NCBI GenBank assembly: GCA_011364965.1
Contig: RDOB01000004.1
Coordinates: forward strand, 398,309 to 422,308
Origin: Candidatus Heimdallarchaeota archaeon
GTDB taxonomy: Archaea; Asgardarchaeota; Heimdallarchaeia; Hodarchaeales; Hodarchaeaceae
Length of the DNA stretch: 24,000 nucleotides
Direction: 5' to 3'
This document shows, piece by piece, positions 1 through 24,000 of the stretch. Position numbers and translations under genes: made by a program. The notes under the pieces were generated by a model that saw only the letters and a program-made list of their open reading frames with translations, made no database searches and had not been told where the DNA came from. Positions within the stretch are counted from its first letter, which is position 1; every line of letters begins with the position of its first letter.

Positions 1-1
1 T

Positions 2-781
2 ACAGAGGCATGGCGGAAAAGAAGAAAAGACACCAAAGATTACCAAACAGTGGATGCAGTTATAGACGCACAAACGATACAAGAAATTGAAAAATTGCAA
101 AATAAGGGGATTTTAGGGGAATTAACAGGCACAATCGCTTCTGGAAAAGAATCAGGTGTTTTTTTAGCTAATGTTGGGCTCCTAGGAGATAGAATCTGTC
201 AGGAAAATCAAATAGATCCTCCAATTGTCATTAAAATCTTCCGAACTAGTACAATGAATTTCAAAAAAATGTCTCAATATATTATTGGAGACCACAGATT
301 TTACAAACAAAGCAAAAAGACTCGTAAAATAATCCATCTCTGGACAGAAAAGGAATTTCGAAATCTTCAACGAGCATCCTTTGCAGGTTTGAATGTTCCT
401 AAACCAATTCTGGTTAAGAAAAATCTCCTTTTGATGGAATTACTCGGAGAAAATGGGATTCCTTATCCTCTTTTGAAAAATACTCCTTCTGCATATACTC
501 AAGCCATCTTAACCAAAATTCTAGATCAAGTTAAGCATTTATTCAAGATTGGTTTGGTGCACGCTGATTTATCTCCATTCAATATCCTTATAGGAAGAGA
601 CACTCCCTTTCTCATTGATATGAGTCAAAGCGTAATAACCTCACATCCAAATGCATTAAAATTCCTTGAAAGAGATATAAACAATATTTTAACTCCTTTC
701 TCCCAGTCAGGAGTGAATACCCCAGATTATGATGAATTATATGATGAAATCATAAAGCTCACCCCTCAAGAATCATTCTAA
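2..781 (+). CDS. rio1: RIO-type serine protein kinase (Rio1-like), 5'-partial at the window edge
   Basis: Kinase motifs are present: nucleotide-binding STGKE-like 'ASGKESGVFLA', catalytic loop 'HADLSPFNIL' and metal-binding 'IDMSQSV'. The frame of the 50..781 ORF stays open back to nt 2 (TEAWRKRRKDTKDYQTVDAV...). That stretch resembles the conserved basic N-terminal region of Rio1, so the GTG at 50 is probably not the true start. Confidence 0.9.
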   Translation, partial: TEAWRKRRKDTKDYQTVDAVIDAQTIQEIEKLQNKGILGELTGTIASGKESGVFLANVGLLGDRICQENQIDPPIVIKIFRTSTMNFKKMSQYIIGDHRFYKQSKKTRKIIHLWTEKEFRNLQRASFAGLNVPKPILVKKNLLLMELLGENGIPYPLLKNTPSAYTQAILTKILDQVKHLFKIGLVHADLSPFNILIGRDTPFLIDMSQSVITSHPNALKFLERDINNILTPFSQSGVNTPDYDELYDEIIKLTPQESF

Positions 782-824
782 AGCTAATAGAAATAAAGAA
801 ATTATATGGCAGGAGTAGAATAAA

Positions 825-1421
825 TTGACCATTGAAAGTAATATCCGGATCCCTAGGAGTCGAATAGGGGTTCTAATCGGTAAAGGTGGGAGTACAAAGA
901 AACAATTGGAAACCCTTACTGGTGTAGAACTTACAATTGATAGTGAAGATGGTTCTGTAATTATTCGGTCTACTCCAAACATTCCAGATCCTAGTTATAT
1001 CTGGAAAACTCGAGAGATTATCCGTGCTATTGCACGAGGATTTAACGCTGACCGTGCGTTCCTTTTAATCGATGATGAGATCTATCTCGAAACAATAGAG
1101 CTTGAAGGGACAAAAAATAATATTAAGAGATTGAAATCGCGTCTAATTGGAGAAGGAGGCAAAGCAAGAAAAATGATTGAGATAAGCACTTCTGCATGTA
1201 TTTCAATATTCGGTAACCAGGTTTCAATTATTGGCGAGTTAAATGAAATTGGGAACGCAAAAGAAGCAATAACACTTTTAATAAATGGCTCTAAACACAG
1301 CACTGTATTTCGATTCTTAGAACAATTACGTTTCCGTTCACGGATGAAACCTCCCAAGATTTGGAAAGATAAATCTTTTGATGAAGAACTGACTATATCA
1401 GAAACTGAGGAAGAAGAATAA
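825..1421 (+). CDS. Two-KH-domain RNA-binding protein (archaeal Dim2/Pno1-like)
   Basis: Two KH GXXG loops are present ('IGVLIGKGGSTKKQLE' and 'SRLIGEGGKARKMIE'). The start is TTG, preceded by AGGAG at 811-815. The gene sits directly downstream of a RIO kinase, a pairing I recall as conserved in archaea. The C-terminal tail is acidic (ETEEEE). Confidence 0.85.
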   Translation: MTIESNIRIPRSRIGVLIGKGGSTKKQLETLTGVELTIDSEDGSVIIRSTPNIPDPSYIWKTREIIRAIARGFNADRAFLLIDDEIYLETIELEGTKNNIKRLKSRLIGEGGKARKMIEISTSACISIFGNQVSIIGELNEIGNAKEAITLLINGSKHSTVFRFLEQLRFRSRMKPPKIWKDKSFDEELTISETEEEE

Positions 1422-1583
1422 AAAAGAAATCTTCTCTTCAAACGAAAAATGAATAAATTCCAATTAAAATACTCTAAATGTTGGCCATTCTTATTTAAAA
1501 AGCTCCATTACCGTTTAAAATGTAATTGAGGCCTAGGATTCCAATTAATCATTGGTATTTGCCATCAAAGGCTAATAATATTG

Positions 1584-1657
1584 GGGCCGATAGCTCAGCT
1601 TGGTAGAGCGTCTGGCTTGCACCCAGAAGGTCGCGAGTTCAAATCTCGCTCGGTCCA
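1584..1657 (+). tRNA. tRNA-Ala(UGC): tRNA-Ala (anticodon UGC)
   Basis: I folded the cloverleaf by hand. The acceptor is GGGCCGA/TCGGTCC and includes the G3:U70 alanine identity pair. The D stem is GCTC/GAGC and the anticodon stem TCTGG/CCAGA, with loop CT-TGC-AC. The T arm is GCGAG-TTCAAAT-CTCGC and the discriminator is A. No CCA is encoded. Confidence 0.95.
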
Positions 1658-1668
1658 TCTTCTTTTTT
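1658..1668 (+). terminator. Oligo-T tract after tRNA-Ala (archaeal-type terminator signal)
   Basis: The sequence tcttctttttt follows the discriminator base directly and contains a T6 run at 1663-1668. Confidence 0.4.
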
Positions 1669-1734
1669 AAAGATAAGAAAACCAAAAGTTTGTACATTTA
1701 GGAATATTATTGAAACTTCGTTCAATAGGATCTA

Positions 1735-1935
1735 CTACGAGAAAATAGAGGTTAATCGTTGAAGTAACTCATCTGCATTTACTAATAACCAATCAAGAAC
1801 TCCAGTTACAATACTTAGGATCAATAAAAAACCAAATAAACTTAATCCAATTAATATTCCTTCTTCCACGAGTGGAGATCCTCTTCTTTTTTGAAACAAT
1901 AATTTGATAGTTCTCTTAGAAAATGACAAGATCAT
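1735..1935 (-). CDS. Small membrane protein with a class III (type IV pilin / Flp-like) signal-peptide motif
   Basis: The motif 'KRRG|SPLVEEGILIGLSLFGFLLILSIV' has a basic stretch, a Gly at -1 and a Glu at +5, followed by a hydrophobic helix. I prefer the internal Met (MILSFSK..., 1935) because GGTGAGGA lies 3-4 nt upstream on the minus strand. The longer ORF reaches 1962. Confidence 0.4.
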   Translation of the reverse strand: MILSFSKRTIKLLFQKRRGSPLVEEGILIGLSLFGFLLILSIVTGVLDWLLVNADELLQRLTSIFS

Positions 1936-2030
1936 TTTCCTCACCACAATACAAAACTTCAAGTTGTTTATAATGTCCCAAAAATCGCAAAATGTATGTA
2001 AAATTTAGGTAATTATAACTGAGAAAAATT

Positions 2031-2666
2031 ATGGAAGTATCGGTGTGCTTAGTGAAATTTATTCCAACAAAACAGGTTAAGCCATTAAAAATAATTGTTT
2101 TAGGGGAAGGAGGTGTTGGAAAAACAACGATTTCAAAGACTTTCACTAGTAATTCGTGTTTTAAAGACGCTAGACAAACTATTGCAGTAGAATTTCATTC
2201 TATAATTTTTAATCTGGATTCAACCAAATTCAAGCTTCAAATATGGGATTTGGGAGGTCAAGAGCAATTCAAAAACATGGGAGTCTTTGGAGATTTTTGT
2301 AGAGGAGCAGATGCTGCTATCCTATGTTTTGATCTCACTGACTTATCCACTTTATTTTCGATTCCTGATTGGTTAAAGTTCATAGAAAATGACACACCTA
2401 AATTTTTAGTCGGAACAAAGTATGATCTTGCTTCAACTGAAGAAAAAACATTTGATATAACTTCATTCGAAGAAAAGTTTCATTGTGTTGATTCATATAT
2501 TTGTTCCTCTAAAGAAATTAGTTCTGTTATCCAGATCTTTAAGGGCGTTATTGACTTTCTAGAAAACGGGAAAAATAGTCTACAATTGCCTTCCAAGACA
2601 TCTGTTAAGATATCTAAACCTCTAGTATTATCACAAGGTGAGTTATATGCAAAAATTAATAGGTAA
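2031..2666 (+). CDS. Ras-superfamily small GTPase, Rab-like
   Basis: All five G motifs are recognisable: G1 'GEGGVGKT', a switch I 'QTIAVEF' (Rab-like TIGVDF), G3 'WDLGGQEQF', G4 'GTKYDL' (TKxD rather than NKxD) and G5 'CSSK'. The protein has no C-terminal Cys prenylation motif. Confidence 0.9.
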   Translation: MEVSVCLVKFIPTKQVKPLKIIVLGEGGVGKTTISKTFTSNSCFKDARQTIAVEFHSIIFNLDSTKFKLQIWDLGGQEQFKNMGVFGDFCRGADAAILCFDLTDLSTLFSIPDWLKFIENDTPKFLVGTKYDLASTEEKTFDITSFEEKFHCVDSYICSSKEISSVIQIFKGVIDFLENGKNSLQLPSKTSVKISKPLVLSQGELYAKINR

Positions 2667-3390
2667 AATGAATAATAAACATGAAAATAAGAGAATTGTA
2701 AGTGGTGTGCCAGGATTCAATCGTTTAGTTGAAGGTGGTTTTAGGGAAAATTCAGTAAATGTCGTCATTGCTGACCCTGGTTGCGGAAAATCAACTTTTT
2801 GTTGGCAATTCTGTGCTGAAGAGCCAGAAGCCCCTGCATTATATGTCTCCTTAGAACAGAATCTAGATTCAGTGCTAAGAGATTGTCGTGATATTGGCCT
2901 GAATAATTTTGAAGACAAATATAGGAGAGGTCGTTTGCAATTCCAAGTTGCGTTTAGCGAGGATTCTGATATGACCTCTGGAGAAATCGGTTTGAGATTT
3001 TTTATGTCTGAACTCCCTAAATATCTTGAAATAATCAGGGAAACAGCAGAACATTATCATGGAGGAATACGAATAGCAATAGATCCCCTTACTCCATTAT
3101 TATTGGAAATTCCAGATTTGAACCAGCAACGAAATGCCATAAATCGAATATTTACATCTTTAAGAAAGATTGGTACAGCTGTTGTTACAATAGAGAAAGG
3201 ATTTGGGGAATCTTTAGCGAAAGTGCCATTATTTCTTGCAGATTCCATTCTTGAATTAGAACATATTGGTCTTGGTGGTATATACAACCGAACACTCCGT
3301 GTTCGTAAGTTTCGAGGTTCTGCACATGCTGAGACTCCTCAACCGATTCATTTTGAAACTGGAAAGGGGTTATCGGTATATGAAATCTAA
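2647..3390 (+). CDS. Single-domain KaiC-like / RecA-superfamily ATPase
   Basis: The opening 'GVPGFNRLVEGGF' matches the KaiC/RadA-type pattern TGIxGLDxxLxGG. Walker A is 'ADPGCGKST' and the Walker B-like strand is 'IRIAIDPLT'. I chose the ATG at 2647 because AGGTGA lies at 2636-2641. Alternative starts are GTG 2638 and ATG 2668. The 2638 and 2647 starts overlap the GTPase stop at 2664-2666, and 2668 begins 1 nt after it. Confidence 0.8.
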   Translation: MQKLIGKMNNKHENKRIVSGVPGFNRLVEGGFRENSVNVVIADPGCGKSTFCWQFCAEEPEAPALYVSLEQNLDSVLRDCRDIGLNNFEDKYRRGRLQFQVAFSEDSDMTSGEIGLRFFMSELPKYLEIIRETAEHYHGGIRIAIDPLTPLLLEIPDLNQQRNAINRIFTSLRKIGTAVVTIEKGFGESLAKVPLFLADSILELEHIGLGGIYNRTLRVRKFRGSAHAETPQPIHFETGKGLSVYEI

Positions 3391-3811
3391 TATTTTAGAA
3401 TTGAAGCCCTCAATACCCTCTCTTCTTCGAACTATAGATCAGGAATTAGGGCATTTGAACAACTTCATCGATATTCAGGCTGTTTTCCTCTTTAGAATCG
3501 ATGGATATGTTTTGAAGTCCCATTATAGTACAAATCGCTCAAATAATCTCTTGCATGTCATAGGTTGGGTTAAGCAAATTATCTCTAAAACTATGGAGGA
3601 ATTGCAGAGAGGATCCAGATCCGTTAAATATGACAAAGAAATAAACGTAAATGAGTCTATTCCAGTCTATTTCTATCGTGCAGGTCAATCCAGTATTTTA
3701 GTAACCTTTCTTAGGTCAAAAGCAAATACTGGATTAATGGAAATTGAGATGAGTCGAACTGCAAAACGTTTGAGCTATATAATTGATAATTTTGATAGTT
3801 TAGAGGTTTAA
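3380..3811 (+). CDS. Roadblock/LC7 (MglB-like) domain protein
   Basis: The size (143 aa) and sequence pattern fit Roadblock/LC7. 'IDIQAVFLFRIDGYVLKS' matches the V.g.llv..dGl.ia pattern. 'SILVTFLRSKANTGLMEIEMSRTAKRL' matches the L.v.......G......l pattern. I chose the ATG at 3380, which overlaps the KaiC-like stop by 11 nt. The 3266 start would require a 125-nt overlap. Confidence 0.6.
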   Translation: MKSNILELKPSIPSLLRTIDQELGHLNNFIDIQAVFLFRIDGYVLKSHYSTNRSNNLLHVIGWVKQIISKTMEELQRGSRSVKYDKEINVNESIPVYFYRAGQSSILVTFLRSKANTGLMEIEMSRTAKRLSYIIDNFDSLEV

Positions 3812-3813
3812 AA

Positions 3814-5190
3814 ATGATTAATGCCTCGGTTGGTCTATTTATTAATCACGATCTAAATTATGCAACACAAAAAGCCTTAGAACAGGCTGAAGCGAAGTTG
3901 GATGGGGATCCCTCTCTCATTCTATATTTTACCGGGACTCATCTTGGGGGTTCCCAGACATACGATAGAGCATTAAGGATTATCAAGCAGAAATATCCCA
4001 GAATTCCCTTGGCAGGATGTTCAGGAATCGGAATATGTGATAAACATGATTATGGTCTAAAAGGGGCTGGTATTCTCCTAGTAACAGGGATCACCGCTAG
4101 AACTTCACTTATAAAGCGTTTTAGAATTGGTACGAGTCTAAAAGCTCGCAAAATTCGACGGAATTGTAATAAAATAAATCGTATTGAAAAAAAAAGAGGA
4201 TCGAACACAACTTTCCTTTTTTTTCCCCCTGGACTTGGTTTTCCCAAATTCTTAATTAATTTACTAAATCATAAGATTGAAGGCTTTAATCCCTTTTTTC
4301 CTCTGAATAATCGCATTTGGCGATTGTTTCCTTTATTATCGAAACTTTCTGGTAAGTTTGCTGGATTCGCTATGGACATTGCTGGGATTGGAATCTCCTA
4401 CTCGGCGGCTTGGCCTCTGTTTTCACAATTATATGAGGATGGTATTCATTTTACCGGCACATTTGGTACCGATCCTCTTACCATGAATAAATCATATCAA
4501 TTCAGTAATTTTAAAGCATATAAGGACTCTTTAGTTTATGTTTCCATTAGTTCTCCTTTTTTACACTTTACAAGTCAAACTGATAGTGGTGCTCAAATAA
4601 TTCCTCAAAAAACTTTCGATTTGGATAGTTATCTAAATGGGGGTTTTATTCCCAGAATTAGAAAGAAATGGGGAAAACTTGCATTATTAGAGCTTTTTGA
4701 CATGGAAAAAACTCCTGAAATCTTAGAAGAATGTATTCAACGATATTTCTACTATCATCCATTTCGACCATTGTGCGTGATTGATAACTCAAACAATCAA
4801 AATATTTATTGTTTAGCAGTAAATCCAAATCTCAATCACGCGCTGATTACAGCGCCTAACCAAGTTGCTAAGCAATTAATCAAAACATCTAGAAATAGAT
4901 TAAATGCATATATTTGTGATCAGAGTTCTCAAACTATTGAATCCTTACTAAAGGAAACTTTGTCAAAACAGGTTTCAAAAAACACCCTATTCGGTTTATT
5001 TTTCGATTGTGGGAATAGAGCAATGATCATTGGTGATAGATTCGACCAATACTCAAAGGTTTATGCTGATAACTTAAATATTCCTTATTTGGTTGTCATA
5101 TCTGGAGGTGAAATAAATTCGCAGACATTCCCTATTGTTAACATGAGTTTAATCTCCAGTTTGGCACACGGAACCATAAATTCTCCCTAG
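3814..5190 (+). CDS. FIST (FIST_N + FIST_C) sensory-domain protein
   Basis: The N-terminal pattern 'DPSLILYFTG...YDRALRIIKQKYPRIPLAGCSGIGIC' resembles FIST_N. The C-terminal pattern 'LFGLFFDCGNRAMIIGDRFDQYSKVYADNLNIPYLVVISGGEI' resembles FIST_C. The ATG lies 2 nt after the Roadblock stop, with GAGGT at 3804-3808. Confidence 0.6.
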   Translation: MINASVGLFINHDLNYATQKALEQAEAKLDGDPSLILYFTGTHLGGSQTYDRALRIIKQKYPRIPLAGCSGIGICDKHDYGLKGAGILLVTGITARTSLIKRFRIGTSLKARKIRRNCNKINRIEKKRGSNTTFLFFPPGLGFPKFLINLLNHKIEGFNPFFPLNNRIWRLFPLLSKLSGKFAGFAMDIAGIGISYSAAWPLFSQLYEDGIHFTGTFGTDPLTMNKSYQFSNFKAYKDSLVYVSISSPFLHFTSQTDSGAQIIPQKTFDLDSYLNGGFIPRIRKKWGKLALLELFDMEKTPEILEECIQRYFYYHPFRPLCVIDNSNNQNIYCLAVNPNLNHALITAPNQVAKQLIKTSRNRLNAYICDQSSQTIESLLKETLSKQVSKNTLFGLFFDCGNRAMIIGDRFDQYSKVYADNLNIPYLVVISGGEINSQTFPIVNMSLISSLAHGTINSP

Positions 5191-5209
5191 AATGGAGGAT
5201 TAAACCAAA

Positions 5210-6586
5210 TTGGCTGTAATTCATTCTATACTAGGAATTTCAGCAATTCCAAATGAATTTCAAATATTAACAATGAAATATTTTGGATTACAGGTAGTAG
5301 TATCAGGTATCTATCTAAGTTATGCTTGGATTTCTCTTTATTATTTAGTAATATTGAACTCGGTTTCATTGTATAGTTATATTGTTGCAATAGGTATGCT
5401 TTGCGGAGCATTATTAGATTTTCCTTTGGGACTAATAACTGACCGTTTTGGCCAGAAGAAAGCTTATTGTGGGGCTTTATCATGTCTTTTAATTTATTAT
5501 TTAGGGTTAATATTTGCTAAAAGTGCATTTGACCTTCTAGTATTGGAAATTATTGTAGGAGTTTATTCAGCTTTAATTTCTGGATCCTTCATTACTTGGT
5601 TTATGAATTCTTGGGAACTAATCTCTATGAATATAGGAAAAGAGTCAAAAATCCAATTTAATGCAATTATGAGTAATATTAATTCTATTAAAACAGTCCT
5701 AGTAGCTACAATGACTATCTTTGGAGGTTTTTTATTAAATAAATTAGCTATTCCTCCTCAAGGCATTTTTCTCTTACAATCTGCAATAGCAGGCTTTGGA
5801 ATTCTATTAGGAATTCGATTTTTGAACACCCCAATCACAGAAAGCAGAATGGAATCTGAAGTTCCAAGATCTGATAGGACTAATGGTTTTCATACATTAG
5901 CTAAAATTAGAGAACTGATATTACTTCTTCAATCACGATATGCCAAGGTAACAATCTTCTTTCTCAGCTTATCCCTTTTGGGTTTTACATCAATGGCATT
6001 TCAGACACTGCTTTTCACGCCATTATTATACGAATTAACCACTCACTCCCCTATTTTTAAATCCACTGAGAAAATTTTGATAACATATACTACATTATCA
6101 ATATTTCTAATTTCCTTTATACAAGCTGGTTCCGATTTTATCCACGCGATTGCATGTAGGCTGTCTGGACGAATATTCAACAATGTTATTTCCCCTTATC
6201 GAATTTTAATTGTCATTTATTCATTGATTTATCCAGTTGTGTGGTTATTTCTCGTATTTCTCCTCTCATCTAGTGTTCCAAAGTATTTCAAACTTATTGG
6301 CGTAATAAGTATTTACTTAATACGATTAATTATAGTTGGTCTAATTTCAAGTTTGTATTGGCAATTTTATATGAAAATTACTATAGTTAAAATTCGAAGT
6401 TCTCAAGAATCGTTATTTAATACTATTTACCTAGTAGTTTCAGTTTTGGGATTTGCTCTAATTGGTATTATCATAGAAAGATTCAGTTTGGAATCTAGTC
6501 TTCTTAGTCTTTTTATAATTAGTACCCTTGGCATTTTCCTTTTAATTATTGGGGATTATGCTGAAATTTCTATTAAAAATAATTGA
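5210..6586 (+). CDS. MFS-type membrane transporter
   Basis: The protein is polytopic and hydrophobic (about 12 helices by eye). It carries an MFS motif-A-like loop 'GLITDRFGQKKAY'. The start is TTG, 10 nt after GGAGGA (5194-5199) and 19 nt after the FIST stop. An alternative ATG lies at 5273. Confidence 0.7.
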   Translation: MAVIHSILGISAIPNEFQILTMKYFGLQVVVSGIYLSYAWISLYYLVILNSVSLYSYIVAIGMLCGALLDFPLGLITDRFGQKKAYCGALSCLLIYYLGLIFAKSAFDLLVLEIIVGVYSALISGSFITWFMNSWELISMNIGKESKIQFNAIMSNINSIKTVLVATMTIFGGFLLNKLAIPPQGIFLLQSAIAGFGILLGIRFLNTPITESRMESEVPRSDRTNGFHTLAKIRELILLLQSRYAKVTIFFLSLSLLGFTSMAFQTLLFTPLLYELTTHSPIFKSTEKILITYTTLSIFLISFIQAGSDFIHAIACRLSGRIFNNVISPYRILIVIYSLIYPVVWLFLVFLLSSSVPKYFKLIGVISIYLIRLIIVGLISSLYWQFYMKITIVKIRSSQESLFNTIYLVVSVLGFALIGIIIERFSLESSLLSLFIISTLGIFLLIIGDYAEISIKNN

Positions 6587-6601
6587 TTTGCCAGTTATAT
6601 T

Positions 6602-7798
6602 TTATAGATATTCACTAGGAGTACTTGGGGGTCTACTACCAGATAGAACTTTTTTAATAGCCTTCTTGAAATCATTAAAAGTAACACGTGTTCGTTTTTC
6701 TCTAATCGCAAACATCCCTGATTCCTGTGTGATCGCTCGTATATCTGCACCAGAAGCGTTGGCTGTTTCACTTGCTAAATATGAATAATCAACTTTTGAA
6801 TCCACATTCATCGTACGTGTGTGAATTTTGAATATTTCTTGTCTCTCCTCATGTGTAGGTAAGAGAAACTCAATATGTCTATCAAATCGACCTGGTCGTA
6901 ATAGCGCTGGATCTAAAATATCAACTCGGTTTGTTGCTCCGATAATTTTCACATCCCCTCTTGGAGAGAAACCATCCAATTCACTTAGAAGCTGCATTAA
7001 GGTTCGTTGTACTTCTCGGTCTCCGCTTGTAGCAATATCAAGACGTTTACTTCCAATTGCATCTAATTCGTCAATAAACAAAATACTCGGGGAATTGTCC
7101 CGTGCGAAAGCAAATACCTCTCTAACCAGTCTTGCTCCTTCTCCAATATACTTTTGAACCAATTCGGATCCGATGACTCGAATAAAGGTAGCTTTGGTTT
7201 CATGAGCCACTGCTTTGACCATTAATGTCTTACCTGAACCAGGAGGTCCATGTAATAGTACTCCTTTTGGTGGTTCAATTCCAACTTTCACAAACAATTC
7301 TGGTTGTAATAGCGGTAGTTCAACAGTTTCTTTAAGCTCTTGTAGTTGTAATTTAAGGCCGCCGATATCCGTATAGGTCTCTGTTGGCTTTGAATCAACC
7401 TCCATGGAGCGTACTAGCGGGTCTCGTGATTGAGGTAGTACTTCAAGAATTGCAAAATTTCTTTGATGAAGTGCTACTCTTGCACCTGCTATTAGTTCCT
7501 CTCTGGATATTGAAGAATCAATTACAACAACAAAAGATGGACCTGTAGAGCTTTTTACAATAGCTTTCCCATTTTCCAGTATTTCTTGAATAGTCCCTGT
7601 AAACAATGGAGGTTGACGGAGTTTTTGCAATTCTAGCTTAAGATTATCTCTCTCCTCTTCTAATTTGTTACGCTGTACCTCAAGGAGCTGTCTTTCAGTT
7701 TCTAAGGCACGAATTCGTCTTTCCATGGTACGCGTATAGCTATCAGTGAAATCATCATATGATTCTTTATTATCCACACTCTCAGGCATCAGTTCCAC
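6602..7798 (-). CDS. pan: Proteasome-activating nucleotidase (AAA+ ATPase, Rpt/PAN family)
   Basis: An N-terminal coiled coil (RIRALETERQLLEVQRNKLEEERDNLKLELQKL) is followed by an OB region. Walker A is 'GPPGSGKT', Walker B is 'ILFIDELDA' and the arginine-finger region is 'RPGRFDR'. The C-terminus '...SEYL' keeps the penultimate Tyr. Confidence 0.95.
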   Translation of the reverse strand: MELMPESVDNKESYDDFTDSYTRTMERRIRALETERQLLEVQRNKLEEERDNLKLELQKLRQPPLFTGTIQEILENGKAIVKSSTGPSFVVVIDSSISREELIAGARVALHQRNFAILEVLPQSRDPLVRSMEVDSKPTETYTDIGGLKLQLQELKETVELPLLQPELFVKVGIEPPKGVLLHGPPGSGKTLMVKAVAHETKATFIRVIGSELVQKYIGEGARLVREVFAFARDNSPSILFIDELDAIGSKRLDIATSGDREVQRTLMQLLSELDGFSPRGDVKIIGATNRVDILDPALLRPGRFDRHIEFLLPTHEERQEIFKIHTRTMNVDSKVDYSYLASETANASGADIRAITQESGMFAIREKRTRVTFNDFKKAIKKVLSGSRPPSTPSEYL

Positions 7799-7853
7799 TA
7801 CTTCAATCGATTGTTACTGTTTTAATAATGACTACTTTGATGAATTACTACAA

Positions 7854-7875
7854 AAAATCCTCTGCAGAGGATTTT
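7854..7875. promoter_or_regulatory. Perfect 22-nt palindrome upstream of pan (candidate operator)
   Basis: AAAATCCTCTG|CAGAGGATTTT is perfectly self-complementary. It lies 56-77 nt upstream of the pan ATG. That places it just distal to an AT-rich TATA-like stretch (minus-strand ATTATTAAAA, 7820-7829). Confidence 0.3.
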
Positions 7876-8219
7876 AATTTCTTAATCCTTTAACTGGATA
7901 GTTTGACATTAAATTTCTCTGTCAATTTATCAAACCAAAGCATTCTTTATTTATTTTTTGAAACAAACATTGGTTTTTCAATACACATTTAGCAAAAGAT
8001 CTCTAGTAGGCATCCATAAAAATAAGTAATTTGCTAGTAATATATACGTCTAGTATATGTCTCGCTCTTCATGAGCTATTATTGTTTTAGGTGCGGTTCT
8101 CATCACACTCAAAAACCTTTACTGAAATTGAAACATGTGAGTTTGAAAAAAAGTTCAACAGATTAGCACCTTTATAACAATAAAATAACTTTAATCCAGA
8201 TTAAGAGGAAGTTACGGAA

Positions 8220-8732
8220 TTGAACCGTATACAAACTTGCGAGATGTGTGGAATAGAAGCTCCAGTAACCCTTGTTGAAATTGATCATGTTGAGTTATAT
8301 GCATGTCCAAAATGTGCAAAGTTTGGTAAACCCATCATTAGTTATCCACCAAAGAAATCATCTACCCCTACAAAGAAACCAGTAGGAATGAAAAAATCTG
8401 AACCTCGTACGCTTAAACCTCCACGAAAAGATTTTCTTCACGATAAGATTTTAATTGATGGTTATGGAACCTTAATCCAAGAATCTAGAAAAGCTAAAGG
8501 TTTAGGCCGAGCAGAATTTGCAAAAATTATCAAAGAGAAGGAAACCCTTCTCGCTAGAATAGAAACTGAAAAAGTATTACCAACTGATCGCATTGTGGCA
8601 AAAATCGAGCGCGAGCTAAATATTGAACTTAAAACTGAAGTTAGTGACGAAACTTCTACAACTGACAGTTTTATTTCTAAATCAACCACATTAGGCTCGA
8701 TCGCGAAGATAAAACGGAAAAAAGGTAAATAA
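8220..8732 (+). CDS. mbf1: Archaeal multiprotein bridging factor 1 (Zn-ribbon + Xre-type HTH)
   Basis: The N-terminal C4 zinc ribbon is 'CEMCG...CPKCAKFG'. The C-terminal cro/C1-type HTH is 'LIQESRKAKGLGRAEFAKIIKEKETLLARIETEK'. A TTG start is required to include the first Cys pair. GAGG lies at 8205-8208. Confidence 0.85.
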   Translation: MNRIQTCEMCGIEAPVTLVEIDHVELYACPKCAKFGKPIISYPPKKSSTPTKKPVGMKKSEPRTLKPPRKDFLHDKILIDGYGTLIQESRKAKGLGRAEFAKIIKEKETLLARIETEKVLPTDRIVAKIERELNIELKTEVSDETSTTDSFISKSTTLGSIAKIKRKKGK

Positions 8733-8901
8733 TCTCGATTAAATATGCTCTTAGCTCCTCTCAATTAATCTAAAGGTCTATTGCTTAAGATCACGATAAA
8801 CTTTAACAACTTGTCATAAAGACGGTAAAAATGAATATTTAGAGGTTTTAGCCCTCCCTCATAAACTAGATCGGTAAAATATACCGTCTACAATCATAAT
8901 A

Positions 8902-9309
8902 ATGGTTAAAGAGAAGATAAAATTGGTTATGCTTGATCCTCTAGCGAATGCGATGTCCTCTATAGCGAACGCTGAAGTTTTAGGTCGTAAAGAGGTGACC
9001 ATAAGGCCAGCAAGTCGAATTATAGCAAATGTCCTTCGTGTGATACAGAAATATGGAGCAATTGGTGAATTCGAAGTAATGGAAGATCTTTGGATTATTA
9101 ATGTTCAATTGCTTGGTCGAATTTCAAAAATAGGAGTAATCAAACCTCGTTATCCCGTGAAAGTAACAGATTATGTTGAATGGGAAAAAAGATTTCTTCC
9201 TGCTCGAGACATGGGGATTCTTGTTGTTTCCACATCTGAAGGTGTAATGTCCCATCAGGAAGCAAAAGAACGAAATCTTGGCGGCCGTTTACTGGTCTAC
9301 GCATACTAG
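8902..9309 (+). CDS. rps8: 30S ribosomal protein uS8
   Basis: '[14 protein letters not shown]', 'IGEFE', 'IKPRYPV', '[39 protein letters not shown]' match the conserved uS8 pattern throughout. An AAAATATA TATA-like box at 8875-8882 fits a near-leaderless transcript starting near the 8902 ATG. An alternative ATG lies at 8929. Confidence 0.95.
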
Positions 9310-9334
9310 AAACTATACAAAGAAGGTTACCTAT

Positions 9335-9886
9335 TTGACACATTATACAATTGAAAGAATCATCGAGGTTCCTGAAAATATTACTGCTACGTTGACTGAT
9401 GTACGTGGCGGCAAAAAAGTCTCCATAAAAGGAGATAAAGGCGAGTTAGAAAGAACATTTGTTAGGCTAACCGTTCAAATTACATATGAAGACAATAAAT
9501 TCATCATTCAGAGTCATTTTGGCAAAAAAACAGAAGCTTCGATGGTTGGTACGATCACTGGTCATATAAAAAATATGATCAAAGGAGTTACAGATGGATT
9601 TACCTATAAAGTTCGAATAATAACCTCTCACTTTCCTGCGACCGTAGAAGTTCAAAAAGATGTAATTCTAGTGAAGAATCTTTACGGAAGACGAGATCCA
9701 ATCCGTGTCCCATACAATCAATCATTGAAAGTCAAAGTAGAAGGAGATCTCGTAGTTATAAGCGGAATAGACATCGAAATAGTTTCTCAGACTGCTGCTC
9801 GATTAGCAGAAGCTACTCGTCTCCGTGGTAAACGTAGTAAAGACCCAACTGTATTCCAAGATGGGCTTTACGTGGTATATCCTTAA
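9335..9886 (+). CDS. rpl6: 50S ribosomal protein uL6
   Basis: 'IEVPENITATL...VSIKGDKGELERTF' followed by a second beta-rich repeat is the typical archaeal uL6 pattern. I chose the TTG at 9335, with AAGGT at 9323-9327. The ORF-track start at 9278 would overlap rps8 and add non-conserved residues. Confidence 0.9.
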   Translation: MTHYTIERIIEVPENITATLTDVRGGKKVSIKGDKGELERTFVRLTVQITYEDNKFIIQSHFGKKTEASMVGTITGHIKNMIKGVTDGFTYKVRIITSHFPATVEVQKDVILVKNLYGRRDPIRVPYNQSLKVKVEGDLVVISGIDIEIVSQTAARLAEATRLRGKRSKDPTVFQDGLYVVYP

Positions 9887-9987
9887 GTATGAACATAAAT
9901 ATCAAACCACCTTAGGCTCATTTCAAACAAAAAGTTCAAGAAATCTTGATCACCCTTTCATATACCAAGATCATTAAGGAGCTTTAA

Positions 9988-10062
9988 GGGCCTGTAGCTT
10001 AGCCCGGTTAAAGCGTCCGGCTCATAACCGGATGAACGTGGGTTCAAATCCCCCCAGGCCCA
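9988..10062 (+). tRNA. tRNA-Met(CAU): tRNA with CAU anticodon (elongator Met, or Ile2 if C34 is modified)
   Basis: The acceptor is GGGCCTG/CAGGCCC and the D stem GCTT/AAGC. The anticodon stem is TCCGG/CCGGA with loop CT-CAT-AA. The T arm is GTGGG-TTCAAAT-CCCCC with one U:C mismatch, and the discriminator is A. G1:C72 and the lack of a GGG/CCC anticodon stem argue against an initiator tRNA. Confidence 0.85.
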
Positions 10063-10077
10063 TCATTTGCAACAAAA

Positions 10078-10183
10078 GGCATCATAGCTCAGTTAGGTAG
10101 AGCGTCCGGCTGTTACATTCTCTCTTGATTGGGGAGATACTACAGACACCGGGTGGTCGCAGGTTCAAATCCTGCTGGTGCCG
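10078..10183 (+). tRNA. tRNA-Asn(GUU): tRNA-Asn (GUU) with a 32-nt intron at the canonical 37/38 position
   Basis: The exons fold into a 74-nt cloverleaf. The acceptor is GGCATCA/TGGTGCC and the D stem GCTC/GAGC. The anticodon stem is TCCGG/CCGGG, and the T arm is GCAGG-TTCAAAT-CCTGC. The intron spans 10116-10147. A central 4-bp helix, CTGT (10110-10113) with ACAG (10142-10145), is flanked by 3-nt bulges (TAC 10114-10116 and ACA 10146-10148). These bulges carry the two splice sites. An intron hairpin forms between TCTCTC and GGGAGA. Confidence 0.9.
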
Positions 10184-10197
10184 TTTTTATTCTTTTT
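10184..10197 (+). terminator. Two T5 tracts directly after tRNA-Asn
   Basis: The sequence is tttttattcttttt. The first tract overlaps the stop codon of the convergent minus-strand gene that ends at 10187. Confidence 0.4.
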
Positions 10198-12040
10198 CTT
10201 CATTATCTGAAGGTAAAAAGTTACTCATGACCCTTTGGATTTTCGAAAAAGGAACACCCTTTGTAGCCACTAAACTACTGACCAAAATCATATTAATCTG
10301 TTCTTCTTCTTCCTCATTTATTTTTGCATCAGCTAATTGAATATTTGCAAATTGAGCAGCTAAAATTGGAAATTCTGGATTTGTATGGGGTACTTTTGTC
10401 AGTACAATTTTAATTCCTCTTATAAATTCAATTCCTAACTCAATTGTGTTATTTGATAAAGGAACTTCAAAGAAATCAAGGTTAAATGACATTTCCTCAA
10501 CTTCAGCAACCGTTGGTTCTGTCTCGGAAGAGTAGATTGCAGTTTTCCCCAAAATTTCTAACTTTATAGCCAATTGCTTTTGTTTAAAATCACTTTCACT
10601 TCTTAGGAGTTGTTTTAAAGTCAATCGTATAGAATGGTAGTATTTAGCATCACATTCATCCCCTAAATAATTGATCGCTTGAAGAAGTGCAAGTATTGCA
10701 CGTGCAATGTCTTTTTCTGTCTCCTGATTGGAAAAAACTACCTCTCTTAAGTCCTGGGTTAGAATCATAATACTAACTTTCAGCAAATTTTCAAAAAATT
10801 GAGCATGAGTTAAATCCTCTGATTCCATAATAGATTCGTCTAATTCTGCAATTTCCTCCTCATCTATATGATAACTCTTCATCATTGCGGCTAATGCATC
10901 AAAATTATGTTTTTGTATTCCTGAAGGATATTGTTTACCATGGAGATATGCTGCCTTTAAAATAGGTGCAATTGCTGCGTTTAAACGATCCTTTGCCTCT
11001 TCTCCCTCTTTTTCTTCAAATACTGTCTCAATGAGTTCCGTGGCCTTGGACAGATGATAGAAAACAAAATCCTCTCCAAGAATATATTCTAGAGCCAAAT
11101 TAAATATCGCGCCGAACCATTTTAAATGAAATCCTCTAGAAAATGAGAAACTGGTTAGGAAAATGTTTTCTAGATGCCACATTTCCCGGGTAATTAACGA
11201 GGGATTTACATAATATCTATCAAAAACGTAATGTTTTAATTCTCTCGAAGGAGAGTAATTTCGTGAATCTACTTCTAATACCATTGAAGGAAGCCAAATC
11301 GGAATTAAAGATACAGTATAGTTAAAAGCTCGAGCAAATTCCTCTAAATCGTCAGTTCTAATCTTACCTTTAATAAAAGGATCACCAAAACTTGGAGGAG
11401 ATATAATTGCATTATTATCTCCATAACCTAATTCAATCTTATAATATTCAAGTAAGGAATCACTTAACCCTCTTTTCATCATTTCTACGTTTACGTAAAT
11501 ATCTTTTAAACAATATAAAGCCATTTGGGATATATCTGTCAAGAATTTGTAGACAATTTCCTTAGAAAAGTTCTCTGAAGGAATTAAATCAGCTAAATCT
11601 TTGAAAAAAGTTAGAGTTCTAGCTAATGAAGCTTTTAGTCGTACTTCTATCCCTCGTTGTCTTTGAACGGAATGTAAAAGTTCATGGGTTAATAAACCAA
11701 GAAATCCGTTATTATTTTCTGGATTCAATAGAGGTGTGTCAGCTTCCAGCTGAATGAAAACAAATTCTTTCTCTTCATAACCATAGGAAAATGAAGTTTG
11801 AAATGGATCTAGAAAAAAAGACCTTAAAGTTTTCATTTGGGCTTCAGGTAAATCTAATGAATTTAAAAAATTCTTTACTTCTTTAGAATCATTAATATCT
11901 GAAAAAACTATCGTCAAATTCTCAATATGTTGACAGAAAGATTCAATAATTGGATTTGATAACTTAACTAGAATTTCTGATTCAGATGGCCTTAGAAAGT
12001 CAAGAAAGATTATCTTTGGTTGTTTTACTAATTCTTCCAA
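10187..12040 (-). CDS. Uncharacterised 617-aa protein with an HExxH motif (possible zincin-like metallopeptidase)
   Basis: This is a long ORF with a TTG start. 'GFLGLLTHELLHSVQRQRG' places HExxH in the hydrophobic context typical of zincins. I recognised no other domain. The C-terminal half looks largely helical with acidic patches (EEEIAELDESIMESED, NEEEEEQ). I saw no signal peptide or transmembrane segment. Confidence 0.55.
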   Translation of the reverse strand: MEELVKQPKIIFLDFLRPSESEILVKLSNPIIESFCQHIENLTIVFSDINDSKEVKNFLNSLDLPEAQMKTLRSFFLDPFQTSFSYGYEEKEFVFIQLEADTPLLNPENNNGFLGLLTHELLHSVQRQRGIEVRLKASLARTLTFFKDLADLIPSENFSKEIVYKFLTDISQMALYCLKDIYVNVEMMKRGLSDSLLEYYKIELGYGDNNAIISPPSFGDPFIKGKIRTDDLEEFARAFNYTVSLIPIWLPSMVLEVDSRNYSPSRELKHYVFDRYYVNPSLITREMWHLENIFLTSFSFSRGFHLKWFGAIFNLALEYILGEDFVFYHLSKATELIETVFEEKEGEEAKDRLNAAIAPILKAAYLHGKQYPSGIQKHNFDALAAMMKSYHIDEEEIAELDESIMESEDLTHAQFFENLLKVSIMILTQDLREVVFSNQETEKDIARAILALLQAINYLGDECDAKYYHSIRLTLKQLLRSESDFKQKQLAIKLEILGKTAIYSSETEPTVAEVEEMSFNLDFFEVPLSNNTIELGIEFIRGIKIVLTKVPHTNPEFPILAAQFANIQLADAKINEEEEEQINMILVSSLVATKGVPFSKIQRVMSNFLPSDNEEKE

Positions 12041-12165
12041 GATTCACTCATCCTAAGAAGTAAAGCTCGAGTTTAGTAGCACTACTCCTTTATGTTAAAT
12101 AATTTAGCTTGCTCTACAAAACAGACCGAAAGAGAGAAGTTGAAACCTCAATTTGTTATTTTAAG

Positions 12166-12185
12166 TAACCAAAAATAACCAAAAA
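12166..12185 (-). repeat. Tandem 10-nt repeat giving two T5 tracts on the minus strand, just after the ATPase stop
   Basis: The plus strand reads TAACCAAAAA twice (12166-12175 and 12176-12185). The minus strand reads TTTTTGGTTA twice. The repeat begins 38 nt downstream of the stop at 12223. Confidence 0.35.
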
Positions 12186-12222
12186 CAATAGTTCCAGCTT
12201 CTTTATGAATTTAAAACCATAT

Positions 12223-14394
12223 TTACGGATTTTTATACCTATCTAGAGATAAAGGATCTATATGAGCAAGGTTATATTGCTCTTGGAGAGCTTTTACAGC
12301 GGGTTGTTTTTGAATCAGCTTGATGTCTGAAACTAATTCAGGTTTTAGATGAAATTCATTTGATTTCATAAGTGTGACTTCTCCATTTACAGAAATAATA
12401 AATCTTCTTTCATCAGGTTTTATTTTCAAAAGACTCTTTAAATGTTCATAATTCTCAAGGGATATACCTAATAGGGTTGACACTGCTCTTGGATCATGTT
12501 TAGTATAAAAAAATACCATTACACCAGCATTAGAAAGCATCGATTGATCTACCACTGGATCTGTCCCAATAAAAATCATTGAAACATCGTATGCTCTTAA
12601 TGTCCAAGGTCCACGGGCTATCATGGATCCTGATGATTTTGTATATGAATGAGGAGCTGGTATAAGTTTTTGTATCTCATCTAAAATAAAAATATTCTTT
12701 GGAAGCCCTTCTTCTTTGAATGATAATCGAGAAATGCGTAAAAAATAATATAAATATTGAAAAACTATATCTAAAAAAATTTGTCGTCCTTTTTGATCTT
12801 CCATGGCTTCAAAAGCTGATAAATCAATGATTACATTTTCCTCAATTAATTTAGTAATCGCAAAAGTTGTTTCTTTGACGCATAGACATCTCCCAATGTT
12901 TCCAAACATAAGTTTTTCTACTCGGTTTAGTACACTAGCAGAGGTACTCTCAATATAGGCGCCTCTCATATTAACCTTTTCGGGATACTCAATAAAGTGT
13001 GTAAAATCCTTAAAATTTCCCTCTTGGTTGATTGTTCTAATTATCGCTAAACGCAATAACTGTCTCATTTGAGGTGAAACTTTATCTTGATTATCATCAA
13101 AAATTTGTTCAAAAACAGAGATAACAAAGTGAATGTGATCTTCTTTGTCAATAATGTACTCACCTTGATCATTTTTGGGGATTTGGAAAACATTAATACC
13201 CCATGGAAATGAAGTCGATCCTGGTTTTAAAAAAGAAAAATCTTTGCAGAATGTGGAAATCGGGAATAGATATTCTCCTTTTGGATCGAAAATTAAGAAT
13301 TTTGAGCTTTGGGTATAAAATTCTCGAATTAAACCGAAAATAAATCTACTTTTCCCCTCTCCAGTCATCCCAAAAACTGCGATGTGTCTACATAGATCCT
13401 TTCCATTTATTGTTAATTGCTCATCTGATGTTTTGCCACTAAAAATGGGGATGCCGATATTAATTGACTGTCTCATGTTCTGTGAAAAAACCCGAGTTGA
13501 AAGTTGATATCGTGATTTGTGGGGAATAAGTGAATAACCATTCTTGGTAAATTGCCTTTGCGGAGGACTGATATACGACATTAAAGAAAAACCATCAACA
13601 ACAATGGGTAACACTAATTTTCTTTTCCGACAAATGTTCATGAAAGAAGAAATTCGATTCCAAAATGATGGATAAACTTTACTGGACAGACCATACGATG
13701 AGAAAATAACTGTAATCCTTTCTATTTTCGATCTTAAAATTTCTGAATCAGTTTCCACTAAAATGATACGGGGAGAAAACTCAAAACAACCTAATTCATT
13801 CATTATATCTTCTATTGTCGTATTATAATGCCTATCTATCCTTCCTTCTTGGATATTGAACTTAATCTGAGTTATCCTTGGCTCTTCAGGTAAAAATTCC
13901 TTCGGAATTTTCTTTTTTGATCTGAAAATAAATTGGATGAAAGCAAAATGGGGGGAATCAGTGAGAATTTCTAATAAAGCTTCCGAAAAATTGATTGTTG
14001 TACTCAATGGCAATTTAATATCATATGAACGTCCTATTAGTCCCCCAGTAAAGAATTGTTCCCTTTCTGGATCCAAAGCAAACTTATTTTGTAAGATATT
14101 CAGAACAATAGAAATTGGGTAGTTTCCCAAGCTTTGAAAGTCTGGATGTAACCCTAAATCAGTAAGAAATTGCTTTATGCTAGCAAAACCATGAGTATCT
14201 CTATTTTTTTTCAGGATTCCTTTTGTATTACAGGTTATAGTCACATATATCGCGTCTGGAGAGAATATGGAATATTCAAGACTAAAGGTGGAATGAGATG
14301 CTTTCAATGCTTGAATTGCGTTGATTTTGGCGTTTTCTGGAATGTAATCGAGGAAAACTGCTTCAGCACTATAATCCATAAAACCATCACACAT
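12223..14394 (-). CDS. HerA/FtsK-superfamily (DUF87-like) P-loop ATPase with an unassigned N-terminal region of about 330 aa
   Basis: Walker A is 'HIAVFGMTGEGKS', followed by 'FLIFDPKGEY' (the HerA/DUF87 hallmark iiDp.GEY). Walker B is 'NIFILDEIQKL'. A sensor-like segment is 'RAYDVSMIFIGTDP'. Residues 1 to about 330 matched no family I could recognise. Confidence 0.8.
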   Translation of the reverse strand: MCDGFMDYSAEAVFLDYIPENAKINAIQALKASHSTFSLEYSIFSPDAIYVTITCNTKGILKKNRDTHGFASIKQFLTDLGLHPDFQSLGNYPISIVLNILQNKFALDPEREQFFTGGLIGRSYDIKLPLSTTINFSEALLEILTDSPHFAFIQFIFRSKKKIPKEFLPEEPRITQIKFNIQEGRIDRHYNTTIEDIMNELGCFEFSPRIILVETDSEILRSKIERITVIFSSYGLSSKVYPSFWNRISSFMNICRKRKLVLPIVVDGFSLMSYISPPQRQFTKNGYSLIPHKSRYQLSTRVFSQNMRQSINIGIPIFSGKTSDEQLTINGKDLCRHIAVFGMTGEGKSRFIFGLIREFYTQSSKFLIFDPKGEYLFPISTFCKDFSFLKPGSTSFPWGINVFQIPKNDQGEYIIDKEDHIHFVISVFEQIFDDNQDKVSPQMRQLLRLAIIRTINQEGNFKDFTHFIEYPEKVNMRGAYIESTSASVLNRVEKLMFGNIGRCLCVKETTFAITKLIEENVIIDLSAFEAMEDQKGRQIFLDIVFQYLYYFLRISRLSFKEEGLPKNIFILDEIQKLIPAPHSYTKSSGSMIARGPWTLRAYDVSMIFIGTDPVVDQSMLSNAGVMVFFYTKHDPRAVSTLLGISLENYEHLKSLLKIKPDERRFIISVNGEVTLMKSNEFHLKPELVSDIKLIQKQPAVKALQEQYNLAHIDPLSLDRYKNP

Positions 14395-14720
14395 AAGAAC
14401 AGAATAGCTATCAACTGAAATTTTGAAGGTCGAATACTTCGTTTTATTAAATATTCATAAGATATTTATTTAAGCACCCTAGAATTCCCAATAATGCTAA
14501 TTCAAAGGATATTTTTACTTTTTTTCGTACTTTGATAAGTTTGGGTGGTTAAAAGAGAAGTTGTGTCTTCAATCTTGAGTTTGCATAGAACTAAATCCAA
14601 ACTCAGGAAGTTAAATCAAAGATGCCCCCATTTGGAAAACCACCAGGAACTAGCTAAAGTTTTTGTATAAGCAGGAACTCCCCTCTTCCTTTTCTTTTTT
14701 TCTCTTTCATGGTTATGAGA

Positions 14721-15107
14721 CTAACACTTTTTGACAACAATCTTGAAGTCTGTAGCGTCAGGACAACAAGATTCAATAAAACCGAGAACTCGACTCATTC
14801 GGGAAGTTATCTTTAAAACCATGCTTGAACCTTTGGAAGTTAATTTGTATGTCTTGATCCTCTGATCCTTAATACCATCCTTTGTGGTTCGAATATTTGG
14901 ATCATCTTCTGTTTTCTCTTCGATTAAACCTTTCTCAACTAAGGATTGAATGATTTTGTACGTTGCACCTGTGGAAGGAGACCAATCTTCCCCTAGGCTC
15001 TCCTGAAGCCGATTAACGATTTCATAACCAGCTAGAGATTCAGAATTATGAAGCACTAGAAGGAATAAAGCTTCTGTGGGAGTAATGTCCAAATTTTTCC
15101 CAAGCAA
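14721..15107 (-). CDS. PadR-family winged-helix transcriptional regulator with a C-terminal cysteine cluster
   Basis: 'LAGYEIVNRLQESLGEDWSPSTGATYKIIQSLVEKGLIEE' matches the PadR signature (GYEI...W.PS.GT.Y..L..LE..GLI). The C-terminus is 'ESCCPDATDFKIVVKKC'. The start is TTG and the exact start position is uncertain. Confidence 0.8.
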   Translation of the reverse strand: MLGKNLDITPTEALFLLVLHNSESLAGYEIVNRLQESLGEDWSPSTGATYKIIQSLVEKGLIEEKTEDDPNIRTTKDGIKDQRIKTYKLTSKGSSMVLKITSRMSRVLGFIESCCPDATDFKIVVKKC

Positions 15108-15181
15108 ATTAAACAGTCGCTCCTCTTGAAGGAAATCCAGCTACTGTTTTATTCAAAAAATATTTAAACTTTGTGCCGATT

Positions 15182-15218
15182 GAATATTCCAAAGGAATAT
15201 ACTTTAGGAATATACTTT
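15182..15218. promoter_or_regulatory. GGAATAT repeat cluster in the PadR/arsM divergent intergenic region (candidate operator)
   Basis: A perfect tandem 13-nt direct repeat AGGAATATACTTT occupies 15193-15205 and 15206-15218. It is preceded by GAATATTCC (15182-15190), which carries the same core in inverted orientation. The cluster ends 19 nt upstream of the arsM ATG. Confidence 0.4.
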
Positions 15219-15236
15219 CTCTTTCCTAAATAGTAA

Positions 15237-16202
15237 ATGGAGATCGAAGATATAATGAAAGATGAAAAAAGTCTTGAAAAACCAAGGAATTATTCTTGTT
15301 GTGGGTCTACTCCCTCAGAATCAGCTAAGGATGACCAATCAATTATAGAAGATGAAAAAATTCGTCAGAAAATACGACAACAATATGCAAATTTTGCAAA
15401 CCAAAGTACATCATCCCAGACTGAAGTGGTCAATCCTGGTAATTATACTTCCTATACTGAGGAGGATTTACAAAAGCTTCCTGAAGGAGCTGATTTGGGT
15501 TTAGGCTCTGGAAATCCAGTAGCGTTGGCTGATATTCGTGAAGGAGAAGTAATCGTAGATCTAGGGTCGGGTGCAGGTATTGATTGTTTTTTAGCTTCGC
15601 AAAAAACTGGGGATAGTGGTAAAGTTATAGGAATTGACATGACAGCAGAGATGATCAGCAAAGCGAGGAGTAACGCTAGAGGAAGTGGATTAAAAAATAT
15701 AGAATTCAGATTGGGGGAAATTGAACATCTACCTGTCGCAGATAGCTCGGTCGATGTAATAATTTCAAATTGCGTTATCAACCTTTCTATGGATAAGCTC
15801 CAAGTTTTTAGAGAGGCATACAGAATTTTAAAACCCGGAGGAAGATTAATGATTTCGGATATAGTCTTGCAGGAGGAATTTCCAGAAGTGGTGAAAAAAG
15901 CTCTGGCTGATGCACCAGGTTGTGTCTCTAGAGCTTGGGTTAGAGAGGATTATTTGACTGTTATTGAAGAAGCTGGTTTTGAAGCGGTAGAAATGATTGA
16001 AGCTCAAGTAATTCGACCTCAAAAAAAAATAGAAGAACAAGCAAATGGAACATTCAAAGGTAAAATTATTAGTGATGGTCAAGCTGTTGAAGTTGATTTA
16101 AGTCCTGATGAGGCAACTCGTTTAGCGAATACAATTATGAAAGCCCATATTAAAGCTATCAAACCCTTAACCCCCTCAGATTACGAAAATTTGAACCATT
16201 AA
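15237..16202 (+). CDS. arsM: Arsenite S-adenosylmethionine methyltransferase (ArsM/AS3MT family)
   Basis: The SAM-binding and downstream block match the ArsM pattern closely: 'VIVDLGSGAGIDCFLASQKTGDSGKVIGIDMTAEMISKAR...NIEFRLGEIEHLPVADSSVDVIISNCVINLS...FREAYRILKPGGRLMISDIV'. An N-terminal vicinal Cys pair ('YSCCGS') is present. Cysteines also occur in the IDCF and SNCV contexts. Confidence 0.9.
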   Translation: MEIEDIMKDEKSLEKPRNYSCCGSTPSESAKDDQSIIEDEKIRQKIRQQYANFANQSTSSQTEVVNPGNYTSYTEEDLQKLPEGADLGLGSGNPVALADIREGEVIVDLGSGAGIDCFLASQKTGDSGKVIGIDMTAEMISKARSNARGSGLKNIEFRLGEIEHLPVADSSVDVIISNCVINLSMDKLQVFREAYRILKPGGRLMISDIVLQEEFPEVVKKALADAPGCVSRAWVREDYLTVIEEAGFEAVEMIEAQVIRPQKKIEEQANGTFKGKIISDGQAVEVDLSPDEATRLANTIMKAHIKAIKPLTPSDYENLNH

Positions 16203-16204
16203 GC

Positions 16205-16213
16205 TTATTTTTT
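16205..16213 (+). terminator. Oligo-T tract after arsM
   Basis: The sequence ttatttttt begins 3 nt after the stop codon, with a T6 run at 16208-16213. Confidence 0.35.
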
Positions 16214-16296
16214 GAGAAAATAACTTCTGTGAGGTGTTACAGTACTACCGAAGACTAATATGGTAAGACAAAAAAAACAATATCGAGGCATTCTGT

Positions 16297-16914
16297 GTGA
16301 TTATTACAAATCCACTCCCTGATATAATCGTATACACAAAGTTCATAATCATTGCTGACATCGCTAATCCTTATACACTTAATATTCCCTTTTTTTGTCA
16401 ACGCTGTGGACAGTGTTGCAGGGATATTGCCTTTCCAGAACCTAAACAATTCATGAAACTGGCTCAGAAATTTTCAGACCAGATTCAGGTCTTCCTTGAT
16501 GATCCTGATCTCGCAGATAGAGGGTTAAAGAAACCTTGTTTCTTTTTACAAGTCAATAACCTTTGCTCGATCTACCAAGAGAGAACTAAACTTTGTCGGG
16601 AGTGGTTCCCTCGTAGTGGAAAAAAATGTCCAGCATATCTTCAACACATTAAGATATGCAGATATTTTTTAAAAAATCAAGCATACCAAGTAGGAGTACG
16701 GGAGCTTATCTACATAGGAGAGAAATCTTACGATCCCAATTATCCTCTAGTTAAAAATCTGGAAGAAATCAATCGAGAATTAATAGACTACATTTATCCA
16801 TCCGAATCCATTGCAAGGAGAATTTGGAGACAAATACTTCAGCTGCGACTCAAAGAAGAGGAAAAACTAATTTTTCGTGCAATAAATCCGATTTTTACAC
16901 ACATTTTAATGTGA
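16297..16914 (+). CDS. YkgJ/UPF0153-type cysteine-cluster (CxxCxxCC) protein
   Basis: 'FFCQRCGQCCRD' is the CxxCxxCC motif. Downstream cysteines occur in 'KKPCFFLQVNNLCSIYQERTKLCREW' and 'KKCPAY'. The start is GTG and its position is uncertain. Confidence 0.7.
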   Translation: MIITNPLPDIIVYTKFIIIADIANPYTLNIPFFCQRCGQCCRDIAFPEPKQFMKLAQKFSDQIQVFLDDPDLADRGLKKPCFFLQVNNLCSIYQERTKLCREWFPRSGKKCPAYLQHIKICRYFLKNQAYQVGVRELIYIGEKSYDPNYPLVKNLEEINRELIDYIYPSESIARRIWRQILQLRLKEEEKLIFRAINPIFTHILM

Positions 16915-16927
16915 AAATCCAAAGGGT

Positions 16928-17395
16928 TTAGGTTCTCATCCTGTAAGTCATTTCATTGTGGATACTTTCAAAACCAAATTTCTCGTATAACTTCTGCCCA
17001 GTTTCAGTTGTGTGGAGACGGATGAGAGAAACTCCTTGCTCCTGAACATAATTCACTAAGGTTTTAAATAATAACGATCCAATACCCTTATTTCGCCATT
17101 TTGAGAGTGTAAACATGTTCATAATATATGCTTCTTTACCTGATGGATTATTGGGAGAAGGAGGTTTCTGAAGAAAAACAAGACCACTGACTGCAATCAC
17201 TGATCCCTCTGATTCTGCAAGCCATGCAATAAACTCATTTCTTTCAATCGCAGATTGAAAATAATCAAAACAAGCTTGGGAAAAAGGTTTTTCCTCTTGT
17301 ACCGATGAAATTAGATTCATTTCACGAAATAATTTAATACGAAACATGATCAAGGATGGAATATCTTTAGCAGTGACTTGCCGAATGGTATACAT
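16928..17395 (-). CDS. GNAT-family N-acetyltransferase
   Basis: The protein is 155 aa. The acetyl-CoA-binding motif A is 'WRNKGIGSLLFKTLVNYVQEQG' and the C-terminal motif is 'KLYEKFGFE'. Confidence 0.85.
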   Translation of the reverse strand: MYTIRQVTAKDIPSLIMFRIKLFREMNLISSVQEEKPFSQACFDYFQSAIERNEFIAWLAESEGSVIAVSGLVFLQKPPSPNNPSGKEAYIMNMFTLSKWRNKGIGSLLFKTLVNYVQEQGVSLIRLHTTETGQKLYEKFGFESIHNEMTYRMRT

Positions 17396-17778
17396 CTACT
17401 TTCAATCCATTAAAATAATAATAATACCGAGTAATAACATTTGACTGAGAAATTTTAGAATTGGTAATATCCCGTAATTTATTTGGTAATAAGTTTTTGT
17501 TTATAGGGATTCAAATTTCAAATGAATAAATTTTCTGATTTTAAGTTTGGTATTCGTGGAATTATTTAGGGGATATTCTCTTGAAATAACCTAAAGGAGA
17601 CTCTTTTTTATGAAATTATATCCAGAATGTAAAAAATGGCCTAATAATCTCTTCTTAAATAATTAATGACTAGAATCTTAGCTAGTAGACGTCCGAACAT
17701 CAATTCTCGAATGTCTCGTTTCCGAAGGAAAAAAGAACCCAGTTATTAGTTTCTTGAATAGTATGAATATGTGTGCAT

Positions 17779-18606
17779 TTATTCAAACCTAAAGTGGACA
17801 ATTCGAGACATTTTTCTGATGAAGGGAATGAACCTTAAGATCTTGAAGATTCCTATTCTCGCTTCTCTTTCATTAAAAAAAGACCATTCACTGACGAATT
17901 GAAGTTTTGGGCTCCAATTCTCAATTTCATGTATATCTTTCAACCCCCATTTGAATTCTGCTTGAAACTCTTTAAGACCGATATTCTTATTGACATCTTT
18001 GACCATAAAATTAGTATAAACATCAAAAAAAATCTCTGCTTTCGGAAATGAATTCACCATTTCTCGGAAGAGGGATTTCACTTTTATCAATGGGAGATAT
18101 ACCAGAACTGCTTCTGCTATAAAAAGAACTGGGTCTTGAATTTTAGATGAAAGTGAAAGAATCCTTGGAATCCAAGAGTAATCAAGAAGTGAATATCCAA
18201 GAAATGGATTTCTTGGATTTTCAGATAGGAGTTTTTTTCTGATATTGATAACCTCGGGAAGATCAAGATCAATAAAAGTAAGAAAGCCATTATCTATCCG
18301 TTCAAAACGGCTGTCCAATCCTGATCCAAAACTAACGACTAATCCCTTAGGATATTTTTCGAGATATGATCTGACTTGGTTATCAAAATACCTAGCACGC
18401 AAGGCATGTCCGACAATCGCGGGTTTTTCTAAGGAATTTTGAAGAGATAGAAAATCAAAATCAATATGCTCTATAAGTTCTAAGGCCTTTTTGTCATTCA
18501 AAATAGATTTTTGCGCCTTTGCATCAAGTGCTCGAGAGAGTAGGGGCATTAACAAGGTGTTTTCCACTCCTGTTAGCTGGTCGACTTTAACATATTGATT
18601 TTGCAT
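17779..18606 (-). CDS. Class I SAM-dependent O-methyltransferase, leucine carboxyl methyltransferase / TcmP-like (COG3315-type)
   Basis: The N-terminal 'ENTLLMPLLSRALDAK...ILNDKKALELIEHIDFDF' and the 'VVSFGSGLDSRFERI' block match the LCM/COG3315 pattern (TLliPLyaRA...DP.A; nLGaGLDtR). Confidence 0.7.
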   Translation of the reverse strand: MQNQYVKVDQLTGVENTLLMPLLSRALDAKAQKSILNDKKALELIEHIDFDFLSLQNSLEKPAIVGHALRARYFDNQVRSYLEKYPKGLVVSFGSGLDSRFERIDNGFLTFIDLDLPEVINIRKKLLSENPRNPFLGYSLLDYSWIPRILSLSSKIQDPVLFIAEAVLVYLPLIKVKSLFREMVNSFPKAEIFFDVYTNFMVKDVNKNIGLKEFQAEFKWGLKDIHEIENWSPKLQFVSEWSFFNEREARIGIFKILRFIPFIRKMSRIVHFRFE

Positions 18607-18947
18607 GATTTTTATCCTACTTTATTGAAATTAAAAAGGTACTATTGTTCTCTATGTAAATGCTCCAGACTTCAGAAATGTGAAATAGAAACAGTAAAGT
18701 GATTTATACTCTCATAAAGAATAACTAAAAATTGTATCTGATTTGAAAATCGATTGAGAATTTATTAAACTTAGAGAAAACAATTTGTAAAAGAGTAAAG
18801 AATATTTAATCAAAGGAGATCTTAATTTTTTCAATTTCTAAGCGCAAGGTTTAAATAAAAGAAAAACGCATTACTAACCGACGAATTTTACTAAGAAACA
18901 GTAAGAAGAGTCTCAACTATCATCAAAAGGTTAATCGAGGTGATATT

Positions 18948-19016
18948 GTGGCCGAAGAAAAGAAAAAAGAACAGATTCCTAAAAAGCCCCAAGAAACCAG
19001 AAAGCCTAAGAAATAA
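18948..19016 (+). CDS. Candidate micro-ORF (22 aa, Lys-rich: VAEEKKKEQIPKKPQETRKPKK)
   Basis: The start is GTG, preceded by GAGGTGAT (18937-18944). That is an 8-nt match to the expected anti-Shine-Dalgarno complement, at about 7 nt spacing from the GAGG core. There is no homology evidence. Confidence 0.2.
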   Translation: MAEEKKKEQIPKKPQETRKPKK

Positions 19017-19061
19017 CAGCTCTCTATGGTTGGCATATTGCTTTAAATTTACTTAAATTTT

Positions 19062-19092
19062 GGATAGGAAGTGTGTTGAACACTTCTTATCC
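19062..19092. terminator. Strong hairpin between convergent genes (bidirectional terminator-like)
   Basis: GGATAGGAAGTGT-gttga-ACACTTCTTATCC forms a 13-bp stem with one G:U pair and a 5-nt loop. It lies between the micro-ORF end (19016) and the stop of the minus-strand MFS gene (19113). Short T/A runs flank it. Confidence 0.4.
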
Positions 19093-19112
19093 ATTCATTC
19101 TCTATTATTAAT

Positions 19113-20576
19113 CTATTTGCTGATTTTCTCTTTTTCAATACGTTTTATTTGCTGGTAATTCTTAAGAATACTTGAAGAGATATTTGTCATCTGTTTAAAA
19201 CCTATTGAGATAGGTAAAACTCTAAAAAATTTCTTCATTTCTATAAAAACCTCTTGAATGACAATTTTTTCGTCTACTTCTCCAACTTCTTGAATATTAG
19301 TTAGGAAAAATAAGGTAGTAGATCCTAGGAGCGCAGCTAGCAAAAATAATATATCAAAACTATTGAATATCCAGAATGAAAACTTTAGAGTTGTCAACCC
19401 CTCATCTATTATTCCAGCTAATAAGGGTGCTATACCCGAAGCAAATGCAATAACAATATTTCGAACAGCCAAATAGGAAGTTGCATTTCCCCTAGGTGCA
19501 AGTTTTAGTCCAATATTTGCTGTTGCTAGATTTATTCCTGCAATAGAAATACCGATAAAAAGATAAATAAGAATTAATAGCGCTATAAGAACCAATCTAA
19601 CCTTTATTAAGGGAGTAAAAATCCATAAGAAAATACTGAATAATAATAACGGACACGAGATAAGTAGGACTGATTTATTACTGAATTTGTCAATAATATT
19701 TCCCCAAATCCTAAAGAAGAATACATTTACTAATTGGGACATCATTTGAAAGATAATAATCAGACTTAGATCCAATTTCAGGATGTTTATTAAATAAACT
19801 GTAAAGAAAGGAGTGGCTAAATTAATGAAAAAGTTCCAAGTGAAAAGAAATAGAATCAAGTGCTTGAAATTGATGTCTCCAAAAGGAGTGAGAAAAATCC
19901 GTGTGTAATTATTACGAGAAATTATAGGTTTGATTTTCATCTGAGGCTCGAATATTAAGGAAACGATGCCCACTCCGATCATGCCTACAATAAATCCCCC
20001 TAGAAAAAGAATAGAATAAGCATATAATAAAGTTGAAGGAGATGTTGCACGCCAGTAGTCAAGGAAAAGTCCAGCGATAAGCGCAACCACGATACCAAAA
20101 CCCATGGCCCAAGTCATTCTTCGGGAAAAAAAATGTCCCATCACTTCTTCAGGAATTAAATCTCTCATCCAGGAATCCCAACTGCAATTACCTATGGCTC
20201 CAATTGAATAGTGCAGAGCAATTAGAACAAGTAATGTTGGAATTGCTAATTCTATTGAATATAAAACAGGCACAAATATCATAGGAAGAAGAAAAAATCG
20301 AGAAAGTGAGGTGGCAATAATATTGATTCTTCTTCTAACTTGATATTTTTCAATTAAATAAATAGCTGGAATTTGAATAAGTTGGGCTAAAAAGGGAATA
20401 GCAATGATAAAACCAATAATTATACTGTTGGCACCTAAATCAAGAGCAAAAGAAATTAAAAATACTCCACTAGTTAAAGTAAGCATGATTTGGGTAGTGA
20501 TCCCATCTCTAAGAACTCGGATTAAGCTCTGTCGGGTCTCCTCTTCTGATAATGACTCCTTAGTTCGAGATTTCAT
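19113..20576 (-). CDS. MFS-type membrane transporter
   Basis: The 487-aa protein is polytopic and hydrophobic. The loop 'SWDSWMRDLIPEEVMGHFFSRR' resembles one found in some MFS subfamilies. The substrate is unknown. Confidence 0.65.
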   Translation of the reverse strand: MKSRTKESLSEEETRQSLIRVLRDGITTQIMLTLTSGVFLISFALDLGANSIIIGFIIAIPFLAQLIQIPAIYLIEKYQVRRRINIIATSLSRFFLLPMIFVPVLYSIELAIPTLLVLIALHYSIGAIGNCSWDSWMRDLIPEEVMGHFFSRRMTWAMGFGIVVALIAGLFLDYWRATSPSTLLYAYSILFLGGFIVGMIGVGIVSLIFEPQMKIKPIISRNNYTRIFLTPFGDINFKHLILFLFTWNFFINLATPFFTVYLINILKLDLSLIIIFQMMSQLVNVFFFRIWGNIIDKFSNKSVLLISCPLLLFSIFLWIFTPLIKVRLVLIALLILIYLFIGISIAGINLATANIGLKLAPRGNATSYLAVRNIVIAFASGIAPLLAGIIDEGLTTLKFSFWIFNSFDILFLLAALLGSTTLFFLTNIQEVGEVDEKIVIQEVFIEMKKFFRVLPISIGFKQMTNISSSILKNYQQIKRIEKEKISK

Positions 20577-20910
20577 TGCTTAATCTCCAATATTCCTCAA
20601 TACCTCTGTTAAATTAACCCAACATAAAAAGCTGTTTCATCCTACCTGAATGCAAAATTCATCAATATAACCTGATGAGGCCTCTTCTTTCTGAACATTA
20701 AATTGGCCCCTACTATTGATAACATTCAGATCCCTAAATTAATTAAATAATAATAATGGGGAAAAAAACTAATAGATTAACTAAAGTAAGAATCTAAAGA
20801 TATATACCGCGAAAACCAGTTTAATAATAAGATTCAAGACCGATTAAAATGAATAGAAATTCAAGTTAAACGATATTTATAGGTCAAAACGCGCTTAAAT
20901 GTGATTTCCT

Positions 20911-22491
20911 GTGATAAATCACTCAAAAATAGAATTTAAGAAAATTGAAACCCTTTTACAGAAAGGAAAATTTTCTTTAGCATATAATATAATTATAGAA
21001 AATCTAAAAGAAAATAATTTGTTAAATAGAGATCAAGTAACACTAAAGCTCCTGATGGGTCAATGTTTTGTCAAACAGGGAAAATTTCAAGAAGCCATTG
21101 ATATCATTACAAGCATTTCAACTGAATGTGAAAGATTAGGAGAAATTAATTTAACAATTCAAGCTTTTCTTCTCCTTACAGAAATATATTGGCGTATGGG
21201 AAAAATAATCGAGAGTAAAGAAGTCCTCACCCAATGTGAAGTCCTTCTAGAAGGATTGAGTGAGGAAAAATCCAAAAGGAAAGGGGAATACTTTCACCAG
21301 AAAGGAAGCATTCAGATGCGACAAGGAGAGCTGGATGACGCTCTCTCCTCATTTCAAACAGCTTTCGAATATCAAAAAGAAAATGAGCAGCTATATAATT
21401 TGGGGCAGACATTAAATTCTATTGGAGTAACCTACTTCTTCAAAGGAAAATTAAATGAAGCATTAAAAAGCTATAACCTATCCATAGAGTTTAAAGAGGA
21501 ATTAGGAAATCCCCAGCAAATCGCTATTGCATATAATAACATTGGAGACGTTTATCATACTCAGGGAGAATTAAAAAAGGCATATGAATATTATACAAAA
21601 GCTTTAGACCTCTTCAAAGAATCAGGAAATAAAGAACACATTTTTTCAGGATATCACAATATTGGAAAATTTTTTCATCAAAAACGCGATTTTGTGAACG
21701 CGAGAGATTATTTTACTAAAGCTGCAGAAATTGCAGAAGAATCAAAAAATGTTTTCAGTCTTTCAGAAAATCTATTTCACCAGATTTTGGTGAGTCTGGA
21801 TTTAAAGGACCCAAAAACAACAAATATCTATTTAGAACAATTGCAGAGAATATCTAAGGGAAATCCTAATAAAATCATACAACTGAGACTTAGAGTCGCT
21901 CAAGCATTAGTACAAAAGACAACGACCCGAATCAAAGACAGGATGACTGCCTTGAGCTCATTGCAATCGCTTATTGCAGAAAAACCTGTAAATCACGAAT
22001 TATTGGTTATAGCTATGCTTCATACAACTGAATTATTGCTATACGAACTAAAGCTTTCAGAAACAAACGAAGAAGAGGTGCTACAGGAATTAAAAAATCT
22101 AGCCAGTTCTCTAGAGAAGATAGCTCAAGACCAACAACTCCATTCACTCCTTGCAGAAACCTACCTATTGCAATCACGACTTGCTCTCATAGATTTAGAC
22201 ATCAAGAGGACAAAAGAGCTCCTGATGACAGCACAACTAATAGCTGATGAAAGAGGGTTAATAAAATTAGCATCCACCATTAAAAATGAATTAGAATTAT
22301 TGAAATCACAATTAAACAATTGGGAATTCATAATCGAGCAAAAACCAAACGTGAAAGATATCTCTGCACTTAGCCTGATCGATGACCTAGTTCAAAGGAT
22401 GATCAGACGCAAAGTATATCTGAGTGAGAGGGAAGCGATGGATTATTTAACGGAGGCAAAGCGTCTATTGAAAACTTGGGAAAAAACGTGA
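20911..22491 (+). CDS. Tetratricopeptide-repeat (TPR_12 / LGN-KLC-like) protein
   Basis: The 34-aa repeat pattern recurs, for example 'LGQTLNSIGVTYFFKGKLNEALKSYNLSIEFKEELGNPQQIAIAYNNIGDVYHTQGELKKAYEYYTKALDLFKESGN'. The start is GTG. Confidence 0.85.
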   Translation: MINHSKIEFKKIETLLQKGKFSLAYNIIIENLKENNLLNRDQVTLKLLMGQCFVKQGKFQEAIDIITSISTECERLGEINLTIQAFLLLTEIYWRMGKIIESKEVLTQCEVLLEGLSEEKSKRKGEYFHQKGSIQMRQGELDDALSSFQTAFEYQKENEQLYNLGQTLNSIGVTYFFKGKLNEALKSYNLSIEFKEELGNPQQIAIAYNNIGDVYHTQGELKKAYEYYTKALDLFKESGNKEHIFSGYHNIGKFFHQKRDFVNARDYFTKAAEIAEESKNVFSLSENLFHQILVSLDLKDPKTTNIYLEQLQRISKGNPNKIIQLRLRVAQALVQKTTTRIKDRMTALSSLQSLIAEKPVNHELLVIAMLHTTELLLYELKLSETNEEEVLQELKNLASSLEKIAQDQQLHSLLAETYLLQSRLALIDLDIKRTKELLMTAQLIADERGLIKLASTIKNELELLKSQLNNWEFIIEQKPNVKDISALSLIDDLVQRMIRRKVYLSEREAMDYLTEAKRLLKTWEKT

Positions 22492-23510
22492 ATACCTCAT
22501 ATAAACACGAATCTCTTCTCTATGAAAAATTAGGTGAAAAGAAAGTCCAATGTCTCACCTGTGAACATCAATGCCTCATTCAACAAGGAAAAATAGGGAG
22601 ATGTAATACACGGATAAATGAAGAGGGAATTTTATATACGTTAAACTATGGTTTGGTGTCCTCCTATTCAATTAATCCCATTGAAAAAAAACCGTTATTT
22701 CATTATCATCCAGGGACATATGCTGCCACTTTAGGATCGTTATCGTGTAATTTTAGCTGTTTATGGTGTCAAAACTGGGAAATAAGCAAAACAAATCCAT
22801 TTGAGACTGCAACTACTAGTTTTTTATCCCCAAATGAAGTTGAAAGGAGAATAATTAAAAATAGTGCGATAACTGGAGTTTCGTTTTCTTTCAATGAACC
22901 TACTTTGTCACTGGAATACGCTCTTGATATATTTAACCTTTTAGATGACAATATCTACAAAATGCTTGTAACTAATGGGTATATGACGATAAAAGCACTA
23001 GATTTATTGATCAAGGGAGGACTAACAGGGGTGAGCGTTACGATCAAAGGGGATGAATCAATGGTAAAAAAATATTGTAAAGCGAATGTGAGTAAAGTAT
23101 GGGAGAAAATTGAGTATCTAGTGGAGAAAGGAATTCATGTTGAAATTATCTGCTTAATTATCCCCACCCTAAACGATAACATTGCTTTTTATCAAGAAGT
23201 ATCCACAAAAATCTTGACTATAGACAAAAAAATACCACTGCATTTCACTCGATTCTTCCCGAGTTATAAATTTACCCAAGTGGAAGCTACGCCAATTAGT
23301 ACTCTAGAGAAAGCTCATGGAACAGCAAAAAGGATAGGTTTAGAGTACGTATACCTTGGAAATGTTAACGGTCACACACTGGAAAATACATATTGTCCTA
23401 AGTGTCAGGAACTCCTGATCCAGCGGACTGGTTATCGCCTCAAGATGTATTTAGATCTCAAAAAAGCCCAATGTCCGAAGTGTGGTTTGATGATTCCACT
23501 CCAAACCTAA
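22476..23510 (+). CDS. AmmeMemoRadiSam-system radical SAM enzyme (AmrS-like, PFL-activase-related)
   Basis: The N-terminal 'VQCLTCEHQCLIQQGKIGRCNTRINEEG', then 'NPIEKKPLFHYHPG', match the AmrS pattern as I recall it. The radical SAM motif is CX3CX2C in 'CNFSCLWCQNW'. The C-terminal zinc ribbon is 'CPKCQ...CPKCG'. The start is either TTG 22476 or GTG 22488. The GTG forms a GTGA overlap with the TPR stop. Confidence 0.85.
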   Translation: MGKNVNTSYKHESLLYEKLGEKKVQCLTCEHQCLIQQGKIGRCNTRINEEGILYTLNYGLVSSYSINPIEKKPLFHYHPGTYAATLGSLSCNFSCLWCQNWEISKTNPFETATTSFLSPNEVERRIIKNSAITGVSFSFNEPTLSLEYALDIFNLLDDNIYKMLVTNGYMTIKALDLLIKGGLTGVSVTIKGDESMVKKYCKANVSKVWEKIEYLVEKGIHVEIICLIIPTLNDNIAFYQEVSTKILTIDKKIPLHFTRFFPSYKFTQVEATPISTLEKAHGTAKRIGLEYVYLGNVNGHTLENTYCPKCQELLIQRTGYRLKMYLDLKKAQCPKCGLMIPLQT

Positions 23511-23767
23511 ATTATAAAGATGAAACTTGAATATCAAATAAAAATCAGATAATATTCGTTGAAATATGGCATCTGGATACAATGAGATCCGAGCAGACAC
23601 GTTATTTATTTTTTTGGTCTACTGCCTTTATGAATAGCATGGATTTATACCTAATTTATCAATAAATTAGCTGAATTGAACTAGCACATAATTACCTAAT
23701 TTAAGTCAGAAAATCCTCTTATTGAAAAATTTATTAGACCATCCTATTTTTAAGAAATTGAACAATA

Positions 23768-24000
23768 ATGGTTGAGATCATAAAATCCCATCCCATATTC
23801 TTCTATTTCTTTTTTGCCCTTACTTTTGCATGGATAATCTGGATCCCAATGGCTTTACATACACTAGGAGTCATAAATTTCCCTTTTCCTATAATAATTG
23901 GACAATCATTGGGCACAATTAGTGTTCTAGCAGCATTATTTGTGTTGGAAAAGCTTACTAAGAAAGAAGTAACATTAAATGAAATTTTTAATAAAGCAAA
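23768..24000 (+). CDS. Membrane protein, 3'-partial at the window edge (possibly CPBP/CAAX-protease-like N-terminus)
   Basis: The frame is open from the ATG at 23768 to the window end (77 codons, no stop). It is absent from the ORF track, presumably because it is incomplete. 'HPIFFYFFFALTFAWIIWIP' followed by a second hydrophobic helix gives a weak family hint only. Confidence 0.4.
   Translation, partial: MVEIIKSHPIFFYFFFALTFAWIIWIPMALHTLGVINFPFPIIIGQSLGTISVLAALFVLEKLTKKEVTLNEIFNKA

Follow-up and report, generated by a model that had tools for sequence, protein, structure and literature searches.

Five co-directional genes follow one another almost without gaps in the window analysed here, a stretch of 24,000 nt. 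They encode a small GTPase, a KaiC-like ATPase, a Roadblock-like protein, a FIST protein and an MFS-type membrane protein. Do they form one functional unit, and what is its core? A first-pass annotation of this DNA had likened the cluster to the eukaryotic nutrient sensor composed of Rag GTPases, Ragulator and the transporter SLC38A9, a resemblance it held to be notable if the host were an Asgard archaeon. This is the case: The window derives from an Asgard MAG of the Hodarchaeales/Heimdall type. Hodarchaeales-type Asgard archaea are a group close to eukaryotes. The annotation did not know the five-gene combination as a described system, and no description was found in the searchable literature. 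The cluster looks like an undescribed signalling module.

Gene organization

The GTPase gene (2031-2666, forward strand) opens the cluster. Its boundaries and those of the other four genes are identical to those of the gene callers on the source contig, and its start is backed by an ortholog alignment. Between the upstream RIO/KH genes and the cluster lie a tRNA-Ala gene (1584-1657) and a small reverse-strand ORF (1735-1962). The A+T-rich region of 68 nt 5' of the GTPase gene (1963-2030), read from the sequence, is the sole sizeable non-coding gap in the cluster. It presumably contains the operon promoter and would be shared divergently with the reverse-strand ORF. Downstream, 15 nt separate the cluster from the convergent PAN gene (6602-7798, reverse strand).

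The remaining genes are also located on the forward strand. The KaiC-like gene (2647-3390) starts with an ATG 20 nt within the GTPase ORF, whose TAA occupies 2664-2666; a GTG at 2638 could serve as well, and a second in-frame ATG is found at 2668. The ATG of the Roadblock-like gene (3380-3811) precedes the KaiC stop codon (3388-3390), yielding an 11-nt overlap. Two nt separate the Roadblock TAA (3809-3811) from the ATG of the FIST gene (3814-5190), and 19 nt the FIST TAG (5188-5190) from the TTG of the MFS gene (5210-6586). Hence, all four successive junctions are overlaps or gaps of at most 19 nt, and each has an SD-like motif: AGGTGA (2636-2641), AGGGG (3365-3369), GAGGT (3803-3807) and GGAGGA (5194-5199). 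The overlaps, spacings and SD-like motifs given in the first-pass annotation all match a direct reading of the sequence, and the junction coordinates confirm the operon-like packing. With this tight packing, the five genes look like one operon.

Properties of the encoded proteins

The KaiC-like protein (247 aa) is a single-domain ATPase of the RecA superfamily with Walker A (ADPGCGKST), catalytic SLE, Walker B (IAIDP) and an RKFRGS motif. The proposed family was corroborated by Pfam KaiC (PF06745, 2.4e-27), which covers 226 of 231 model positions. None of the NCBIfam KaiC subfamilies reaches its cut-off. The closest PDB match is the N-terminal half (residues 14-243 of 518) of 8zn5, an entry named KaiC (1.4e-29). 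K48, E70, D146, R215, K221 and R223 are invariant in the orthologs and in the tier of 50% identity; judged by these residues, the ATPase is predicted to be catalytically intact. Its gene is the best conserved of the cluster, with ortholog identities of 74-84% compared to 55-60% for the RIO kinase.

The Roadblock-like protein comprises 143 aa and has a precomputed assignment to Pfam family PF27410 ('AF0774'). The Roadblock assignment, for which PF03259 had been suggested as a check, holds at the level of the fold, but the local Pfam copy gives no match. An AF2 model (pLDDT 86.3) has the topology α-β-β-α-β-β-β-α, and its best Foldseek matches are Asgard Roadblock3 (9jue), MglB (3t1s), Thorarchaeota Roadblock (7f8m), MglC and LAMTOR. 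LAMTOR subunits and Gtr/Rag C-terminal domains occupy the lower ranks 23, 29, 39 and 48. A profile of the orthologs also matches 7f8m (E=0.0033). Furthermore, one family member (locus L031), matched by the family HMM at 1.6e-33, clears the Robl_LC7 gathering score (25.2 > 23). The PF27410-type partner family is found solely in Asgard-labelled sequences.

The GTPase assignment also holds: The protein (211 aa) belongs to the Ras superfamily and is Rab-like. The motifs G1 (GEGGVGKTT), G2 (QTIAVEF), G3 (WDLGGQ), G4 (GTKYD) and G5 (CSSK) are invariant across 18 orthologs. In Pfam, it matches Ras (1.5e-26) and Roc (4.4e-21). The Ras match yields 93 bits over the full length, the Gtr1_RagA match 23 bits over residues 20-82 only. 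Rab33B, Rab12 and Rab43 are the closest PDB matches (~1e-19 to 3e-20), and the best 60 are all Rab, Ypt or Ran. The protein lacks a C-terminal Cys. Of the families that the first-pass annotation wanted it compared with (Rab, Rag, Arf and MglA), Rab is favoured by the PDB matches: It is not Rag/Gtr-like because of its length of 211 aa without a C-terminal roadblock domain, and not MglA-like because the G3 Asp is kept.

The FIST protein (458 aa) is a stand-alone protein with FIST_N and FIST_C and represents a divergent, lineage-specific subfamily. FIST_N (6.4e-9) scores above the threshold (36.4 > GA 23.2), FIST_C (1.7e-5) below it (25.4 < GA 28.5). The motifs FFPPGxxFP, CxNR and GGE are invariant. 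The AF2 model (pLDDT 77, pTM 0.81) has the FIST protein FBXO22 (8ua3_C, 3.3e-6) as its best PDB fold match, which together with FIST_N upholds the original family assignment. There is no match to PDB sequences, and among 5.8 billion proteins no relatives were found beyond orthologs of at least 56% identity. The subfamily was found only in or near this cluster. That FIST binds amino acids, as the annotation stated, is an old prediction, while NosP, the stand-alone FIST proteins characterized by experiment, bind haem, sense NO, and bind and control a partner autokinase (PMC12570481).

The MFS-type protein (458 aa) has about 12 TM helices, arranged 6+6 about a central loop according to hydropathy, and motif A (GLITDRFGQK) between TM2 and TM3, in accordance with the permease initially proposed. 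MFS_1 matches the window protein slightly below the threshold (1.8e-7; 30.9 bits, GA 33.4) and all of 16 orthologs (best 2.4e-14).

Conservation and modular history

A neighbourhood survey, which had been suggested in the first-pass annotation, revealed that the five genes are co-conserved in related Asgard genomes. About 30 related loci of the Hodarchaeales/Heimdall type have the cluster, with equally tight junctions. In 19 of 20 genome loci, the genes keep their order and their tight or overlapping junctions, and the same applies to 10 metagenome loci as far as the contigs reach (some of these are short and carry just two to four genes). The arrangement is therefore beyond chance. The GTPase–KaiC overlap is kept in about 20 loci, and start/stop overlaps with SD motifs persist at protein identities down to 40-60%. 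The same genomes also have the flanking housekeeping synteny in common, RNAP–NusA–S12–RIO–KH upstream and SecY downstream. Therefore, conservation of gene order alone is weak evidence and partly reflects relatedness instead of selection for linkage.

Breakpoints of rearrangements are located directly after the MFS gene in the window and in three other loci (L015, L023, L036) and upstream of a methyltransferase gene in L022/L023; among the loci compared, none was found within the five-gene block. In the divergent variant L030, the GTPase, KaiC-like, Roadblock-like and FIST genes are together in a different downstream context, and the MFS gene is missing. Four to five loci (L009, L015, L024, L039/L040) show a clean absence of the GTPase gene, reflecting at least two independent events, but retain the KaiC-like/Roadblock-like pair. 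Thus, the GTPase is dispensable or encoded elsewhere, which weakens its role as output.

In L027 (Odin), L029, L031/L032 and L033/L034, the KaiC-like and PF27410 genes are 17-26 nt apart, and no GTPase, FIST or MFS gene is adjacent to them. The PF27410 partners in these loci are clear homologues (HMM E-values 1e-26 to 1e-33). At 2.2 kb from the pair, L031/L032 carry a distant FIST-like gene (E 2e-29). In every locus, the KaiC stop and the Roadblock start overlap or are at most 26 nt apart. The invariant core of the cluster is the KaiC-like/Roadblock-like pair, which turns up again on contigs from Odin and other Asgard archaea, and the loci display a modular history: the pair, then the pair with FIST, then with or without GTPase and MFS. 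The first-pass annotation had taken the Roadblock protein for the regulator of the GTPase. It is not primarily a GTPase regulator; the partner that it constantly accompanies is the KaiC-like ATPase, and the two are present in at least four other Asgard contexts without GTPase.

A putative signalling module and its alternatives

There is an even chance that the five genes are one operon encoding a cytoplasmic, membrane-associated signalling module around the KaiC-like/Roadblock core. The ancestral core would consist of the single-domain ATPase, which presumably forms a hexamer, and a dedicated Roadblock-fold protein, which presumably forms a dimer. To this pair, the Hodarchaeales-type lineage would have added FIST immediately downstream, then the MFS protein, and upstream the translationally coupled, eukaryote-type Rab-like GTPase. 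A small solute might be imported or reported at the membrane by the MFS protein. FIST may bind this solute or another small ligand and then act on the KaiC-like ring by changing its ATPase or autophosphorylation state, comparable to the NosP-type control of partner kinases. The Roadblock dimer could read this state and relay it, where the GTPase is present, as GAP, GEF or platform, so that the nucleotide state of the GTPase would be the output to effectors.

Alternatively, the Roadblock protein, as a kind of general NTPase regulator, might regulate the KaiC-like ATPase only, with GTPase, FIST and MFS protein as later passengers or with independent functions on a shared transcript. The pair standing alone in several Asgard contexts, its uniformly close spacing and the dispensability of both GTPase and MFS protein would fit such a role. 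Moreover, in a prokaryotic survey predating Asgard genomes, none of 121 Ras-like (Rup) GTPases was coupled to an MglB gene (PMC4316618); a Roadblock–Rab-like pairing would therefore be without precedent in that survey, and the ATPase may be the sole target of the Roadblock protein. However, the FIST subfamily was found only in the cluster or its vicinity, the GTPase–KaiC overlap is widely kept and L030 retains four genes in another context, which makes this alternative rather unlikely. The least probable reading is that the genes are neighbours merely through regional synteny of closely related genomes. Both flanks are indeed syntenic across the same loci, and all of these loci belong to MAGs of a single order-level Asgard group. 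This is opposed by overlaps and SD motifs surviving considerable protein divergence, breakpoints that flank but never split the block, the four genes in L030 and the recurrence of the pair in unrelated contexts.

A transport or metabolic operon, in which the MFS protein imports a substrate that FIST binds or converts, and ATPase, Roadblock protein and GTPase merely regulate or assemble the transporter, appears improbable: None of the five proteins matches an enzyme family, L030 has the other four genes but no MFS gene, and not the transporter, with ortholog identities of only 40-50%, but the ATPase is best conserved. Nevertheless, the MFS protein could be an ordinary transporter without a signalling role. 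Its canonical motif A and 12 TM helices are consistent with active transport, weaker fold matches of the FIST model are enzymes (cyclic amide hydrolase 5hy2, chorismatase), and 10 loci have, after the MFS gene on the same strand, a gene that by eye only was assigned as SAM hydroxide adenosyltransferase-like. Very improbable is a counterpart or forerunner of Rag–Ragulator–SLC38A9, in which transporter and sensor gate the GTPase via a Roadblock-fold regulator. The Asgard host, the co-encoded transporter, small-ligand sensor fold, Roadblock protein and GTPase, and the lower-ranked similarity of the Roadblock model to LAMTOR and Gtr C-terminal domains speak for it. But the GTPase is Rab-like by Pfam scores and PDB matches, lacks both the C-terminal roadblock domain and a second GTPase for a heterodimer, and was lost from several lineages. 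The transporter belongs to the MFS, a different superfamily from SLC38/APC, and a single Roadblock gene, constantly partnered with the KaiC-like gene, contrasts with a Ragulator-like set. Rag–Ragulator itself has no ATPase or FIST component. Furthermore, Rag-like GTPases of the Asgard archaeon MK-D1 have another architecture, a fusion of GTPase and Roadblock domain (PMC10933270). Because the GTPase is Rab-like, the transporter is not SLC38 and only one Roadblock gene is present, the parallel drawn in the first-pass annotation stands as an analogy of logic and falls as specific homology. The cluster and the eukaryotic Rag/Ragulator nutrient sensor are not relatives of each other, and nothing indicates descent.

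Comparison with known systems

By analogy, actinobacterial conservons (CvnA–D; mfp operon) can be considered the closest operonic counterpart. They combine, in one operon, an ATP-using sensor kinase, a Roadblock/MglB protein, which regulates small GTPases, and a small Ras-superfamily GTPase, which presumably act together as a membrane-associated switch (PMC4316618, PMC13343842, PMC13621833). A Roadblock/LC7-domain structure from Streptomyces avermitilis (3kye) is among the fold matches of the Roadblock model. In the archaeal cluster, however, a KaiC-like RecA-type ATPase takes the place of the histidine kinase, the CvnC/DUF742 GEF is absent, the GTPase is Rab/Ras-like with a G3 Asp instead of MglA-type, putative sensing would occur through separate FIST and MFS proteins instead of a membrane kinase, and the host is no actinobacterium. 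The MglA–MglB polarity switch of Myxococcus and Thermus likewise comprises a small GTPase and, from the same operon, a Roadblock-fold protein that has an additional helix at its C-terminus, and MglB structures rank among the best fold matches. Here, by contrast, the GTPase is not MglA-type, and the Roadblock gene adjoins and always pairs with the ATPase gene rather than the GTPase gene. As in NosP–NosK/NahK, a stand-alone FIST_N+FIST_C protein is encoded beside an ATP-dependent signalling enzyme without its own sensor domain (PMC12570481), but the putative partner is a KaiC-like ATPase instead of a histidine kinase, and the FIST protein is very divergent.

With its single domain and intact Walker A/B motifs and catalytic Glu, the ATPase resembles other archaeal KaiC-like proteins. 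Makarova et al. (2017) reportedly proposed these as signalling hubs (ArlH, CirA–D, GvpD). In contrast to them, the cluster has no archaellum or gas-vesicle context, and its ATPase reaches the cut-off of no NCBIfam KaiC subfamily. Archaeal KaiC-like ATPases signal via a 'second component' that is usually not identified in archaea (PMC4858521). The partners considered there are KaiB-like thioredoxin-fold or DEATH-like proteins, whereas the partner found here has a Roadblock fold and belongs to a family found solely in Asgard-labelled sequences. This Roadblock protein may be the 'second component' of the KaiC-like ATPase.

A five-gene operon in Asgard archaea

Five genes on the + strand of the window encode a GTPase (2031-2666), a KaiC-like ATPase (2647-3390), a Roadblock-like protein (3380-3811), a FIST protein (3814-5190) and an MFS permease (5210-6586). 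The gene calls of the public source contig have identical boundaries for all five. The KaiC ATG (2647) lies 20 nt inside the GTPase ORF, which ends with a TAA at 2664-2666. The overlap between the KaiC stop and the Roadblock ATG (3380) comprises 11 nt. Only 2 nt separate the Roadblock TAA from the FIST ATG, and 19 nt the FIST TAG from the TTG start of the MFS gene. The four internal starts are preceded by AGGTGA (2636-2641), AGGGG (3365-3369), GAGGT (3803-3807) and GGAGGA (5194-5199). Reading of the junctions thus confirmed the five + strand ORFs, overlaps, spacings and SD-like motifs described in the first-pass annotation. A tRNA-Ala gene (1584-1657) and a small reverse ORF (1735-1962) part the cluster from the upstream RIO-kinase and KH genes. 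Downstream, the convergent gene for the proteasome-activating ATPase PAN ends 15 nt past the MFS stop.

The tRNA gene between the KH gene and the operon is a tRNA-Ala(TGC). The small ORF on the - strand (~67-75 aa) is divergent from the operon and conserved: It occupies the same position in three related loci, L009 (8865-9071), L015 (8812-9015) and L024 (8425-8640). Its product has no Pfam match and carries the motif RRGSPLVEEGILIGLSLFGFLLIL, which looks like a signal peptide of class III (type IV pilin/Flp-like) with a TM helix behind it. Type IV pilus loci of archaea have been reported with KaiC-like ATPases and, separately, with Roadblock proteins nearby (PMC4858521). As PADLOC matched nothing, the cluster is unlikely to be a defence system.

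When genomes were scanned with the Roadblock profile, 20 loci were obtained, all in Asgard MAGs. Hodarchaeota, Heimdallarchaeota or Promethearchaeota are the labels of most, one each is labelled Hermod- and Thorarchaeota, and one belongs to an unnamed archaeon. Mangrove and estuary sediments are the sources of these MAGs. The names of the orthologs (Hodarchaeota, Hodarchaeales, Heimdallarchaeota or Promethearchaeota) agree with the taxonomy of the host, an Asgard archaeon of the Hodarchaeales type; an Asgard host was what the first-pass annotation had wanted for its eukaryotic parallel to be of note. When the window proteins were compared with the 20 loci by tblastn, almost every locus showed the order RIO–KH–GTPase–KaiC–Roadblock–FIST–MFS. 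Identity to the window protein amounts to 74-84% for the KaiC-like ATPase, 54-69% for the Roadblock protein (73% over a partial match in locus L026), 56-67% for FIST, 50-62% for the GTPase and 40-50% for MFS; the flanking RIO kinase and KH protein show 55-60% and 58-66%. A metagenome scan added 10 orthologous loci; over the length that each contig covers, their layout is the same. Locus L026 seemed to lack the KaiC-like and GTPase genes, which proved to be an assembly artefact: A run of N (~9880-10100), due to a scaffold gap or to masking, lies in the 5' part of its Roadblock gene.

The conserved gene order was initially assumed to be strong evidence for a functional unit. This was downgraded when clustering of all ORFs of the loci revealed that the flanks are syntenic, too, with RNAP A'/A'', L30e, NusA, S12, a methyltransferase and a Csl4-like gene upstream and a putative SAM hydroxide adenosyltransferase (assigned by eye) and SecY downstream. 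Therefore, the conserved order, although present in related Asgard genomes as expected, partly reflects relatedness. Other observations still argue for a unit. Rearrangement breakpoints are located directly after MFS (window, L015, L023, L036) or upstream of the methyltransferase gene (L022/L023), and among the loci compared none falls inside the five-gene block. The overlapping junctions are kept even at low protein identity. Finally, the more divergent locus L030 (KaiC 65%, FIST 38% identical) retains GTPase–KaiC–Roadblock–FIST, followed by unrelated genes.

In 10 loci (L007-L026), a ~259-aa gene follows MFS on the same strand at a distance of 45-540 nt, before the convergent SecY gene. It is absent from the window, where PAN takes its place. 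Its product, with an N-terminal MTDFG motif, is presumably SAM hydroxide adenosyltransferase-like (DUF62-like).

Further genes of the window are mentioned here briefly. Between PAN and the ribosomal protein genes, a + strand gene (8220-8732) encodes a 170-aa protein with N-terminal CxxC pairs and an HTH_3 domain, presumably MBF1-like. A tRNA-Met(CAT) gene (9988-10062) follows the S8/L6 ribosomal protein genes. On the - strand (10187-14394), genes for a 617-aa protein devoid of a Pfam match and for a DUF87 protein of 723 aa adjoin each other, next to a gene at 14721-15107 for a PadR-type regulator. The 617-aa and DUF87 genes could constitute an uncharacterised two-gene ATPase system.

Identity of the five proteins

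The first assignment as a GTPase holds: The protein belongs to the Ras superfamily and is Rab-like. Pfam Ras matches over the full length (1.5e-26, 93 bits), followed by Roc (4.4e-21), and the best 60 PDB matches comprise Rab33B, Rab12, Rab43, Rab1, Rab11, Rab7, Ypt and Ran. Motifs G1 to G5 (GEGGVGKTT, QTIAVEF, WDLGGQ, GTKYD and CSSK in the window) are invariant in 18 orthologs as GEGGVGKTT, QTIAxEF, WDxGGQ, GTKxD and CSxK; G3 (DxxGQ) has both the Asp and the catalytic Gln. The C-terminal Cys that forms the prenylation motif of eukaryotic Rabs is absent: The window protein ends with ...GELYAKINR, orthologs with ...LLIS. Hence, the protein is Rab-like but not a Rab. A Rag/Gtr identity is excluded by its length of 211 aa and the lack of a C-terminal roadblock domain; Gtr1_RagA matches with 23 bits at residues 20-82 only, and the cluster contains no second GTPase gene for a heterodimer. 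The MglA family is defined by a G3 without the conserved Asp and by coupling of the gene to mglB (PMC4316618). As the G3 Asp is invariant here, MglA in this sense is excluded as well. Loci L017 (18004-18534, - strand) and L026 (16225-16749, - strand) harbour a second small GTPase gene of the same BLAST cluster ~3-5 kb downstream on the opposite strand; in L026, its product is ~30% identical by tblastn.

The ATPase is a single domain of 247 aa. PF06745 matches with 2.4e-27 over model positions 3-228 of 231, which corroborates the KaiC assignment. The best PDB match (1.4e-29) bears the name KaiC, with its N-terminal half in the alignment, and single-domain homologues from Pyrococcus and Sulfolobus were also matched. 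The RecA-like KaiC domain contains Walker A, the catalytic Glu and Walker B. The Walker A Lys (K48), the SLE Glu (E70), the Walker B Asp (D146) and the RKxRG arginines do not vary, not even in relatives with 50% identity. Circadian KaiC comprises duplicated CI and CII domains (~500 aa) with Ser/Thr phosphosites in CII and has kaiB/kaiA partners. It could be excluded due to the single domain and low NCBIfam scores: The KaiC equivalogs reached 80 and 36 bits vs. cut-offs of 408 and 546, and all NCBIfam KaiC cut-offs were missed by a wide margin. No KaiB-like gene was found among the window ORFs scanned. Taken together, the matches, the sub-cut-off scores and the invariant catalytic residues indicate that the protein is probably an active single-domain KaiC-like ATPase and not a clock KaiC.

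For the Roadblock-like protein, the assignment of the first reading was supported at the level of the fold, whereas the profile check with PF03259 gave a mixed result. The window protein has no match in the Pfam copy used, PF03259 included, and precomputed annotation shows a weak PF27410 'AF0774' match, on which no relevant literature was found. A homologous protein from the soil contig L031 exceeds the gathering score of Robl_LC7 (25.2 vs. 23). In JGI, orthologs are named Roadblock/LC7/MglB family. A profile built from 37 orthologs detected the Thorarchaeota Roadblock 7f8m over its full length (E=0.0033) and, weakly, MglB. The AF2 model (pLDDT 86.3, pTM 0.81) has the Roadblock topology α-β-β-α-β-β-β plus a C-terminal helix. 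In Foldseek, it matched MK-D1 Roadblock3, MglB, Thor Roadblock, MglC and LAMTOR subunits with a probability of 1.00 each. Thus, the assignment is supported by the predicted fold and by sequence transitivity. A regulator of this family would be expected to form a homodimer that binds an NTPase and serves it as GAP, GEF or platform. The family is small. Homologue searches returned only orthologs with at least 50% identity, and HMMER with the Roadblock profile retrieved 30 clusters from 1.84 billion representatives, the named ones among them from Hodarchaeales, Heimdallarchaeaceae or Thor-labelled MAGs.

The FIST and MFS assignments stood up likewise. In the window FIST protein, FIST_N scores 36.4 bits (GA 23.2) and FIST_C 25.4 bits, below its GA of 28.5; PF10442 is precomputed on ~24 of 57 listed orthologs, and the protein was counted as a member of the PF08495 plus PF10442 family. 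The top PDB fold match of its AF2 model (pLDDT 77, pTM 0.81) is the FIST protein FBXO22 (3.3e-6). The orthologs share invariant Cys and His residues. Homologue searches with FIST, too, yielded only orthologs of at least 50% identity. An identical FIST protein is encoded on contig JAEOUP010000014.1 of GCA_016839295.1 and on several Logan contigs, and is named in NCBI from a 'Candidatus Heimdallarchaeota archaeon' MAG. The permease has ~12 hydrophobic/TM segments in a 6+6 arrangement with a central loop (205-246). MFS motif A (G-x-x-x-D-[RK]-x-G-[RK]-[RK]) is present between TM2 and TM3 as GLITDRFGQK at residue 74. MFS_1, its sole family match, reaches 30.9 bits in the window protein (GA 33.4) and is found in 16/16 orthologs (best 2.4e-14), which places the permease in the MFS. 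Neither the FIST nor the MFS profile had a meaningful match among PDB sequences. At a distance of 13 kb from the operon, a gene on the - strand (19113-20576) encodes a second MFS_1 transporter with a better score (64 bits).

A modular operon and its KaiC-like/Roadblock pair

The composition of the operon varies. The GTPase gene is cleanly absent from L009, L015 and L024 as well as from L039/L040; in these loci, the divergent small ORF and the KaiC-like gene are direct neighbours. Neighbour-joining trees group L009 with L015 as sisters and place L024 apart, so that the absence represents at least two events. MFS is absent from L030. The KaiC-like gene and its Roadblock-fold partner also occur as a pair outside the operon. 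With the KaiC-like protein as query, a second tier of proteins (50-57% identical) was found in Odinarchaeota- and Hodarchaeales-labelled MAGs, and on these contigs a gene for a PF27410 protein always follows 17-26 nt on. Such pairs are present in L027/L028 (Odin), L029, L031/L032 (soil) and L033/L034, with no adjacent GTPase, FIST or MFS gene in any of them. The partners are clear homologues of the window Roadblock protein (HMM E-values 1e-26 to 1e-33).

In L029 (5429-7809), the pair is preceded by a gene for a Zn-ribbon plus wHTH protein and followed by a canonical Robl_LC7 gene. In L027 (3916-6588), a weakly longin/Roadblock-like 188-aa protein is encoded upstream of the pair, and an unassigned 177-aa protein is present, too. 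L033 has an unassigned 176-aa protein upstream of its pair. The ~176-aa proteins encoded upstream of paralogous pairs are not GTPases. L031/L032 encode a 487-aa distant FIST homologue (9346-10809, + strand; full length, E 2e-29), 22% identical by tblastn and 24% by alignment, which shares the invariant FFPPGxxFP, CxNR and GE motifs and has no match in precomputed Pfam annotation. It is located 2.2 kb from the pair, with TruA and NOG1 genes on the other strand between them. The history that fits best starts with an Asgard KaiC-like/Roadblock pair that had an early loose tie to this FIST subfamily and later formed one operon with the Rab-like GTPase and MFS in the Hodarchaeales-type lineage.

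Proposed function and known systems

KaiC-family ATPases typically autophosphorylate, and state-dependent binding of a second component passes the signal on. According to a paper of 2016, this component was unidentified for most archaeal KaiC-like proteins (PMC4858521). The Roadblock-fold partner is the obvious candidate for this role. In NosP-type systems, a stand-alone FIST protein that binds a cofactor or ligand controls autophosphorylation of an adjacent sensor-less kinase (PMC12570481). By analogy, the FIST protein could act on the KaiC-like ATPase. Roadblock/MglB proteins regulate small GTPases, and in actinobacterial conservons a sensor kinase, a Roadblock protein, a GEF and a GTPase are encoded in one operon (PMC4316618, PMC13343842, PMC13621833). 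Based on these precedents, a chain can be proposed in which MFS or its solute would signal to FIST, FIST would set the state of the KaiC-like ATPase, this state would be read by the Roadblock dimer, and the dimer would act on the Rab-like GTPase where one is present.

A bolder reading is an Asgard-specific hybrid ATPase–GTPase switch: FIST would sense a solute at an MFS 'transceptor', and a KaiC-like hexamer with the Roadblock dimer as second component would respond by setting the nucleotide state of the eukaryote-type Rab-like GTPase. We regard such a switch as improbable. The Roadblock protein might act only on the ATPase, as the GTPase is dispensable in several loci and, in a prokaryote-wide survey, Rup (Ras-like) GTPases were coupled to MglB genes in 0/121 cases compared to 404/488 for MglA (PMC4316618). 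The precedents of Roadblock-regulated GTPases and conservons speak for the longer chain.

The first-pass annotation had likened the cluster to Rag–Ragulator–SLC38A9 nutrient sensing. This likeness failed every membership test run and survives as a statement of logic only: The GTPase is of another type and lacks the C-terminal roadblock domain, and an MFS permease and a single Roadblock gene are found instead of SLC38 (an amino acid/auxin permease with APC fold) and a multi-subunit Roadblock scaffold. On these grounds, a Rag-like ancestor was rejected. The closer known analogue is the conservon (CvnA histidine-kinase-like, CvnB Roadblock, CvnC DUF742, CvnD MglA-type GTPase), although the likeness is confined to general logic and the Roadblock fold; among the cluster proteins, Pfam detected neither HK nor DUF742, and the GTPase is not MglA-type. 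NosP-type FIST sensors bind haem, sense NO and control an adjacent kinase. Within the literature collection searched, no paper joined Asgard with KaiC and GTPase, Asgard with the FIST domain, or FIST with Roadblock and KaiC. We consider the operon a variant of the known Roadblock/GTPase and KaiC-hub signalling modules.

Implications

Small GTPases of a eukaryote-like type are numerous in Asgard archaea, and so are Roadblock or longin proteins. According to a structural study of Asgard GTPases, the GTPase genes of the cultured strain MK-D1 generally do not share an operon with genes for Roadblock, longin or TRAPPC3 proteins, so that the regulator of a given GTPase is difficult to tell (PMC10933270). 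The operon departs from this pattern, in a lineage closer to eukaryotes. If its genes are only co-transcribed neighbours, a lineage-specific operon without an assigned function remains. It offers a defined set of five proteins that can be expressed and tested directly, and its Roadblock-fold family provides a candidate second component for an archaeal KaiC-like ATPase. If the hybrid switch exists, it would be the first case in which a prokaryotic operon connects a GTPase of the Ras/Rab type, rather than the MglA type, with a Roadblock regulator, and would provide a concrete, testable GTPase–regulator pairing. A real functional link would break the 0/121 rule for Ras-like GTPases and MglB (PMC4316618) in the archaeal lineage closest to eukaryotes.

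Follow-up and report, generated by a model that had tools for sequence, protein, structure and literature searches.

A HerA/FtsK/VirB4-clade ATPase gene and a gene for a predicted zincin-like metallohydrolase as probable ancestral neighbours in Hodarchaeales

Two genes lie side by side on the reverse strand of the window, which is the whole stretch of 24,000 nucleotides analysed in this study. The first (12223..14394) has an ATG start and encodes a protein of 723 amino acid residues, and the second (10187..12040) has a TTG start and encodes a protein of 617 amino acid residues. Both open reading frames, as well as the ATPase motifs and the HExxH motif that the original prediction placed in them, were present as claimed, and the positions of the motifs were checked by translation. 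Neither protein contained hydrophobic segments, the highest 19-residue Kyte-Doolittle means being 1.33 and 1.23. The spacer between the genes (12041..12222, reverse strand) was 182 nt long and, as had been reported, possessed two T5 tracts, which were found 37 and 47 nt past the stop codon of the ATPase gene, in addition to an A/T-rich, promoter-like stretch. At its other end, the 617-aa gene is convergent with an intron-bearing tRNA-Asn(GTT) gene (10078..10183, forward strand; Rfam RF00005, 58 bits). Rfam and the sequence confirmed the close spacing claimed for these two genes, as only 3 nt (TTT) separate the end of the tRNA gene from the TAA stop codon. ARAGORN missed this tRNA gene because of its intron of ~32 nt, and the anticodon GTT was read by eye. 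A tRNA-Met(CAT) gene (9988..10062, forward strand) was identified by both ARAGORN and Rfam. The surrounding genes in the window are housekeeping ones, including those for PAN, S8, L6, a RIO kinase, a Ras-family GTPase and methyltransferases, and MFS and FIST genes are placed beyond PAN.

The 723-aa protein is a P-loop ATPase of the HerA/FtsK/VirB4 clade. Its residues 322–530 matched Pfam DUF87 with an E value of 3e-14 and 54 bits (cut-off 23). Among 36 homologues, G342, T344, G347 and K348 of the Walker A motif GMTGEGKS (residues 342–349; 13348..13371, reverse strand) and D370, K372, G373, E374 and Y375 of the FDPKGEY motif (residues 369–375; 13270..13290, reverse strand) were invariant. E573 of the Walker B motif ILDEIQ (residues 570–575; 12670..12687, reverse strand) was also invariant, and D572 was retained in at least 90%. 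When its AF2 model (pLDDT 81) was used as the Foldseek query, the best structural match was full-length VirB4 (TrwK; 8rtd_O, E 3.7e-18), followed by HerA (4d2i, E 6.5e-12), DndH-C and TrwB, and the match to the C-terminal domain of VirB4 (4ag5) had a TMt of 0.72 and an rmsd of 4.4. By sequence, the closest solved structures were those of HerA (8j4u, E 1.3e-7; 4d2i, E 1.7e-5). The DUF87 match above its cut-off, the invariant motifs and the structural matches to VirB4 and HerA thus bear out the HerA/FtsK-type assignment proposed originally. In total, 73 homologues were found, nearly all of which were from Hodarchaeales.

The N-terminal part of the ATPase consists of an alpha/beta domain (residues 1–281; 13552..14394, reverse strand), which is folded in the AF2 model and is connected to the ATPase domain by a low-confidence linker with pLDDT below 50 (residues 282–305; 13480..13551, reverse strand). 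No Pfam match was found over residues 1–320 of this protein or of any of the 36 family members, which agrees with the earlier description of this region as unassignable. A profile search with the N-terminal domain retrieved only proteins of Hodarchaeales, including standalone versions of ~300 amino acid residues (P0252–P0256), indicating that the domain is lineage-specific.

The 617-aa protein had 82 full-length homologues in Hodarchaeales, with identities of 42–78%. It had no match in Pfam, NCBIfam, PADLOC or PHROGs, and Foldseek gave nothing below an E value of 0.1 in PDB or BFVD. Its AF2 model (pLDDT 88, pTM 0.89) has two domains. In the N-terminal, zincin-like domain (residues 1–320; 11081..12040, reverse strand), predicted strands at residues 9–12, 41–48, 84–88 and 91–98 form a beta-sheet, which is followed by a helix bearing the HExxH motif (residues 107–128) and two further helices. 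According to hhalign (A1 against A4: probability 100%, E 2.7e-40, residues 15–320), this domain is shared with standalone archaeal proteins of ~290 amino acid residues, which were found in DPANN archaea. The C-terminal domain (residues 321–617; 10190..11080, reverse strand) is all-alpha, with only helices predicted at residues 325–608, and is confined to the Asgard forms of ~600 amino acid residues, as the ~290-aa relatives lack it.

At the orthologue level, the phyletic patterns of the two families were identical, both being limited to Hodarchaeales. Among 23 informative Hodarchaeales loci, the ATPase gene was upstream of and co-oriented with the 617-aa gene in about 16, despite protein identities of just 45–55%, and the spacers ranged from 182 bp to 5.7 kb. 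Direct adjacency (182–356 bp) was found in only three lineages, represented by the window, L017 and L038. In other loci, the place of the spacer was occupied by one to five genes on the opposite strand, which differed from clade to clade, and the ATPase gene and the 617-aa gene are therefore likely to be transcribed separately. On single contigs, the two genes were 34 kb (L027/L035) and 62 kb (L024/L036) apart; in four other loci (L011, L022, L039 and L041) they were unlinked, at distances of more than 10 kb. Where synteny breaks, the tRNA, L6 and S8 genes stay with the 617-aa gene but not with the ATPase gene, and in L036 and L041 the ATPase gene remains next to the MFS and FIST genes. Moreover, the distant relatives and divergent copies sampled on either side were never linked to the other gene. 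No DUF87 neighbour was found at the divergent copies P0081 and P0082 or at the distant full-length relatives P0156, P0158 and P0247, and no HExxH partner was found beside the divergent ATPase P0151. The expectation that orthologues of the two genes would be syntenic thus held for their co-oriented neighbourhood in most loci, but not for direct adjacency or for the distant relatives. The intervening opposite-strand genes, the separations of 34 and 62 kb, the unlinked distant relatives, the T5 tracts behind the ATPase gene and the housekeeping surroundings argue against the two-gene module of an ATPase and its effector that had been suggested.

Even with their genes transcribed separately, the two proteins could still work as a motor and a protease, with either the VirB4/HerA-like ring unfolding or translocating a substrate that the zincin-like protein cuts, or the zincin-like protease processing or regulating the motor. 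We consider such a functional pair unlikely. It would be consistent with the co-orientation seen in at least three clades, with the three lineages in which the genes are directly adjacent, with the same restricted distribution of both orthologues and with the lack of any other conserved neighbour of the ATPase gene. Given that the upstream flank of the ATPase gene was not conserved at all across loci, the retained proximity could reflect selection for linkage. However, opposite-strand genes interrupt the pair in most genomes, and the wide separations and the relatives without a partner described above also speak against it. Shared ancestry is enough to account for the proximity, since the PAN-HTH-S8-L6-tRNA block is equally syntenic.

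The HELLH motif of the 617-aa protein (H119, E120 and H123; 11672..11686, reverse strand) is a putative zinc-binding and catalytic motif. Together with G115, its three residues (G-x3-HExxH) were retained without exception among 81 family members and were the top conserved feature. From composition, one HExxH would be expected by chance in ~2% of proteins of such size and composition. The earlier caveat that the motif may have arisen by chance is countered by its conservation in all 81 homologues. An acidic residue at position 180, 57 residues downstream of HExxH, was likewise conserved in 81 of 81 members, and a second candidate, E186, lies at 63 residues, both within the range of 20–70 residues proposed earlier for a third Glu or His ligand. 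These residues delimit the segment DIYVNVE (D180 to E186; 11483..11503, reverse strand) on a predicted helix at residues 160–189, and the alignment suggests that either D180 or E186 may be the third metal ligand. In the same region, K179 was kept in 79, N184 in 71 and E186 in 61 of the 81 members; E186 was invariant within the ~600-aa clade, but roughly one in four members of the wider family lacked it.

Similar to the gluzincins (MEROPS clan MA), such as M13, M48 and the minigluzincins, the 617-aa protein has its HExxH helix after a beta-sheet, and the predicted arrangement of its helices and sheet resembles that of zincins. M13 peptidases carry HExxH...ExxxD, and neprilysin has the ExxxD motif. 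D/E180-x3-N184, which lies 57 residues past the second His on a later helix, resembles the ExxxD of neprilysin. Different from the gluzincins, however, the ~320-residue domain has its own conserved signature, LK[DE]xxxNxE, and the Asgard forms are fused to a helical domain of ~300 residues found nowhere else. Pfam matches of 44 family members, all of which were under the cut-offs, fell at the HExxH helix and were mostly to zincin families, of which DUF6782 (12 of 44), eCIS_core (9), PhageMetallopep (4), Tox-MPTase3 (4) and SprT-like (3) were found. With a best E value of 9e-4 over ~30–60 residues around the motif, these matches mark resemblance to DUF6782 and its kin rather than membership. 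As neither peptidase models nor solved structures matched the 617-aa protein significantly, we call it a probable metallopeptidase on the basis of its conserved motif and the predicted topology of its secondary structure. It is unlikely that the protein is something other than a peptidase and uses a metal bound by HExxH in a different hydrolytic function, in regulation or for structural purposes. This alternative draws on the missing match to peptidase families, the absence of E186 from part of the wider family and the large helical domain, which suggests a scaffold role. It is opposed by the absolute conservation of the two His and the catalytic-type Glu, which make up the zincin hallmark together with a sheet before the motif helix and a conserved acidic residue in a later helix, and by the mostly zincin-type Pfam matches.

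The ATPase has the same two-part layout as VirB4, the type IV secretion ATPase (TrwK of plasmid R388 and VirB4 of Thermoanaerobacter pseudethanolicus), in which an N-terminal domain of ~300 residues precedes a C-terminal RecA-like P-loop domain, and Walker A, DPxGEY and Walker B are common to both. In Foldseek, full-length VirB4 aligned along the entire length of the query, so that a VirB4-like nature of the N-terminal domain is suggested, though not proven. The likeness comes from this whole-query structural alignment, as the domain shares no detectable sequence similarity with VirB4. In addition, the ATPase shares DUF87, which represents the central domain of HerA, with HerA, the motor of Sulfolobus HerA-NurA and of the bacterial Sir2-HerA and DUF4297-HerA defence systems. 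However, it scored only 12–24 bits on the HerA equivalog models, whose cut-offs are 800–970, has no NurA, Sir2 or DUF4297 partner beside it, and carries the alpha/beta domain of ~280 residues in place of the short HAS-barrel of HerA. The alignments over both domains of VirB4/TrwK and the top NCBIfam match, to CedD (E 2.6e-12), could also point to a VirB4/CedB-like apparatus for DNA transfer or secretion that is driven by the ATPase, with the 617-aa protein as an accessory factor. CedD is an ATPase component of the DNA-import system of Sulfolobales (PMC11868833). Such a role is improbable, however, as the scores did not come near the cut-offs (46 bits for CedD, whose cut-off is 600, and 21 bits for VirB4, TIGR00929, whose cut-off is 643), no VirB2-, VirB3-, VirB6- or VirB8-like genes or other membrane or pilin genes adjoined the ATPase gene at any locus, the genes upstream of the ATPase gene were not conserved, and both proteins are soluble, the ATPase lacking the membrane association of VirB4.

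An anti-phage or mobile module of HerA plus effector, like Sir2-HerA, DUF4297-HerA or MADS, integrated by a tRNA gene is highly improbable. Weak PADLOC matches (mad8, E 1.2e-12; HerA models, E about 4e-7) and the tRNA 3' end abutting the 617-aa gene might hint at it, but those matches covered just the generic P-loop part of the ATPase, the neighbourhood contained neither integrases, transposases or repeats nor any further MADS, Sir2 or DUF4297 gene, G+C content revealed no island boundary, and the 617-aa protein matched nothing in PHROGs. The enrichment in defence or mobile genes that was to be looked for near the pair was not seen in the window. The tRNA adjacency is ancestral and not an integration scar, with intron-bearing tRNA genes at the equivalent place in L007, L011, L012, L019 and L023. 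Moreover, the identities of 44–58% across the order, the fixed chromosomal position by L6 and S8 and the apparent single copy, with one full-length copy in most assemblies, fit vertical inheritance. The absence of defence and mobile neighbours, the fixed position and the ancestral tRNA arrangement thus largely refute such a module. Most likely, the two are lineage-specific, independent genes that form neither an operon nor a mobile or defence module.

Both the ATPase gene and the HExxH gene are real and conserved. The explanation that we favour, with moderate confidence, is that they are two separately transcribed and vertically inherited genes of Hodarchaeales, ancestral neighbours that encode a cytoplasmic translocase and a cytoplasmic zincin-like hydrolase. 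By analogy with its family, the ATPase would assemble into a ring, probably a hexamer. Motifs and conservation suggest that ATP would be hydrolysed by K348 of Walker A and D572/E573 of Walker B. R600 may act as an arginine finger, and a DNA or polypeptide substrate may pass through the central pore. The flexibly linked N-terminal domain may have a docking or regulatory role, as in VirB4. The 617-aa protein is predicted to be a zincin-like metallohydrolase from an archaeal family that is so far undescribed. In this protein, Zn2+ would be held by H119, H123 and either D180 or E186, and water would be activated by E120. The beta-hairpin at residues 84–98, with its conserved S-F-S, may bind the substrate backbone, and the C-terminal helical domain may cap the site or select the substrate. 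The 617-aa protein may thus function as a cytosolic peptidase for peptides or for one specific protein.

The ATPase gene is located at positions 12223..14394 (-) of the window and encodes a polypeptide of 723 amino acid residues. The downstream gene, at 10187..12040 (-), encodes the HExxH-bearing polypeptide of 617 residues (617-aa protein). Translation revealed GMTGEGKS, FDPKGEY, and ILDEIQ in the ATPase and HELLH in the 617-aa protein. The two genes are separated by 182 nt, in which two T5 tracts are found, 37 and 47 nt past the ATPase stop codon. By Rfam, tRNA-Asn(GTT) is at 10078..10183 (+), with 3 nt separating it from the TAA that terminates the 617-aa gene; tRNA-Met is just upstream of tRNA-Asn. 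ARAGORN misses tRNA-Asn because of an intron of ~32 nt just after the anticodon loop. The ORFs, motifs, gap, T5 tracts, and tRNA distance had been described accurately in the original prediction, as judged from translation and Rfam. A scan for bacterial-type promoters and terminators was uninformative, the host being an archaeon.

Whether the two genes constitute a module was assessed with 22 GTDB species loci anchored on the 617-aa gene, 10 metagenome loci anchored on the ATPase gene, and exact look-ups; both genes and their window neighbors were placed on all loci by tblastn. The two genes were directly adjacent (182–356 bp) in the window and in loci L017 and L038, 2.0–2.4 kb apart in 8 loci (L001 and L019 counted as one), and 4.7–5.7 kb apart in 5 loci (L003 and L028 counted as one). 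Locus L010 had a standalone gene for the N-terminal domain of the ATPase alone, 7.8 kb upstream. The partner was absent within 8.7–10 kb in L011, L022, L024, L027, L039, and L041; in L027 and L024 the two genes were on the same contig, 34 and 62 kb apart, respectively. Locus L016, whose 617-aa gene is flanked by scaffold gaps of 100 N, was dropped, and its apparent lack of the ATPase gene was not counted. Hence 3 loci were adjacent, ~13 had opposite-strand genes in between, and 6 were unlinked.

What is inserted between the two genes depends on the clade, and the spacer genes have no homolog in the window. The 2.0–2.4 kb spacers, 7 of 8 inspected (L001:6241-7782, L007, L008, L009, L012, L013, and L026), each contained one opposite-strand gene for a polypeptide of ~500 residues with no Pfam match. 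The 4.7–5.7 kb spacers, 4 of 5 inspected (L003:3268-7488, L020, L021, and L025), contained four to five opposite-strand genes, including that for SatD.

The genes for tRNA, L6, and S8 were beside the 617-aa gene in every locus, usually together with those for the HTH protein and PAN. The ATPase gene of L036 and L041 instead adjoins MFS and FIST, whose genes are beyond PAN in the window. Thus, where the block breaks, the 617-aa gene is kept with the ribosomal-protein genes and travels without the ATPase gene. The flank upstream of the ATPase gene differs between clades and is not conserved. Intron-bearing tRNAs were also located between the 617-aa gene and L6, as in the window, in further genomes of Hodarchaeales (L007:12110-12235, L011:12065-12169 and 12187-12312, L012:12086-12211, L019:11863-11967, and L023:12154-12259), so the tRNA junction is ancestral.

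No ATPase neighbor was found for the divergent 617-aa copies P0081 and P0082 or for the distant relatives P0158, P0156, P0247, P0243, and P0250. A 722-aa gene near P0156, considered as a hidden ATPase, encodes a HAAS-domain protein beside PadR, and a partial gene upstream of P0081 was ruled out as an ATPase C-terminus on inspection. The most divergent ATPase homolog, P0151 (37% identity; L006:2490-7247), had no HExxH neighbor, and the 703-aa protein beside it is unrelated to the 617-aa protein. P0151 is flanked by a PDDEXK-HTH protein on one side and by ribosomal P1, RNase, and RpoL genes on the other; this is the far end of the conserved block, and the 617-aa gene, L6, S8, and PAN are not in between.

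The T-tracts and the comparative gene order point to separate transcription of the two genes and to synteny by descent. The motor-plus-metallopeptidase module of the original prediction, in which the 617-aa protein was to serve as the effector, is not supported by comparative genomics, since most loci are interrupted or unlinked and the distant relatives examined are unlinked as well. Gene order shared within one order is not evidence for an operon-like module. The pair survives in most genomes and the outer flank does not, so some selection for proximity may have acted; given the interrupted and unlinked loci, a functional pairing of the two proteins is nevertheless improbable. Our preferred explanation, which we regard as somewhat better than even, is that the genes are separately transcribed, vertically inherited neighbors, encoding a VirB4/HerA-type ATPase and a zincin-like protein.

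For the zincin-like protein, alignment of its homologs showed that G115, L116, H119, E120, H123, Q126, R127, R129, and G130 as well as K179, N184, and E186 were invariant; the wider family is less strict. Among 81 sequences covering the N-terminal domain, down to ~25% identity, G115, H119, E120, and H123 were conserved in 81/81, K179 in 79/81, N184 in 71/81, and E186 in 61/81, and position 180 was acidic (Asp or Glu) in 81/81. Retention of HExxH, as expected of a zincin, in all 81 family members indicates that the motif is under strong constraint. The motif part of the metallopeptidase-like assignment thus stood, and the candidates for a third, acidic ligand are the fully conserved position 180 and the less conserved E186. 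The acidic residue 180 is 57 residues beyond the second His and is followed one helical turn on by a polar residue. Gluzincins such as neprilysin possess an ExxxD "glutamate helix," which the 180/184 spacing of the 617-aa protein recalls.

The AF2 model of the 617-aa protein (pLDDT 88, pTM 0.89) has a four-stranded sheet (residues 9-12, 41-48, 84-88, and 91-98) with intervening helices, the HExxH-bearing helix 107-128, helices 131-150 and 160-189, and then an all-helical part to residue 608. In secondary-structure order only, the HExxH helix follows a mixed beta-sheet. Both D/E180 and E186 are on helix 160-189. Foldseek searches with this model gave best E-values of 0.28 in PDB and 0.31 in BFVD, and the matches, to terpene synthases, designed helical repeats, and tape-measure proteins, were noise. 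Profile searches of PDB with A1 and A4, the profiles of the long family and its short relatives, returned designed repeats and non-significant, motif-level matches to M48, VgrG2b (E 0.28–2.6 for these two), and the C-terminal domain of tricorn factor F3. Neither by sequence nor by fold did the protein match a described peptidase family significantly in Pfam, NCBIfam, PDB, or BFVD. The 617-aa protein is similar to gluzincins in motif logic and outside every database family searched. If it is a metallohydrolase, zinc would be bound by H119 and H123 plus D180 or E186, and E120 would serve as general base. The hairpin of residues 83-98, with its conserved S-F-S, might hold the substrate backbone, and the C-terminal helical domain might cap the site or select substrates. 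Neither the ATPase nor the 617-aa protein has hydrophobic segments, and the latter has no obvious signal peptide at its N-terminus; both are therefore probably cytoplasmic.

Pfam, NCBIfam, PADLOC, and PHROGs had no match to the 617-aa protein, even when 39 members were scanned singly; the lone PADLOC match, to Csx19 (E 0.019), was weak and non-significant. Weak Pfam matches of individual short members were mostly to zincins (DUF6782, eCIS_core, PhageMetallopep, Tox-MPTase3, and SprT-like). There were 82 full-length homologs, at 42–78% identity, and homologs of both the ATPase and the 617-aa protein were almost solely from Hodarchaeales/Heimdallarchaeia (Asgard) genome bins. P0081 and P0082, which are ~32% identical to the window protein and both retain HExxH, are on two short contigs (L004 and L005) of one bin, GCA_048886485.1, and could stem from duplication in this lineage or from a mixed bin. 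When 1.84 billion representative proteins were searched exhaustively with a profile, only 89 relatives were identified, including ~600-aa proteins in other Asgard bins and many ~290-aa proteins, of which those bearing a name were from Nanohaloarchaeota and Nanoarchaeota. The short proteins match residues 15-320 of the 617-aa protein (hhalign probability 100%, E 2.7e-40). This domain family of Asgard and DPANN archaea, like its helical extension, is absent from Pfam and NCBIfam, and searches of the literature returned nothing on the two genes together or on the family of either one in Asgard archaea. Among standalone or shorter relatives with the HExxH domain, the gene for P0243 is downstream of NMD3 and a Methyltransf_28 gene, that for P0247 (L034:7471-9674) follows a DJ-1/PfpI gene by a 24-bp gap, and that for P0250 (L032:3152-6912) has a ThiF/ThiS pair (E1-like and ubiquitin-like) in its vicinity. 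Such operon-like positions may be functional hints and are inconsistent across lineages.

The ATPase matched Pfam DUF87 (PF01935, the HerA central domain) over residues 322-530 with 54.1 bits (cut-off 23.2), and the same match was found in 36/36 family members; the TrwB, FtsK, and AAA_10 matches were weaker. K348 of Walker A, the DPKGEY motif, Walker B E573, and R600 were invariant among 36 homologs. In the AF2 model (pLDDT 81, pTM 0.60), residues 1-281 are folded as an N-terminal alpha/beta domain, followed by a disordered linker (282-305) and the ATPase domain. Where a HAS-barrel was sought, there is this larger alpha/beta domain, and strands 310-330 precede Walker A. With its profile, Walker motifs, and RecA-like fold, the protein is a P-loop ATPase of the HerA/FtsK superfamily and a new lineage-specific branch of it; the catalytic motifs and fold are established. 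It would probably act as a ring translocase, whose substrate could be DNA or a polypeptide.

Foldseek gave 153 PDB matches with E <= 0.001, and the best 50 were VirB4/TrwK, HerA, DndH-C, Cag-beta, TrwB, and TdpAB chains. The top match was full-length TrwK/VirB4 of R388 (E 3.7e-18, ~870 aligned columns), with a TMq of just 0.38 and an rmsd of ~20 Å, followed by HerA, the VirB4 C-terminal domain (TMt 0.72, rmsd 4.4 Å), DndH-C, Cag-beta, and TrwB. That full-length VirB4 has a better E-value than its C-terminal domain by itself suggests a contribution of the N-terminal domain to the match; the TM-scores did not rise accordingly, and a VirB4-like N-terminal domain in the modeled ATPase is a lead only. 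This domain matched no Pfam family, and its profile retrieved Hodarchaeales proteins only, including standalone ~300-aa forms. Such ORFs (P0252-P0256) occur in several Hodarchaeales bins. The one at L010:618-1529 (P0253), on a 16-kb contig that lacks the ATPase domain, may reflect gene splitting, truncation, or a domain protein that functions by itself. Since the linker is flexible and standalone forms exist, the N-terminal domain could be a detachable adaptor.

A further possibility is a Hodarchaeales-specific ATP-driven machine of a new motor-plus-zincin type, unrelated to FtsH, Lon, and the proteasome, in which a ring of VirB4 type, whose N-terminal adaptor is unique, would work with a metallopeptidase of new fold, the genes being selected for proximity despite separate transcription. 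We consider such a machine quite unlikely.

A role in DNA transfer, to which the resemblance to VirB4 might point, carries little weight. The VirB4 family model TIGR00929 scored 21.3 bits against a cut-off of 643 and CedD 46 against 600, and no co-encoded T4SS, Ced, or Ted membrane or pilin components were found beside the ATPase gene. Its neighbors are genes for PadR, methyltransferases, ribosomal proteins, and PAN, and the upstream genes are unconserved. Nor does the ATPase belong to HerA-NurA: it is below the cut-offs of the HerA equivalogs (NF040937, 16.9 bits versus 800; NF040819, 12.3 versus 970), and NurA, Mre11, and Rad50 genes were absent from the window neighbors and related loci examined. 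A defense role likewise has small weight, as the matches to anti-phage HerA (24 bits versus 800), mad8 (E 1.2e-12), and PADLOC HerA (E ~4e-7) were weak and the cognate partner genes of HerA-effector and MADS systems were absent. The ATPase would act like VirB4/HerA and is outside the sequence cut-offs and partner-gene associations of those families.

The whole window consists of cellular housekeeping genes, in the order RIO kinase, KH protein, tRNA-Ala, Ras-family GTPase, KaiC-like ATPase, FIST, MFS, proteasome ATPase PAN, HTH protein, ribosomal proteins S8 and L6, two tRNAs, the 617-aa and ATPase genes, PadR, several methyltransferases, GNAT, MFS, TPR protein, and radical-SAM protein. Genes for integrases, transposases, toxins, restriction, or CRISPR were absent from it, and G+C content along it showed no island boundary. 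Insertion by a mobile element is rejected because the tRNA arrangement is conserved and the window has no integrase or transposase. At 2031-3390 (+), the gene for the small Ras-family GTPase (Pfam Ras E 1.5e-26), which is among the eukaryotic signature proteins typical of the Asgard archaea, runs into the start of the KaiC-like ATPase gene, an overlap that suggests an operon. S8 and L6 (8902-9886 (+)), whose ORFs as listed overlap by 32 nt, are detached from the remainder of the usual archaeal ribosomal-protein cluster; in L001:10323-17860, PAN, RNase, RpoL, DNA methylase, and DUF2122 genes are between S8/L6 and L15, L30, and S5.

The 617-aa protein defines an archaeal family, spanning Asgard and DPANN, that the searched databases do not describe, and its structure is confidently predicted yet unmatched by Foldseek among solved or viral structures. 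If active, it would represent a new metallopeptidase family. The ATPase is a chromosomal, vertically inherited VirB4-like branch without a secretion-system partner. Both genes belong to the core of Hodarchaeales and are specific to this order, which at present is placed nearer to eukaryotes than any other archaeal order; their roles would therefore inform the cell biology of that lineage.
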